Source: Candidatus Latescibacterota bacterium (GTDB lineage: Bacteria; Latescibacterota; UBA2968; UBA8231). Taken from it: a stretch of 64,000 nucleotides of DNA. Both the position numbers and the translations under genes were made by a program. The stretch covers positions 2,880,001-2,944,000 of the forward strand of contig CBDFJF010000001.1 in assembly GCA_965248265.1 (NCBI GenBank), read 5' to 3'. Shown here piece by piece: positions 1 through 64,000 of the stretch; position 1 is the stretch's first letter; each line of letters opens with the position of its first letter. A model generated the notes under the pieces. That model saw only the letters and a list, made by a program, of their open reading frames with translations, was not told where the DNA came from and did not search any database.

Positions 1-1579
1 GATCGGACGACGCATCCAGCTGACCGTCAGCCCCAATGGTCACCAACTGCACCAGCGGCCGGCGCGCGAACGGGCTCGGATAACGGACGATGTCATGCCC
101 CTTGGCCGCCAGTGCCTCTAGTACATCAGAGCGCACCCCGCCTTCTGCCCACACAGTTGAGCCCTCCCCGTACAGGCGCGGAGCCAGCACGGCTGTCGCC
201 GCCGGCATGCCGAAATCGACGACGTTGGAAAACACCTGCGCCATGCCACCGAGAATGGTGTTGCCGCCGGGCGCCCCGAAGGCGACGGCGGGGGCACCAT
301 CTTTGAAGGCAATGGCCGGCATCATCAGATGCAGTCTGGCTTTGCCGGGCGCGAAAGAGCTCGCTCTGCCCGGCTGTGGATCGAAGCGGTTCATACCATT
401 GTTGTACACGAACCCGAGTCCGGGGGTGACGACACCGGAATGATTGCCCAGGGTGTGGGTGATCGATGCCACGTTGCCGGCGGCATCAACGAGAGTCAGG
501 TGAGTCGTGTCCGTTTCCTCGGCGGGTGGTGGTTTGGCGCCGACGGCGCCCTCGCCCACCAACTGGCGCAAGGTGTCGGCACGTTGCCTCGATAGCAGCA
601 CCTCGCCCGACCCTTCGCCGATCACTTCCGGGTCACCGAGGTAACTACGGCGATCCTCGTTGACCAACTGTAGCGTCGAAGCCAGGATGCTTGCGTATTC
701 GACGCCGCTGTGTTCCATCGAGCCCAGGTTCGATCCGTCCAGCGTGTTGAGAACCTCGATCAGCAGCGGTCCGCCACCGGGTGGGCCGTCGGAGAACACC
801 TCGTATTCGCCGTAGTTACCCTTCTTGGGGGCATAGGTCTTGGCCTGCATGGCACGCATGTCGTCGTCGGTGACGAAACCGCCGTTGGCCTGAATGTCGC
901 CGGCGACTTCACGGGCCAGGTCCCCCTCGTAGAACTCTCGCGGCCCCTTCGTGGCCACGCGTTCCAGGGAGTCGGCATAGTCCGGGTTGCGCAGCACCTC
1001 CCCCTCCTCCAATGGTGTGCCGTCTTCTGTCAGAAAGATCGCTGCGCAGGCATCGGTAGTGGTGATACGCGTGTGGAAATCCGGTTCGTGCCCGTCGCCG
1101 CGAGTGTCCCGCATGCGGGCTGCCATGTCCGTACTGACCGTGAAGCCCTGCTTCGCCGTGCGGATGGCCGGCTGCAGCAGCTCCGACCATGCCATAGTAG
1201 CGAAGCGCTCGTACATGGCCGCGAATCCTGCCACGGTTCCAGGGGTGCAGATGGACGTATGCCCGATCGTGCTCCGGTGATCGTCGAATATGCTGGATCC
1301 GGAAACGTCCGCCTCGCCCAGATGGTCCTGAACCCACATGTCCTCGCTCACCAGTGAACCGGCGCGCATGTAGCCGTCGACGATGACGTGCTCGCGTTTT
1401 TCCGCCGAATACAGATTAGCCGACATCATGCCGCCCAGGCCGCAGCTGAACGGCAGTACTATCATTTGGGTGAAAGCGGTCGCTATCGCGGCATCGAACG
1501 CATTGCCACCAGCTTCGAGCACCATTGCGCCCTGTTCCGCTGCGTGGGGATGAACGCAAACCACCACTCCCGTGTTCAT
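1..1579 (-). CDS. ggt: Gamma-glutamyltransferase family protein (3' end runs off the window)
   Basis: Manual minus-strand translation, not in the ORF track: MNTGVVVCVHPHAAEQGAMVLEAGGNAFDAAIATAF...PFSCGLGG, PGTVAG, catalytic TTHLTLVDAAGNVASITHTLG, SGVVTPGLGFVYNNGM; ATG at 1579. Confidence 0.9.
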   Translation of the reverse strand, partial: MNTGVVVCVHPHAAEQGAMVLEAGGNAFDAAIATAFTQMIVLPFSCGLGGMMSANLYSAEKREHVIVDGYMRAGSLVSEDMWVQDHLGEADVSGSSIFDDHRSTIGHTSICTPGTVAGFAAMYERFATMAWSELLQPAIRTAKQGFTVSTDMAARMRDTRGDGHEPDFHTRITTTDACAAIFLTEDGTPLEEGEVLRNPDYADSLERVATKGPREFYEGDLAREVAGDIQANGGFVTDDDMRAMQAKTYAPKKGNYGEYEVFSDGPPGGGPLLIEVLNTLDGSNLGSMEHSGVEYASILASTLQLVNEDRRSYLGDPEVIGEGSGEVLLSRQRADTLRQLVGEGAVGAKPPPAEETDTTHLTLVDAAGNVASITHTLGNHSGVVTPGLGFVYNNGMNRFDPQPGRASSFAPGKARLHLMMPAIAFKDGAPAVAFGAPGGNTILGGMAQVFSNVVDFGMPAATAVLAPRLYGEGSTVWAEGGVRSDVLEALAAKGHDIVRYPSPFARRPLVQLVTIGADGQLDASSD

Positions 1580-1765
1580 TGCCGAAAACCCCGATTCGGT
1601 TGGAACGCCCGTTGGCCTGGGCACGTGACGTGTCTATCTCAGTTGAGCGTTGACGTGTCGTCGTGCACAAGCGTTAGTCTGTGGCTGAATTTGGCGCATC
1701 TGCCGCATCAATGCACATGCCCCGTGCACGTACCCATGCCCATCCATTGTGGAGGCAGGCTCTCA

Positions 1766-2962
1766 GTGAACCCGAACACCCACCCATTGGCCCAGGGCTT
1801 CGCCGTCGCCCTGCAGGTCCCCGATCACACCCGCTTCTTCTTCCACGACCCGAACATGGGGCGGCTGGATGACGGGACCCTCTTCATCGCAGCCCCGCAG
1901 TGGCCGCGCGACCGTGACCAGCCGGACTACCTGTTGAGGATCACACGCTCCAGAGATGGCGGCCAGACCTGGGAGGAGCTGCCCGGCCTGCCGTACCAGG
2001 AGGGCATCCCATTCGTCCTGGACAACCAGCTGCTCATGTTCGTCCAGGAAAAAAGCCACCGCGATGTGCAGATCGTCGCCAGCGATGATGACGGGGCCAC
2101 CTGGACCGATCCCGTCACCGTCATCGAGGGTCCGCTGTGGAATATTTCGACGGCCCGCCTGGTGCGCTCAGACTCCGTGTTCTGGGCCATGGATTACGAT
2201 ATGCCGAAACGCATGTACTCAGGCAAGGTCATGATTCGTCTGGACCGCGGTCAATCCGCACTCGATCCGCAGGCCTGGAGCCTGTCCAATATCGTGGACC
2301 CTCCGGAGCTTCCCGACCTGCTCACGCGCGGCCTCTATCCGCACGGAAACACCCCCGACCTGACGACCAGCTGGTCGAACAAGCTCGTCCTGCTCGAACC
2401 CAACACCGTCGACGTCAACGGCCGCATCCGTGTCTTCACGCGGGCCATCATCGACGAGTACGCCACCGCGCACATGGCGGCCGTGTACGACTACGACGAA
2501 GAGGCCAACGAGCTGACCTTCACCCAGCTGGCCGCCTGGCCGGGCGCGCAATGCAAGTTCTTCGTTGTTCCGGATGAAGAGCGCGCCATGTACTGGATGC
2601 TCAGTAATCTCGTCACGAATTCACAAGATCTGTTGGGGTGGGGTAGCCGCATGCGCGAAACAGGCTACCACGGTGGACCGGGGAACGAACGCCGCTGGCT
2701 CTTCCTCCATTACAGCATCGACTGTCTCAACTGGTTTCCGGCCGGTTGCGTGGCATGCTGGCCGAACGAGCCGAAGCGCAGCTTCATGTACCCGAGTGCC
2801 GTCGTCGACGGCGAGGATCTGGTCGTTCTCTCGCGCACGAGCCGCGACTCCGGCGATCAGCATGACGCCGACCTGTGCACGATCCACCGGGTTGAGAGCT
2901 TCCGCGACCTCGCCATGGATCTGCACGCCGGCGGATTGCACGAACACGAGAGACGATCATGA
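1766..2962 (+). CDS. BNR/Asp-box (sialidase-like) beta-propeller protein
   Basis: Asp-boxes SRDGGQTW and SDDDGATW; GTG start at 1766 with GGAGG upstream (the track ORF is over-extended from 1388). Confidence 0.75.
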   Translation: MNPNTHPLAQGFAVALQVPDHTRFFFHDPNMGRLDDGTLFIAAPQWPRDRDQPDYLLRITRSRDGGQTWEELPGLPYQEGIPFVLDNQLLMFVQEKSHRDVQIVASDDDGATWTDPVTVIEGPLWNISTARLVRSDSVFWAMDYDMPKRMYSGKVMIRLDRGQSALDPQAWSLSNIVDPPELPDLLTRGLYPHGNTPDLTTSWSNKLVLLEPNTVDVNGRIRVFTRAIIDEYATAHMAAVYDYDEEANELTFTQLAAWPGAQCKFFVVPDEERAMYWMLSNLVTNSQDLLGWGSRMRETGYHGGPGNERRWLFLHYSIDCLNWFPAGCVACWPNEPKRSFMYPSAVVDGEDLVVLSRTSRDSGDQHDADLCTIHRVESFRDLAMDLHAGGLHEHERRS

Positions 2963-4344
2963 ATGACCTCCTCTCTCGCTCCGCAACCGCCCAGGCCGCG
3001 GCCATCGTGCAGCAGTCGGTATCTGCCGAGGAGCTGGTGAGCGCTCACCTCGAACGCATCGAAGAAGTCAATGACAGACTGAACGCCGTCGTCCAGTTGC
3101 GGGCAGAGGCCGCGTTGGACGAAGCCCGTGCCGCGGATGCCGACCTAGCGCGCGGTCACCTGCGTGGCCCCCTGCACGGTGTGCCGATGACGATCAAGGA
3201 CTCCATCGACACGGCCGGCGTCATCACCTCAGCCGGCACCCTGGGACGGGCCTCCTTCATCCCCGATCGAGATGCTACCGTTGTAGCCCGCCTCCGTGAA
3301 GCCGGCGCCATTCTCCTGGGTAAAACCAACACGCCTGAGTTCACCTTGGGGGGAGAGACCGACAATCTCGTCTACGGTCGCACCAACAATCCCTACGATC
3401 TCGACTGCACACCCGGAGGCAGCAGCGGTGGTGCCGGTGCCATTGTCGCCGCCTGCGGTGCAGCGTTCGATGTGGGCAGCGATACCGGAGGCAGTGTGCG
3501 GTTGCCTGCCCATTACTGCGGCATCTCCGGCTTGAAGCCCACTTCGGGACGTGTGCCAAGCAGTGGACATGCCGTTGGCTGTGATCTGGGGCCGCTGAAT
3601 CCGCTGACGCAACTGGGCCCCCTCACCCGCGACGTCGAGGACCTCCAGCTAATCCTGTCGGTTATTGCAGGTACTGACGGGCGTGATCCCTTTGTGGTGC
3701 CGATGCCGTTGGGCGATCCGGAAACCGTCGAGCTCAACGGATTGCGCGCTGCCGTGTGCACGGACAACGGCATCGTTACTCCGGATGCCGAAGTAACTCG
3801 GGCCGTCCACAAGGCTGCCAGAGCATTATCTGAGATTGATGTCACAACAGAAGATGCATGGCCCTCACAAGCCACGGAGTCGACGCGGATATGGCACGCC
3901 GTCCTCGTCGCCGATGGGGGCGCCTGGGTTCGCCGGCTCCTCGCCGGGGCCGGCACCGCGGAGGCGCATCCGATGGTCGCTGACCGGTTCTTCGGGACAG
4001 ATCCGATCTCTGCTCCCGAATTCACCGAACTGCTGAGTGATTGGGACCGGCTGCGCAGTGCCATGTTCGAGTTCATGGCCGGCTACGACATCATCATCAG
4101 TCCGCCCAGTGCGTACCCGGCGGCGCCGCACGGAGAGCTCAACGCCAAAGGGGACGGACACACCTATGCCCGCATCTTCAACCTCACCGGCTGGCCGGCC
4201 GTCGTCGTCCGGGGGGGAACTTCGCCGGAGGGCCTGCCGATCGGGGTGCAGGTCGCCGCACGGCCCTGGCGTGAGGATGTTGCCCTGGCCGTGGCCGCTC
4301 ACCTGGAAAAAGCCCTCGGCGGGTGGCAACCCCCGCCGCTGTAG
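2959..4344 (+). CDS. Amidase signature family protein
   Basis: GVPMTIKD, GKTNTPE, PGGSSGG, GSDTGGSVRLPA (Lys-Ser-Ser triad); ATGA overlap with the upstream gene. Confidence 0.92.
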   Translation: MNDLLSRSATAQAAAIVQQSVSAEELVSAHLERIEEVNDRLNAVVQLRAEAALDEARAADADLARGHLRGPLHGVPMTIKDSIDTAGVITSAGTLGRASFIPDRDATVVARLREAGAILLGKTNTPEFTLGGETDNLVYGRTNNPYDLDCTPGGSSGGAGAIVAACGAAFDVGSDTGGSVRLPAHYCGISGLKPTSGRVPSSGHAVGCDLGPLNPLTQLGPLTRDVEDLQLILSVIAGTDGRDPFVVPMPLGDPETVELNGLRAAVCTDNGIVTPDAEVTRAVHKAARALSEIDVTTEDAWPSQATESTRIWHAVLVADGGAWVRRLLAGAGTAEAHPMVADRFFGTDPISAPEFTELLSDWDRLRSAMFEFMAGYDIIISPPSAYPAAPHGELNAKGDGHTYARIFNLTGWPAVVVRGGTSPEGLPIGVQVAARPWREDVALAVAAHLEKALGGWQPPPL

Positions 4345-4358
4345 GCACGTGACGCTGC

Positions 4359-5177
4359 TTACCCGCCGTAAACCTTCGCCGTCACGTCCCGCAGGTGAGC
4401 GATGGACATGCGTATGCAGTCTTCGTAGCTCGACTTGTTTCCCTGACCTTCGAAGCAGATGCACAGGGCACCGTTGTAGCCGACGGCGTGCAGGATGCGC
4501 AGAATGCGCTCGTGATCCAGCCATATTTCCTTGCCGGTATCGATCTTGTAGATCTTCGAGCGCACGGAACTGGCATGCGGGGCGGTCTGGGTCATGTACT
4601 GGTAGATGTCGACATCCGGGTCGAACTCGCCGCGCGGATCCGCGCCGATCGAACCCCACCATTGACCGGTGTCCATGATGTGGGTCGCGTTGTCCCGGTT
4701 CACCATCTCCAGCATGCGCAGGATGTCCTCGCCGCGCGGCGCGGCCGGCGGTGGGTGATTCTGCAGGCCGATGAAGATGCCGCGTTCGGCCGCATAGTCG
4801 GCGACTTGCTGGAACGCCGCCGCACTCCGGGTCCATGTCGATTCGGGATCCGGATCGTCGAGCTTGGGACAGCCGCTCATCAGGCGAATCAAGGGTGCTC
4901 CGAGAAACACGGCCGCATCCACGTCTCTCTTGTCGTTCTCGACCCTGGTCGCGATCTCTTCATCGGTTCCTGTATAGCCACCACCCGAACCGAGATAGCC
5001 GATTGGCAGTCCGGCCCACAGTGCCATCTGCTTGATCGCCATCAGGCCTTTCGGGTCTCGCGGGAAACCGCCCACGTGGAAATCAATCATGTCCAGTCCC
5101 AGCCGCCTGGCAAAGTCGACCTGCCATTCCAGGGATGAGTCGGGCCGTTCGCGTGCCTGCATACTGATCTTCAACAT
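4359..5177 (-). CDS. Sugar phosphate isomerase/epimerase (xylose isomerase-like TIM barrel)
   Basis: AVFLGAPLIR, GIFIGLQNH, MDTGQW, GYNGALCICFEG pattern. Confidence 0.8.
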   Translation of the reverse strand: MLKISMQARERPDSSLEWQVDFARRLGLDMIDFHVGGFPRDPKGLMAIKQMALWAGLPIGYLGSGGGYTGTDEEIATRVENDKRDVDAAVFLGAPLIRLMSGCPKLDDPDPESTWTRSAAAFQQVADYAAERGIFIGLQNHPPPAAPRGEDILRMLEMVNRDNATHIMDTGQWWGSIGADPRGEFDPDVDIYQYMTQTAPHASSVRSKIYKIDTGKEIWLDHERILRILHAVGYNGALCICFEGQGNKSSYEDCIRMSIAHLRDVTAKVYGG

Positions 5178-5189
5178 GGTTGTCCCTTT

Positions 5190-6620
5190 CTATAGCTGCT
5201 GTCTTCCGCCCAGTTGACGGTAGAGGTCGACGTAGACCCGGGCCACCGATTCAGAAGCACGGAATGAGCGCATCGGCCAATAGCCGAAGGCGTCGTGAAT
5301 TCGAATGTTGGAGTGAATGAAGTCTTCTGCCGGTTTCCCTACCATCGGTGCGTTGGGGTTATCAGGTCCGCACTCGTTGCTGGCAACGATGAGGTTGCCC
5401 TTGGTCTGCGGCCCGGCAATATAGCTGCCACCGCCCGCGTTCACATTCATGTAGAAGGCGTGGGTGTCGAAGGTCGATTCGCGAGCCTTGTCCTCGAATC
5501 CGCTGACACTCCCCTGCACATCACCACCGCTGGCCGGATGCAGCACCAGCCGGCAGCCGAACATGACCGGCAGCGTCTGCAACTCGGGGTAGCGGCGGTC
5601 ATGGCAGATGTGCAGGGAGACGGGCACCCCCTTGATATCGAACTCATTGATCCGAAAGCCGTGCCACATCTCCTGCTCCGCCGAGTGCACCTTGCGCGAT
5701 GTGTGCAGGATCTCGCCGTCGGGATCGTAGGTGCGCGAGCCGATGTAGCGCGTCTGCGCGAGGCCGTGCCCGGGTACCGCTTCCCAGACCGGCAGGCCGA
5801 CGATGACGAAGGGAGCACCAGGCAGGTCACGGATGAACTGTCGCAGCTTGTCCTCGGCTGCCTTGATCGGGCCGGGCTCCCGGGTTCGAGGACTGGTCGG
5901 GTACAGACCGGTGAGCGACGTTTCCGGAGTCACCAAGAGCTCGACCCCCGACTCGGCCGCCAGACACAACCCCCGGCAGATCGATTCCAGATTCTGTTCG
6001 ATTGAATCGATGTTGAGCACCTGGTAGCCGCCCAGGTGCAGGTACTCCGGCACACTCGATGGTGTACCCCGATGCACAAACTCCTCTAGCAGCACTTGCG
6101 CCCCACTCACCTGCACCCGCACCCCCATTTCTGGCAGCAGATCCTGGTCTTCGATGGCGAGAATGCGGTCGCCGTCCATGAACACGGCCACGTCAGCTCT
6201 CTTGATCAGGTCGCCACGGCCTTCGGACTTTTCGATCAGGATGGTATGGGATTGTCTCCCTGAGGACAGCACGGATTGATGGACCGTGGCCACCGGCTGT
6301 TGCAATCTCCAATCGCTGGTCCAGAAGGATACGGTGCCGGAGGCGAAATCGAGTTCGACACGGGCGTGCTCGTGTTGATCGGCTTCGAACCCGAAGCGGA
6401 GCCAACCCGTACTCGGTTCGGGAGTGTGAAAACGCAGCTCGATACTGTCGCCGTTGCGGGTGTGGACTCCGCGGCCTCGCAACTCGACGATCTCGCCCTC
6501 CGGGGGCGACAGGATGGCGCCGTCAGGAGTGATCTCCAGCCCGGCGTTACCCGCCAGCGACAGCTGCCAAGCGTGGTTAGTGCCCGTGAACTTGGTCTGA
6601 TCGAGGATCTCACTCATCAT
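5190..6620 (-). CDS. Carbon-nitrogen hydrolase (nitrilase fold) with an extra N-terminal beta-rich domain
   Basis: Catalytic E-K-C in LLVTPETSLTG, RKVH, ICHDRRYPE; about 190 aa unrelated N-terminal region. Confidence 0.8.
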   Translation of the reverse strand: MMSEILDQTKFTGTNHAWQLSLAGNAGLEITPDGAILSPPEGEIVELRGRGVHTRNGDSIELRFHTPEPSTGWLRFGFEADQHEHARVELDFASGTVSFWTSDWRLQQPVATVHQSVLSSGRQSHTILIEKSEGRGDLIKRADVAVFMDGDRILAIEDQDLLPEMGVRVQVSGAQVLLEEFVHRGTPSSVPEYLHLGGYQVLNIDSIEQNLESICRGLCLAAESGVELLVTPETSLTGLYPTSPRTREPGPIKAAEDKLRQFIRDLPGAPFVIVGLPVWEAVPGHGLAQTRYIGSRTYDPDGEILHTSRKVHSAEQEMWHGFRINEFDIKGVPVSLHICHDRRYPELQTLPVMFGCRLVLHPASGGDVQGSVSGFEDKARESTFDTHAFYMNVNAGGGSYIAGPQTKGNLIVASNECGPDNPNAPMVGKPAEDFIHSNIRIHDAFGYWPMRSFRASESVARVYVDLYRQLGGRQQL

Positions 6621-7671
6621 CGTCAGGATTCCATATGGTCATGGCAATGTGCTGCTCTTCGTGCTCTACAGTAGTGAAGTAGTAGACGCTGACGATTTTG
6701 CCGTCCGGCCGCACGGCCGATCGGGGATACCCCAGGTCCCAGGTACGGCCATCGTCGCGCAGAACGATCTCGTCACCCCAGGTCTGACCCTCATCCGAAC
6801 TGAGTCGCGCCCGTATTCCACCATCCACTTGCGCTCGGTAACCGTACACGACCGCCAGGCGCCCGTCCGCAAGCAACACTGTGCTCGGCGGATTGCCATT
6901 GTGCGCAATGTGCGCGTCCTGGGTAGCGGCTATGCGGCTGAGATGGCGCCAGCTGACTCCCTCATCCGTCGACTCCACCGCATCGACCCAGCACTGCTGA
7001 TGGCCGTGGTCGCTACGCCGACGCAGCGCGGAAACCAGGATGCCGGACGACAGCCTGACCGTAGAAGGCATGACCGAGCGAGTCTGCTGGTCCTCGGGAA
7101 GCATCGCAGACAACACCTCGAAGGTCTTGCCTCCATCACTGGTGCGAGCAGCGAGCGCGCGGTCGGGCAAGCTCGTCGATGCCATGCCGTCGGGCCGGTA
7201 GGAAACGAAGAAAAGGGCCTCGTGCCGTCCCAGGACATGGTAGTCCGTGCGTGATGTCAGAATGCCGCCCAGATCCAGCCCTGTCAGTTTGAAGGGCCCC
7301 GCCCAGGTGTGACATCGATCACTCGACACCAGGATTTGTCTTCGCCGGCATCGGATGGCCAGATCCGGGTGGGTAAAATCGATGGGGCTTTCCAGGGAGG
7401 CTTCCTGCGTGTCGGGCTGTTTCTCACCGAAGGCTGGCCCCTCGGGAAAGTTGTCGGGCTCCTCGAGCTGCCAGCTCTCGCCCGCGTCCAGACTTCTGCC
7501 AATCACGCAGACCTGGGGTGCCTCTCCGTCCACGGAATGATTGTCTGTCTGCTCACGGTACCTACCCCGGGTGAAACCGACGGCGATCTCCTCACCCCAC
7601 GTCCAGATGCCACAGTTAGCCGGCCAGGCATAGAACACGCCGGGATCGTGACGGACGATCAGATGCCGCAT
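6610..7671 (-). CDS. BNR/Asp-box (sialidase-like) protein
   Basis: Asp-boxes SLDAGESW, SSDRCHTW, TSDGGKTF, STDEGVSW, SSDEGQTW; DLGYP motif. Confidence 0.85.
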   Translation of the reverse strand: MRHLIVRHDPGVFYAWPANCGIWTWGEEIAVGFTRGRYREQTDNHSVDGEAPQVCVIGRSLDAGESWQLEEPDNFPEGPAFGEKQPDTQEASLESPIDFTHPDLAIRCRRRQILVSSDRCHTWAGPFKLTGLDLGGILTSRTDYHVLGRHEALFFVSYRPDGMASTSLPDRALAARTSDGGKTFEVLSAMLPEDQQTRSVMPSTVRLSSGILVSALRRRSDHGHQQCWVDAVESTDEGVSWRHLSRIAATQDAHIAHNGNPPSTVLLADGRLAVVYGYRAQVDGGIRARLSSDEGQTWGDEIVLRDDGRTWDLGYPRSAVRPDGKIVSVYYFTTVEHEEQHIAMTIWNPDDDE

Positions 7672-7685
7672 CGATCCTCACCCAC

Positions 7686-9125
7686 CTATGCGTACCAGTC
7701 GTAGATGCCCGGACCGGTGCGCTTGACCATCTCCGCAATCTGCTGCCGCAACTCCTGCACACGCTGCTGTTGGGCGTTGTCGCCAGCTAGGTTCGCCATC
7801 TCGTCCGGATCATTATCGAGATCGTACAACTCGTCTTCGTCGGTGCGATTCCACACGTACTTCCATGCCCCGTCTCGTACCATCACATGCGCGGCCAACT
7901 CCTCCGGTTCCTGGGTCCTGCCCGTGATCGCCTGCCAGGAAGCGATCTCGGCAAACACAGGCACCTCATCGGGCTCTTCGCCACAACGAATAGCGGCGGC
8001 GATGCTGCGCCCGTCGATCTTGTCTACATCGACCTCGATGCCGCACAGCTCAGCCAGTGTCGGCATCAAGTCGACCCCACCAAGAGGAGTGCGCATGCGC
8101 TGACCGGCGGGAATGCCTGCCGGCCACGACAGCACACAAGGTACACGCACCGAACCTTCATAGAGAACAACCTTGGTGGTAAAGCCGTGATCCCCCAGCA
8201 TCTCGCCGTGGTCGCTGATGAACGCGATCACCGTGTTCTGCCGCTGGTCGAGCTCCTCCAGTCGCCGGACCAGCCTGCCCACCTGCGCGTCGATGTGGGA
8301 TACCAGGGCATAGTAGTGGGCCATCATGCGGCGGAACTCAGCTTCATCCACGTCCACGCACAGACGTCCTGTTCCCAGATGCTGGGATGCCGGCTTGCCC
8401 TCCAGCGGATCTGCCCAGGTGGAAGGCAAGGCGATATCCTCCTCCGGGTATAGCTCTACCCACTCCGGCGCCACGGCGATCAGCGGGTGCGGGTCCTTGA
8501 CGCTCAGAAACAAGAAGTAGGGATCATCGCCTGCACCTTCGATGAACTCGATCCCCTGATCGACCGTCCACGTTGTCCGTTGCTGTCGCGGATCGTCAAG
8601 CGTCGCGTACGGCATGTGATAGCCGGGATCGACGACGCCCTCCTTGCTGGTGTATACGTTGATGATGCCTTCGCTTTCAAAGTAATTGACGAGCCGGTCA
8701 GGATTGCCCTCACCCTGGTAACGGTAGGTGCGCCAGAAGGACTCGAACCCGTGTTGGGGCCGATGATCATCCCCCAGGTGCCAGGGACCGGATATGCCGC
8801 AATCGTACCCCGCGGCATTGAACAGATCACCCAGTGTTGGACACTCGGCGTGCATCTGCGCCCAGAGGATCTTCTTCTTACCCCCGGCATTGACCAGTTG
8901 GCCTGTGGCATGTGGATAGAGCCCCGTCAGCCAACTCGCCCGCGCCGGCGAGCACACCGGCGAGGCGCAGTAGGTCTGCTCGCACAGGACCCCACTCGTG
9001 GCCAGCCGATCGAGATTGGGTGTATGCAGCTGGTTTTGAATCTGCTCTGATTGTGCAAACCCAGCACTGTCGTGGCGCATCTGGTCGCACATGATCAGAA
9101 TGAGATTGGGTCGGTCGCTTGCCAT
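7686..9125 (-). CDS. Sulfatase (formylglycine-dependent)
   Basis: RPNLILIMCDQMR, CSPARASWLTG (CxPxR), SDHGEMLGDHG, ELYDLDNDPDEMANL; ATG at 9125 preferred. Confidence 0.92.
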   Translation of the reverse strand: MASDRPNLILIMCDQMRHDSAGFAQSEQIQNQLHTPNLDRLATSGVLCEQTYCASPVCSPARASWLTGLYPHATGQLVNAGGKKKILWAQMHAECPTLGDLFNAAGYDCGISGPWHLGDDHRPQHGFESFWRTYRYQGEGNPDRLVNYFESEGIINVYTSKEGVVDPGYHMPYATLDDPRQQRTTWTVDQGIEFIEGAGDDPYFLFLSVKDPHPLIAVAPEWVELYPEEDIALPSTWADPLEGKPASQHLGTGRLCVDVDEAEFRRMMAHYYALVSHIDAQVGRLVRRLEELDQRQNTVIAFISDHGEMLGDHGFTTKVVLYEGSVRVPCVLSWPAGIPAGQRMRTPLGGVDLMPTLAELCGIEVDVDKIDGRSIAAAIRCGEEPDEVPVFAEIASWQAITGRTQEPEELAAHVMVRDGAWKYVWNRTDEDELYDLDNDPDEMANLAGDNAQQQRVQELRQQIAEMVKRTGPGIYDWYA

Positions 9126-9204
9126 GGATGAAAGAATAGCCGAATCAATCACCACTCGACAGGTTGTCGATTGCGCTCCCCGTTTTTCGTACCCTACATC
9201 CAGT

Positions 9205-9233
9205 GTGAGTTACTGATGTGAGTGAGTTACTGA
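9205..9233 (+). repeat. 12-bp direct repeat GTGAGTTACTGA x2
   Basis: Copies at 9205-9216 and 9222-9233, at the 5' edge of a sulfatase fragment. Confidence 0.7.
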
Positions 9234-9541
9234 CAAACGCCGAGGGCGATCACGCCACCCGCATGGTGCGCGACCAACGCCACAAGCTGATCTACTACCC
9301 GGTGGGCAATCGCCTGCAGTTGTTCGACCTGGCAAGGGATCCACGCGAAGAGCACAACCTGGCAGGCAGTGCCGCCCATGCGGATATAATTGCGAATTTG
9401 GCGACCGAGCTTGTGAGCCGTCTGTACGGTGACGACCTGACGTGGGTCAGCGACGGCAAGCTGGTTGGAGAACCTGACCGCGAGGCGACTCCGCCTCGAC
9501 ACCGGGATCTGGCAGGTCAGCGGGGAATCCGGTTCGTGTAA
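9218..9541 (+). pseudogene. Sulfatase C-terminal fragment
   Basis: RMVRDQRHKLIYY...QLFDLARDPREEHNL is a sulfatase C-terminus; the catalytic CxPxR region is absent. Confidence 0.75.
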
Positions 9542-9562
9542 GAGACGACGTTCAGTCGCCCC

Positions 9563-10258
9563 CTACTCCCGCTTGTCGAGCGGCACGATGGACTTGGCCT
9601 GCGGATGGTATCCGATGGCTTTGCGGCCGTGCTCGACGTCGTACAAAGGCCAGTCGCTGTCAGAGACGCCGAAGACGCGCTCGTGCGTGCCCCCGGAATG
9701 GTTTATGGCCGCTTCGAAGACGGCCACGCAGTCACCGTGGGTGAGACGGTGAGGGTGGTCAGGCACATCCGGTTCGTCTGGGTCGACGCCGCCGATGCGG
9801 ATGGAGACCACGTTCATGCCATAGCGCGACGCGTACATGTCACCGAACCCCTCACCGAGCAACTTCGTGAGCGTGTAGTAGGAATCCGGGCACGGAAGTA
9901 GATCGGCCGTGCGTTGAACCGAACGCGGAATACGTGAACCGGGGAAGAGACCGGCGCGGCTGGCAAAAGCGATATGCTCAACACCGTTCTGCCGAGCCGA
10001 TTCGAAGACATTGTAGGTTCCCGTCATCGACTGCAGGGCCTGATCCCATTCGCTGCCGACGTTGATCAGATGTATGACCGCGTCCATGTCTTCCGTCACC
10101 TTGCAGACGGTATCCCAATCGGTGATGTCGCCGATAACCGTATCCTGTAACAGCGGCATCTCCTTCATGTCCAGGCCACGCAACTGGTAGCGGTCCTTCA
10201 AGCCGTTGGTCAGAACGGTGCCGATCGTGCCGGCTGCACCGGTTATGAGCACTCGCAT
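9563..10258 (-). CDS. NAD-dependent epimerase/dehydratase (uronate dehydrogenase-like extended SDR)
   Basis: MRVLITGAAGTIG, FASRA, YTLTK (YxxxK); ATG at 10258. Confidence 0.85.
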   Translation of the reverse strand: MRVLITGAAGTIGTVLTNGLKDRYQLRGLDMKEMPLLQDTVIGDITDWDTVCKVTEDMDAVIHLINVGSEWDQALQSMTGTYNVFESARQNGVEHIAFASRAGLFPGSRIPRSVQRTADLLPCPDSYYTLTKLLGEGFGDMYASRYGMNVVSIRIGGVDPDEPDVPDHPHRLTHGDCVAVFEAAINHSGGTHERVFGVSDSDWPLYDVEHGRKAIGYHPQAKSIVPLDKRE

Positions 10259-10268
10259 GATATTCCCC

Positions 10269-11285
10269 TTAGTTGGGTGATGGGTTGGGATTTCGCCGCT
10301 CACAGCCCCAGCACTCGCAGCCGGTGCACGGCGGCGTTCCCCTGGGCCGGACGAAAAAACCGACCGAGTCCACCGAGGCGGAGCCGAACAGGCCGATCCC
10401 GTTCTCGACATGGAAGAGTGGCCGCTGAAAACCCTGGCCGGCCTCGCCGCTGCCCCTGTCCGCATTCACGTTGTCGGTGCGCACCAGGTCGAACCAGTTC
10501 GCGTCAACGGCGTAGAACTTGATTTTGTAACGCCCCGAGAACTGGACGCTGAACCAGGGCAGATAGAGCGACCCGTCTTCCACCCTCAGCGGGGGCGAGG
10601 TCTCATCACGTGAAATCACGTCCTCGTCGATCCAGTCGTTGTCGAACAGCAGCGGGCTGGAGTGCTCCAGGTTCGACACGGCGACCTGGTAGGAGGCGCC
10701 GCCGCCGTCGGGTTGGAGCCGGGCCTTCAGCACACCCTCGAGGTATTCCAGCTGGTTTTCCGCCGCCCCGTAGACCTGGTCGCCAATCTCGGAGAACAGA
10801 CGCAGGCGCCGCAACACAGTCTCCTCGTCGTCGTCACCTTGAGGATCCACCAGCTCCAGCTCGCCGATGTTCATGCGTTGCGGCGTGTGCGTCGTCGCGC
10901 GCACGACCGCATCGTCTCCCACCTCCACCCGCAGCTCATAGGTGCTTCCGGGTTCGACCAACGGTGCCGCGGCCGGCGGTAGATAGCGTCCGGCCGCATC
11001 CGGGTCAGAACGGTAATCGAACACGATGTCGCCGATCTGTATGGAGACACTGGCTCCAACCAGGGCCGTCTCCTCCGCCGCATAGGGAATACCGGGAGGT
11101 GCCGTGCGCCGCAGAAAGAGGGAGGGCAGCGGCGCGTCGACGATGAGGATGGCATCGACAACGATCAGGTTGTCCTCACTGGGCCCGAACAGATCATCCG
11201 GGTCGCGGTCTGCGGCCAATGGACCCGGCGCACCACAGGACAGGTGCGGTAGGAGACCGAGGAGGAGGAGGATCAGGATGTGCAT
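10269..11285 (-). CDS. DUF4249-like lipoprotein associated with a TonB-dependent receptor
   Basis: Hydrophobic signal ending LSC, PGSTYELRVEV, HVENGIGLFGS; directly downstream of the receptor gene. Confidence 0.7.
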   Translation of the reverse strand: MHILILLLLGLLPHLSCGAPGPLAADRDPDDLFGPSEDNLIVVDAILIVDAPLPSLFLRRTAPPGIPYAAEETALVGASVSIQIGDIVFDYRSDPDAAGRYLPPAAAPLVEPGSTYELRVEVGDDAVVRATTHTPQRMNIGELELVDPQGDDDEETVLRRLRLFSEIGDQVYGAAENQLEYLEGVLKARLQPDGGGASYQVAVSNLEHSSPLLFDNDWIDEDVISRDETSPPLRVEDGSLYLPWFSVQFSGRYKIKFYAVDANWFDLVRTDNVNADRGSGEAGQGFQRPLFHVENGIGLFGSASVDSVGFFVRPRGTPPCTGCECWGCERRNPNPSPN

Positions 11286-11293
11286 GACTGATC

Positions 11294-13888
11294 TCAGAAT
11301 TTGAAGTCGATACCGAAGGTAGGCATTATGGGCAGCATCTTTACAACGGCTGGTTTCTCGCCTGTGTTGTCGGGATCGTACTGGATGAACCATTCGTTGC
11401 GGCGGTTGTAGATGTTAAAGACTTGCAGGTAAAACTCGACATCCGCGCCGAAGAGTCTCCCCTGGCGCCGCATCCCGATATCCAGGCGATGGTAGGGCAG
11501 TAGCCGGGCCGTGTTGCGCCACGCCGCCAGGTATCGATCAACCGGAAGGTCAGAGGCCGGTTCACGCAGCGTATAGCGAGCCGACGCCGGCGTGTAGGCC
11601 TGGCCCGTACCATAGACGAAATTCGCCGTCCAGCTCCACTTGGCAAAGCGATAGGTCCCCGTCAGCGACAGGTCATGTCGCCTGTCGTACTTGGGTGGAA
11701 AGGAGCGGCCGCCGTCAATCTCCGGGAACGTCCGCCGCGTCCATCCCAGGGTGTAACCCAGCCAACCGCTGAGGCGTCCCCGGCGCTTCTCGGCAAACAG
11801 CTCCAGGCCGGTGGCATAGCCCTCGCCTCCGGTTTTGAAGATGTCCTCGGAAGTCTCCTGTTCAATGTTTTCCTCCGCCTCCTGGTCGATGACCACCAGG
11901 TTGGCCATGTCGGTGTAGTAGGACTCAAGGCTGATCCGATAGGTGGTGGAAGGCTCCCACTCCAATCCCGTAACCCCCTGCCAGGAGCGCCCGGGCTCCA
12001 CCGTCTCGTCAAGGGAGACCCAGACGTCGCCGCCACTGAAGCCCTCCGTAGATACCAATTGTAAGTACTGACGGTAGCTGCCTCCGGCCAGCTTCAGGCG
12101 CAATCCAGGCTGCAGCGCATGACTGATGGACAGGCGCGGATTGACGAACAGTCGCCCACCCTCCTCATAGTAGCTCGTGCGCAGGCCCAGACGCGCCTCC
12201 GTCAGTGGGGTCACCTTCCAGTTGTCCTGGACGTAGGTCGACAGCAGGTAAGGCTTGACGACCTCGTTGCCCTCGTACTGGTCGAACTGCCAGCCGTAGT
12301 CGAAGCGGTAGAGGGTGAGATCGACTCCGGTGCGTACGGTGTGATCGGCAGAGGCGAAGTAGTCCAGGTCGCCTTTGAGGGTGATGTCGCGGACGCGGTT
12401 GCGCAGTGCGATGGGCGTGCCGAAAAAGTCGACGCTGATGTCACTGTTGTACTTGGAGTACAGGGCGATCATCCGCCCGAACAGAGCCGGTGAGAACACG
12501 TGCGTCCAGCGCCCGGTCACCGCCCTGTTGCCCCAGCTGTTGCCGAAGGCAAAGGTGTTGACGCTGTCGGCCACAGCAATGTCGAGATGGTCATCACCCC
12601 CGTAGGCGCTGATCATGAGGTTATCGTTGGGGCTCAGCTGGGTGTTGACCTTGGCGTTGACGTCGTAGAACCAGTACCCCAGGCCGTCCAGGTCGTCGAC
12701 GGCCCCCCGGATCAGGCGCAGCACGGGGTCGATGTAGGTACGCCGGCCGGCCACCATCCAGGACCCGTTACCCAGGGGGCCCTCTGTCATGAGCCGGCTC
12801 GAGATCAGGCTGATGCCGCCGCTGGTGCTGAACTCACGGCGGTTGCCGTCCCGGTTCTGCACGTCGAGGACAGCGCCCAGGTTGCCGCCGTATTGTGCGG
12901 GATAGACGCCCTTATAGAAGGTGACGTCCTTTATAGCGTCAGGGTTGAAGGTGGAGAACATGCCGAAGGCGTGCGATGGATTGTAGAGCCGCATCTGGTC
13001 GAGCATGATGCCGGTCTGGTCGGGTCCACCCCCGCGCACGTAGAGCCCGCTGCTGAAATCCGACGCCGTCTGCACCCCCGGCAACAGCTGCAGAGATCGC
13101 AGCAGGTCGGGTTCGCCCATGGCCGGCATCTTCTGCAGACTCTTCATCTTGAGATTGACAACGCTCGGCTGGTGTCGAAGCTCATTTTCCAGCGGACTCG
13201 CCTCAGCCGTCACCACGACTCCGCCGATGTGCACGGACTCCCGCTCCAACTCGATGTCCCGTCGCAGTTGCTGGCCTGTTGCCAGCGAGAGCGTGTCCCG
13301 GTACGTCGCGTAGCCTATGTAGGAGACGGTTACGATACATGTCCCCGGTGGAATGTCCGGTACGGCGTAGTAACCCTCCGAGTTGGTCATCGTGCCCATC
13401 AACGGATGATCGTGCGGGGGATCCTCGACGGCGACGGCGACCGAGGCGCTTGGCAGACTCTCGCCGTCGCTGTGATCCCTGACAAAACCACTGAGCGTGC
13501 CCGTAGGTTGCTGGCTCTTGGCAACCATTGACGGCACGATGGCCAGTTGTCCCTCACTCGTAACCAGCAGTTCCGTGCCCGTCTTCTCCATCACAAAAAT
13601 CAGGGCTTCCAGGGCGTGCACGTCCGCCATGCGTACGGTCATTCTCATATCGACCGGAATGCGACTCCGGTTGTAGTTCAGCGAGAAGTTGCCTTTGCGC
13701 GCAATTTCTGCCAGCGCCGCCTCGAAAGGCACGTCTACCAGATCGATGGATACAGTTGTGAGTACGGACTTGGGCACTCTCAGCCCGTCGAACTCGATGA
13801 AGGAGGTCTGTGCCGGTGCGGGGTTGGATACAGCGGCCAGTACGGCCACCATGGAAATCCAGGTCGAAACACTCTTGTAGGGACGCAA
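11294..13888 (-). CDS. TonB-dependent receptor with N-terminal STN signalling and carboxypeptidase-regulatory-like domains
   Basis: Signal peptide; VSIDLVDVPFEAAL; GTLSGFVRD; plug GEPDLLRSLQLLPGV and VRGGGPDQ; YHRLD; C-terminal Phe; exact start uncertain. Confidence 0.9.
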   Translation of the reverse strand: MRPYKSVSTWISMVAVLAAVSNPAPAQTSFIEFDGLRVPKSVLTTVSIDLVDVPFEAALAEIARKGNFSLNYNRSRIPVDMRMTVRMADVHALEALIFVMEKTGTELLVTSEGQLAIVPSMVAKSQQPTGTLSGFVRDHSDGESLPSASVAVAVEDPPHDHPLMGTMTNSEGYYAVPDIPPGTCIVTVSYIGYATYRDTLSLATGQQLRRDIELERESVHIGGVVVTAEASPLENELRHQPSVVNLKMKSLQKMPAMGEPDLLRSLQLLPGVQTASDFSSGLYVRGGGPDQTGIMLDQMRLYNPSHAFGMFSTFNPDAIKDVTFYKGVYPAQYGGNLGAVLDVQNRDGNRREFSTSGGISLISSRLMTEGPLGNGSWMVAGRRTYIDPVLRLIRGAVDDLDGLGYWFYDVNAKVNTQLSPNDNLMISAYGGDDHLDIAVADSVNTFAFGNSWGNRAVTGRWTHVFSPALFGRMIALYSKYNSDISVDFFGTPIALRNRVRDITLKGDLDYFASADHTVRTGVDLTLYRFDYGWQFDQYEGNEVVKPYLLSTYVQDNWKVTPLTEARLGLRTSYYEEGGRLFVNPRLSISHALQPGLRLKLAGGSYRQYLQLVSTEGFSGGDVWVSLDETVEPGRSWQGVTGLEWEPSTTYRISLESYYTDMANLVVIDQEAEENIEQETSEDIFKTGGEGYATGLELFAEKRRGRLSGWLGYTLGWTRRTFPEIDGGRSFPPKYDRRHDLSLTGTYRFAKWSWTANFVYGTGQAYTPASARYTLREPASDLPVDRYLAAWRNTARLLPYHRLDIGMRRQGRLFGADVEFYLQVFNIYNRRNEWFIQYDPDNTGEKPAVVKMLPIMPTFGIDFKF

Positions 13889-13902
13889 AAAGAATTTGGC
13901 CG

Positions 13903-14961
13903 TTATTGGATAGCTCTTGGTTTCAGTCTTACCGAACCTTCTGAGCGCTGGTACTCCAGACTGGTTAGAGCTGAGATCAACTCGAGAACATCTTCCAAAG
14001 GCTGCGCCGGGACGTGAATGGTCAGTTGCTCATCCGCCATCGTTTCGTCGTCGAGAGTGAATTCGACGTCATACCAGCGCTCCAGCTGATACAGGATCTC
14101 ATGCAGCGGCGTGTTGTCGAAGAACGCTTCGCGCTGCATCCACCCCAGCTGTTTTCGGATATCGACATCCCGTGGCGCGGTCGGCGATCCGCCATTGGCC
14201 AGGGTACTCATCTGGCCGCCGGCGATCTCGACAGCGTCACGGTTTCTTCCTTCAGGCCCGAGTGAAACCCTGCCTTCTGCCACCGCCACGACGACCCGTT
14301 GCTCCGGCTGCCATGCCCTTACGTTGAATTGAGTCCCCAGCACCTCTACGACTGCTCCGTCGGCGTGAACGACGAACGCTTTCCCCACAGGCGCCACCTC
14401 GAAATAGCCCTCCCCGCTGAGAAAGACCGTGCGCTCGCCGTCGTCGAAAATCTCCGGGTACCGCAAGGTGCTCCCAGCATCCAGCCGTACCCGGGTGCCG
14501 TCGCTCATGATGATCTCGTCGTGGGATCCGCTTTCGACAGCCAGCGTCACCCATTCGGCACTCGTGTTGCTGGAGGGAGTCGCCACTTCCTGAGACCCGT
14601 AGTACACCAGCGAGCAAGCTACCAGCAGGACAGCCGCTACGGCGTAGCGCCTGATGGCGTGCGGCTGCGGCTGAAACCACTCGGCCAGTCGGCCCAACAA
14701 GTGTCCGCCATTGCGGTCCTGGGTCAACTCAGGTGCTGAGCCAGAGATGGCCGTTTCGTCGGCAATCTCGCTCCACAGCCCGTTCACATCGGACGCCCCG
14801 GAATAAGGCTCCGGGGCATCCCACACGTTGCTCATGGAAGCAATGAGGCGCTGCTTCTCAGGGTCCGACGCGATCAGGGTTTCTACCTCGATCTGCTCCT
14901 CTTCAGAGCATTCACCCGATAGATAACGCGCCAGCAACTCCCACTCGGATGGCGTGCTCAT
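13903..14961 (-). CDS. fecR: FecR family anti-sigma factor
   Basis: LLARYLSGE, one TM helix, SDGTRVRLDAGSTL, LSGEGYFEV, VLGTQFNV, LERWYDV. Confidence 0.9.
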   Translation of the reverse strand: MSTPSEWELLARYLSGECSEEEQIEVETLIASDPEKQRLIASMSNVWDAPEPYSGASDVNGLWSEIADETAISGSAPELTQDRNGGHLLGRLAEWFQPQPHAIRRYAVAAVLLVACSLVYYGSQEVATPSSNTSAEWVTLAVESGSHDEIIMSDGTRVRLDAGSTLRYPEIFDDGERTVFLSGEGYFEVAPVGKAFVVHADGAVVEVLGTQFNVRAWQPEQRVVVAVAEGRVSLGPEGRNRDAVEIAGGQMSTLANGGSPTAPRDVDIRKQLGWMQREAFFDNTPLHEILYQLERWYDVEFTLDDETMADEQLTIHVPAQPLEDVLELISALTSLEYQRSEGSVRLKPRAIQ

Positions 14962-14972
14962 CTCTCCTCCGT

Positions 14973-15644
14973 TTAAAAACGCATCGACAGCTGCGCTCCG
15001 AGGTTGCGGCGTTCGAGGTCAGCCTTGGGAACCACGCTGAACTTGTACCCCGCTGACTGGCCATACTTGTACCTCACAGCGTCACGCTTTCTCTGGATCG
15101 TTTTTGTGCCCTGGATCAGGTCATGAAGCACCTGGCCCACTACCAACCCCGCACCCACAACGATGAGTGCAATCCCCCCACCCCCCTTGGTCTTGTGATC
15201 GAGTTTCCTCAGCTGGTAGTTGAGTTCTCCTGCTTCTTCCTCGACGGGAACCTTCTCGTAGCGCTCTATTGTCCCGTTTTCTCCCGTTATATCGATGATT
15301 TCGAGATCGGTCTTCTTCCACTGGTTGTCCTTCTCGTCGACGATGGCTGCACCGGCGATGATGGAGACGACCCCCAGGGCAGCGGCACCCACATGCTTCC
15401 ATCCTGCCCTGCTTTCGCCGGCATAAAAATGCACCGTCCCGGGCAGCGGCACCGACATCAGGAACAGACCAACGCCCAACCTGCGATTGGCATCGGTGTA
15501 CTCCTCGAACGTCATTTCAGCTGGCACTGGCCAGATGGGGACCTCATTCAGCAGATCCCCGCCCGCTTGAGCCGCCGCTTGCTCTACAGAAAGCAACGAG
15601 GACGCGAGCTGCAGTGCCGCGACAAATCCGATAATCTTTCTCAC
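14973..15644 (-). CDS. Hypothetical exported/membrane protein
   Basis: Signal peptide, hydrophobic segments, C-terminal ...QLSMRF; lies between the sigma and anti-sigma genes. Confidence 0.6.
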   Translation of the reverse strand: MRKIIGFVAALQLASSLLSVEQAAAQAGGDLLNEVPIWPVPAEMTFEEYTDANRRLGVGLFLMSVPLPGTVHFYAGESRAGWKHVGAAALGVVSIIAGAAIVDEKDNQWKKTDLEIIDITGENGTIERYEKVPVEEEAGELNYQLRKLDHKTKGGGGIALIVVGAGLVVGQVLHDLIQGTKTIQRKRDAVRYKYGQSAGYKFSVVPKADLERRNLGAQLSMRF

Positions 15645-15759
15645 GATAGACCTCCAGGTTCAGTTCGGGATTTCATTTGTAGGTAATACCCTTCAGGCTC
15701 CTGTTACCCTGACAGGCTCCAAAAAAAAAATTCCCTGCCCGAATACCTCAAGCACGGGG

Positions 15760-16305
15760 TCACAGAAGCTCAGCCAGGCGATTTCGCAGGAATTCCAGCG
15801 CCCGCCCCATCTGGGTCTCGACCGTCTTGATGGAGACGCCCTGAATCTCTGCAATTTCGGCATAGGTCAGGTGATCGTATCGGTTCATCGAGAACACGAT
15901 TCGCGTCTTCTCGGGCAGCGCCGCGACGGCCCCGGCGACGGCGGTGGATATCTCTTTTTGACGCAGTTCATCCTCGGGAGTGTCCTGGCGAGGAAGCGCG
16001 GACCCCACTTCCTCGGCGCTGCGATCCTCCACATCAATGTGTCTGAGATGCTTGAGAGCCTGGTTTCTGGCGGCCGTGTACAGATAGGTTTTCACGTTCT
16101 TGGCTGGATCCAGTCGTGACCTGTTTGCCCATACGGCGAGAAAAACCTCCTGCACGAGATTCTCGGCAGTCGGGACATCCTGCACGTAGCGGCGGACAAA
16201 GTGGATCAACGGCTGACAGTAGAGGCGGAACAGCTGCTCGAACGCCTTGCCGTCACCTTCGCGAACCTTTTGAAACCTTTTCAACCCAATCGGCACTTGA
16301 GACAT
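15760..16305 (-). CDS. ECF RNA polymerase sigma-70 factor
   Basis: AENLVQEVFLAVW, YLYTAARN, LTYAEIAEIQGVSIKTVETQMGRA. Confidence 0.93.
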   Translation of the reverse strand: MSQVPIGLKRFQKVREGDGKAFEQLFRLYCQPLIHFVRRYVQDVPTAENLVQEVFLAVWANRSRLDPAKNVKTYLYTAARNQALKHLRHIDVEDRSAEEVGSALPRQDTPEDELRQKEISTAVAGAVAALPEKTRIVFSMNRYDHLTYAEIAEIQGVSIKTVETQMGRALEFLRNRLAELL

Positions 16306-16511
16306 AATTCAGCGTTGTTGAAACTCTCCAGAACGGCGTAACCGCTTTGATCGCTTTTTGGGAGTATATGTCTCCCGGGCAGTGTTATCGATACCTGCCC
16401 CAACCCGATCCGAGCACGATGGACCGCCGAGATGGGTTCGGCGACATTCAGTGGCATGGACAACTACCACAACCTGATCACCTTCACGCTTCGATCCAGA
16501 TCCGCCGATAG

Positions 16512-17888
16512 ATGCTGACCTACCGCAACATCGAACTTCCGGAGTCGACGACCGTCTCCGATTTGAAGGCGGTTGCCAGCGACTACGAGGCTATCTGCAT
16601 CACAGCGATGCGAGCCATCGTCGAACGCTACCAGGCCACGGCCGGCTACCCATACGTCGATACCAAGCTCAACCTGATCACAGGGCAGGATTTCGCCACC
16701 GGCGATCCGATCCGCGGCAAGGGGGCCATTTACGGCTGGATCCAGGGCCGGGGATTGGAGGCGCTCGCCGGACACGCCGGTTGGCTGCGGGACAAGACGG
16801 AGCATGCTGATCTGGTCACGCAGATCGAGGCGATGATGCGTGAGGTCCTCGACAATCTGGGGCGCGTGCGGGACGGTAACGACGGTCACGTCTGCTTCTT
16901 CATGACTCCGGAGGGTGCGCCCTTCACCCTGGACTCCAGTTCTCAACCGGTGCCATTCCAAGCGGGCACCGTTCACCCCTACGGCTTCAGTGATCTGTTC
17001 TCATCGAAGGGCATGTTCGCGGCCGCTGACTATCTGGGAGATGACGGTGCGCGCGCCGAAGCGCTCGAGTACGTGAACGACGTCGAAGCCTCGATGTGGG
17101 ATCGCACATTCACGACGGATCAGATAGCACTCGATCCCATCAATCGGGTCGAGTACAAAGCGGGTGCTCACGCCCATGGCCACTTGATGATTCAGATCGG
17201 CGCACCAACCCTGCTGGTCGAACGCGGCATCGAGGGTGCTGTTGAACGCGGTCTCAAAATCGTCGAGCACGAGCTGGCCACCTACGCCAACGTGGATGGA
17301 CGGATCGCGGACCTACAGGAGGGTGACTTCTGGGAGAACGTCGACGACGAGGGGCAACCCTATCTGGAAGATGACGGCTCCATCTTCTCGGATCCGGGCC
17401 ATTCACTGGAGTTCGTGGGATTGGCGGCAAAGTTTATCGCCACCGCGGAGAGCGCTTCGCCGTCATCTGATCAATCACAACGTCTGGCAGCTGCGAAGCA
17501 ACGCCTGCCTGTCATCCTCGAGCGCAACTTCGACAACGGCTACTTCCCCGGTCCGGGCGGCGTATCGAAGGGATTCGATCTGGTGTCGCGGACCCACGTC
17601 AACACCGACATGCCCTGGTGGAACCTGCCGGAGACGATCAGGGCTGCCGCCTTCTGTCTATCTCAGACTGATGACTCGGAGGAAAAGGAGATGTGCTTGC
17701 GCGTCTTCCGCCATGCACACAACGCGCTCCTGCACTACCTGCGCCCCGATCTGCACCTGATGGCCTACCAGACGCGGGACGCGGCCGGTCAACCGGTCGA
17801 CCTCATTCCGGCCACGGCCGACGCCGACCCCGGCTATCACACTGGACTCAGCTTGATCGATACCATCGGGGTTATCGAGTCACTGTAG
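16512..17888 (+). CDS. AGE family epimerase/isomerase (N-acylglucosamine 2-epimerase-like)
   Basis: WIQGR, DPGHSLE, WWNLPETIRA, DPGYH motifs of the (alpha/alpha)6 AGE family. Confidence 0.75.
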   Translation: MLTYRNIELPESTTVSDLKAVASDYEAICITAMRAIVERYQATAGYPYVDTKLNLITGQDFATGDPIRGKGAIYGWIQGRGLEALAGHAGWLRDKTEHADLVTQIEAMMREVLDNLGRVRDGNDGHVCFFMTPEGAPFTLDSSSQPVPFQAGTVHPYGFSDLFSSKGMFAAADYLGDDGARAEALEYVNDVEASMWDRTFTTDQIALDPINRVEYKAGAHAHGHLMIQIGAPTLLVERGIEGAVERGLKIVEHELATYANVDGRIADLQEGDFWENVDDEGQPYLEDDGSIFSDPGHSLEFVGLAAKFIATAESASPSSDQSQRLAAAKQRLPVILERNFDNGYFPGPGGVSKGFDLVSRTHVNTDMPWWNLPETIRAAAFCLSQTDDSEEKEMCLRVFRHAHNALLHYLRPDLHLMAYQTRDAAGQPVDLIPATADADPGYHTGLSLIDTIGVIESL

Positions 17889-17941
17889 CGAGCTGCCCTG
17901 TAGCTCGCCCGAGCCAGTCTGCGGCGCGGGTCGCCCGACCC
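17888..17941. repeat. Two short palindromes (REP-like or terminator) between convergent genes
   Basis: GCGAGCT-N7-AGCTCGC preceded by GTA, and GGGTCG-CC-CGACCC. Confidence 0.45.
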
Positions 17942-17943
17942 AG

Positions 17944-18777
17944 CTATGACCAGACGAACATCTCGTCGTCATCCTTCGACATACCGAAGAAGGCGGCCAG
18001 GACAATCCGGGGAGTCTCACCACTGATGCTGGGCACCTCGTGCACGAACTCCGAGCAGAATACGTAGAGATCCCCGGGCTGCAACTGCACCCGGACGCGT
18101 TCGATGCCCTGCGCGGCCGCATCCTCGTGGAACGTCTTGTTCCAGCCTTTGGGCATGTCGGGGCGCCAGTGGTAGCGGTAGATGAAGGTCTGGCCCTGCT
18201 CTTCGTCGATCTCGGCATCCTGAAAACACATCACACATGATAGTTGGCGCTCAAAGCGGGCGAGCGCGTAGTTGCTGCGAGGAGTCCCTTGAAGCCGGTC
18301 TCGTTCCAGAATATCCAGGTGCGGACCGTGGCCCCGCTCTTCGTAGTAGGTGCGAAAAATGGCCGGGCCGTACCGCCGGCCATCCGGTTCGTAACCGGTG
18401 ACGGCGCGCTTGTCTACGGACAGTGCCGTCAAGGTATCGTACATGAACTTCACCGGATCGTTGTAGCCCTCGAACAGGGTCTCGAACAGTTCGTGGGTCT
18501 GGCGTGCGTGGTCGAGGAAGAATTCGCGATCTCCGCCGTGGCTGCCCATGCTGGTACCGATATCGACGCGTCCCATGCCGCGCTCGCGCGGGTCGAAGAT
18601 CAGACCGCGCTCGAAAAAACGCTCCACCAGGGCCTTCGCATGATCGGGATTGTAGGCGCGTCGCATGATGAGGGCGGGAACATTGCCCGCCGTCAGCTCT
18701 TCCAGCGGACGCGAGTAGGTTGCCAGGATCTCCTCCAGGCTGGCCTCCACCGGAGCCCATGCAAGGTCTGTCGTCAT
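17944..18777 (-). CDS. Putative 2OG-Fe(II) oxygenase
   Basis: GPHLD, LQPGDLYVF, VHEV, R-x-V; ATG at 18777 overlaps the upstream stop. Confidence 0.7.
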   Translation of the reverse strand: MTTDLAWAPVEASLEEILATYSRPLEELTAGNVPALIMRRAYNPDHAKALVERFFERGLIFDPRERGMGRVDIGTSMGSHGGDREFFLDHARQTHELFETLFEGYNDPVKFMYDTLTALSVDKRAVTGYEPDGRRYGPAIFRTYYEERGHGPHLDILERDRLQGTPRSNYALARFERQLSCVMCFQDAEIDEEQGQTFIYRYHWRPDMPKGWNKTFHEDAAAQGIERVRVQLQPGDLYVFCSEFVHEVPSISGETPRIVLAAFFGMSKDDDEMFVWS

Positions 18778-19541
18778 CAGGATTTGGCCTCGAGTCCCAA
18801 TTCCTTGTGCTGTTCCTTGAGCGTCTCGGAGTATTGCTTCTTGGCCTCCAGGTCGGGCCGGCAACTCTCCCCCTCAAACACCATGGCGAACGCCTGTCTG
18901 TGACGGGTCGACGAGGTGTTGGGGTCTGCCCGGTGAATGGTCCAGCCGTGGTGGATGAGCGCGTCACCCGGGTTCAGGCTCAAAGGGGCCTCCCTGGCCT
19001 CGTCCTCCGGACCGTAGTCGGTGATCCCCTGCGAGAAGCCGAGAACGTCCGTGCGCCCATGGGGTCGAACACCTCTAAGGTGCGAGCCCGGGGCGTAGCG
19101 CAAACACCCATTCTCCTCGTCGATCGGGTCGATGGCCACCCAGATTGAGGCGACATTGCACGGTTTCAGCTTGAAGTAGTAGTTATCCTGATGGGGCGGC
19201 GTGGGATGCACCGTATTGGGCGGTTTGTTGAACCATTCCGGCTGCATGGTCTTGGCCGGTTCTCCGATCAATGTCTCGGCCAGCGTGTTCCAGCGCTCTT
19301 CGTTGCAGTATTCCTTGAAGAAGGAATCGTGTTCGCCCATCTGTTGCAGTTGCTTGAGCGTTTCCGGCTTGCCCTGCTCCTGGTAGAAGGCAGCGGCCTC
19401 CGGCAGCGTCGGCGCCACGTCACGAATGTAGCGGGCAACGTTGTCAGCCAGGACCTCGAACTCATCCGGCGGCAGGAAGCTGGTGATCTGGACGAATCCG
19501 TCACGGTCGTAGGCGCTCTTGTGGTGTTCGAAGCTCTCCAT
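18777..19541 (-). CDS. Phytanoyl-CoA dioxygenase (PhyH) family protein
   Basis: YDRDGFV, PPHQDNYY, ENGCLRYAPGSH, HRADPN. Confidence 0.92.
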   Translation of the reverse strand: MESFEHHKSAYDRDGFVQITSFLPPDEFEVLADNVARYIRDVAPTLPEAAAFYQEQGKPETLKQLQQMGEHDSFFKEYCNEERWNTLAETLIGEPAKTMQPEWFNKPPNTVHPTPPHQDNYYFKLKPCNVASIWVAIDPIDEENGCLRYAPGSHLRGVRPHGRTDVLGFSQGITDYGPEDEAREAPLSLNPGDALIHHGWTIHRADPNTSSTRHRQAFAMVFEGESCRPDLEAKKQYSETLKEQHKELGLEAKS

Positions 19542-19641
19542 GGTCCATGCTCCTTGGTTTAGTCGCCCTCAATATAATGAATCACGCATCCCAGGGGAGC
19601 AGGCGTGTCAGAGGAGACGGCAACCCTGGGAAGTGATAGAT

Positions 19642-20466
19642 TCACGTCGAGCCGGCGAGCTCGTTCCATGCCTTTCGCAGATCGTCACCAGTGACGCGGG
19701 CGTCCTGCCAGACATCGGGAAAACAGGAAAGACCGTAGGCGGGATTGGCGTTGCCCAGCTCGGGAACGACGAAGATCTCACCGTTGCCGTGTGTTTTGAT
19801 GAAGCCGAAGAGCTCGCGGGCGAACTCCAGCCACTCGAGGTACTCGGGCGTGCGTTGCTGCCCATCAAAGGTCGCCGGAATCTGGCAATGCTGGCCATGA
19901 AACGGACGCATGTGGAACTGACGGGTACGGGTGAGCAGATCCTCGCGGCCCTTCAGGTCCGGCCAGTAGGGATGGCGCAGGTGGCGGACGACGGCAAAGT
20001 GCGAGTGGTCGAAGCAAAGAGGCAGTGGCTGTTTCTCTGCCTTCTCATACCCATCACACATGTCGTAGGTGCGCTCCGGGGTTTCCGTAAACGTATCGCG
20101 GTGGGTCTCGATGCCGGTTGGCAGCTCGAACTCGCGCGCTATCTCCTGAATATTCCGAACCACCTCGATGCAATCGGCCAGGGGGGTGTCGACGTCACAG
20201 GGTTGGATGGTGGCCACGGCGGCCCCCAACTCAGTGGCCTGCTCGAAAAACGGTCGCGGATCGTCACCGACACCGAGACTACTGATTGCCCAGTAGATGA
20301 GATCGCCGCGGTCTTTCAGTTCCGGCAGCGGCGGCGACATGAGGCCGTCGAAGCCAGCGTCTTTGATGGCCTGGAACTTGTGCGACCAGGACCACTCATT
20401 TTCCTGAGACGGGTAACCGCGTACCGACCACACCGTAGCACAGAGATTTCGATTGGGTATTGGCAT
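19642..20466 (-). CDS. Xylose isomerase-like TIM barrel protein
   Basis: IKDAGFDG, IETHRDT, DHSHF, PELG; ATG at 20466. Confidence 0.75.
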   Translation of the reverse strand: MPIPNRNLCATVWSVRGYPSQENEWSWSHKFQAIKDAGFDGLMSPPLPELKDRGDLIYWAISSLGVGDDPRPFFEQATELGAAVATIQPCDVDTPLADCIEVVRNIQEIAREFELPTGIETHRDTFTETPERTYDMCDGYEKAEKQPLPLCFDHSHFAVVRHLRHPYWPDLKGREDLLTRTRQFHMRPFHGQHCQIPATFDGQQRTPEYLEWLEFARELFGFIKTHGNGEIFVVPELGNANPAYGLSCFPDVWQDARVTGDDLRKAWNELAGST

Positions 20467-20540
20467 GAGGAGCAATCTTATCGGAGAGCTGGGATGCCGG
20501 CAAGTCCTCGAAACCACTGATTTTCTGGAGGAGTGAGTAG

Positions 20541-21560
20541 ATGGGTCGAGTGCTCGAGCGTGGCGATCGGGTTCCAGATTTTGTGTCGGCGGATGCCAGC
20601 GGCACGCAGGCGCGGTTCTATGCACGCGCTGGGGGCAGGCCGACCATCCTTATCGTCCATGCAGACGTTGAGCGTGCAAAACTGGCGGTAACCGGGCTGC
20701 CAGAAGACTTCGATATCGTCGTCGTCTGCGTTGCCGCCGAGCTGGAAGATGGTAACCCATGGTTTCACGATCCGGATTCAATCGTCAGCGAAGCCCTCGG
20801 TGCAGGGGGTGAGGGACAGGGAGTAGCCTACACACTCGATTCGAACCTGCGCGTGCTGGAAGCGATCCTTCTCGACGATTCTTGTAACCGCCTGCCCGCA
20901 GACATTATCACTGCCGCTCTCGCGCAGGATGGAGTTGCAGAGGGGATCCAAGTCAGCTCCCAGGCTCCGGTTCTGTTGATCCCGCGCATTCTTGAGGAGG
21001 AGAAGTGTCGCTTTCTGATGGACCTGTGGGCGCAAGGCGGTCACGAGGAGACGGGGGTTGAGGCTTCGGCAGGCGGTGCGCGTAGGGAAGTGCTCTCTGA
21101 TGAGCACAAGCACCGGCGCGACCATACGGTGACCGACCCAAAACTCATCCGCTTGCTGACGTCGACGATCGGCCGACGGGTGGTCCCCGAAGTGAAGCGC
21201 GCCTTCGCCTATACAGCTACCCGTTTCGAGGGCTTCAAGATCGCCTGCTATGACGCCGAGTCGAGTGGTTTCTTTCATGCCCACCGGGACAACCTGAGCC
21301 CGGCGACGGCTCACCGGCAGTTTGCCCTGACCCTGGCTCTCAATGACGACTACGAGGGCGGATTCCTCCGCTTTCCAGAGTTTGGCCCCGATCTCTACCG
21401 TCTGGAGGTGGGTGCGGGTGTGGTTTTTTCATGCGCCCACTTACATGAAGTGACGGCTGTGACCGCCGGAAAGCGGTTCGCGCTGCTCACCTTTCTCTAC
21501 GACCAGGAACGTCACCAATCGAACGGCTCCGACATTCCCGCTGGCCGAGGTTCGGCATGA
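20541..21560 (+). CDS. Redoxin-like + 2OG-Fe(II) oxygenase fusion
   Basis: N-terminal GDRVPDF thioredoxin-like region; HRD, YEGGFLRFPEFG, LHEV, KRFALLTF. Confidence 0.82.
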   Translation: MGRVLERGDRVPDFVSADASGTQARFYARAGGRPTILIVHADVERAKLAVTGLPEDFDIVVVCVAAELEDGNPWFHDPDSIVSEALGAGGEGQGVAYTLDSNLRVLEAILLDDSCNRLPADIITAALAQDGVAEGIQVSSQAPVLLIPRILEEEKCRFLMDLWAQGGHEETGVEASAGGARREVLSDEHKHRRDHTVTDPKLIRLLTSTIGRRVVPEVKRAFAYTATRFEGFKIACYDAESSGFFHAHRDNLSPATAHRQFALTLALNDDYEGGFLRFPEFGPDLYRLEVGAGVVFSCAHLHEVTAVTAGKRFALLTFLYDQERHQSNGSDIPAGRGSA

Positions 21561-22873
21561 ACTCGATTACCCGGTTTTTCGAATTTGATCGGCTCGACAC
21601 AAATCTGAGAACCGAGGTTGTAGGCGGGGTCACGACGTTCGTCACGATGGCCTACATCATCGCCGTCAACCCGGGAATCCTGGCTCAGGCCATGGGGCAG
21701 GAGCTCTTCGGGGAACTCGTGTTCGCCACCTGTGTGGCGGCGGCACTGGCGACGCTCCTGATGGGGCTGGCAGCAAACTATCCCTTCGCACTGGCCCCCG
21801 GCATGGGCCTCAACGCCTTCTTCACCTTCTCCGTCGTCCTCGGCATGGGTGTCCGCTGGGAGGTCGCGCTTTCAGTCGTGCTCGCTTCGGGGCTTCTCTT
21901 TCTCCTTCTCTCGCTTGTTCGCCTGCGGGAGATCGTCATCCACGCCGTACCCGCTACGCTGAAGCACGCGACCGCAACCGGGATCGGACTTTTTATCGGA
22001 TTTATCGGTCTCAAGAACGCGGGTGTGATCGTCAGTAGTGATGCGACCTTCGTGGCACTGGGGCAGCTGCAGACTGGCCCCGTTGCCCTCGCCCTGATCG
22101 GGTTGATCGCAACGGCCGTGATGATGTCGAGAGGCTTCAAGGGAGCGATCCTGATTGGCGTGATCGGCGTGACCGTGCTGTCGGTACTGACCGGCGTCGC
22201 CGATGCGCCACGGGCATTCGTTGGGGTGCCTGTGTGGCCGGAGCATCTGATCGGGACGGCGTTGGAGAACCTGCACCTCGCCTTCGATCCTGCCCTGATC
22301 GCAGTCGTGTTCGCCTTCCTCTTCGTTGACCTGTTCGATACGATGGGGACCCTGGTTGGTCTTTCGCAGAGATCCGGATTCCTGGATGAACAGGGTAAGC
22401 TCCCACGCGCGAACCGCGCCCTGATGGCCGATTCACTCGGAACGGTAGGCGGGGCGTTGCTGGGCACGTCCCCCGTAACGACCTACATCGAGAGTGCGTC
22501 AGGGATAGCGGAGGGTGCCCGCACCGGTTTCGCGAACGTGGTCGTGGCCATTCTCTTTCTGCTGATGCTTTTTCTAACCCCGCTTGTCGAAGCCATTCCC
22601 GTGTTCGCGACAGCGCCGGCATTGATCGTCGTCGGGGTGCTGATGGCTTCGTCCGTGACCCGCATTCAGTGGGATGACGTATCGGACGCAGTGCCCGCAT
22701 TCATGACCATTCTGGTGATGCCCTTGACCTTCAGCATCGCACATGGTGTTGCCGCCGGTATCGTGACCTACCCGATCATCAAGCGGTTGAGCGGGAAGGG
22801 AAGTGAGGTGCATGTCTTGATCGATGGTCTGGCCGTCGTCTTCATCCTGCGGTATCTGTTGCTCGAAGCCTGA
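21557..22873 (+). CDS. NCS2/AzgA family purine permease
   Basis: TTFVTMAYII, APGMGLNAFF, DLFDTMGT, TYIESASG, GARTG. Confidence 0.93.
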   Translation: MNSITRFFEFDRLDTNLRTEVVGGVTTFVTMAYIIAVNPGILAQAMGQELFGELVFATCVAAALATLLMGLAANYPFALAPGMGLNAFFTFSVVLGMGVRWEVALSVVLASGLLFLLLSLVRLREIVIHAVPATLKHATATGIGLFIGFIGLKNAGVIVSSDATFVALGQLQTGPVALALIGLIATAVMMSRGFKGAILIGVIGVTVLSVLTGVADAPRAFVGVPVWPEHLIGTALENLHLAFDPALIAVVFAFLFVDLFDTMGTLVGLSQRSGFLDEQGKLPRANRALMADSLGTVGGALLGTSPVTTYIESASGIAEGARTGFANVVVAILFLLMLFLTPLVEAIPVFATAPALIVVGVLMASSVTRIQWDDVSDAVPAFMTILVMPLTFSIAHGVAAGIVTYPIIKRLSGKGSEVHVLIDGLAVVFILRYLLLEA

Positions 22874-22998
22874 GACGAGATCAACTGCCTATCCGCGCGA
22901 CCACGTTTCCAGTTCCCGTAAGTTCCAACGGGCATCCTCGACATGTCGTTCCCTGTTCCGCATACTGATATCTACATCCTGCACCAACGGAGACTGAA

Positions 22999-23787
22999 AT
23001 GGCAGACGACATCCTCGTGGAACGACAAGACGGCATCGCCACCGTCACCTTCAACCGGCCCGAGCAACGCAACGCCATCAACTACGAGGGTTGGCTTACC
23101 CTTCAGCGCCTTGCCGCCGAGTTGGGTAGCGACGACTCGGTCCGTGTCATCGTCTTCGCGGGCTCCGGCGAGAAGGCCTTCTCTGCCGGGGCCGATATCA
23201 AGGACTTCGAGGAGCACCGCAACAGTACTGCCAATGCACGGCGCTATGCTGAGGCTTTCGAGGGTGCGCTGGATGCGATCGGCGACATACCCAAACCGAC
23301 CATTTCCCGCATCCACGGGTTTTGTGTCGGTGGCGGCTGTGAGTTTTCTACCGCCACCGATATCCGCATCGCCGCCGACAACAGCCGCTTCGGCGTTCCG
23401 GTCGCTCGCTTGAGCCTGCTCGCCGGATACATCGAGATGCGTCGCCTCATCAACCTGGTCGGGGCAGGCCCGGCGTCCTATCTGCTGTTGAGTGCAAGAT
23501 TGATAGACGCTGAGGAGGCATTGCGGATCGGGCTGGTTACCCAGATCGTTCCCCTCGCCGATCTGCGGAGGTACACCGATCAGCTTGCCGGCGAGATGGC
23601 CGCACTCGCCCCGCTGTCTCAGAAATGCACCAAGGAGCTGATGCGGATCATCCTGCAGAACCCGGGACTGAAGGAGCTCACCCCGGAGGAAGCCGACCTC
23701 CCCTACGCCATCTTCGACAGTCAGGATTTCCGCGAGGGACGCGACGCGTTTGTCGAACGACGCACGCCTTTGTTCAAAGGGAAGTAG
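22999..23787 (+). CDS. Enoyl-CoA hydratase/isomerase family protein
   Basis: NRPEQRNA, AFSAGADI, GFCVGGG, DFREGRDAF. Confidence 0.92.
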   Translation: MADDILVERQDGIATVTFNRPEQRNAINYEGWLTLQRLAAELGSDDSVRVIVFAGSGEKAFSAGADIKDFEEHRNSTANARRYAEAFEGALDAIGDIPKPTISRIHGFCVGGGCEFSTATDIRIAADNSRFGVPVARLSLLAGYIEMRRLINLVGAGPASYLLLSARLIDAEEALRIGLVTQIVPLADLRRYTDQLAGEMAALAPLSQKCTKELMRIILQNPGLKELTPEEADLPYAIFDSQDFREGRDAFVERRTPLFKGK

Positions 23788-23790
23788 GCG

Positions 23791-24978
23791 ATGGAACTCC
23801 CCCTCGATGGAGTCAAAGTCCTCGACTATACCCAGATCATGGCCGGGCCGTTTTGCGGCATGCTGCTGGCCGACATGGGGGCTGACGTCATCAAGGTCGA
23901 GAAACCCGGCGGCGACGATTCGCGGCGCATGGCTCCACCCTTCATCGAAGGCGAGTCGGCTGCCTTCCTCGCCATCAATCGCAACAAACGAGGTGTCGTC
24001 CTCGATCTCAAAGTTGAAGGAGCCCGTAAGGCACTGCACCGCATGGTCGCCGAATCGGATGTGCTCATACAGAACTTCCGGCGCGGCACGCTGGAGCGGT
24101 TCGGTCTGGGGTACGAAGATGCCCGGGAGTTGAATCCGGCCCTCATCTACTGCCATATCACCGGCTTCGGGGCCACCGGCCCTTACCGCGACCGCCCCGG
24201 CTTCGACCTGGTGACACAGGGCATGAGCGGGATGATGACGGCGACCGGCCACCCGGACCAGGCGCCGGTCAAGGTCGGGGTACCGATCACAGACCTGAAT
24301 GCCGGTTTCTACGGAGCCTACGGAACGCTGTGCGCTTACATCAGCAGACTCAAGACGGGCAAAGGTCAGTTCGTCGATACTTCCCTGTTGGAAGGCGGCA
24401 TTGCCTATTCCGTGTGGGAGTCAGCGATGTACTTCGCCACTGGCGAGAACACAGGCCCGATGGGGTCAGCCCATCGGCTCTCCGCCCCGTACCAGGCGTT
24501 CCGGACTTCGGACGGCCACCTCAACATCGGCGCCGCCAACCAGGCCAACTGGGAACGGCTGTGTGCCGCCATCGACCGTGAGGACTTGCTGGAGGATCCG
24601 CGTTTCGCCAGCAATCCCGATCGCATGGTGAACCTGAAAGCCCTCGCCGAGACCCTGGATGAAACATTCGCATTGAAACCGACCGCTGAGTGGCTGGAGA
24701 TCCTGGAGCATGCCGGCGTTCCAAGCGGTCCCATCTACAGTTTTTCAGAGGTCTACGACGACCCGCACGTGAAGGCGCGCTGCATGGAGGTAGAATCAGA
24801 CCACGCCACCGCGGGACGCGTTCGCAACATCGGCATCCCGGTGAAGCTGTCCGAGACCCCGGGGTCCATTCGCAGGTCAGCGCCGGCTCTGGGTCAGCAC
24901 ACGGATGAAATACTGGGTGAGTTTGGGTACAGCGAGACAGAGATCGATCAGCTGCGGGACAGCGGTGCCTTGGGATGA
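23791..24978 (+). CDS. CoA-transferase family III (CaiB/BaiF)
   Basis: PLDGVKVLD, AGPFCGMLLADMGADVIKVE, NRNKR, QNFR, APALGQHT. Confidence 0.95.
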   Translation: MELPLDGVKVLDYTQIMAGPFCGMLLADMGADVIKVEKPGGDDSRRMAPPFIEGESAAFLAINRNKRGVVLDLKVEGARKALHRMVAESDVLIQNFRRGTLERFGLGYEDARELNPALIYCHITGFGATGPYRDRPGFDLVTQGMSGMMTATGHPDQAPVKVGVPITDLNAGFYGAYGTLCAYISRLKTGKGQFVDTSLLEGGIAYSVWESAMYFATGENTGPMGSAHRLSAPYQAFRTSDGHLNIGAANQANWERLCAAIDREDLLEDPRFASNPDRMVNLKALAETLDETFALKPTAEWLEILEHAGVPSGPIYSFSEVYDDPHVKARCMEVESDHATAGRVRNIGIPVKLSETPGSIRRSAPALGQHTDEILGEFGYSETEIDQLRDSGALG

Positions 24979-24982
24979 GCAC

Positions 24983-26098
24983 CTACCGCGTGTAGTCCCG
25001 CAGCTTCTCCATGTAATTCACCCTGTCGGACTCCTTCTTGTCCAGCGGCACACCGCGTCCCAGGATGACGGTCTGGTCGCGGTCCTCCAGCGGCAGTCGC
25101 ACTGGAACATGACCGCGCCGATGTGACTCCCGTAGTGCGATCGTCGTCTCCAGTGTCTTGCGGCCATTGTCCCCGTTGCCTCGGGGCTCGATGCCTTTTT
25201 CAACGGCCTCTATCAGAGATTCTACCGTGTGAAGACAGCGCGTTCCCGGATGACGCCACCCTTCGTTGTCGTACTCCCCCACCGTGATGCCCTGGAAAGA
25301 CTCCTGAGGAAACAAGCCCTCGATTTCAGAGAGCTTGGACCAATACGGCTGGCCATCGTCTTCCTTACGCATGCGCATGTACCGGTGATCGCTCTCGAAG
25401 ACCCCCTTCGCGCACACCACTTCGATTCCGTTTCGTGCGCCTTGCCGGCGATGAAGATAGCCGTCTATGCCATTGGTGAAACGCAAATGACCTGAGTAGC
25501 CGCCCGTGTCGTAGTCGCTGACTGCATCTTCGTGGACCCAACCGGTAACCCAGGCAACATCGGCATCGAAGGCGAACATCCGCATCAGGCTGAGGCCCTG
25601 CACGTCCCAGCGTCTGGCACTTACCGAAAAGCAGGTAACGCTGAGCACCTCGCCCAACTCGCCGCTCTCCAGAATCTCACGCGCCTTCCAGTAGTAGGAC
25701 CAGTTGCGTTCGACATCCCCACAGGCGTACCACACACCGTTGGCTTTGCAGGCTGCCACCATCGCGTCGGCATCCGAGAGCTTTTCGGCAATCGGCTTCT
25801 CGCTCTGGATCGCTTTGATCCCCCCGGCTCGAGCGCAGTCGATGACAATTCCGGCGTTGTTGCGCGGGTTCAGGATCGCCGAGGCAATATCAAACTCTTC
25901 CTTCTCGAGCAGTTCGCGGTGATCGGGGTACCCTGGCACATCGAAGCGCTCGCAAAACAATGCCAGGTTTTCCTCATCCGGGTCGGCGGCTGCCACGATC
26001 CGTGAACGCCCGAACAGCACATGGCTGCGTGCGTGGGAAGTCCCTTTCTGACCGCAACCTATCTGGGCTACGCGATGCAGCTGCTTCCCTTCCGTCAC
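24983..26098 (-). CDS. Gfo/Idh/MocA family oxidoreductase
   Basis: VAQIGCG, SEKPIA, ESGELGEV, RESHRRG. Confidence 0.85.
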   Translation of the reverse strand: MTEGKQLHRVAQIGCGQKGTSHARSHVLFGRSRIVAAADPDEENLALFCERFDVPGYPDHRELLEKEEFDIASAILNPRNNAGIVIDCARAGGIKAIQSEKPIAEKLSDADAMVAACKANGVWYACGDVERNWSYYWKAREILESGELGEVLSVTCFSVSARRWDVQGLSLMRMFAFDADVAWVTGWVHEDAVSDYDTGGYSGHLRFTNGIDGYLHRRQGARNGIEVVCAKGVFESDHRYMRMRKEDDGQPYWSKLSEIEGLFPQESFQGITVGEYDNEGWRHPGTRCLHTVESLIEAVEKGIEPRGNGDNGRKTLETTIALRESHRRGHVPVRLPLEDRDQTVILGRGVPLDKKESDRVNYMEKLRDYTR

Positions 26099-26445
26099 TG
26101 GCTCACAGCTCCCTCACCCTGTCTATCCCCGGAGCCTCCAACCGCGCCGCCATCTTCTCCCTCACCGGTCCAGCGTTCGCCATTTGCTCTCGGCTATAGA
26201 CGTACGGCGAATCCTTGCCATCCAGAAGCGTGTTCATCATGTCCCTGATTCCCCTCTGTGCTATGACATCCCCGAAAGGACATGGCTCAACTCTTTCCCT
26301 CAATCATTTCCTTTGGTACGAAGCATTAACGAGCCTTGCAGCCGGAAGGTCAAGCAGCAAGATCCCAACAGTTTGCGCCGTACCATGCTCCCATCGTTCA
26401 TTTTGCAACCCACAATCATCATCATCATTCGCGTGAGGACTATTC

Positions 26446-27570
26446 ATGCCGATCGTTGATCGGGGTACCGTCTATCGTGGTCCAGCCGACACCGACTATC
26501 AGTGCGCCAGTGGGCCGGTCATTGTGGTGACGCCCGGCGGCAGATGGTTGTGCTCCCTCCGGACGACGCCGAACAAGGGCGCCGGGGACGGCCTGGTGCT
26601 GTTGACCTGGTCTGATGATGAGGGGAAATCCTGGTGCGAACCGAAGCGAATCTTCGTCGCGCCAAAACTCGACGGCCGGCGCGGTGATTTTCGCGGTATC
26701 AAAATGACCCTTCTGGAGGATGGTCACCTGCTCGCCGCCATCAAGTGGGTCGACCGCTCGGACCCAAAGCGCAAGCTGTTCTCAGACAGTGACGGCGGCG
26801 TCCAGGGTGGCCGCTTCTTCCTCAGTCGTTCATTGGATAACGGCGAGACCTGGTCTGAGCCGCGACAGCTGCCGCCGTTCGAGTTCGACGAATCCGTGAC
26901 TGGTCCGACAGCGCCAGTGTTGCGCTTGGCCAACGGCGATCTCGCCTTTCCGATCGAGCTCAGCAAACCGCAGGGCGACGATTCGCCATCCCGTCACTTC
27001 GCCGCCATGATGTTTTCGCCCGACGAGGGTGAGACGTGGCCCGAACACGCCATCATCGCCCACGACCCCTCGCATCGGATTTTCTACTGGGACCACCGGC
27101 CCGTGCTGCTGCCCAATGGCAATCTGTTGAATCTGTTCTGGACCTTCGACAATCAAGAGGGAGTCTACCGGAACATGCACGCGAGCCGGTCCGCCGATCA
27201 CGGCCGCACCTGGTCGCCACTGTGGAACACTGGATTGGCGGGTCAGGCCGGCCCACCGCTGTGTCTGCATGACAACCGAGTCGCCCTGGTGTACGTGGAC
27301 CGAACCGCGACGCCTGCCATCAAACTCCGGATCAGCGACGATGATGGAGCCTCTTGGCCGGATGATACCGAGTTGACGCTCTATGATTCCGAAAAGCAAC
27401 CGTCAACGAGCGGTAAGCGTGACCTCAAGAAAGCCTGGAGCGAGATGTACGAGTTTTCCGTCGGCTTGCCGACCATTACAGAAACCGCGTCAGGTGATAT
27501 CGTCGCCGCCTACTATGCCGGTCCCGAGGCTGACCAGACTGGCATTGAATGGGTCCGCATCAGCGCCTAG
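26446..27570 (+). CDS. BNR/Asp-box (sialidase-like) protein
   Basis: Five Asp-boxes: SDDEGKSW, SLDNGETW, SPDEGETW, SADHGRTW, SDDDGASW. Confidence 0.87.
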   Translation: MPIVDRGTVYRGPADTDYQCASGPVIVVTPGGRWLCSLRTTPNKGAGDGLVLLTWSDDEGKSWCEPKRIFVAPKLDGRRGDFRGIKMTLLEDGHLLAAIKWVDRSDPKRKLFSDSDGGVQGGRFFLSRSLDNGETWSEPRQLPPFEFDESVTGPTAPVLRLANGDLAFPIELSKPQGDDSPSRHFAAMMFSPDEGETWPEHAIIAHDPSHRIFYWDHRPVLLPNGNLLNLFWTFDNQEGVYRNMHASRSADHGRTWSPLWNTGLAGQAGPPLCLHDNRVALVYVDRTATPAIKLRISDDDGASWPDDTELTLYDSEKQPSTSGKRDLKKAWSEMYEFSVGLPTITETASGDIVAAYYAGPEADQTGIEWVRISA

Positions 27571-27594
27571 CTCGCCGGCTCTGCCAAGCAGCTT

Positions 27595-28086
27595 TTACGG
27601 CAATTGGCAGTACGCGGTCGAATCGTCGAGATCCACTTTCACCGTGCACTTCTTCATCTTCACAGGTCCGGTGGCTTCCGGCGGCTGCAGGTTGGCCATG
27701 TGACCATCCTGGGGAGCGAAGATGAAGAAGGTTCCGGGACGGGCGCGGATCAGATCGCCGTCCCCAGTGCCGAAGACGTAGTCCTCGTCGTCGTTATACT
27801 CCTCCAGCTTCAGCTGGCTGATGTGCGCCCAACCGCACAGGGTCTCGCCCTCGATGAAATGCTGCACGTCTATCGACCGCCGATGGAACTCGTACTTGGC
27901 GCCCTCGATCGGCCTCGATTCGAAATTGCTGCGCACCGCCCGCAGGCCATCCTGCTCCAGGTCGAACACGAAGCTGCCTTCTTCCAGGTCGTCGAAATCG
28001 TCATCCTGGAGGTATCGCAGTGCGGCCTCTATCCGCGGGCCGAGACCGTAATAATTGTGAGCGTTGCTGAGGTAATCGATGATCAT
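27595..28086 (-). CDS. YhcH/YjgK/YiaL (NanQ-like) family protein
   Basis: MIIDYL, EFHRRSIDVQ, GTFFIFAPQDGHM, KCTVKV. Confidence 0.88.
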   Translation of the reverse strand: MIIDYLSNAHNYYGLGPRIEAALRYLQDDDFDDLEEGSFVFDLEQDGLRAVRSNFESRPIEGAKYEFHRRSIDVQHFIEGETLCGWAHISQLKLEEYNDDEDYVFGTGDGDLIRARPGTFFIFAPQDGHMANLQPPEATGPVKMKKCTVKVDLDDSTAYCQLP

Positions 28087-28117
28087 CCTGGGCCCTCATC
28101 TGATGCAATTCTTGATG

Positions 28118-28876
28118 TCATGAACCGACTTCGACCGCGTGAAACGGCTCACTCCCTTCGAGCCGCCGTTCCCAGTCGTTTACCCCTGGTTCGGGAATAC
28201 CGAACAGTTGACGCCGATCGTGCGATCGTGTCATCGACAGCCGAATATGGTCGGGGAAATCCCGGTAGTCGTACTTCGTCCGCATCCACGAGTGGACGTA
28301 TGAGTACTCGAGTACCTTTCGATCCTTGTTGCTGCGGTTGTGAAAGCGCGCGTGCCAGCAGTAGCCGTTGAACAGAACCGCATCCCCGGCCTTGGCCACC
28401 AGCTTGACGTGATGGGGCATGTCCTCGTGCTCGGCGATGTCGGGTAGCGGGTGTCCCATCTCGAAGCGGTGGCTGCCGGGAACTATGGCCAGGGTGGCGC
28501 CATTCTCGGGCACATCAACTAGGTACACGTACACCTTGGTCATGATCAGCGAGTCTGCCAGGTTCACGCCGTTGATATGGCTGAGATCGCAGTGCCAGCC
28601 GCCACCCGAGTCCGACAGCGCCTCCCGCACCCCACCAAAGGCGTAGCGCAGCTGCACGTCCTCACCGACTACTGCGCGCACGATCGGGAAGATGGCGGGA
28701 TGATCAACCATGTCGACGAAAACCTCATCCTGGCCCAGGACCTCGTACAGCGCCTCGTTCTCGGCTGCTCGATCGAGGGCCGTTCCTACCCGTTCGACCT
28801 CTGCTTGGGACAGGGCGCCGGGGATGTAGACGAACCCCTGCGAGTCGTACTGCTGCCTGGCTTGCTCAGCCGTCAT
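28118..28876 (-). CDS. Phytanoyl-CoA dioxygenase (PhyH) family protein
   Basis: YDSQGFV, WHCD, IVPGSH, WHAR (HxD...H triad intact). Confidence 0.88.
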   Translation of the reverse strand: MTAEQARQQYDSQGFVYIPGALSQAEVERVGTALDRAAENEALYEVLGQDEVFVDMVDHPAIFPIVRAVVGEDVQLRYAFGGVREALSDSGGGWHCDLSHINGVNLADSLIMTKVYVYLVDVPENGATLAIVPGSHRFEMGHPLPDIAEHEDMPHHVKLVAKAGDAVLFNGYCWHARFHNRSNKDRKVLEYSYVHSWMRTKYDYRDFPDHIRLSMTRSHDRRQLFGIPEPGVNDWERRLEGSEPFHAVEVGS

Positions 28877-28885
28877 GGCGGCCTG

Positions 28886-29698
28886 TCAGTGATTGGGTTC
28901 GATGCCCTTGCCGACCGAACTCAACGGCGAATATCGCCTAGCCGGCAGACCATTCGAGCTCGGGTGCCCTGTAACCGTGGCATCCCAGTAGCGCCGTTCG
29001 GGCGTGATACCGAAAAGCGACGCCAGATTGCCCGTCGACATCATCGTCGCGCGTGCTTCTGAGGTGAACTCGGGCAACGCCTGCCGCATCCAGCAGTGGA
29101 TGTAGGCGTACTCCAGCCGTCGCAGTCGCGATTCGCTTTCGTGGTGCATGCGTGCCTGCCAGATGTTGCCGTGCAGGATCACGGCCGAACCCGCCTTGAG
29201 GCGCAGCGGACAATGGTTGGGCATCTCGTCAATGCGAGTGATGTCCGGGAACGGCAAGTCGGCTTTGAACAGATGGCTCACCGGCACCACGGAGAGGCAA
29301 CCTCCCTCTTCGTCGCAGTTATCTAGCAATACGAACAACTGCGTGCACATGTTGGAGGCGGAGTGGTTGACTCCGAGCATGCTCGCCACTTCCCGGTGCC
29401 ATCCCCTGCCCTTTACGCCGGACTCTGACGATGTACCCTTGACCGAACGAACCGCCACATCGTCCGACATGACGCCGTGGATGATCGGAAACAGAGCAGG
29501 ATGCTCGGCGAGGTGGATGAACGCGTCGTCTTGATTGGGTAGATCATCCAGGGCCTCCGCCGAGGCGGCCGTGTCGAACGCTGCTGCGATCGATTCCAGC
29601 TCATCAGCCCGTAGTGCGTCTTCGACGACGAGAAAACCCTGGCCCTCGTAGTCGGTTTGTTGTTGCTCCGTCCTTGGCCGCCTTCCCGCGTGCTCCAA
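28886..29698 (-). CDS. PhyH family paralog with degenerate iron ligands; native start probably deleted
   Basis: YEGQGFLVV, WHRE, VVPVSH, WQAR; colinear with the downstream paralog; only an in-frame TTG start remains. Confidence 0.7.
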   Translation of the reverse strand: MEHAGRRPRTEQQQTDYEGQGFLVVEDALRADELESIAAAFDTAASAEALDDLPNQDDAFIHLAEHPALFPIIHGVMSDDVAVRSVKGTSSESGVKGRGWHREVASMLGVNHSASNMCTQLFVLLDNCDEEGGCLSVVPVSHLFKADLPFPDITRIDEMPNHCPLRLKAGSAVILHGNIWQARMHHESESRLRRLEYAYIHCWMRQALPEFTSEARATMMSTGNLASLFGITPERRYWDATVTGHPSSNGLPARRYSPLSSVGKGIEPNH

Positions 29699-30066
29699 TG
29701 CTTGGGCATGCTGGCGTAGTCGCCCAGACGCAGACTGGCGATGAACTCCATGTCCTTGTCGTGGGCGCGGTCGATGAGCACTTTGAGCGGACTCAAGCCG
29801 CGCTCGACCAGGCTACTCAGACATTGGTAGGCTCTCCAGGCATAGTGGGTGCTGAAGGTGTCGAGGTTGGACCCGAACATCGTGCTCGCCTTGGTGTCGT
29901 AGAACAGCCCATCGTTGCGGGCCACGCCATAGATGAAGGTGTCGACGGCGGTGCCGGCTACCTGGTCCACTGGCACCCAGGCGTCGTGCAGATCCATCGG
30001 CGGCTCGAAGTTCCACAGGTAGAAATGGCGCGCGTCGTCAAAGTAGATGGTGCGTCGTTTTGGCAT
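29672..30066 (-). pseudogene. N-terminal fragment of a GHL10/DUF187-like glycoside-hydrolase TIM barrel
   Basis: MPKRRTIYFDDARH, VDQVAGTAVDTFIYG, LKVLIDRAHDKDMEFIASLRL; homology stops after ...GGQG and runs out of frame into the PhyH gene. Confidence 0.7.
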
Positions 30067-30150
30067 CACCGTTTCTCGGTAACGAGTGGTGGAGGTAATC
30101 TGGTGCCGATAATGTGGTTTCAAGTCCTCTAACTGTCGAGATCAGACACC

Positions 30151-31164
30151 GTGAAACACCGATTTGCCTTTGCCGGATTCGGCCACGCCCATATCGACGA
30201 GCTCTACAAACTCGTGCGCGACTCCACGGAGATCGAGCTCGCCGGTGCCTGCGAGCCCGACGGGCGTTTGCGCGCCGTTGCTGAGAACGATGGCATCGAG
30301 TTTACCCACCCGACCTACGAAGAGATGCTGGATTCCGTTGATTGTGACATCGTTGCCATCGGTGCCTATTTCGGAGCACGCGGCGGCATCGCCATCGACG
30401 CGTTGAACCGCGGCAAGCATGTCATCGCCGACAAGCCGTTGTGCATTCACCTCGAGGAATTGGAACAGATCGAAGCGCTGGCAGCCGAAAACGGCCTGCG
30501 GGTTGGCTGCATGCTGGGTATGCGGAGCCATCGCCCCTTCGCCGGGGTCCGCCACATGATCCAGCAAAGCGAACTCGGCGACATCCACGCCATCGCCATC
30601 GGAGGCCAACACCCGCTCAACATCGACACCCGCCCCTCCTGGTACTTCGAGAAGGGCAAACACGGCGGCACCATCAATGACATCTTCATCCACGCCGCCG
30701 ATGCGATCCCATGGGTGACCGGCTTGAGTTTCGAAACCGTTCAAGCTGCACGCTGTTGGAATGCCATGGCGCCACAGTACCCCCACTTCGAAGACGGGGC
30801 TCAGATGTTACTCACTTTGTCCAACGGCTGTGGTGTGCTCGCGGATGTCTCCTACTTCATGCCGTCCAAGGGCGGTTACGGTCTACCATACTACTGGCGT
30901 ATGACCTTCTTCGGATCCAAGGGTATCGCTGAAGTCTCGGCAGTCTCCGGCCAGATCGACATCACCCGGGATGGCTCTGTGGTCTCCGTCGACCCAGAGG
31001 GTGGCGAACCAGACGATTACCTTGCGGATTTTCTCAGCGACATGCATGGGACTGTGTCGGCAGAGAGCCTGAAGACGGAAGATGTACTGCGCGCAACGCG
31101 GGTTGCGTTGATGGTGCAAAAAGCAGCGGATGACGGGCGCGTTGGAGAACTGTTGCATTACTGA
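30151..31164 (+). CDS. Gfo/Idh/MocA family oxidoreductase
   Basis: FAGFGHAH, GKHVIADKPL, HGGTINDIFIH. Confidence 0.9.
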   Translation: MKHRFAFAGFGHAHIDELYKLVRDSTEIELAGACEPDGRLRAVAENDGIEFTHPTYEEMLDSVDCDIVAIGAYFGARGGIAIDALNRGKHVIADKPLCIHLEELEQIEALAAENGLRVGCMLGMRSHRPFAGVRHMIQQSELGDIHAIAIGGQHPLNIDTRPSWYFEKGKHGGTINDIFIHAADAIPWVTGLSFETVQAARCWNAMAPQYPHFEDGAQMLLTLSNGCGVLADVSYFMPSKGGYGLPYYWRMTFFGSKGIAEVSAVSGQIDITRDGSVVSVDPEGGEPDDYLADFLSDMHGTVSAESLKTEDVLRATRVALMVQKAADDGRVGELLHY

Positions 31165-31312
31165 CGCAGTGAGGTTTGTTACTAATTGAGCGATCGAAAA
31201 GGGCAAGCTGCGGGAGACCGCAGTACGTAAAGGAGCGGATCCTCCCGGAGCCACAGTGTGTTGGAAGCTGCGGAGTCGGATCTCGCGGGAGAGGACAGCC
31301 GCACTGCGCCCC

Positions 31313-31364
31313 TTGACATCGAGGCTCGAAGGTATTACTGTTTTGACGTATTGGTAATACCTTC
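31313..31364 (+). promoter_or_regulatory. Sigma-70 promoter with overlapping inverted-repeat operator of the RHH-PIN TA operon
   Basis: TTGACA (31313)-17 bp-TACTGT; perfect 11-bp IR GAAGGTATTAC (31328-31338) / GTAATACCTTC (31354-31364). Confidence 0.75.
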
Positions 31365-31378
31365 TATTTCAAGCCCAA

Positions 31379-31624
31379 ATGAAAACGCTGACCGTCAAAC
31401 TTCCCGAAGAACTGGATGCTGAGCTTACCACCGCCGCGGCGCAACGGGGTGAGAGTAAGTCCTTTCTCATAAGAGAGGCCATCGCCTCCTACATGCGCGA
31501 CGAAGGCGCCGGGAGCGCCGATGTATCCTGTGATGATCTGGCGCAGGACCTGGCCGGCTCTTTCTCCGGGCCGGTGGACCTGTCGCGGGACAGCAAGAAA
31601 TACATGAAGAGCTATGGTCGATGA
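31379..31624 (+). CDS. vapB: Ribbon-helix-helix (CopG) antitoxin, VapB-like
   Basis: MKTLTVKLPEELDAEL...GESKSFLIREAI; ATGA overlap with the PIN gene. Confidence 0.85.
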   Translation: MKTLTVKLPEELDAELTTAAAQRGESKSFLIREAIASYMRDEGAGSADVSCDDLAQDLAGSFSGPVDLSRDSKKYMKSYGR

Positions 31625-32040
31625 AGCAGGAGGTGCTGCTGGATACTGGCCCTCTTGTCGCCTACCTGAACCGCCGCGATGCCGACCATGCCTGGTCCCG
31701 GGCGCAGTGGCAACAGATCCGTCCGCCGCTACTCACCAATGAAGCTGTGCTTTCGGAGGCTTGTTTTCTGCTGGGTGAGTTTGGCGGTGACCCTAATTCG
31801 GTACTGAAGCTTGTCGAGCGTGATGTTATCCGCGTGTCATTCAGCGTCTCCAATCACATCGCCGTCGTCCGAAAATTGATTCGGAAGTACCGAACATCGC
31901 CGATGTCCTTCGCCGACGCTTGCCTGGTACGAATGAGTGAGTTGCATGCCGGATCACTCGTCTTCACCTTGGACAGCGATTTTCGCGTGTACCGACGCAA
32001 TGGCCGTCAGGTAATCCCGCTGCTTTTCCCACCTGCGTAA
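31621..32040 (+). CDS. vapC: PIN-domain toxin (VapC family)
   Basis: VLLDTGPLVA, EAVLSE, MSFADACLV, TLDSDFRVYR. Confidence 0.92.
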   Translation: MKQEVLLDTGPLVAYLNRRDADHAWSRAQWQQIRPPLLTNEAVLSEACFLLGEFGGDPNSVLKLVERDVIRVSFSVSNHIAVVRKLIRKYRTSPMSFADACLVRMSELHAGSLVFTLDSDFRVYRRNGRQVIPLLFPPA

Positions 32041-32116
32041 TTCCGTGTAGAATAGCATTGCGCTCGCGGCTGTCGGAAACTGCGGCTGTCGCACGCGCAC
32101 ACATAGTCCCACTCAA

Positions 32117-34120
32117 CTACCGCTGCATAAACACGGTCACCCTGTTACCGGTGCCCCCGGCGATCAGGTCGATGATGAGCCAGACGCCGGTGCAGACAAT
32201 CTGGCCCAGGATCAACCCCAGGAAGAACGGCCGCATGGCATTGTAGAGTTTGGCCCCGCCGTACTTGAGTACGATGGCCTTGATGAGGGAGCCAATGAAG
32301 ATGCTGAACCATGCCAGGCTGCTGATGTTGCTGGCGCTCACGGCGAAGCCGAGTGGATGCAGCGGCCACCACAGAAAGTGATGGCGCAGCAGGATCAGCC
32401 CTGCCATGAGGGCTCCGCCTATCGCCGTCCATAGTGCCCGCGGCCAGATGATGTCCGGCGTGGTCGAGAACGAAACCGGGTTGGCGATCTTGTAGCGGGC
32501 GAACTCGAAGGTGCTTTTCGCAGTCCAGGTGAAGAGTGGGCGTTCGAGATTGACCCCTCCGTACTCGTACGCGGCCCAAATGAGGAACACCAGCGAACTC
32601 ACCAGGCTGACGATGATGGCCAGCATGATGACCCAGAACAGGGGTCGCCGCAGTACGCCCACTCCCTGGGCCATTTTCATCGCATTGATGGCTGAGGCCA
32701 TGAGCAGAACGCGGAGGTAACCCGCCCACGTGAAGCTCAGCGCAAGGCTGAACACACCCGCGTGAGTGACCGTCGATGTCCCGGCAAAGTTGACGATGAG
32801 CGGTTGTGCCGGCATCGGCGGCATCATGAAACCCAGTCCGCCCTCGGCAACCAGACGAGCCATGAAGATGAAAATCGCGAAGGCCACCAGCAGGAAGGCG
32901 ACGGTGATGGCCATGGGGAGACCCGACAGGTAGAGCCAAACGGTTGTATAGGCGCCGCACAGTACCAGGATCGCCACCGCTGCCCGGTAGGAGAGGACCT
33001 CCTCGGTGTCGTCCACTCCCTTACCCGTTACCACCTTGCGCCAGACCTCGCGCAGATGGCCGCGGGCCGTCCATACTCCGAAAAGGACGAGAACGAACAT
33101 GGCGCCCGTGGTCATGAAGGCGACCAGGAGGGTGCCCTCCATGTAGCGCTCGATATCACCCTGGAGCCGGTAACCCGTCATCATCTGCCAACCCATGAAA
33201 CACTTGGTCACCAGGTGGAAAAACCAGAAGCCAACGGCGACCTGTAAGCTGAGCAGATAGGCGAAGCCGATGACGGTGAAGCTGAGGTTGAACACCAACC
33301 CGGTAGTTTCGCGAAACAGCAGCGCCACCGAATAGAAGTTCGGTTCTGGTATGACCGGAAAGTACTGGTGCAGCCCTCGGGCGCTGAGCAGGATGAACGG
33401 CACCGCGAAGCCGGCCCACATCACCGGATTCTTCAGAAACGGACTTACCCGGTCGCGGAGCCCCCCGGTATCCGTCATTTCCATCGGCAGCTGTACCAGT
33501 GGAAAGGCCAGACGCTCGTGTTCCACCCATTGACGGCGCACCAGCACCATGGCCGCGATCATCATCAGGTAGATGGCGATAATGAAGCTGATCCAGATGG
33601 ATAGGGGTCCTATCCACGCACCCCAGGGCACGGACCCGCCCGCCGGCAGCCCCTCGTAGAAATCCTTGATGGCACGAGGGTCCTGTGGCACCATCCAGCT
33701 CTTGATGAGCGGATGCAGCACCTCGGCCCAGTTGTTCTCCGGCGTCGCGAAGTAGTAGACCCCCGGCAAGGTGCCGACGAACAGACCCGAGAACCCCCAC
33801 GTCGGAATCGTCGAGGCAATGATGAGCATGATGTAGATGACGACGAGCTCATCACGCGCAAACCCCGAGTCACGACGCACCAGCTTCATGCAAGGATTCA
33901 CCAGCGCCATGAGGACGAAGAGAATGCAGATGGCTCCCGCGGTGATGTAATCGGCAGACATGCTGCCTTTGCCCAGAACCACACGGGTGTATGTGAAACC
34001 GACACTGATGACGAGGGACAGCAAAACCCCGGCGACCACCGAGCGGATGGTGATACGCCCGAACAGGCCGGAGCCAGCGGCGCTTTCTGTCGTGTGAGAA
34101 ACTTCGGCAGGTGGATTCAA
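32117..34120 (-). CDS. DUF6785/DUF6784-like polytopic membrane protein, paralog 2
   Basis: Many TM helices; YFATPEN, RRQWVEHERLAFPLVQLP, WWPLHPLG, RPFFLGLILG; start uncertain (TTG at 34120). Confidence 0.8.
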   Translation of the reverse strand: MNPPAEVSHTTESAAGSGLFGRITIRSVVAGVLLSLVISVGFTYTRVVLGKGSMSADYITAGAICILFVLMALVNPCMKLVRRDSGFARDELVVIYIMLIIASTIPTWGFSGLFVGTLPGVYYFATPENNWAEVLHPLIKSWMVPQDPRAIKDFYEGLPAGGSVPWGAWIGPLSIWISFIIAIYLMMIAAMVLVRRQWVEHERLAFPLVQLPMEMTDTGGLRDRVSPFLKNPVMWAGFAVPFILLSARGLHQYFPVIPEPNFYSVALLFRETTGLVFNLSFTVIGFAYLLSLQVAVGFWFFHLVTKCFMGWQMMTGYRLQGDIERYMEGTLLVAFMTTGAMFVLVLFGVWTARGHLREVWRKVVTGKGVDDTEEVLSYRAAVAILVLCGAYTTVWLYLSGLPMAITVAFLLVAFAIFIFMARLVAEGGLGFMMPPMPAQPLIVNFAGTSTVTHAGVFSLALSFTWAGYLRVLLMASAINAMKMAQGVGVLRRPLFWVIMLAIIVSLVSSLVFLIWAAYEYGGVNLERPLFTWTAKSTFEFARYKIANPVSFSTTPDIIWPRALWTAIGGALMAGLILLRHHFLWWPLHPLGFAVSASNISSLAWFSIFIGSLIKAIVLKYGGAKLYNAMRPFFLGLILGQIVCTGVWLIIDLIAGGTGNRVTVFMQR

Positions 34121-34127
34121 GAGCGGC

Positions 34128-36152
34128 TCAGTAGCGATAATGGAACACGGGCACGCGGCTGCCGGTGCCACCGGCAAACAAATCCAGGATCATCCAGAAG
34201 CCGGCGCAGGTAATCTGCCCAAGAATCATGCCCAGGAAGAATGGCCGCAACGCCAGGTACAACCGAACCCCTCCGTACTTGAGCAGGGAGGCTTTGATCA
34301 TCGAGCCGAGAAAGATGCTGAACCAGGCTCTGGACGTCACGTTGCTCGCACTCACGGCGAAGCCGAGCGGATGCAGCGGCCACCATAAGAAGTGGTGACG
34401 CAGATAGATCAAAACGCCCATCACCATGCCGCCGATGCTCGTCCACAGCGCCCTCGGCCACATGATGTCGGGAGTACCCGAGAACGACAGGGGGTTCTCT
34501 ATCTTGTAGGCGGCGAAGTCGACGGTGTTGCGGGCGTTGTTGGTGAAGAACCAGGGCTCTAGATTGGCAGCTCCCTCCTGGTAACAGAGCCAGATGATGA
34601 TCCCCAGAGAGCTTACCAGGCTCACCAGCATGGCCACGATCATGACCCAGAACAGGGGCCGTTTCAGAATGCCGACTCCCTGAGCCATCTTCATCCCGTT
34701 GATGGCCGAGGCCATGAGCATGATCCGGACGCTGCCGGCCCAGCTGAAACTGAGAGCCATGCTAAAAATTCCAGCGTCAGTGACTGTAGTCGTTCCGGCG
34801 AAGTTCATGACAATCGTCTGAGCCGACATCTGCGGCTGCATGAAGCCGATCCCACCTTCGGCGACCAGGCGCGCCATGAAGATGAAAATGGCGAAGGCGA
34901 CGATGAAGAACAGGAGGGTGATGATGATGGGGACACCACTCATGTTCAGCCAGATCGTTACATAGATCCCGCAGACGACGAGAATGGCGGCCGCAGCACG
35001 GTAGGAGAGGATCTCCTCACTGTCGTCGACACCGGTCCCGGTAATGACCTTTCGCCAGATCGCTTTGAGGTGGCTGCGGCTGACCCAGGCCCCGAACGCC
35101 ACCAGCACCAGCATGGCCCCCATGCCCTGGTATGCCAGCATGAGGGTCCCTTCCATGAAGCGCTCGATCTCACCCTGGAGGCGGTAGCCGATCAGGTACT
35201 GCCAGCTCATCTGCGCCTTGGCCAGCAGGTGAAAGAACCAGAAGCTGGAGGCCACGTGCAGGCTGAGCAGGTAGGCCAGACCGATCACGGTGAAACTGAG
35301 ATTGATCTCGACGCTCGCCTGCTGGCGGAACAGCTTCGCTCTCGCGTAGAGCTCGGGGTCCGGTACAACAGGGAAGTACTGGTGCAAACCCTTCATGCTC
35401 AGCACGCAAAAAGCCAGCGCGAAGCCCGTCCACATCACCGGGTTTTTGAAGAACGGACCCAGGACCTGGTTGGCCCTGCCGGTCTCGGCCATTTCCAGGG
35501 GCAGCTGAACCAGGGGGAATGCCAGGCGCTCGTGCTCCACCCATTGGCGCCGGATCAGAACCATGCAGGCGATCATCATCAGGTAGATGGCGATGATGAA
35601 GGTACCCCAGGCCAGCATCGGTACCGCCCATGCTACCCACGGTACCGAGCCGCCCACCGGCAACCCCTCGAAGAAGCTCTTGATCGCCTCCTCGTCCTGC
35701 GGCACCATCCATGGCTTGATCAGAGGATAAAGGATGTCCACCCATCTGTTTTCCGGCGACGCGAAGTAATAGACGGCCGGCAGCATGGGGATCAGGTTGG
35801 CCGAGAACCCCCACGTCGGAATCGTCGAGGCGATGATGAGCATGATGTAGATGACGGCCAGCTCGGCGCGGTCGAAGGCCCAGCTCTGGCGGACCAGCCG
35901 CGTGCAGGGATTGAGCAGCACCGTGACGCCGAAGAACACGAATATGGCCCCGGCCGTGATGAAGTCGGAGTTCATGCCGGTCGTTAAGAAAACCACGCGG
36001 GTGTAGGTGAAACCGACGCTGACGATCAGACTCAGCAACGCGCCGGTGATCACCGAGCGGATGGTGATGTGACCGTGCTGAGTACCGGAGGAGCCTGGCG
36101 ATGGAGCAGGTGACGGTGTGGGTGTTGGTGAAGTTGGGGAAGGAGGAGGCAT
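34128..36152 (-). CDS. DUF6785/DUF6784-like polytopic membrane protein, paralog 1
   Basis: Same motifs (RRQWVEHERLAFPLVQLP, WWPLHPLG, RPFFLGMILG); Pro/Ser/Thr-rich N-terminus. Confidence 0.8.
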   Translation of the reverse strand: MPPPSPTSPTPTPSPAPSPGSSGTQHGHITIRSVITGALLSLIVSVGFTYTRVVFLTTGMNSDFITAGAIFVFFGVTVLLNPCTRLVRQSWAFDRAELAVIYIMLIIASTIPTWGFSANLIPMLPAVYYFASPENRWVDILYPLIKPWMVPQDEEAIKSFFEGLPVGGSVPWVAWAVPMLAWGTFIIAIYLMMIACMVLIRRQWVEHERLAFPLVQLPLEMAETGRANQVLGPFFKNPVMWTGFALAFCVLSMKGLHQYFPVVPDPELYARAKLFRQQASVEINLSFTVIGLAYLLSLHVASSFWFFHLLAKAQMSWQYLIGYRLQGEIERFMEGTLMLAYQGMGAMLVLVAFGAWVSRSHLKAIWRKVITGTGVDDSEEILSYRAAAAILVVCGIYVTIWLNMSGVPIIITLLFFIVAFAIFIFMARLVAEGGIGFMQPQMSAQTIVMNFAGTTTVTDAGIFSMALSFSWAGSVRIMLMASAINGMKMAQGVGILKRPLFWVMIVAMLVSLVSSLGIIIWLCYQEGAANLEPWFFTNNARNTVDFAAYKIENPLSFSGTPDIMWPRALWTSIGGMVMGVLIYLRHHFLWWPLHPLGFAVSASNVTSRAWFSIFLGSMIKASLLKYGGVRLYLALRPFFLGMILGQITCAGFWMILDLFAGGTGSRVPVFHYRY

Positions 36153-36300
36153 GATCCGGTTCGTTACCGTGTCAATTTGGTTGCTCGGGTTTGAACTGTT
36201 GCCTCGACTGTCCTTGCACTGTACGGTACCGCTTAGGCGCTAAGATGACGTAACCGAGAGAGCGCTACAAGCTGGTTTCTGGCTTCAGAGGGAGCTTGAC

Positions 36301-37134
36301 TTGAACCCGATCGACCTGCGTACCCGACTGCGTGATGGCGAACGCTTCCTCCTCGACGGCGGCGTCGGTTCCGAGCTGACACGTCTGGGCCTTGAGCACC
36401 GGCCCGGCGTCATTCACGGTCCGGAGGTGACCCGTAAGGTACATGAGAACTATCTGGGAGCCGGTGTTGATCTACTGACGACAGACACCTTCACCACCAA
36501 CCGCTACGTCCTGCGCCGGTTCGGCCACCCCGAAGAGCGCATGGCCGAGTTCACCCGCCAGGCGGTCGAGATCGCCCGTGAAGCGCGGGATCGAATCAAT
36601 CCGAAGGCGCTGATCGTCGGCAGTATGTCGGGTCCTGGATTCGAGAATATTGAACAGGAGTACGCCGATCAGGCCGAGGCGCTTGTTGCCGGCGGCGTCG
36701 ACATCCTGCAGCCGGAGTACACTTCTTTCATTAACTGCGCTCCGGCCGTGCGCGCTGCATCGCGGAGTGGCTTGCCTGTCTTTCTCGGCGTCCGGCATGT
36801 GACCGAGAAAGGCCTCTTGGACACCGGACACACCATCCAGGAAGTCATCGACTCCCTCGACGGCAACCTGCCCGATGCCATTCTGTTGATGTGCAGCCCA
36901 CCCGAGGCGATCTCAATATCTCTTCCGGTACTGCGACAAGCATTCGATGGCGCGATCGGAGGCTATGCCAACATCCTGCATCGGTGGGATGAACTCACGC
37001 CGGAGCGCTATGCCGAGTTCGGACGCGGATGGATCCGCGACCACGGCGCCCAGATCATGGGTGGGTGTTGCGGCACCCGGCCAGAGCACATCGCCGGCCT
37101 GCGCTCCGTGGTGAATGAGGCTATCCCCGAATGA
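36301..37134 (+). CDS. Homocysteine S-methyltransferase family protein
   Basis: LLDGGVGSEL, VHENYLGAG, LMCS, GGCCGTRPEHI (Zn ligands). Confidence 0.9.
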   Translation: MNPIDLRTRLRDGERFLLDGGVGSELTRLGLEHRPGVIHGPEVTRKVHENYLGAGVDLLTTDTFTTNRYVLRRFGHPEERMAEFTRQAVEIAREARDRINPKALIVGSMSGPGFENIEQEYADQAEALVAGGVDILQPEYTSFINCAPAVRAASRSGLPVFLGVRHVTEKGLLDTGHTIQEVIDSLDGNLPDAILLMCSPPEAISISLPVLRQAFDGAIGGYANILHRWDELTPERYAEFGRGWIRDHGAQIMGGCCGTRPEHIAGLRSVVNEAIPE

Positions 37135-37690
37135 AATCGGCGACGGCTTTTCCAAGAACAGCATAGCCTTCATCCGAGAAGTGGACCCCATCCTGGCTCA
37201 GGATCTTCTCGGGCCCCGCCTTCACGACGACGGCGTTGAGATCGTTGATCTCCAGCTCCAGTATCCGCGCCTGGTCGAGCAGGCCCTCGTTGTAGGTGTT
37301 CACATCGACGGCGAAGCGGCGGAAGTCTCCAAGTTCCTCGTGAATACGATTGTGCCACTCTTCGTCCAGCGGTGTCGTTGTCGCCCAGATCAACCGCGCA
37401 TTCGTATCTGTCCTGATGCGCTCCGTGATGGTGCGGATGTTGCGGTAGTAACCCTCGAGTGTGACCTGGTTCGCCGTCGAGCCAAAGGGTCGGCGCAGAT
37501 CATGGAGCCCGACGTTGATGTGGACGACATCCGGGGCGCGTTCGGTGACGCTGTCCAGGTACTCCAGCACCTTCTGGCTGGAGCCGCCGTTTTCGTCCGA
37601 CCCCCACACCTCGGCGAAACCGGTCAGCTCCGCCCGCACGTACTTCTGGTACCCCATGCGGATGGAGTCACCGATCAGGACGACATTCAT
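37121..37690 (-). CDS. SGNH/GDSL hydrolase
   Basis: LIGDSI, NVGLHD, WATTTP, DGVHF. Confidence 0.9.
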   Translation of the reverse strand: MNVVLIGDSIRMGYQKYVRAELTGFAEVWGSDENGGSSQKVLEYLDSVTERAPDVVHINVGLHDLRRPFGSTANQVTLEGYYRNIRTITERIRTDTNARLIWATTTPLDEEWHNRIHEELGDFRRFAVDVNTYNEGLLDQARILELEINDLNAVVVKAGPEKILSQDGVHFSDEGYAVLGKAVADFIRG

Positions 37691-37758
37691 GGTTCAATCT
37701 CCTGGCTTGGGATGCCTTCACAGCATCTCGTATCCGCTGCGAGGTGATGGGCATAGCC

Positions 37759-40071
37759 TCACTCTTCGCCGCTCTGTCCGCCGGCGAAGAAACTCGCTGC
37801 ATCCTGTGTAGTCCGAAACGCCTTCCGGAATGCCCGGGTTTCGTCCAGCAGGACGAGAAGCTTGTCGACGGCAGCGGACGCATCAACCACAGCACACCGC
37901 TCGAACAGGATCTCTCCAACCGCATCGCGCGTCGCCCGTACCCCCATCGCCGGCAGCACCTCCAACCCGGCGACCACCGTGCGCTCGCTGTGCGCCATGG
38001 CGCCGGCCAGTTTCTGCAGGGAGCTGCGACCTTGGTATTCAGCTAGCGTGTATTTCACCAGGCCACCCAACCGCTGCGTAAATGCCTCGTAAGAATCGAC
38101 GCCTTGATCCTTCGCGAACACGTAGATCTCTTCTGGCTTCACCCGCTCCAACACCATAGCGACCTCTCCCCGGCCCGGCGGGGCGCTCCAGACTACCAGT
38201 GTGCTACCTGTCGTCAACTCCGCTCGCGGCTTCGCCCTTTCGTGCTCAACTGCTTCACCCCAGATCTGCGGGTCTGCGGTTTCAGCAATAATCTCATCCA
38301 GCTTCTCGAGCGGGGCTGACTCCGCTCTGAAATCGTAGACAACGGCCTTTGTCCCCGCACTCTCCCCACCTTCCGCTCTTCCCGACCGCTCAAAGTCCTG
38401 CAAGGTGATCGACAGCGTCTGTTTCCCGCGGAAGAAACCGGGTCGCACGCGCACGACCATGTCCAAGCGTCCGTTTGGCAGGGCTTCATCGGCGCTGCTC
38501 CACCACAGGACCTCGCACTTGTGTCCGGCAAGGTCGCTGACGACCAGTTTTCGATGGGCCTTGTCCTTGCCGATCGGCCGGTCCTCTTCTACTTGCAGGC
38601 CAGGGCAGAGGATGTTGACGGGGGGATTCCCGGGGCCGAACGGCGCCAGCGCTTCCAACTGCAGGGCGGTGTCGAGGGTCAGCTCCTCCAGCGGCAGCTC
38701 GAGCTCGATGTCGACGGTCGGCTCCGGCGTTCGGCCCGTGCGCTGATCGATGAGGGCTTTTGACACACCGCGTCGGAACGCCTCGACGTTCCCCGCATCC
38801 AGCGATAACCCGGCTGCCATCGGATGGCCCCCGAAGCCCATCAGGATGTCGGATTGAGTCGCGATAGCTCGAGTGATGTGATAGCCCTCGACCGAGCGCG
38901 CCGATCCGCGTGCCGGTTTACCCTCCGGCGTCGTCAGCATGATCGTTGGTTTGCCGAACTCCTCCACCAGGCGACTGGCGACGATGCCGATGACACCCTC
39001 GTGCCACAGCGGATTGGCCAACACAAGAGCAGCGTACTGCCGCAGAGAAGGCTCCTGCTGCACCTGCGCCGCGGCCGAATCGTAGACGACGGAGGTCTCG
39101 AACTTGCGCTCTTCATTCAGACGCTCGAGCTGGTCGGCGATCTCCTTTGCCTGCGCTTCGTCCGTCGTCGTCAGCAGCGGTACCGAGACGTTGGCATCCG
39201 ACAACCGGCCGACCGCGTTGAGCCTCGGGCCAATCTGGAAACCGATGTCCTCGTCGTTGAGCAGATCCATTTTGACTCCGGCGTTGTCGGCCAGAGCCAG
39301 AAAACCGGGTCGCTCCGTCGAACGCAACACCTCCAGGCCGCGCTGCAGCAGGTAGCGGGTATCCCGTCGTTGGAGTGCCAGGTCTGCGACGATGCCGACC
39401 GCCACCAGGTCCAGGCAGCTCTCCAGCTCAACCGCGCGTCCGGCGCGCGTGAACAGCGCTTCGATGATCTTGTAAGCCACGCCTACGCCGGGAAGACCAC
39501 TCAATGGGTCATCTTCGGCATGGAACTTCGGATTGATCAGGGCGAAAGCCTTGGGCAACTCGTCAGGCAGGTCATGGTGGTCCGTTATTACGACATCGAT
39601 GCCGGCCTCGTGGGCAAAGGCGACGCTATCGACGGCGGCAATCCCGGTATCGCATGTGACCAGCAGGTCGAAACCCTTTTCGATGTAGCGCTGCAGGACC
39701 TGCGGCTGCACACCGTGCGACTCGTGCTGGCGGACCGGAATGTGGTAGGAAACATTACCCCCAATCCGCTCCAGCATGGAAACAAGCAATGACGTCGACG
39801 TCTGCCCGTCGACATCGAAATCACCCCAGACCAGAATGCGCTCGTTGTTGCGGATCGCCCGTTCGATCCGTTCGACACCGATCACCAGGTCGTGCAAGGT
39901 CTCTGGAGCGGCAGGGGTGTAGGCATCCGGATCCAGAAACGGCCGCACCTGTTCGGGGTCATCCATGCCGCGACCGGCCAGGACCTGCGCCACCAGTGGC
40001 CGGCCCGAAGTCGCATCGAGCAAAGACTGCGAGACCTCGGCGGCCCGGATGGGATTCCACTTGAGGTTCAT
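37759..40071 (-). CDS. recJ: Single-stranded-DNA exonuclease RecJ with C-terminal extension
   Basis: WGDFDVDG, TCDTG, TDHH, GIVAD, GPRLNAVGR, GSARS, FGGHPMAAG, LAPFGPGNP. Confidence 0.95.
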   Translation of the reverse strand: MNLKWNPIRAAEVSQSLLDATSGRPLVAQVLAGRGMDDPEQVRPFLDPDAYTPAAPETLHDLVIGVERIERAIRNNERILVWGDFDVDGQTSTSLLVSMLERIGGNVSYHIPVRQHESHGVQPQVLQRYIEKGFDLLVTCDTGIAAVDSVAFAHEAGIDVVITDHHDLPDELPKAFALINPKFHAEDDPLSGLPGVGVAYKIIEALFTRAGRAVELESCLDLVAVGIVADLALQRRDTRYLLQRGLEVLRSTERPGFLALADNAGVKMDLLNDEDIGFQIGPRLNAVGRLSDANVSVPLLTTTDEAQAKEIADQLERLNEERKFETSVVYDSAAAQVQQEPSLRQYAALVLANPLWHEGVIGIVASRLVEEFGKPTIMLTTPEGKPARGSARSVEGYHITRAIATQSDILMGFGGHPMAAGLSLDAGNVEAFRRGVSKALIDQRTGRTPEPTVDIELELPLEELTLDTALQLEALAPFGPGNPPVNILCPGLQVEEDRPIGKDKAHRKLVVSDLAGHKCEVLWWSSADEALPNGRLDMVVRVRPGFFRGKQTLSITLQDFERSGRAEGGESAGTKAVVYDFRAESAPLEKLDEIIAETADPQIWGEAVEHERAKPRAELTTGSTLVVWSAPPGRGEVAMVLERVKPEEIYVFAKDQGVDSYEAFTQRLGGLVKYTLAEYQGRSSLQKLAGAMAHSERTVVAGLEVLPAMGVRATRDAVGEILFERCAVVDASAAVDKLLVLLDETRAFRKAFRTTQDAASFFAGGQSGEE

Positions 40072-40101
40072 GAGGGGTGGATGCGCTTCAGGTGAGGGTG
40101 C

Positions 40102-40938
40102 TCAAAACGCGATCGCTTCGTAGTCATCGAGATCCCCCAACTGCGAAGGCGCTTCCTCTTCGCTTTCGAGATCACCGTCGTCCAGGTACCCCGCCACACC
40201 CCCTCGGTCACAGAAGGAGCGGTACACGCAGAACATGCACTTCTTCTCATCCGTCGTGAGCCCGAACGAGCCCCGCTCGCGACTCAGGATCTCGTCGACC
40301 AGGCCACCCAGGTAGGCCTCGTCCTGGCCATACTGCTCCTCATTGTAGGCAAAGACCTCCGGATCATCCGGAAAATCCGAGTACCAGTAGACCATCTCGA
40401 TTTCGTCCGGCGTCAGCGGCTTGCCATCGGCGAGTGCTGCTCCCGCCTGAAGCAACAGGTAGGGATAGATCCGCGTCTGCAGTCGATCCGTCAGCCATTC
40501 TCTAGTGTGTCTGCGACGCCAGGTCTTCCAGTCAAAGATGCGGGCGCGGCGCATGTCTTCTGCATCACCATTGCCGATGACGATCAGATCACACGTCGCC
40601 ACTAGCGTGCTGACGCCGATGGTCCCAACCAGCGTCTTCTCGGCGAACCGCTCTCCATCGACATCAGCCGGCCGCTGCACCATATAACTGTTCCACCAGC
40701 GCGAGATATCGGCATCCTTGGCGGAATCAGGCACCGGCACCGAAATGCCCAACACGTCACGGTGAACCATTTCGTGGAAGCGGCGACCATCGACCATGTG
40801 GCGCTCGCTCTGCAGCAGCGGCTCGCTTTCCACCGCCGGCCACTTGAGCTCTTCGAGGTAGCTCAGTTCATAGCGGCGGGCGCAGTCGACGTAGGCCTGC
40901 AGGCTGTGGGCGCTGAAGGAGAGTTGTTTATCCGTCAC
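40102..40938 (-). CDS. Stand-alone PD-(D/E)XK nuclease (AddB/Cas4-like, 1+3 Cys Fe-S motif)
   Basis: FSAHSLQAYVDCARRY, G..FH, CDLI, IFDWKT, QTRIY, CMFCVYRSFC; acidic tail; GTG start at 40938 preferred. Confidence 0.88.
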   Translation of the reverse strand: MTDKQLSFSAHSLQAYVDCARRYELSYLEELKWPAVESEPLLQSERHMVDGRRFHEMVHRDVLGISVPVPDSAKDADISRWWNSYMVQRPADVDGERFAEKTLVGTIGVSTLVATCDLIVIGNGDAEDMRRARIFDWKTWRRRHTREWLTDRLQTRIYPYLLLQAGAALADGKPLTPDEIEMVYWYSDFPDDPEVFAYNEEQYGQDEAYLGGLVDEILSRERGSFGLTTDEKKCMFCVYRSFCDRGGVAGYLDDGDLESEEEAPSQLGDLDDYEAIAF

Positions 40939-43207
40939 TATCACGTGCCCCCCCCATCGAATCCCGCAGCGCCACAAAAGCGAGCGCCGGCTTGTTGCTC
41001 CCGCGGGGCCCGACATTGCTCGTCACCATCAGCTCCTTGCGCGCCCGCGTGATCCCTACGTAGAGCAACCGCAACCGCTCGCGTGCATAGTCATACCGCG
41101 CCTCCATTGTCGCCGAGCCCTCCAGGTACTCCGTACCATCTATGGCTGCATCGAGCTGGCCCAGGGTTTCGTCTGCCAGACTGAGATTATCCCTCACGAA
41201 CCAGCGCTCCGACCGGAAGCTGTCCGTCGGCTCGCCCGCGGGGAATTCATAGTCACTCACTGCCAGCAGGTAGACGCGGTCCCACTCCAGGCCCTTGGCC
41301 CCATGCATGGTCGCCACCACCACTTCGCCCTTGTGGGCCTCCGGCTCGAAGCCGGTCTTGTCGGTCTCGATCGAGCGCAGTTTGCGCTGGTCGCGGGCGA
41401 TGACGACGAGCTCGGCCTCCATCTCCGCCAGCGTCGTCGGCCGGCCTTCGACACCCAGGTTGTACTGCGAGCGCTCCTGCAGGATTTCCCCGAACAGCTG
41501 CGTCATCGCCAGCTTCTCCGGCTCGTCGAACAGATCCTGAGCGATCGCCGTGAGCAGCTCCCCGATCGGCAGCAGCACCAGGGCGTGCCAGCGCTGCAGC
41601 TGCTCGCGGAAGCGCTCGAAGTAGGACATCGTGCTCGCCGGAATCTCGCCCGTGCCCAGACCAGCACTCGATCCTTCTTCCCCTCCAGCCAGCGGCCAGA
41701 CGAACTCCTCGCTACGGACGCATCGCTGCAACAGCGTCAGATGTATTTCCAGCAGTTCCAGCCCCTCGTCCGATTCGGCTTCCTTCAACACCCGCGTGAA
41801 CCAGACCTTGTACACGGCGACCAGAGTCCGGTGGGCATCCGGATGCGCCAGGTGCTTGAGAATCAGGCTGAGAGCACCGGCCGCTTCCCGCGTCGACGTC
41901 GTCAGGCGCAACATCGCATCCGTACACGGCACCCGTGCCTTGCGCAGGATTTTGATCACTTCGGCCCCGCGCGCGTTCGTCGGCACCAGGATGGCGACGG
42001 TTGCGTCCCCATTGGCCGGCAGCCATTTCTTGATCGATTCCACGACCCGGACCAGCTCCGCCTCCGGTGATTCGTCGTTGAAATGGAAGGCCACTCTGCA
42101 GGCATCCTCCGGAGGATTGGGTTGCGGATCGCCCGGCGGCGTCGGTTCGATGTTGGGCAAGGAGAGCGCGCTGCGCATTGCTTCGACGGGGTGATCCTCA
42201 CTCGCCCAGCGGATCAGCTCGTTGGCCATGCCGATGATGGGCAACCCCGAGCGTCCTGAATTGGGTAGATCGTGCTTGGCGTCGGCTTCTTCCAGAAAGG
42301 CGCGCAGGTACTTCGGGTGCGCGGTGGTGAAGGTCTCGTAGATCGCCTGGTTGGGATCGCCAACGCGGACCCAGTTGCCGCCCTCGCCCACCAACCGGCG
42401 CAGAATCTGCTCCTGCAGGGCGCTGCTGTCCTGGGCTTCGTCTTCGAGAATGAAGGGCCAGCGCTGGCGCAGGTTCTCGACCAGGGTCTCATCAGCGTCG
42501 AGGGCGCGAATCGCCATCGTGATCAGGTCGTTGAAGTCGAGGGATGCCCGCGTTGCCAGACCGTGCTCGTAGCGCTCGTACACATCCACCGCCAGCTTGA
42601 TCAGCATGGAACTGTCATCCGTGAGCCGATCGCGTACGGCCTGCGGCGTCTGCTGGCGGCTCTTGAGGTGCGCGATGGCGTTGCCGACGACCTGTTGCAG
42701 CAGTGCGGGCAGATCGTCGGTGACAATCTTGCGCCGCCGGAAATCGTTCATGTCTTCAATCAGGTAGCGCGCCAGACCCTCTTTGTATCGCGGGTAGGAA
42801 GCGCGAAACGCCGTGCGCAGAATCGAGTCGGCGATACGCTCGTCGACGACGGAGAAGTTGGTCTCCAGTCCTACAATCGACGGCGACTGCGACACGATCT
42901 CGTGCGCCAGGCTGTGCAGGGTGCGCACCCGGTAACCCAGACCGGGGAGCAGACCCTGCTCGGAGAGAAACCCACCAATGCGCTGGCGGAAGTTGTCGAC
43001 GGCCGAATTGACCAGCGTCACGATCAGGACTTCCTGCCGGCCCTGCAGCGCCCCACTGGAGATCAGGGATACAGCGACCTGCGACAGGGTCCAGGTTTTA
43101 CCGCTGCCCGGCACCGCGGCGATGCCCATGGTGCCGCCGGCGTAGCCGAGGATGGCTTGCTGGGCGGGGCGCAGCTGGGTTGGGGAATGAGGCGAGGGTG
43201 ATGTCAC
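40928..43207 (-). CDS. UvrD/PcrA-like SF1A ATP-dependent DNA helicase without fused nuclease
   Basis: AVPGSGKT, RTLHSLA, EDEAQD, VGDPNQAIY, TMHGAKGLEWD, RLLYVGITRAR. Confidence 0.92.
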   Translation of the reverse strand: MTSPSPHSPTQLRPAQQAILGYAGGTMGIAAVPGSGKTWTLSQVAVSLISSGALQGRQEVLIVTLVNSAVDNFRQRIGGFLSEQGLLPGLGYRVRTLHSLAHEIVSQSPSIVGLETNFSVVDERIADSILRTAFRASYPRYKEGLARYLIEDMNDFRRRKIVTDDLPALLQQVVGNAIAHLKSRQQTPQAVRDRLTDDSSMLIKLAVDVYERYEHGLATRASLDFNDLITMAIRALDADETLVENLRQRWPFILEDEAQDSSALQEQILRRLVGEGGNWVRVGDPNQAIYETFTTAHPKYLRAFLEEADAKHDLPNSGRSGLPIIGMANELIRWASEDHPVEAMRSALSLPNIEPTPPGDPQPNPPEDACRVAFHFNDESPEAELVRVVESIKKWLPANGDATVAILVPTNARGAEVIKILRKARVPCTDAMLRLTTSTREAAGALSLILKHLAHPDAHRTLVAVYKVWFTRVLKEAESDEGLELLEIHLTLLQRCVRSEEFVWPLAGGEEGSSAGLGTGEIPASTMSYFERFREQLQRWHALVLLPIGELLTAIAQDLFDEPEKLAMTQLFGEILQERSQYNLGVEGRPTTLAEMEAELVVIARDQRKLRSIETDKTGFEPEAHKGEVVVATMHGAKGLEWDRVYLLAVSDYEFPAGEPTDSFRSERWFVRDNLSLADETLGQLDAAIDGTEYLEGSATMEARYDYARERLRLLYVGITRARKELMVTSNVGPRGSNKPALAFVALRDSMGGARDSDG

Positions 43208-43282
43208 AGAGCCAGTTGCTTCCTGATCAACTGACAGAGGCTATCCTTGATCTCGTTGTGCCTTGGAACCGAGGCACGGCGA
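43204..43282 (-). pseudogene. hicA: HicA toxin C-terminal remnant
   Basis: RRASVPRHNEIKDSLCQLIRKQLAL* directly after the hicB stop; N-terminus and catalytic His region missing; its stop overlaps the helicase GTG (GTGA). Confidence 0.8.
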
Positions 43283-43492
43283 TTACAGTTCCAGAGACAC
43301 CGATTTTGTGCTGACCGAGACGATGTCAGGTGGTGTATCTTCATCGGCCAACACGAGCCGGTAGGAATTCTGGATGTTCTGTTCGAGCTCATCCAGCGTC
43401 TCTCCCTGGCTGAAAACACCCGGCACTTCCTTCAACCGCCCGATGTACCAATCATCCTCAATCCAGTACTCAAGCGTAAACTGCCGTGACAT
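43283..43492 (-). CDS. hicB: HicB family antitoxin (short form)
   Basis: FTLEYW, WYIGRLKEVPGVFSQGETLDELEQNI. Confidence 0.9.
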   Translation of the reverse strand: MSRQFTLEYWIEDDWYIGRLKEVPGVFSQGETLDELEQNIQNSYRLVLADEDTPPDIVSVSTKSVSLEL

Positions 43493-43497
43493 GAGAC

Positions 43498-43770
43498 TCA
43501 GCTTAGTCGCTCGTTGGCTGCGGTGGACGCAGCGACAGTCGGCCGGCTTTCCAGGTAAAGTGTGTCATAGCTCAAATCAACTCCGCTTGGCCATTCCACT
43601 GAACCGGCCACGACCCTTGCCGCCTGGAAGCTCGCCTCGTTCTGCAGACGGACGAAGACTCCTCGGTTGAGATAAGGCGTCAAGTCGAATATCCGTTGTT
43701 CGCCGTTTTCGAAGACTAGCTCCAGCTGGTAATCGTTCAGCGGGTGTACGAGTCTCACGTGTGGATTCAC
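43498..43770 (-). CDS. DUF2442 domain protein (predicted antitoxin)
   Basis: VHPLNDYQLELVFENGEQRIFDLTPYL, SVEWPSGVDLSYDTLY. Confidence 0.88.
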   Translation of the reverse strand: MNPHVRLVHPLNDYQLELVFENGEQRIFDLTPYLNRGVFVRLQNEASFQAARVVAGSVEWPSGVDLSYDTLYLESRPTVAASTAANERLS

Positions 43771-43838
43771 AGGTGCTGCCTGTCATCAAAAAAATACATC
43801 CTGATCACAATACCATAAAACGTCGACAGAATCGGCAT
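43767..43838 (-). pseudogene. DUF4160 (predicted toxin) N-terminal remnant
   Basis: Manual translation MPILSTFYGIVIRMYFFDDRQHL*, the DUF4160 N-terminus ending before the PHFH motif; keeps the GTGA overlap with DUF2442. Confidence 0.8.
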
Positions 43839-43851
43839 TGGTACTTGCCAC

Positions 43852-43929
43852 TCAATGTACGGCTGTGAATGGGCAGATGCTAAGCGGTCTCACCCCGGCA
43901 CCCGGACAAAAATCAACGAGTGTGTTCAT
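43852..43929 (-). pseudogene. PIN/VapC toxin 5' remnant
   Basis: MNTLVD overlaps the antitoxin end (...ALSDEHTR*) in vapB/vapC fashion, then diverges and stops after 25 codons. Confidence 0.6.
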
Positions 43930-44176
43930 CCGACAGCGCCTCGCCCAAGTGCCAGTCATGTTCGACAGCGCCAGAGGTGTCCAGACTCTCACCGAGGCCG
44001 ACGATGGACATGAAGACGTCCCTGGTGAATTGCTGCTGCTCGGTGTCACCAGCCAGATAGTCGGCGACAAGCCCGCGCACCAACTCAGCCATCGAGACAT
44101 TCTTCCTGCCTGCCGCGAGTTTGAGCCTGCGATGGTCGGCGGGATCGAGATAGATCTGCAGTCGCACATAGCCCAT
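43913..44176 (-). CDS. Ribbon-helix-helix antitoxin, VapB-like
   Basis: MGYVRLQIYLD...LKLAAGRKNVSMAELVRGLV, SIVGLGES, EHDWHL; ATG at 44176. Confidence 0.82.
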   Translation of the reverse strand: MGYVRLQIYLDPADHRRLKLAAGRKNVSMAELVRGLVADYLAGDTEQQQFTRDVFMSIVGLGESLDTSGAVEHDWHLGEALSDEHTR

Positions 44177-44186
44177 GGCGCATCTC

Positions 44187-44462
44187 CTACCCGTACCGCT
44201 CCACGTACAGATCCAGCACACGCCGCACCATCTGCTGATAGGGCATCCCGTGCTTTGATGAGTTGCGCTTGAAGAACTCGACGCTTCGCTGGCTCAGATT
44301 GAGCGTCACCTTCACGGTTTCTTCCTTCAAGAAGAGTTGCTCCGGCGGCGGGAGGAAATCCTCAACAGTTTCCGCTTCGTCGATTGCTCTGGCGATTTCG
44401 AGGGGAGCTGCTACGTATTTCGCTCGCGCCTCACGTACTCGAGTCGTCTTTTTGGCCATCAT
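44187..44462 (-). CDS. brnA: BrnA/CopG-type antitoxin
   Basis: DFLPPPEQL, TVKVTLNLS, GMPYQQMVRRVLDLY. Confidence 0.82.
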   Translation of the reverse strand: MMAKKTTRVREARAKYVAAPLEIARAIDEAETVEDFLPPPEQLFLKEETVKVTLNLSQRSVEFFKRNSSKHGMPYQQMVRRVLDLYVERYG

Positions 44463-44718
44463 ACCTTCTCCTTCCTTCGCGCCAGTACCCGGCCCCGAAA
44501 ATCCTGATCCGATTTGCCCGCATCGTGAAACGGACCGTCAGCACCCTTTCATCCACCAGACCGAAACAGAAGTACCGAGACTCCTTTGCAGTCGAGTGCT
44601 TGCGATCTCTGGCAATTACCCGGGCGGGATCTAGAAATGCTCGTTGTGCCTCTGCGAAGGACACACCATGCTTGCGCACGTTTTCCGCATCCTTCTGGTC
44701 GTCCCATTCGAAGTCCAT
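44431..44718 (-). CDS. brnT: BrnT family toxin (intact)
   Basis: FEWDDQKDAENVRKHGVSF, ESRYFCFG, VRFTMR, IRIFGAGYWR. Confidence 0.92.
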   Translation of the reverse strand: MDFEWDDQKDAENVRKHGVSFAEAQRAFLDPARVIARDRKHSTAKESRYFCFGLVDERVLTVRFTMRANRIRIFGAGYWREGRRRYDGQKDDSST

Positions 44719-44721
44719 GCC

Positions 44722-44749
44722 GTATGTATATGTGGATGTCTATACATAC
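44722..44749 (-). promoter_or_regulatory. AT-rich inverted repeat, probable BrnTA operator
   Basis: GTATGTATA (44722-44730)-N10-TATACATAC (44741-44749), 3 bp from the brnT start. Confidence 0.65.
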
Positions 44750-44765
44750 AAATATACAGAGACGA

Positions 44766-44800
44766 GTAGGGACGGCAAGCCCGCCGCGCGTCATCCCCAC
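44766..44800. repeat. REP-like imperfect palindrome at the boundary of the TA string
   Basis: GTAGGGACG...CGTCATCCCCAC (GTAG-headed stem). Confidence 0.35.
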
Positions 44801-44802
44801 GG

Positions 44803-46923
44803 TCACACTTCATACACCCCCTCAGCCTCCGGCACCACCCCCAACCCCCGCAACGCATGCCCAAGCGCCACCAGCAGATCCCCCGTCTGCTCCTGCCCAT
44901 GCGCGCTGAGTTCGCTATTAAACAGGTACACCGAGTCCGTGCAGCGCCTCACCAACCCCGAAACCATGCACGTAAGCCTCTCCGTCTCGAACTTCGCCTC
45001 CCAGGCCGATGACCATTCCTCCTCCTGGGTGTTCCAGTCACGGCTGAGCACGTAGGGGTTGGTCAGGGGTTGATGGATGCGCCGGTGCCAGGCCGGCGAT
45101 CCCACATCCAGCCACAGCTGATGGGCGTAGGTGCGATTGCGCAGCAGGAAGGTGTGCGCCGGCGCGATCAGGACTGAAGTCGATGGATCCGCCCAGTTCA
45201 TCGAGTAGAACGCGGAGACGACGCCCTCCTGCACCATCTCGACGTAGGCTTTGCCGACGGCTTCACCCTCGTCCCCCGAGGCCTCGGCCACGGCGCGCCG
45301 GAATTTCTGCGCCGATTCGACCAGACTGGCCACCTGCATGCCGGCCGGCACGTCCTTGTGGAACCCGAAGCCGGGCTGGCTCAGCACCTCGCCGAACAAG
45401 CGGCTGAAGAACAGGTCGACGGGCAGATCCTCCTCGCTCTGATATTCCTCCAGCCAGGATCGCAGGACCTCGTAGCTCTCTCCCACGCGATAGGTGATTC
45501 GGTCGCGCGCTTGTGACGCTATTTCTTCGAATGACTTCAAACCGACTGCTTCATGCACTCCCTCGTACGCGACGGAGGCCAGCAGCGCCGCGCGCACCAG
45601 GTCCGCCGCACCAAGGAGCCGGTCGAACATGTGGGTGACCGCCTCCGGCGACGGCCGTTCCAGCCGCCATGACGGGTGCGCGAGCGCGGCCAGGGTCAGC
45701 AGCACCTTGGTGACCGGCTCGTCCCGCAGGGTCCGCGAGGGACGATGCACGTAATGGCTGATCTGCGCCGTGTCGAGACGCGTCGACAGGCCATAGTAGA
45801 GACTGTCGTTGAGGAACGGAGAGATGATGGCGATCTGAGCCGGCTCAATGCCGTTCTCGATCAGCTGCTCGACCTGACCCGTGACCCGCTGCACCATCTG
45901 GTGATGCAGCCGGTCGGAGAACACCTGCACGCGCCGCTTGTCGTCATTGTCAACATCACTGACTGCCCCGGCATCCGGTCGATCGCCAATCGCATCGCAC
46001 AACCTGCGCCCGAATACCTGCAGCGACTCCGGTACCGTTGCTGTCGATTCGATCAACTGACTGGCCGCGCACTCCTGCTTCAGCGTGTAGGCACTCAATG
46101 GATTGGCCGCGAGGAATTTTCGGAAGCCGGCATCACAGTCGTAGAGGATGAGGACGGATTCCAGTCGAGAATCGTCGTGGTTCATCCACAGGCGCACGAT
46201 GTCATGCGCCAGCGGAATGTCCTCCTCGCAATTGTCGTAGACGAGATGACGGTGCTGTCCGAACAGGTAATCGCGCAACGGCTGCGAGTGCCGGACCAGA
46301 TCCCAGAACAGGGTCAAATACAGCGAGAAGTCGAGCAGGTTGCCCTGCGCGCACAGTTGCCGGTAGGCCGCCACGGTGTTCGAGATCTCCTCGACGTGAC
46401 CGTCCGAAAGCTCGGTGCCGATCCTTGCTGAGCGCAGATAATCGCTCAACGCATCCAGGGGGATATAGTTGACGGCCGCCTTGTTGAGATTGTCCAGCAG
46501 CTGCGAGTAGAGCCGGTGCCGCGTCAGCTTCAGGTCGGCGAAGTACCCCTGTTCTATTAGAGGGGACACCAGCCGCGCCATGAAGTACTGGGCCACTTCG
46601 TAGGTCAGGAAGGTCGGCTCCTGTCCCTGCACGAAAGGATACTTCGACTGCGCCAGCACCTCCGGCCAGAACAGGGAGACATAGCGACGTGCCAGGCCTC
46701 CGATCGTCGCTTTGCCGAGGCCGTACCACGAGCGCTGATCGAAGGCTTCTTCGTAGGCGAGGGTGTAGCTGCGGTGGGGGGTGAGGAGGAGGATCCGGTC
46801 GGGCGCGACGCCATCGTCGATGAGGGAGCGGATGCGCTCGATGGCCTGCGTGGTTTTGCCGGCGCCGGCGGGGCCTTCGAGGAAGAGGGTCGGTTGGGTA
46901 TCGGGAGTCACCGCGGCCCACAT
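44803..46923 (-). CDS. Degenerate UvrD-like P-loop protein (AddB/AdnA-like partner subunit)
   Basis: Walker A GPAGAGKTT; GVAPDRILLL; LLDFSL; Walker B altered to VYDNCEED; QIAIISP; no nuclease domain. Confidence 0.75.
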   Translation of the reverse strand: MWAAVTPDTQPTLFLEGPAGAGKTTQAIERIRSLIDDGVAPDRILLLTPHRSYTLAYEEAFDQRSWYGLGKATIGGLARRYVSLFWPEVLAQSKYPFVQGQEPTFLTYEVAQYFMARLVSPLIEQGYFADLKLTRHRLYSQLLDNLNKAAVNYIPLDALSDYLRSARIGTELSDGHVEEISNTVAAYRQLCAQGNLLDFSLYLTLFWDLVRHSQPLRDYLFGQHRHLVYDNCEEDIPLAHDIVRLWMNHDDSRLESVLILYDCDAGFRKFLAANPLSAYTLKQECAASQLIESTATVPESLQVFGRRLCDAIGDRPDAGAVSDVDNDDKRRVQVFSDRLHHQMVQRVTGQVEQLIENGIEPAQIAIISPFLNDSLYYGLSTRLDTAQISHYVHRPSRTLRDEPVTKVLLTLAALAHPSWRLERPSPEAVTHMFDRLLGAADLVRAALLASVAYEGVHEAVGLKSFEEIASQARDRITYRVGESYEVLRSWLEEYQSEEDLPVDLFFSRLFGEVLSQPGFGFHKDVPAGMQVASLVESAQKFRRAVAEASGDEGEAVGKAYVEMVQEGVVSAFYSMNWADPSTSVLIAPAHTFLLRNRTYAHQLWLDVGSPAWHRRIHQPLTNPYVLSRDWNTQEEEWSSAWEAKFETERLTCMVSGLVRRCTDSVYLFNSELSAHGQEQTGDLLVALGHALRGLGVVPEAEGVYEV

Positions 46924-47300
46924 CAGGCAGCGCCATCCCTCTCGTCCAGCACCGCTTCCAGCATGACGAGGGCATCCCAGGCGGCGGGAAAACCGGCGTA
47001 GGCGGCAACCTGGAACAGGGCTTCGAAGATCTCCGGCAGCGAGGCGCCGTTGTTGAGGGCCATTTCGAGATTGAGCTTCAGGGCGTTGTCACGACCGAGG
47101 GCAGCCAGGACACAGATGCTGCAGAGCGAGCGTGTTTTCAGATCGATGCCGGGCCGGGTCCAGATGCGACCGCCGACGACGGTGACGACTTCGGTCTCGA
47201 AATCGGGACAGACGGACTTGAAGCGTTGGAGCAGAGCGTCGATGCGGTCGTCGCCGACCATCTTTCGGAATTGGGCTAGTCCGCGGTCGTAGTCGGTCAT
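46923..47300 (-). CDS. Carboxymuconolactone decarboxylase (CMD/PcaC-like) family protein
   Basis: IWTRPGIDLKTRSL, ALNNGAS, QVAAYAGFPAA; ATG at 47300; TGATG coupling to the next gene. Confidence 0.88.
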   Translation of the reverse strand: MTDYDRGLAQFRKMVGDDRIDALLQRFKSVCPDFETEVVTVVGGRIWTRPGIDLKTRSLCSICVLAALGRDNALKLNLEMALNNGASLPEIFEALFQVAAYAGFPAAWDALVMLEAVLDERDGAA

Positions 47301-47436
47301 GGCGCCGATGATATGGGTGATCATCAACCATATCAAGCGTATCGGTAAACGTCGGGCCTGTTACCACCTCAAGTCAACGGACAGCTTACCTCAAGTGTGG
47401 AGATCAAATCACATCGACCAGTGAAGTGAGACCTGT

Positions 47437-47560
47437 AGAGTACGCAGCGATGAGCGGCTGGCGCTGACCCGTCCACCAGACTGCGTGGGACAGTGAAGGT
47501 GCGTTGGTGTCCCCAGATGGCCACGATCCCCTGCCCAGTCCGCTCCATGGCATGTTATGC
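47437..47560 (-). mobile_element. Integron attC site (array-terminal, degenerate R')
   Basis: Minus strand: R'' GCATAAC-5 bp-L'' ATGGAGCGG ... L' CCGCTCAT-6 bp-GTACTCT; extra G in L''; 124 bp. Confidence 0.72.
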
Positions 47561-47661
47561 CTTCCCTGATTGTCAGTCAGCAACTCGTGTCGTAGTCGCA
47601 CGAGGCTGATCTATGGGGATGCCCGGCGAAATGTAGCTGGCATAACACAGGGACGGTCCAT

Positions 47662-48699
47662 TCACGCCGGCCAATTTGCTCGGGTGGCCTTCTTAATCTC
47701 GTCTGATAGGTCGAGGTGATCATCGCTGAGAATGATATACTGGTGCTCAGCCAAGCGTCTCAGGAGGTCCGTGAGGTCCTCTTCCGGATTGAGGACCCCG
47801 TTGTCTTGCATCCACTTGAGATGCCGGACGATCGATGGTCGCGACGCGTCACCTTGCCCCTTCTTCACATGGATGGTGCCGATCACAGAGATGGCGGACG
47901 GATCGTCCCTAAGCTTCTCGATGAACTGAGCGCGCATACGGATCTGATCTGATATACGTACCCGGTCATCAGCCAATCGACACAGCTCATCGAGACTCTG
48001 GAGTACAACACTCACGGAGCTACGCCCGAACGCAGCGGCCACCCCAGCGGAGTATGAGGCCATTTGTGGATCAGCCGATGCGTCGCTCTCCACCGCACGG
48101 TCTTGATACACAACGATGCGATCGAAGGCATTGTATACGCGCGTCAGACAGACCAGCGCTTTCTCATCTTTCATCGAGGCAGCTAGCTGCCCCATGAGAT
48201 GTCTACGCCCTGCCTGCGAGATACTCGCCTTACTTCTGCTGCCAATCGCGTGGAGTTCGGTGATGTAGCATAGTCGATCGAGATCGTCAATGGCCTCACC
48301 GACCAGAGTATCTAGTATTGCCTTGCTGGCCTTCTTGCGAGATCTCTCGTTGAGTGCGTTTGCGAGAGCAACCGCACCCAATGCGCCGACAAGTCCAGCA
48401 ATGGTTCCCAGGATGGCCAATATGCCAGAGTGTTCCTCCCACCAACTCTTCTCTAAGGCGGCTTCTATTCCCCGCAGGCGAGCTTCGATACGGTCGACTG
48501 ACGATCCTGAGCCTTCTGCATCTCTGGACATGCTGTCTGTAGCTGTCTCGCGCGCTGATCCCTGAACCACAGTAGCGGGTGGGACGCTCGCGCTGGACGC
48601 ATTGGCGTGACCTGCCTGCAACATGAGTGAGAGCAGAGCCAGGATTGTCAGCCAGCATACCTGAGAGTGCAGGCAGTTGAACCGGGCTTCTACTGCCAC
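47662..48699 (-). CDS. Hypothetical integron-cassette membrane protein
   Basis: GTG at 48699 with GGGGGAG RBS; signal peptide, short coil, TM GILAILGTIAGLVGALGAVALA, helical domain; flanked by attC sites. Confidence 0.65.
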   Translation of the reverse strand: MAVEARFNCLHSQVCWLTILALLSLMLQAGHANASSASVPPATVVQGSARETATDSMSRDAEGSGSSVDRIEARLRGIEAALEKSWWEEHSGILAILGTIAGLVGALGAVALANALNERSRKKASKAILDTLVGEAIDDLDRLCYITELHAIGSRSKASISQAGRRHLMGQLAASMKDEKALVCLTRVYNAFDRIVVYQDRAVESDASADPQMASYSAGVAAAFGRSSVSVVLQSLDELCRLADDRVRISDQIRMRAQFIEKLRDDPSAISVIGTIHVKKGQGDASRPSIVRHLKWMQDNGVLNPEEDLTDLLRRLAEHQYIILSDDHLDLSDEIKKATRANWPA

Positions 48700-48735
48700 T
48701 GGACACGCTCCCCCAATGATCTCATTTCTCCCCTC

Positions 48736-48858
48736 GCACAACGCACGGTTCAGCAGTGTGCGGAACCACCGCTCGACACCTGATTCCCAGTTCGCTCAGC
48801 TGACATCCCGCCCGCTTACGATTCACTATCAGTCCGCCTGCTGCAACCCCTGTTATGC
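48736..48858 (-). mobile_element. Integron attC site
   Basis: Minus strand: R'' GCATAAC-5 bp-L'' TTGCAGCAG GCGGA ... TCCGC ACA L' CTGCTGAA-6 bp-R' GTTGTGC; extra G in L''; 123 bp. Confidence 0.82.
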
Positions 48859-48878
48859 CTCTCAAACAAGCATGTGGT

Positions 48879-49205
48879 TCACTGTCGTCGGCCCAGCCAT
48901 CGTATCTGCTGCTTCACTCTGGTGCAGGGGGCACCCAAGCTTGACTCAAGGTTGCCCGATGTGTGCGGCTGGTATGTGGCCATTGTCACTCCCGCAAGGT
49001 CGGACGGTAGGCGAATCGCAGACGTTCTGTCGAACACCGCGAAGGTCCGTTCTCTTCCGAGCGATCCCATGAACAGGCCAAGCTCAAACAACACATTGTC
49101 CCTTGCGGCGTGCCCCAATTCGCCACGACTCTCGAGCAGGTCATCAGGCGTCAGCACGAGCACTGCGAAGTCATACGCCCCCAAGCTCTGAACAAGGGAC
49201 TCCAG
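48879..49205 (-). pseudogene. TIR-like nucleotide-binding protein (CAP12/Pycsar effector family), 5' truncated by IS3
   Basis: LESLVQSLGAYDFAVLVLTPDD, ARDNVLFELGLFMGSLGRERTF, LPSDLAGVT; the frame is cut at the IS end. Confidence 0.85.
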
Positions 49206-49235
49206 TGAATCGCCCCGGGTTTTTCGGAGACTCGG

Positions 49236-50467
<1,232 letters not shown>

Positions 50468-50591
50468 GACTCCAATCCTCTCAAGAAATGGAGCCTCCGG
50501 CACAACGTATATACGTTTTCCCCTCCGAATCATGACTCAGATCAAAAAAGAATCTATGATCCCCGCATGCCTCCGAAACTCCTCGATCTCC

Positions 50592-50744
50592 GTGAATGAA
50601 GTCGATCTTGCCGACCAGTTGTGGGGCAGTCTCGAGCCGCTCAACGATCCAGCTCTGTTCGCTCAGGCAGACGTCAACGGCGAATCCGGACTCATCGAGT
50701 GGCCCAATGGCCTGGATCTGCCCCTTGACATGGTGCTTCTGTGA
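50592..50744 (+). pseudogene. DUF2442 C-terminal remnant
   Basis: EVDLADQLWGSLEPLNDPALFAQADVNGESGLIEWPNGLDL; N-terminal strands missing. Confidence 0.7.
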
Positions 50745-50814
50745 ATAGTCAGATAAACGGGCGTAATTATCGTTATATTGACACGAACAACAGCATAAAA
50801 GCTAAACTTTTACG

Positions 50815-52491
50815 TCACGCGCTTCCCAACAAGCTTGGTGCGGGCGCCGGTTCGATGACGACATCGATGGCGGACGGCAATCCGGACGTCATTGCGCGCT
50901 CGATAGCCGGGGTCAGTTGGCCGGGGTCCTCGACGCGTTCGCCGTGGGCTCCCAGGGCTGTGGCTACCTGGTCGTAGCGGGTGGGCAATAACTCGCATGC
51001 GACGGTGCGATCGGCGCCGTAGGTATTCGTCTGCAACTGAACCTCTGCGTTCCACCGTGCGTCGTTGCCGATGATGACACTGATCGGCAGCCCGTAACGG
51101 ACAGCGGTGTCGAGTTCGAGTGCCCCGAAACCGAAGGTGCCGTCTCCGACGAAGACGAACACGTGACGATCCGGGTACATCGCCTTGGCTCCAAGGGCCA
51201 GTGGCAGGGCGCTGCCGATCGATCCCGATGGTCCATTGATGATCCGGGTTTCAGCGTCGCATCCCGCCTGCGCCCATTGACCGAACTCCCCGCCGTCGCT
51301 GACAAAGATGGCACCCTTGTCCAGAAACGGCTGTACGGCCTCACATATCCGCAGGGGGTGGATCGGGCGGGCACTGGAGGTCCGCAACTGTTGCCAATCA
51401 TGCGGAGTTGCGCACCGGGCGGTTTCCACCGTGGCTGCCCAATCTCCGGCGGATCGATCGGCGCCTGCGCCGGATCCGGCTTGCGCGTCACCATCTCGTG
51501 GTCCGGTGGCGAAGTTGGCCGCCTCAGTCAGTATCTGCTCTGGGTCACCATGAATGAATGACAGTATATTGTCATTCATGCTGCGCGCCTTCTCGTCGGC
51601 GTCGATCTGTATGAACTTGCAGCTGTGCGCGAAGGGTGCCTTGCCGAATTTGAGCGAGAAGTCCAGTTTCTTGCCGGCCAGAATTACCAGATCGGCTTCG
51701 GCAAGCTTGTTGACGGCAAGATGCAGGTGTGGATCGTTGACCCCGCGTGGACTCGCCATGGGCAGGACGGCAGTTGTCGTGCCCGCGGCGAAATCCAATA
51801 CCGTTTGCCAACTCCTTCCCCGCGCCATGGCCGGACCGGCCAGAATTAGCGGGCGCTCGGCGTCACGAATCCGGCCCAGCAGTTCATCCACGTCGGATTT
51901 CGCGTCAGCTATCTCCATTACGGATCCTGCACTGCCGCTCGAATCGGAGTTATCCACACCGCCTTCCACAGCCTCCTTCAGCACGTCGTCGGGAAGGCTG
52001 AGATGAACCGGCCCGGGACGCCCTTCGGCGGCCATACCCATGGCACGTTTGAGATCACTACCCAGACTCGAAGCCTCCCGAACCATCCAGGCCGCCTTGG
52101 TCACCGGTTGGGCCCCGGCTACCTGGTCCACCTCCTGGAAAGCACCCATCCCCAGCTGCGAAATCGGGGCGTGGCCGCTCAGCAACACCAGGGGGGACTC
52201 GGCCATCAATGCCATGTAAAGGGCAGAAAGGGCATTGAAGTGACCGGGACCGGCAGTGACCGCGGCAACGCCGGGTTTATCCGTCAACCGGCCCCAGGCA
52301 TCGGCCATGTGCACGGCCGTGGCCTCATGACGGGTGTGGATAATTTCGATGTCGCGCCCGATGGTGGCGTCGTAGATCGGCAGAATCTGGTTGCCGGAGA
52401 GCGAGAACAGGTACTTCACGCCGCGCTCAACCAGGGTCTCGACCAGTAGATCGGCCCCGGTCAGCCGCTCGCCCCCCCTCTTCACAACCAT
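50815..52491 (-). CDS. Thiamine pyrophosphate-binding enzyme (acetolactate synthase-like)
   Basis: RHEATAVHMADAW, TAGPG, FQEVD, GRPGPVHLSLP, GDGTFGF...GND. Confidence 0.92.
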   Translation of the reverse strand: MVVKRGGERLTGADLLVETLVERGVKYLFSLSGNQILPIYDATIGRDIEIIHTRHEATAVHMADAWGRLTDKPGVAAVTAGPGHFNALSALYMALMAESPLVLLSGHAPISQLGMGAFQEVDQVAGAQPVTKAAWMVREASSLGSDLKRAMGMAAEGRPGPVHLSLPDDVLKEAVEGGVDNSDSSGSAGSVMEIADAKSDVDELLGRIRDAERPLILAGPAMARGRSWQTVLDFAAGTTTAVLPMASPRGVNDPHLHLAVNKLAEADLVILAGKKLDFSLKFGKAPFAHSCKFIQIDADEKARSMNDNILSFIHGDPEQILTEAANFATGPRDGDAQAGSGAGADRSAGDWAATVETARCATPHDWQQLRTSSARPIHPLRICEAVQPFLDKGAIFVSDGGEFGQWAQAGCDAETRIINGPSGSIGSALPLALGAKAMYPDRHVFVFVGDGTFGFGALELDTAVRYGLPISVIIGNDARWNAEVQLQTNTYGADRTVACELLPTRYDQVATALGAHGERVEDPGQLTPAIERAMTSGLPSAIDVVIEPAPAPSLLGSA

Positions 52492-52572
52492 GCGAACACC
52501 TCCTCGTCGTCACTCGAGCAACCCATTGATGCAGTGATGTGGGTATTTCGACAGCACGTTGTCTATATCCGG

Positions 52573-53525
52573 TCAGAACCCTCGTTTGGGATCAGCCACG
52601 TGCAGAGGGGTTTCGCCGGTCAGATAGCGTTCGAGGTTCATGCAGAAGAACTCGAACATCTTCTGCGGCCGGCTCGCTGCCCAACCGGCGACGTGCGGCG
52701 TCAGGATAAAATTGGGCGCGTCCCACAGAGGACCGGAAGCGGTTCGGTTTCACATACGTCTAGGCCGGCGCCAGCCAGCTGGCCCTCTTTCAAGGCCACG
52801 GCCAGAGCGTCCTCGTCGATGATGCCGCCCCGGGCAACGTTGATGAGGTAGGCCGTCGACTTCATCTGCGCGATCTGCTCGACGCCGACCATGCGGTAGG
52901 TCTCCGGTGTAATCGGCGTCGCCAGCATCACCACGTCACTGCGCTGCAACAGGGAGTGCAGGTTTTCCTTCGTCGCCGGCTTGAGCTCGGACACGCACTC
53001 CGGCTTGTCCGTGCGCACGGAATCGATGGCGAGGACCCTCATGTCGTAGCCCAGCGACCGCTTTGCCATCTCGACGCCGAAGCCACCACAGCCGATTACT
53101 CCCAGCGTGCCCCCCGCCACGTCGCCCTGATCGTGTTCGACCGTCCACTCCTTGCGCCATTGCTGCGGCAGATCGCGATGCAGCTTGCGCACCAGGGCCA
53201 GGTACAGCGCCCAGGCGTGATCGGCCGCCGCCGCCGCGTACTCACCCGCCATGTTGGAGATGACGACGCCCTCTCTGTCAGCCAGACCCTCGTATAGAAT
53301 CTTATCCAGACCGGCCGAGAACGTCTGCATCCATTTGAGATCGGGAGCCGCCTCGCACACCGCTTTCTTAAAATGGCCGAGAATGACCTCGACCCCTGCT
53401 GCAGCCGCGACCCCCTCTTCCTCACTTTGAATTTGGACCAGTTCGTGGCCCCCGTTGCCAGCCGCCACGGCATGCATCTGCTCGATCTGCTCGTCACTGA
53501 AAGGAAAATCTACCAGGATCTTCAT
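52573..53525 (-). pseudogene. D-2-hydroxyacid dehydrogenase, frameshifted near the C-terminus
   Basis: TLGVIGCGGFG, LINVARG, GAGLDVCETEPLP, then a frame change to PLWDAPNFILTPHVAG...GF* near 52733. Confidence 0.85.
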
Positions 53526-53622
53526 TTTACTTCGGCAACTCCTTGGTTAGGTCCGGTCCTGGTCTCAGCCGCCATGTGTTCCCGGCGCCGGGTGATCGAC
53601 CTGGTGTCCGGCGGCAGCGAAA

Positions 53623-54135
53623 TCAGCCGGTTTGATCGCGTTTTGCGATCGGCGCGAAACGAGCTCCCGAAAGCTCGATCAAATCGGCCGCCGCCAGCTC
53701 CAGACCGGCAACGGGATCACCGCTGCTGATGTTGTAGCGCGGGCAGGGCTTCAGGGCTTCGTCGAAGAGGACCGGCACCTCCGGAGGCAAACCGATCGGT
53801 GCCACCGCACCCATGACGCAGCCTCCGGTTACCTGCTCGATCTCGTCGGCTGAGGCGAACTGCAGCCGCAGGAAGCGCTCGTCACCGACATGCTCGCGCA
53901 CGGCCTTGGGATCAACCCGTTCATCTCCCCGCACGCAGGCCATCACGAACTGCCGCTTCTTGTCGCGCAGCAGAATCGACTTGACCATCTCTTCGATGAG
54001 GACGTCCCGTTGCCGAACCGCCTCTTCCACGGTGAATACGGGGGATTGGTGCGGCAGCAGCTTGTAGGGGATTCCACGGGCTTCGAGTGTTTCGATCACC
54101 CGCGTACGCGGGGTCGCTGCCTCTACTGCAGCCAA
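53623..54135 (-). CDS. YbaK/EbsC/ProX aminoacyl-tRNA deacylase family
   Basis: [26 protein letters not shown]. Confidence 0.88.
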
Positions 54136-55178
54136 GACAGGTCGAACAACGCCAGGGTGATGCGCTCGTAGGGACCACCGTCACCGCCCTCGTAGAGACA
54201 GGCGATGCGCCCGTCCGGAAGTGTGGCCAGATCGCTGTAGGCGCTGGGACCCGGATCGAGCACACCACTCAAGGGCCAGCTCTGGCCTTCATCGAAGCTG
54301 CCCCGCACGGTCATGTTCTCGCGCGCCGTTTCGCTGGCCGGATTCGAAAACAGGACCACGCCGGGCCCGTCCGGGCCGGGCCATGAGTGGCGCCGGATGC
54401 TGGCCTGGCAGATCGACTCGATCAGGGTGCGGTCGAAACGCTGTTCGCGCCAGGTAACCCCACCGTCATCGCTGAGAGCGACCTGGCGGTTGTGCTTGCT
54501 GCGGTCGTAGTTGCGCATGTTGAGCATGAGCCGGTCGCCGGTCAGCTCGACGACCTCGCATTCGTTGGTTTGATGTTCAGGCGAAGAACCTCCCAGTTCC
54601 CAACTCTCGCCACCGTTATCACTATAGATGACGTGAGCGTAGTAGCGCTCAGGGCCGGATTCAATGTGGTCACAGGCCACCACCAGACGACCGGCATGGT
54701 GCCCGTGTTCGATCTGGATTCCGGCACCCGGGCCCGTTGCGTACCAGGTCCAGTCCGGCTTTTTGGTGTCATCGGTGATCTCAACAGGGTCGGACCAACT
54801 CAGCCCGTCATCGTCGGAGCGCGAGATGAAGACGCGGCGCGTATCCTTGCTGGTCTGCGCGATGATCTTGCTCTGTTCGTCTTCGCCGTGATTCCAGGTC
54901 AATAACAACGAGATGACCCCTGACTCCTCATCGACGACAGGAGCGGGATTGCCGCAGGTATTGACCCCGTCATTCCAGATCGCCTGCTGGTCGCTCCACG
55001 TCGCCCCGTCATCGGTCGAACGCTTCACCAGTATGTCGATGTCACCGGTATCGGAGAAGCTGTCGACGCGGCCCTCGCAGAAGGCCAACAGCGTCCCCTC
55101 GGCCGTCACCGCCATCGCCGGAATGCGATAGGTGTCATACCCGTTCGTGCCGCTGACCCACAGATCTTGTTGTTCCAT
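54123..55178 (-). CDS. Exo-alpha-sialidase (GH33)
   Basis: YRIPA, EGR, Asp-boxes [40 protein letters not shown]; NECE; SAYSDL; LYE. Confidence 0.9.
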
Positions 55179-55196
55179 GTTGCCCTCGTACTGTCC

Positions 55197-57524
55197 CTAT
55201 CCTACGGTGCCGACGATGACATCCTTGCGCCGCTCTTCCGGCGTCACCTGCAGCTGCTCAACCTTGTCACCGCGCACGCGTCCCTCGACAGTGGTCTTGT
55301 ACGGGGCGTGCAGCTTGAAGTCGACGTCCCAGGAAGCCGGCCAGGCCGGCAACAGCCGAATGACCGCGCCATCGGTCTGCATCAGCATTTCCTGCAGTCC
55401 GATCATACCGGAGCCGCCCCAGTTGTGGTCGGGGACCCAGTCGTGACCCGGACCCCAAAACGTCGGGAATCGGCGTTCGGAATCCCCCAGCTTCTTCACC
55501 GTCAACTTTGCCGCTTCGTCGGTCAGTCCCAGACGGGCGCAGAAAATGGCGTCCTGGTGCCAACTGATGTGATTGCGCTGGCTGGGGCGATCGACGCCGT
55601 AGCGCCAGGTATCGACGGCCGCCTGCAGATCCGGTTTGCCCAACCCGAACTGACCCCACGGAAACACTGGATAAAGCTGCGGCAACTCGACGTTGTTGAT
55701 GCGCTCCCAGTCCGCGGCTGGCGAGATTGTCCGCCGGCCCTCGCGCTCGCGATAGTTTACCGGTGGGATCCGGCCCAGCATGGTCTGCCAGCGCTGCCGC
55801 TGCTCGGCCGACAGGTACTGCGACGGTAATTCCAACAGCCGTCTCAGAACGGTTTTCAACCCGACCACGACATTGGTCGGATTGGTGGCTGACTTGTAGG
55901 TCTCACACGCCGTGCTCGGAAACAGCACCAGGTTGCCGCTGTCGTTGAACGGCTCCTCGGTGCGGCGACGATGGCGCAATTGATAGTGCTCATCGAAGAA
56001 CGTCAGGCAGCTCTCGATCAAGGGTATATAACCGGCGACGTCTTCCCCGGTGAAACGCTCGACATCCAGCATCATGAGACAGAATTCCAGCACCGTGTCG
56101 TACTGGTACTCGACATACATGTTGTCCTGCACACCCTTTTCGGCGCCCCCGCGCGGCCCCAGCTTGCCGTCCTGCCAGCCGTAGGCATGGCCCATGGGCA
56201 GGCCGTAGTTGCTGATCTGTTCGGTGAAGCAGGAGCCGGCGTGACCCCAATAAACCTGCGAGCGCAGTTCGGCATTGCCCAGCGCCATCAGGTAGAAATC
56301 GAATTGCGGCGTCATCATGTCGAAGTCGCCGCTCTTCAACATCGGCCAGTAAACGAGGCGCTGATTCTGTGCGGTGAAGACGCCCCCACCCCATTGACGA
56401 AAGTCCGGCGTCGCCGCGTCGTAGGTGTGCTTGTCGTCGTCAAGCTCGATCAGAACGGGATCGTAGGTAAAAAGCGAGCCATTAAACTTAGTAGGCGCCT
56501 CACTGTAAGCATTGCACCCCAGGCAGTAACGGAACAACTGATAGTTGCGCCCGACCTGCCAGGCCTCGTCGGCGGCATCGGCGCGCTCGCCATTGATGGC
56601 AATGCGGCTGCGTTGCCAGAACTGCTGCCACCACACGTCCGTGTCCTCGCGGGCATCGTCGCGGGTCAGCTCTTCACCGGACAGTTCTTCCAATTCCTCC
56701 CGCCACTCCGACTCATCCGCCGCCTGGGCCGTGTGCAGGAAGATGTCGACGTGGTGGTCCGTCGACGGGGCGCTGCTGCGCAGGGAAAAACCGGTGTAAT
56801 CGGTCGACAGGTAGCGGCCCGATGTGGTGCCGGCCTGCTCCAATCCGGGACCGGTCATAACCCCGCCGAAGGTCAAATCCTCCAGCGGATTCCACATCTT
56901 GTCCGCGACCACGTCGAGGTGCTGTTGCGTTACTTCCTTGTCGAATACCAGATCGGAATTGTCGTTGCGGTGAAACCATAGGACGCGATCAGAGATGTGC
57001 TCTATATGATCTGCCCGGGTCAACAGGGGGATATTATCCGGCTCAGTATCCAGAAAACCGGTGCAGGCCATGCGCTCGTCCTTGGGCAACGGGCGATCCT
57101 GCGTGCGCCATGACTCGTAGGTTGCCGTGAAGGAAACCGGGGCCGCTCCTGCACGTACATCTATATGAATGACCGGCCTGTCGACTTCACACCACAGCTG
57201 CAGGATCGCCGACGTCGAGGGTGAGCGCCCTTCGATCTCCACCCGCCCTTTGCGCAGCACCAGCTCCTGCCGGAAGGAGAGTGCCCCAGCGCCGAACGGA
57301 TTCGGATCCAGCGTCATCCGGACCCGCCCTAACTTCAGCATCTGGTTGTTTTCATCAAATGTCCCACTGCGGGAGAGGTAGAGGAGGATGTCACCCCCTT
57401 CGACCCAGACGTTGCAGCCGATATCCCCTCCGCCCATCGGCATTGATGCTGATACGTCCTTGCTCTGTGTGTCCCAGACAACATTGTACCGATCCAACCA
57501 ATCCAGGTCGTGTTCTGCGGGCAT
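55197..57524 (-). CDS. DUF5703 / GH95-like glycoside hydrolase
   Basis: YNVVWDTQS, SMPMGGGDIGCNVW, KLGRVR, ELPQLYPVFPW, LQEMLMQ, RLLPAWPASWDVDFKLHAP. Confidence 0.8.
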   Translation of the reverse strand: MPAEHDLDWLDRYNVVWDTQSKDVSASMPMGGGDIGCNVWVEGGDILLYLSRSGTFDENNQMLKLGRVRMTLDPNPFGAGALSFRQELVLRKGRVEIEGRSPSTSAILQLWCEVDRPVIHIDVRAGAAPVSFTATYESWRTQDRPLPKDERMACTGFLDTEPDNIPLLTRADHIEHISDRVLWFHRNDNSDLVFDKEVTQQHLDVVADKMWNPLEDLTFGGVMTGPGLEQAGTTSGRYLSTDYTGFSLRSSAPSTDHHVDIFLHTAQAADESEWREELEELSGEELTRDDAREDTDVWWQQFWQRSRIAINGERADAADEAWQVGRNYQLFRYCLGCNAYSEAPTKFNGSLFTYDPVLIELDDDKHTYDAATPDFRQWGGGVFTAQNQRLVYWPMLKSGDFDMMTPQFDFYLMALGNAELRSQVYWGHAGSCFTEQISNYGLPMGHAYGWQDGKLGPRGGAEKGVQDNMYVEYQYDTVLEFCLMMLDVERFTGEDVAGYIPLIESCLTFFDEHYQLRHRRRTEEPFNDSGNLVLFPSTACETYKSATNPTNVVVGLKTVLRRLLELPSQYLSAEQRQRWQTMLGRIPPVNYREREGRRTISPAADWERINNVELPQLYPVFPWGQFGLGKPDLQAAVDTWRYGVDRPSQRNHISWHQDAIFCARLGLTDEAAKLTVKKLGDSERRFPTFWGPGHDWVPDHNWGGSGMIGLQEMLMQTDGAVIRLLPAWPASWDVDFKLHAPYKTTVEGRVRGDKVEQLQVTPEERRKDVIVGTVG

Positions 57525-57646
57525 ATGCTCTTTCTGCGATCCTACGGTTGCCACGCGGGAAGTGCGGCGACATCTTCACCGGCTATCCGCGCAAGCGGTA
57601 CAACATAAGCCACCTGCCGAAAAGGGGTAAACGGAGAAGTAATTAT

Positions 57647-59404
57647 ATGGGGTTACTGGACTGGAGTATCGTCGTCATCTTGAACGGAGGGACCATCCTC
57701 TACGGCCTCTATTTGAGTCGGGGAGTGCGTTCGAGCGCCGACTGGTTTCTGGCCGGCAGACGGCTGCCCTGGTGGCTTGTGGGTCTGTCCATGTACGCGA
57801 CCGCCATCGACTCCAGCGACCTGGTCGCCGACTCGGGCGGCGTCTATACCATGGGCCTGAGCGTCATGACCGCCAACTGGGTCGGCGTCATTGGCGGGTG
57901 GGTGCTGGCCGGCTTCTTCGTCTTCCTGCCGATGTACCGCATCGGCGTCTATACCAACGCGGAGTACCTCGAGGCCCGTTTCGGCGCCACCGTCCGGGTA
58001 TTGTGCGCCTTTGTCCAGGTACAGTACCGGACCCTGGTACTGGCCATCATCGGTACCTCGGTGTTTTTGACGCTGTTCGTCGTCTGTGGTTGGGACACCT
58101 TCACTTCCTGGTCCGTCGTCGTCGGCATCGCCATCCTGGCCACGATTTATACCGCCTTCGGCGGATTGCGCTCCGTTGCCGTCACCGACGCGCTGCAGTT
58201 CGGCATCATGAGTGCTGCCGGTCTCATCATCTGGTTCTCGGTATGGGGCACCGTCGACGGTTGGGAGGGCACGCGGCAGCGACTGGAGGCCGTGGATCCC
58301 AAGCTGACCGAGCTCCTCCACATCGGGGCCGATCAGGTTGAGTTCGAGGATGTCAGTGCCATCGACCAGACTCAAATCGAGCGCAAGTTACTGCTGGGCG
58401 GTACTTACGATCAAGCCCGCAACGCCATCGTCCGCGTCACTCCCGGGTGGCTTGTGGCGCTGGCCTTCGTCATCATCGGCATTGCCTATTCGGTCGTCAA
58501 TCACACCCAGGCCATGCGCATGTTCGCCTCACGCAACGAATGGCATCTGAAGATGGCCATCTTCGCCGCATCCGTGCCGTTGCTGGCGATGACGTTCTTC
58601 AACCTTTCCATCGGCGTCATGGGCCGCGCCCTCATGCCCGAGCAGGCCGAGTTGCCCTTCGGCCGCCAGGACTCGATCTATCCACTGCTGGCCAGTCACG
58701 TCACCGCTGCCGGGCTCAAGGGCATCGTCGTGGCAGGTATGCTCGCCGCCGCCCTGTCGACCTACGATTCGATCGGGTCATCTCTGTCAGCATTGATGAC
58801 CCGCGATGTTTATGCCCGGCTGCTGGTGCGCGATCGCGACGACCATCACTACCTGCGCGTCGGCCAGTGGCTGACCCCCGTCATCATCATGGGCTCGTTC
58901 GCCTACGTCCCGTTCATGGACGGGGGCATGCTCAAATTCTACATCGACATCACCAGCACCTTCGTGATCCCGCTGCTGACCCTCTTCCTGATGGGGGTGC
59001 TGACTCGGGTCCATCCCCGCAGCGGACTGATCGGCCTCTTGGCTGGTGTCCTTTATGGAATCATCCGGATGCTGTCACCGATGATCGCCGACAGTTACGG
59101 CGTCGCCGTGCTGCCATCCATTCTGGCCAATTCCTGGGCCGCCTACCCCTTCAGCATGATCGTCAGCGCCGCTACCATGGTCATCGTCTCGCTGTTCACG
59201 AGATTTACCAGCCGTGCCACTCAGCTGGGCGAAGCCCACAAGGAGGACAGCCCCTGGTTGCGCGAAAGTCTGGAGACGGTGCAGGATCTCGACCATGTCC
59301 ACGAAAGCGAGGAGGATCACGGCTTGCCCATGAATCTGCCGATCGTACTGGCCGCCATCTCCATCATCGCCGGCTGTGTTTTTACTTTTGTCGTGCTCTG
59401 GTGA
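57647..59404 (+). CDS. Sodium:solute symporter (SSS) family transporter
   Basis: WFLAGRRLPWW, EYLEARFG, YTAFGGLRSVAVTDALQ, GMLAAALST; ATG at 57647. Confidence 0.9.
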   Translation: MGLLDWSIVVILNGGTILYGLYLSRGVRSSADWFLAGRRLPWWLVGLSMYATAIDSSDLVADSGGVYTMGLSVMTANWVGVIGGWVLAGFFVFLPMYRIGVYTNAEYLEARFGATVRVLCAFVQVQYRTLVLAIIGTSVFLTLFVVCGWDTFTSWSVVVGIAILATIYTAFGGLRSVAVTDALQFGIMSAAGLIIWFSVWGTVDGWEGTRQRLEAVDPKLTELLHIGADQVEFEDVSAIDQTQIERKLLLGGTYDQARNAIVRVTPGWLVALAFVIIGIAYSVVNHTQAMRMFASRNEWHLKMAIFAASVPLLAMTFFNLSIGVMGRALMPEQAELPFGRQDSIYPLLASHVTAAGLKGIVVAGMLAAALSTYDSIGSSLSALMTRDVYARLLVRDRDDHHYLRVGQWLTPVIIMGSFAYVPFMDGGMLKFYIDITSTFVIPLLTLFLMGVLTRVHPRSGLIGLLAGVLYGIIRMLSPMIADSYGVAVLPSILANSWAAYPFSMIVSAATMVIVSLFTRFTSRATQLGEAHKEDSPWLRESLETVQDLDHVHESEEDHGLPMNLPIVLAAISIIAGCVFTFVVLW

Positions 59405-59407
59405 GAG

Positions 59408-59785
59408 TCATTGACTGCGTACGACGGCTACGGCAAGTAAGACCCACGCTGCAACGAAGGCAGTCCCGCCAAGCGGCGTGATGGCGCCCAGCCAACGTTG
59501 TCCGGTCAGGCTCATCACGTAGAGGCTGCCCGAGAACAGGACCGTGCCGGCAATCATGGCCAGCCCGGCCCATTTCACGGGGCCGGAGGCACCGCATGGC
59601 AGATGAGCCGCGGCCAAGGCCACGGCGAAAAGGCCGAGGGCGTGATAGTAGTGGTACTGCACCGCCGTCTGGTAGACATCCAGCATGGCGGGTTCCACAC
59701 GCGCTTTGAGGGCGTGTGCCCCGAAAGCGCCGAAAGTTACCGCTAGAGCCGCGCTGATGCTGCCTGCCAGCATGAACATTTTCAT
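59408..59785 (-). CDS. DUF423 (YgdD-like) membrane protein
   Basis: GAFGAHAL, TAVQYHYYHAL, FSGSLY, GAITPLGG. Confidence 0.92.
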   Translation of the reverse strand: MKMFMLAGSISAALAVTFGAFGAHALKARVEPAMLDVYQTAVQYHYYHALGLFAVALAAAHLPCGASGPVKWAGLAMIAGTVLFSGSLYVMSLTGQRWLGAITPLGGTAFVAAWVLLAVAVVRSQ

Positions 59786-59831
59786 TCTCTACTCCTTGAA
59801 ACCCGGGAACTCCGGATGTAGGTTGACCCGT

Positions 59832-60914
59832 ATGGATAAAACATATCGCGTTGCCATCATCGGTCTCGGTCGCATGGGTTCGACCATCGACGACGAGCGC
59901 CATTCCGACCTCCCCTACTCGATCGCTGCCTCCACACTGGCCTGTGACCGCCTGGAACTGGTTGCCGGCTGCGACATTGATCAGGCCAAACGTGAAGCCT
60001 TCAGCGAGCGTTGGAAGGTTCAACCCGTGTACGAAGACTTCCGTGCCATGATCGAAAAAGAACAGCCGGATCTGGTGGCTGTGTGCACGGCGGCCTGTGC
60101 ACCCAAGCCGGCTGGCAAAGCACCGGACAGCAGTTTCCGGGGTGACTCTCACGCCGAGTTGGGGGTGGCGCTGGCCGAACTCAACGTGCCGATGGTGTAC
60201 ATGGAAAAGGCGATGGCCAGCTCCATGGCGGCTGCCGATGCAGTCAAAGCCGCGGTTGAACGCAGCGGCACCGTGTTCAACACGGGTGTGCTGCGCCGCT
60301 TCGATTGTCGCTACGAGCCGCTACGCGAGGCCGTGCTGGATGGGCGCATTGGCACGCCGAGGGCTGCCGTTGTCTATGCCTCTACCAACCTCCTGCACGG
60401 CCATATCCATTCCATCGACACCCTCTCGTGGCTGCTGGGTGATCCGGCCATCACCGCCGTGCGGGGTGAGTTGTTGCCGCGGAGCCTAGAAATAATAGAC
60501 GGCTTCCTGCCGGCTGATCCCCAAGCTATCTACCAGCTGCAGTTCGCCAATGGGGTTGAGGCGTCATCGGTACCGGGTGGGGAATGGGAGTTTGAGGTGA
60601 TCGGCGAGGACGGCGCCTTGCGCAACTTCAACAATGGTGCCTACAACAACCTGCGCCTGCGCCGGGCGGGTGCTGCCCGCAGGGATGCCTGGGACGAATC
60701 CCGTCTTCCGGCGCTGCCACCGAAGAGCACGGCAGTGAGTTGCCTCGAGGATCTGATAGCGGCCTACGAGTCTGGCCAACCCACGCGGGGTCACGTCGGA
60801 GTCACCCACCATGTTACGGAAGCGTGCTTCGCTGTTGCCGAGAGTCACCGGCGCGGTGGCACCTGGGTCGATTTGCCGCTGCAGGATCGCGACACATACA
60901 TATTTCACGTCTAG
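59832..60914 (+). CDS. Gfo/Idh/MocA family oxidoreductase
   Basis: RVAIIGLGRMG, MEKAMA, ESHRRGG; ATG at 59832. Confidence 0.87.
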   Translation: MDKTYRVAIIGLGRMGSTIDDERHSDLPYSIAASTLACDRLELVAGCDIDQAKREAFSERWKVQPVYEDFRAMIEKEQPDLVAVCTAACAPKPAGKAPDSSFRGDSHAELGVALAELNVPMVYMEKAMASSMAAADAVKAAVERSGTVFNTGVLRRFDCRYEPLREAVLDGRIGTPRAAVVYASTNLLHGHIHSIDTLSWLLGDPAITAVRGELLPRSLEIIDGFLPADPQAIYQLQFANGVEASSVPGGEWEFEVIGEDGALRNFNNGAYNNLRLRRAGAARRDAWDESRLPALPPKSTAVSCLEDLIAAYESGQPTRGHVGVTHHVTEACFAVAESHRRGGTWVDLPLQDRDTYIFHV

Positions 60915-60983
60915 CGGATCCTGCCCTGGCTGTGCGCCGGCACCAGCGGTTCCACCGGCGACCACCTGGGTAGGCGCCGTCAC

Positions 60984-62159
60984 TTATGAGCTGACCGGCG
61001 CCAGCAATTCCACCAGCGGCGCGTAGCAATAGCGTCGGTTTCTCTTTCTTCCGGTGATCTCGCGCAGGATGCCCAGTCCCTCGAGCTTGCCCACAAGCTG
61101 ATTCGCATTCGCGAAGGTTCTCCCCGTGGTAGCTGCAACCGTGCTGACCGACTGCAGCGGTCGCACTGCCATGGTCTCGACGAGCTTTAGTGCCAGGCGT
61201 GTGCTGGCACCCTTCAGGCTTTCTCCTATCAAATTCCGGTCTTTTGCTATCTGTTTCTCAATATTTTCGATAATAATCAGGTTATCCGTCGCTGCCTCGG
61301 TAGCTGCCTGCAGAAAGTAGGCGAACCAACTCCTCCACTCACCCTGTTCGCGGACCTGCTGCAGCTGCCGGAAGTGTTCGGCCCGATCGCGGTTGAAAAA
61401 CGCCGACAGACTCAACATACTGGCGCGCACACCCGGCTGCCGACTGAACAACAGCGGGATCAGCATTCTTGCCACCCGGCCGTTGCCATCGACGAATGGA
61501 TAAATGGTTTCGAGCTGATAGTAGGCGATGGCGACCTTCAGGCACGGCGCTATGGCGGTGTCGCTGGCGGTCAGGAACCGCTGCAGCGCCGCCATCGCAT
61601 CTCCAACCAGGCCAGGTGCCGGAGGAACGAACCAGGCGGTCTCGAAGGTGCTGCCGGCGGGGCCGATCCAGATTTCCGAGTCTCTGAGCTGACCGGGAAG
61701 GCTGTCACGGCCGCGCACCCGTCGAAACAGTTGCGCATGAAGGGCACGAACCAGCCTCGTCGAATAGCCCTGCTCCGCCATTACCCGCGCACCTAGGTCC
61801 CAGGCCTCGAGATAGTTGGCAGCCAGCCGGAGTTCCCCACGGAGGTCGGCGTCCGCTTCCTCCAGCCTTTGGTCCGCCCGCCACCACAGCAGCTGCGCCA
61901 GCGTAACCTGTCCGCCTTCCATGCGGTTGGAGAGCACGGACTCCCGCAACAGCATCAACTCGGCGAGGAACGCTCCCCCGTCCGCAAGTGCTCTCACGTA
62001 CCCACTCAGATTTCCCAGTGCTCTATCGGCGACTGATACAGCTTCCCAGAGTGCAGAATCCAGTTGCAGCTGCTCGTTTCGAGCCAGCGAAGGTGGCAGC
62101 AGCACGATCCCCGGGCGTTGACGGCGCTGAGTTGGACGAGTTTCCCCGGGCGAATTCAC
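60984..62159 (-). CDS. Fic family protein (N-terminal inhibitory motif, C-terminal wHTH) with catalytic His replaced by Tyr
   Basis: ESVLSNRMEG, PGQLRDSEIWIG, FVPP, ETIYPFVDGNGRVAR, GILREITGRKRNRRY. Confidence 0.88.
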   Translation of the reverse strand: MNSPGETRPTQRRQRPGIVLLPPSLARNEQLQLDSALWEAVSVADRALGNLSGYVRALADGGAFLAELMLLRESVLSNRMEGGQVTLAQLLWWRADQRLEEADADLRGELRLAANYLEAWDLGARVMAEQGYSTRLVRALHAQLFRRVRGRDSLPGQLRDSEIWIGPAGSTFETAWFVPPAPGLVGDAMAALQRFLTASDTAIAPCLKVAIAYYQLETIYPFVDGNGRVARMLIPLLFSRQPGVRASMLSLSAFFNRDRAEHFRQLQQVREQGEWRSWFAYFLQAATEAATDNLIIIENIEKQIAKDRNLIGESLKGASTRLALKLVETMAVRPLQSVSTVAATTGRTFANANQLVGKLEGLGILREITGRKRNRRYCYAPLVELLAPVSS

Positions 62160-62204
62160 AAGAGAAACTCAGGCGATCAAATTTTTGTTCATGATTATGT
62201 CCAT

Positions 62205-63041
62205 TTATCGATAATATCGGCGCAAACGTGCCCATTCGTCCAGAAAAGCCTGCAGGTGGTCTCGGCCCGGCTTCTCCAGCTCCCTTTGCAGCAGCTGCTG
62301 TACCATTTCCTGCTCCTGGCTGTACTCTTCAGACGTGAAAAATCCGGCGAAGTGCGCTACCCGGAGCCACAGGAGATAGGTTGTGAGGGCGTCAAGCTCG
62401 TTGTAGGCGACGATACGGCCGATCTCGCCAGCCATCCACAGATCAACCACATCAGCCCCGGATTCTGAGAACTTGCCGGGTATGCCGCAGACCGTGGCCA
62501 TCTCGTGCAGAGAGGGTCGGCCGCGACCGCGCCCTCCCAGAATGTCGAAGAGGTCGACGTGCCAATCGTTGCCTCCGAAGTAGTCGACTCCCTCCCAGGG
62601 CTTGTCCGGCCGTTGGGCAAAGCCTGGCACCGATACCCCCGCACCCACACCCCGCTGCACCAGGATGCGCAGATCCGCTGCCCCTGAATTGAAGCCGACC
62701 AGCTGTGGTTGGTTCTTGCCGACTCCCTCGAGAAAGCGGAATACCAGGTCGGCTTCGTTGATTTCACCTTCGTCGTGCGAAGGCAGCGAGTTCAGCTGCA
62801 GGCGCACCTCGCCGTCCTCCAACCTGCGACCGACCATGGCAATTGAGACAATGCGACACAACACCGTCTTCAGGTACGGACGTGGATCTTCCTCCGTCGC
62901 CCCACCGCGGCGCCACATTTCCTCCGTGACCTGTGCCGGCTCCATGCTTTCTGGCAGGTCATATACCATCCGTCCAGAGTGCGGATCGGGCACCCACTCG
63001 GCATCGAACGCCCAGACCCTCTCGTGTACTCGCTTGAACAT
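62205..63041 (-). CDS. PolB-exonuclease-like 3'-5' exonuclease (DnaQ superfamily)
   Basis: ExoI FDAEWVPD, ExoII GFNSGAADL, ExoIII YNELDAL, GIPGK. Confidence 0.85.
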   Translation of the reverse strand: MFKRVHERVWAFDAEWVPDPHSGRMVYDLPESMEPAQVTEEMWRRGGATEEDPRPYLKTVLCRIVSIAMVGRRLEDGEVRLQLNSLPSHDEGEINEADLVFRFLEGVGKNQPQLVGFNSGAADLRILVQRGVGAGVSVPGFAQRPDKPWEGVDYFGGNDWHVDLFDILGGRGRGRPSLHEMATVCGIPGKFSESGADVVDLWMAGEIGRIVAYNELDALTTYLLWLRVAHFAGFFTSEEYSQEQEMVQQLLQRELEKPGRDHLQAFLDEWARLRRYYR

Positions 63042-63173
63042 TAACTTTATTTACCCATCAGAGGCATAATTCACTAAATTATCCATCCGGAATTCTGGCG
63101 AGTCGATTGAGTCACCACCCGGGCAGGCGCATTTCCCATTCCCAGCAAGCGCGGCCCAGAAGGAGAGTCTCCC

Positions 63174-63698
63174 ATGTCGTGGGTAACCTACGGCCTTTGT
63201 GCGGTCGTCGTACTTCTGATAATCCTGGTCATTTATCAGTACCTGATTCAGCGCGCCGCGTTGCGCATCGGTGAGATTCTCTACGTCATGGCCGGCAACG
63301 TCCGCGCCAAGGCAACGGAAGTCCGCCGGGACGGCAAGGACGTCGAGATCATCGAGGCTCACCTCTTCGATATCGCCACGTCGGCCCGCAGCATCCTGAG
63401 AGCTCTGGGACGCAGCGAAGAGTCTCTGGGGCCGGACCCATCCCTTACCGTTTCGACCAATGGCAGCAGCCGCATGTCGGCGGACAGCCTGCTGCGCCTG
63501 GCTGACAACATCTTCTTCTCCGTCTCCGAAGAGCAACCCGACGCCGCTTTCGAGGATGTCCAGAACGCGGCCCTTGAACGGTTTCTTAAGAAAGTGCCGA
63601 ACATGGATGCGGAAGCGGCGCGCAAGATCGTCAACGTTGTCGCCCATCAATCCCGCAAGGACAGCAAGCAGCCTTCCTTCGCCCAGGCACGCGCCTGA
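63174..63698 (+). CDS. Hypothetical protein with N-terminal TM helix
   Basis: AAGGAG RBS, hydrophobic N-terminus, host-like codon pattern. Confidence 0.65.
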   Translation: MSWVTYGLCAVVVLLIILVIYQYLIQRAALRIGEILYVMAGNVRAKATEVRRDGKDVEIIEAHLFDIATSARSILRALGRSEESLGPDPSLTVSTNGSSRMSADSLLRLADNIFFSVSEEQPDAAFEDVQNAALERFLKKVPNMDAEAARKIVNVVAHQSRKDSKQPSFAQARA

Positions 63699-63709
63699 AC
63701 CTCCAACAA

Positions 63710-63900
63710 TTATATCGAGACGTATCCCTGCCGCGTTGACCACAGCCCCTTAGCGGCCACCCGGTCTCCGCTTATTCTTTCCCAGTAGCGTGCGTACGAT
63801 TCCACCTGCACGCCGTGGCGCGACGTGTCTACTGCCTCCGTTTTGTAGTCGACGATCTTCCAGCCTCCGTCTGCCACCCGGAAGACGAGGTCGATGACTG
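63710..63900 (-). pseudogene. RecB/AddA-type nuclease C-terminal remnant
   Basis: Manual translation VIDLVFRVADGGWKIVDYKT...QVESYARYWERISGDRVAAKGLW; in-frame TGA about 16 codons upstream. Confidence 0.72.
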
Positions 63901-64000
63901 CTCTTCCGCGTGATTCGACGGGGTGACGGCACGCAGATTCGCCCAGTCACAACCGGCCAGGGCGAGCGCCGTCGTCATGTTGTACCCGGCTTGTATGCTG

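Follow-up and report, generated by a model that had tools for sequence, protein, structure and literature searches.

The four-gene set described here has so far been uncharacterized. On balance, we favor the reading that its products form one split, AddAB/AdnAB-like helicase-nuclease acting on double-stranded DNA ends. Recombinational repair begins with end resection, and the enzymes responsible also destroy linear DNA that enters the cell; of the bacterial helicase-nucleases, only three designs have been characterized. A split design would allow the motor, sensor and nuclease roles to be separated experimentally. The window, i.e., the whole stretch of 64,000 nucleotides of DNA from a Candidatus Latescibacterota bacterium that was analyzed, carries the following genes:

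g1: 44803-46923, minus strand, 706 aa, catalytically degenerate UvrD-fold subunit
BrnT: 44431-44718, minus strand, Pfam match, inserted between g1 and g2
BrnA/CopG antitoxin: 44187-44462, minus strand, Pfam match, inserted between g1 and g2
RHH protein: 43913-44221, minus strand, Pfam match, inserted between g1 and g2
DUF2442: 43498-43770, minus strand, Pfam match, inserted between g1 and g2
UPF0150/HicB-like: 43283-43492, minus strand, Pfam match, inserted between g1 and g2
g2: 40928-43207, minus strand, 759 aa, active-looking SF1A UvrD/PcrA-type helicase without nuclease domain
g3: 40102-41016 (longest ORF), minus strand, 304 aa, stand-alone Cas4/AddB-type PD-(D/E)XK nuclease
g4: 37759-40071, minus strand, 770 aa, RecJ 5'-3' ssDNA exonuclease paralogue

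The original prediction had described g1 to g4 as four co-oriented genes; they were found at these positions, all on the minus strand. It had overlooked the five small toxin-antitoxin-type genes (cargo span 43283-44718) that fill the 1.6 kb spacer between g1 and g2 (43207-44803). Since only 6 bp separate g1 from g2 in the closest relative (L004), the five-gene cargo is a lineage-specific insertion, and these genes are cargo outside the module. The neighbors of the module in the window are metabolic genes.

The first gene had been described as encoding a UvrD-like protein with an intact Walker A and an altered Walker B motif. Its N-terminal Pfam match to PF00580 is weak (27 bits). The Walker A motif reads GPAGAGKT and residues 230-235 read DNCEED, with D230-N231 in motif II where g2 has D-E. 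When the g1 and g2 families were aligned with hhalign (Prob 95.6 across 653 columns), N231 was placed opposite the catalytic E257; the aligned columns show that the Walker A Lys, the motif II Asp and the motif VI Arg are kept in g1, whereas its catalytic Glu has given way to Asn and the Gln of motif III and the Arg of motif IV are lost. Both parts of the description were thereby borne out, as was the proposed UvrD fold: the g1 model (pLDDT 90.7) has a full UvrD/AddB/AdnB-like fold, matching UvrD with Z 29, AdnB with Z 24.8 and AddB with Z 22.3. Thus, the overall fold of g1 is that of the UvrD/PcrA/Rep SF1A helicases, but motifs II, III and IV are not those of an active member, and the protein probably still binds nucleotide without hydrolyzing it. 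The family is large (622 clusters at 50% identity, E<=1e-30). It is under strong constraint, with a mean column identity of 49% and about 70 invariant columns in 66 sequences, and consists of stand-alone proteins of about 700 aa (judged from the best 150 of 622 strong representatives). LFWP (84-87) and FGEVLSQPGFGF (510-521) are invariant motifs specific to this family.

The second gene encodes the active-looking counterpart. It contains a UvrD-helicase domain (PF00580, 147 bits) and a UvrD_C domain (PF13361, 66.6 bits), and the Pfam scan found no nuclease domain in it. Motifs I (GSGKT), II (DEAQD), III (GDPNQ), IV (SGRS), V (HxAKGLE) and VI (GxTRA) show no variation among 29 orthologues, and the closest PDB sequence match is UvrD1 (9dci, E 4.5e-22). 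With motifs I to VI intact and both domains present, g2 belongs to the UvrD/PcrA/Rep SF1A helicases, in agreement with the earlier view of a helicase with intact motifs and without a nuclease tail.

The third gene matches PDDEXK_1 (PF12705) with 69.7 bits (cut-off 22). Its true start is likely a GTG at 40938 or 40944, with which g3 overlaps the g2 stop by 11-17 nt. Ten residues do not vary in any of the 38 orthologues compared: C45, E126, D143, W163, K164, Q180, Y184, C260, C263 and C269. These include a 1+3 Cys cluster (C45 plus C260, C263 and C269), which together with the nuclease motifs (D, D/ExK, QxxxY) places g3 among the Cas4/AddB-type PD-(D/E)XK nucleases, and its description as a stand-alone nuclease with 1+3 Cys was upheld by this invariance. 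The acidic C-terminal tail is conserved as well (consensus DFxQIxEIEF). A search for longer g3 relatives yielded one doubtful fusion.

The nuclease had been proposed to be a separate subunit of a complex, and modeling predicted that g3 docks on the degenerate g1. Three runs of the g1+g3 model gave ipSAE values of 0.80, 0.80 and 0.81, with a partner pLDDT of 81, compared to 0.00 for the best of three controls; when the modeling tool was calibrated, 58 of 80 solved complexes and 2 of 110 mismatched pairs came up to the mark. It is this g1-g3 part of the expected complex that the modeling supports. The predicted interface comprises g1 residues 83-88 and 510-517 and g3 residues 57-62 and 266-275, that is, the invariant motifs of both families. 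The score of this model may owe something to the solved structure of AddB, in which these parts are fused.

The fourth gene encodes a bacterial RecJ (TIGR00644, 494.8 bits, cut-off 396.9) with DHH, DHHA1 and RecJ_OB domains and invariant DHH motifs. The C-terminal extension noted earlier follows the OB domain and comprises about 190 residues; it was modeled as an alpha/beta domain plus a winged helix (pLDDT 91.7). Its best structural match is to residues 561-756 of S. aureus RecJ (Z 8.5 over 171 residues, Foldseek E 1.4e-5), and the same protein (8Y30) is the best PDB sequence match of g4 (306 bits). The extension is therefore not special to the cluster, since it resembles the S. aureus RecJ C-terminus and has the same fold as that of the long-form RecJ of Bacillota. 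S. aureus RecJ is a single housekeeping copy, whereas the long form here is an extra paralogue linked to helicase-nuclease genes. A second, canonical RecJ without the extension is encoded elsewhere in the genome of the window, and the cluster RecJ was the second copy in all four genomes checked, which supports its reading as a dedicated paralogue.

The four genes keep their synteny in several bacterial phyla, as predicted, and also on a plasmid. Downstream of g1 and on the same strand, g2 follows in 56 of 64 related loci (those with at least 3 kb downstream), a linkage far beyond chance. Among 56 loci with 6 kb or more of downstream sequence, 38 contain g3; among 44 with at least 9.9 kb, 24 have g4 in the same orientation no more than about 10 kb away. 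All four genes occur in 25 of the 44 full-flank loci, with the order g1-g2-g3-g4 conserved, and gaps between them are mostly below 100 bp or the genes overlap. A fifth recurrent gene was not found across the related loci. RecJ is the least tightly linked gene, with 19 of the 44 full-flank loci having none within 10 kb, and unrelated genes separate g1 from g2 in 16 of 66 loci; strict co-transcription is thus not required.

The genome of the window (92% complete, two contigs) contains no match to recC, none to the addB models TIGR02773 and TIGR02786 at E<=0.001 and no AddA-like match at E<=1e-30, and PDDEXK_1 has only two matches there, g3 and a DinG-like fusion. Since an enzyme of the AddAB, RecBCD or AdnAB type was not found in this 92% complete genome, the module is likely the main end-processing enzyme there. 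An anti-correlation with AddAB had been expected and failed: AddA-like genes co-occur with the module in 19 of 44 Anaerolineae carriers and in 16 of 26 carriers of its own family, and true AddAB-like pairs are found alongside the module, as in genome G090. The module is therefore not simply an AddAB replacement.

Catalytic motifs are kept in g2, g3 and g4. In the favored split machine, g2 would supply the only active motor, an SF1A helicase of 3'-5' polarity. The full-length UvrD-fold paralogue g1 could contact g2 and, much as AddB and RecC do, serve as a scaffold that guides the strand and possibly senses sequence, perhaps with some Chi-like control. The nuclease g3 would dock on g1 via the family-only motifs and cut one unwound strand, and g4, through putative contacts of its own, would digest the 5' strand, a presumed polarity. 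The product would be a resected end whose 3' tail could be used by RecA; if no stop signal intervened, the linear DNA would be degraded.

We consider it possible, if rather unlikely, that the same four-protein machine mainly serves to restrict foreign DNA, be it plasmids, transforming DNA or phage ends, as an accessory, horizontally moving module of the defense type that possibly feeds other systems or cooperates with them. The complete set is present on the Salinibacter ruber plasmid pSR56 (56.5 kb), where it adjoins a type I R-M system, a second group of methyltransferase, GIY-YIG and helicase genes, and BrnTA; this would suit restriction, and the R-M genes beside the plasmid copy fit an accessory or defense role as well as repair. 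The same reading would draw on the phyletic pattern, which is patchy (71 genomes from the 12 other families of the same phylum gave no strong match), and on two Rhodothermales copies that stand on opposite sides of the g1 tree. The many carriers that also have AddAB-like genes, and a Cyanobacteriota cluster among the g1 look-alikes (ESM Atlas, score 0.99), point the same way. In a Synechococcus elongatus RB-TnSeq screen, mutants lacking the Cas4-like nuclease, the UvrD paralogue (beside PcrA) or RecJcy (a RecJ paralogue beside canonical RecJ) each showed increased RSF1010 transfer or maintenance and increased natural transformation, which the authors interpreted through Argonaute (PMC10653904). 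These genes are comparable to the module by their activities alone; in the available text of that paper, neither a clustering of the three genes nor a g1-like partner is mentioned (PMC10653904). Restriction as the main job is further disfavored by a prevalence that is high for a defense system (25 of 29 genomes of its own family, 44 of 81 sampled Anaerolineae), by the metabolic neighbors in the window, by PADLOC, which gives a generic UvrD (GajB) for g2 only, and by the absence of copies from the phage records and viral contigs searched.

It is improbable that the genes share a neighborhood without sharing a complex, with a UvrD paralogue, a lone Cas4-like nuclease and a second RecJ each doing housekeeping work of its own at stalled forks or gaps and g1 being a decayed helicase duplicate. 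In favor of this view, unrelated genes are tolerated between members, RecJ is often non-adjacent and UvrD and RecJ of Deinococcus reportedly cooperate without a stable complex. Against it, the strong constraint on g1 (49% mean column identity, about 70 invariant columns) and its constant length of about 700 aa are not what a duplicate in decay would show. In addition, the invariant motifs specific to the g1 family coincide with the predicted contact surface for g3, and the genes have the same order in different phyla and on the plasmid.

The split helicase-nuclease that we favor was compared with known systems. Gabija, in which an OLD-family nuclease (GajA) is encoded beside a UvrD-like helicase (GajB), was rejected, as there is no GajA among the four proteins scanned; g2 matches the GajB models (131.5 bits, PADLOC) as any UvrD would, and PADLOC returned nothing for g3 or g4. 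A UvrD-like helicase side by side with a pfam12705 Cas4-like nuclease has been described in a non-defense context, with a role in repair suggested and mostly Clostridiales named for the unfused operon (Hudaiberdiev et al., 2017, PMC5704561). The likeness to that operon is by description; the available text of the paper mentions no degenerate second helicase and no RecJ ('RecJ', 0 occurrences). One g1-family representative comes from a Clostridiales MAG.

The AdnAB enzyme of mycobacteria (6PPR, 9NP6) is a heterodimer of two UvrD-like subunits, and AdnB superposes on g1 (Z 24.8, 618 residues, rmsd 4.1). Each AdnAB subunit has its own fused nuclease and both keep the helicase motifs. In contrast, g1 is without the catalytic Glu; the module was rejected as an AdnAB since the Pfam scan shows no nuclease domain in g1 or in g2. 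AddAB of the Bacillus subtilis type (3U4Q, 4CEJ) combines, as here, an active SF1A motor with an inactive UvrD-fold subunit that keeps Walker A, and residues 2-716 of AddB align with g1 (Z 22.3, 617 residues). Its 1+3 Cys Fe-S PD-(D/E)XK nuclease is tied to the inactive subunit, just as g3 is predicted to sit on g1. Both AddAB nucleases are fused, whereas here g2 has no nuclease and the Fe-S nuclease has its own gene, and a dedicated RecJ is linked to the module, unlike in AddAB. The NCBIfam AddA models score only 65-75 bits on g2 (cut-offs 708-861), and g2 was rejected as an AddA because it has no C-terminal nuclease and reaches 74.8 bits with addA_alphas (cut-off 860.75). A fused AddB was rejected as well, since g1 and g3 are separate genes with g2 between them; NCBIfam has no family for either protein.

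Tentatively, the bacterial helicase-nucleases that act on DNA ends might gain a further architectural class with this module, the fourth after RecBCD, AddAB and AdnAB. Such an enzyme would combine a live UvrD-fold subunit with a dead one, onto which a detachable Fe-S nuclease is clamped, would have its own RecJ and would move between phyla and onto plasmids. It might then also be the cyanobacterial activity (Cas4-like/UvrD/RecJcy) by which plasmid maintenance and transformation are held down, with the dead helicase as a sequence sensor distinguishing self from foreign DNA, in the way Chi serves RecBCD. A Salinibacter strain available in culture carries the plasmid copy and offers an entry point, and the possible link to the plasmid-restriction phenotype of a cyanobacterial model is a second one.

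ORF calling confirmed the coordinates originally predicted for four long reading frames on the minus strand. The picture was incomplete in one respect: a toxin-antitoxin-type insert (the cargo) between the first two genes had been missed. In gene order, the module (g1 to g4) and its insert comprise:

44803-46923, minus strand: g1, degenerate UvrD-fold subunit of 706 aa; weak UvrD-helicase N-terminal match (27 bits), no match to NCBIfam families
43283-44718, minus strand: cargo, toxin-antitoxin-type genes co-oriented with the module, encoding BrnT, a BrnA/CopG antitoxin, an RHH protein, a DUF2442 protein and a UPF0150/HicB-like protein
40928-43207, minus strand: g2, clear UvrD/PcrA-type helicase of 759 aa (PF00580, 147 bits; UvrD_C, 66.6 bits)
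40102-41016 (longest ORF), minus strand: g3, PDDEXK_1 nuclease of 304 aa (69.7 bits)
37759-40071, minus strand: g4, RecJ paralogue of 770 aa (TIGR00644, 494.8 bits against a cut-off of 396.9)

The 1.6 kb interval between g1 and g2 is filled by the five small cargo genes. These genes are missing in the closest relative, where g1 and g2 are spaced by only 6 bp; the cargo is therefore an insertion and not a component of the system. The Salinibacter ruber plasmid pSR56 also has a BrnT/BrnA pair, located elsewhere than its four-gene module. Two further features were recorded in the window: a tandem pair of paralogues at 32117-36152 (minus strand; about 680 aa each, both with DUF6785 and DUF6784), and an IS3-family element at 49236-50533 (minus strand) with two ORFs, HTH_Tnp_1 followed by an rve integrase, and an ALIL frameshifting pseudoknot (Rfam RF01497, 101 bits) at their junction (50073-50189).

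A domain search detected no nuclease domain in g2. At the g2/g3 junction a G8 run (40948-40955, minus strand), inside the end of g2 and just ahead of the g3 start, is followed by two GTG codons. g3 likely starts at GTG 40938 or 40944, which gives an overlap of 11-17 nt with the g2 stop, and a one-base change in the length of the G8 run would fuse both frames. Two candidate fusions were rejected. A 1097-aa open frame in genome G061 was traced to open frames that overlap in high-GC DNA. A single 936-aa match (P0121), in which UvrD domains are joined to the start of g3 (87% identity), is weak, covering 13% of g3, and a homopolymer frameshift may explain it, since the G8 run sits at the junction.

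Alignments of 66 g1 relatives, 29 g2, 38 g3 and 21 cluster RecJs plus the canonical RecJ of the window's own genome were used to determine the state of the active sites. All SF1A motifs are retained in g2. Comparison of both alignments with hhalign showed that g1 and g2 are homologous over their whole length (Prob 95.6, E 1.2e-8, 653 columns); g1 retains the Walker A Lys, the motif II Asp and the motif VI Arg, the catalytic Glu of g2 corresponds to a nearly invariant Asn (N231), and the motif III Gln and motif IV Arg are gone. Judged from the alignment, this is the residue pattern of a subunit that would bind nucleotide without hydrolysing it. Despite these losses g1 is under strong constraint: about 70 columns are invariant, among them the family-specific motifs LFWP (84-87), FGEVLSQPGFGF (510-521) and QPLTNPY (618-624). 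The nuclease residues D143, K164, Q180 and Y184 as well as the four cysteines C45, C260, C263 and C269 are retained in 38 of 38 g3 sequences, and g4 retains the DHH motifs. The C-terminus of g3 (window 40102-40200; 38 orthologues) consists of an acidic linker followed by a conserved terminal motif with the consensus DFxQIxEIEF, reminiscent of the acidic C-terminal tip of SSB, which recruits partners such as RecJ.

The g1 model was confident (pLDDT 90.7, pTM 0.88) and has a complete four-subdomain UvrD fold. It matches UvrD, PcrA and Rep with Z scores of 28-29 (440-569 aligned residues), AdnB with 24.8 (618 residues, rmsd 4.1) and AddB with 22.3 (617 residues; model 11-706 on AddB 2-716), and a separate structural comparison agreed with these matches. 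Since g1 matches UvrD, AdnB and AddB, the degenerate subunit does have the fold proposed for it. The C-terminal extension of g4 was modelled as an alpha/beta domain and a winged helix (pLDDT 91.7). Its best structural match is the C-terminal region of Staphylococcus aureus RecJ (Foldseek E 1.4e-5; Z 8.5 over 171 residues, chain 561-756), and the extension therefore characterises long-form RecJ and is not specific to the cluster. S. aureus RecJ is also the top PDB sequence match of g4; a literature search for its structure paper returned nothing useful.

Complex formation had been proposed for the four proteins, and for g1 and g3 it is supported by a predicted contact. Full-length g1 and residues 25-304 of g3, both supplied as alignments, gave ipSAE values of 0.80, 0.80 and 0.81 in three runs, compared to 0.00 for the best of three controls, with a partner pLDDT of 81 and at least 75% of contacts shared between the runs. 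When the tool was calibrated, 58 of 80 solved complexes and 2 of 110 mismatched pairs reached the mark, counts that apply only roughly here because our own alignments were supplied. Low-error contacts involve residues 83-88 and 510-517/528-536 of g1 and residues 57-62 (the invariant WPA), 82-94 and 266-275 (beside the Cys triad) of g3; the DFxQIxEIEF tail lies outside them. The signature motifs separating g1 from ordinary UvrD would thus be those through which it is predicted to bind the nuclease. Likeness to AddB may account for part of the score, since solved AddB fuses a similar helicase-like body to an Fe-S nuclease. The model supports binding of g3 by g1 but does not show it.

To analyze synteny, one genome per species was scanned, yielding 577 g1 relatives, of which 80 loci were kept; these are mostly from Anaerolineae, and those closest to the window carry the labels Latescibacterota, Gemmatimonadota and Rhodothermales. 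On the same strand as g1, g2 was found in 56 of 64 assessable loci (at least 3 kb of downstream DNA required), g3 in 38 of 56 (at least 6 kb) and g4 in 24 of 44 (at least 9.9 kb). The 44 loci with full flanks contain g2, g3 and g4 in 25 cases (in one of them g4 is on the opposite strand), g2 and g3 in six, g2 only in nine and none of them in four. Intergenic distances are mostly below 100 bp or negative, and with three reference loci as queries no fifth conserved gene recurred around the module. g1 and g2 are separated by unrelated genes of the same orientation in 16 of 66 related loci. Such inserts (L016, L024, L037, L040, L041, L052, L059, L064, L083 and others) include GT87, a flavin oxidoreductase, an M14 peptidase, an MFS-spermine synthase fusion and a hydrolase. 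In G078, the nearest closed relative, about 8 kb lie between g2 and g3. A distant g1-like UvrD-helicase-domain protein (19% identity, E 5e-20) on Ilyobacter polytropus pILYOP01 (902741-904714) is solitary, the other three genes being absent beside it.

The complete set is also carried by the 56.5 kb plasmid pSR56 of S. ruber M8, where the genes are annotated as hypothetical protein, ATP-dependent helicase, PD-(D/E)XK nuclease family protein and RecJ. Together with the linkage counts, this plasmid establishes that the four genes are syntenic elsewhere. The plasmid module adjoins a type I restriction-modification (R-M) system, a second methyltransferase/GIY-YIG/helicase group, BrnTA, ParA and dinB; nothing useful on pSR56 was found in the literature. 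The g1 family comprises 622 representative clusters at E<=1e-30, and almost every representative among the best 150 is about 700 aa long. Caldilineae, Acidimicrobiales and a Clostridiales MAG are among its named members; searches of phage records and viral contigs yielded no relatives. A quick, unrooted FastTree tree has two sides, one with 73 Chloroflexota and the pSR56 copy, the other with the window's g1 and sequences labelled Latescibacterota, Gemmatimonadota and, in one case, Rhodothermales.

Profile searches of the genome that contains the window (two contigs, 92% complete) found no RecC or AddB, nor any AddA-like gene (TIGR02784 at E<=1e-30). Only two PDDEXK_1 domains were found there, in g3 and in a DinG-type fusion. 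The latter, a 788-aa candidate that was set aside, has its PD-(D/E)XK domain N-terminal to a DinG/XPD-type helicase (G000:C1, approximately 3099326-3101692; L092:3327-5693, minus strand); such 'EndoDinG' proteins are reportedly the subject of a 2026 paper (PMC13650095), judging by its title. The remaining UvrD-like genes comprise a canonical UvrD/PcrA, one resembling helicase IV (the 922-aa candidate, likewise rejected) and two weak matches. The cluster RecJ is an extra copy: a canonical RecJ (about 570-610 aa) is also encoded in this genome and in three Anaerolineae.

The expected anti-correlation with AddAB was not borne out. Among 81 Anaerolineae, scored for AddA-like genes by the same TIGR02784 threshold (E<=1e-30), 19 have g1 and an AddA-like gene, 25 only g1, five only the AddA-like gene and 32 neither; in the family of the window's genome (30 genomes including this one) the respective numbers are 16, 10, 1 and 3. 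AddA-like genes thus occur in 19 of 44 and 16 of 26 g1 carriers, and in one carrier (G090) the pair of AddA-like and AddB-like genes is unmistakable. The positive association is probably inflated by genome completeness. The phylum's other 12 families (71 genomes) yielded no strong g1 match and AddA-like genes in 44 genomes. Since both systems co-occur in Anaerolineae and the window's family, the module is ruled out as a general replacement of AddAB.

Taken together, architecture, synteny, fold and predicted g1-g3 contact agree with the original prediction, whereas the expected anti-correlation with AddAB was not seen. The module is most simply explained as an AddAB/AdnAB-like enzyme for end processing, split into pieces, in which g2 would be the motor, g1 an inactive partner carrying g3, and RecJ a dedicated 5'-3' exonuclease. 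This enzyme may act in repair, as suggested by its high prevalence in two lineages, its ordinary neighbouring genes, the non-specific nature of defence-library matches and an own genome in which no other helicase-nuclease was found. It may also act on foreign DNA, consistent with plasmid carriage next to R-M genes, a patchy, transfer-like distribution and coexistence with AddAB. Both roles need not exclude each other, because RecBCD performs repair as well as destruction of foreign DNA.

ESM Atlas look-alikes of g1 include a Cyanobacteriota cluster. In an RB-TnSeq screen of Synechococcus elongatus (PMC10653904), mutants lacking a Cas4-like nuclease, a UvrD paralogue (not PcrA) or RecJcy, a RecJ paralogue, each showed better natural transformation and better transfer or maintenance of RSF1010; two recJ genes are described for many cyanobacteria (PMC5101192). 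These cas4, uvrD and recJcy genes may correspond to the module and are a lead towards a role against foreign DNA. A literature search, with most subscription journals outside its scope, found no characterised example of the module. Operons of unfused UvrD and Cas4-like genes, mostly from Clostridiales and in non-defence contexts, were described by Hudaiberdiev et al. (2017; PMC5704561); neither a second helicase nor RecJ, both part of the module here, is mentioned by these authors.
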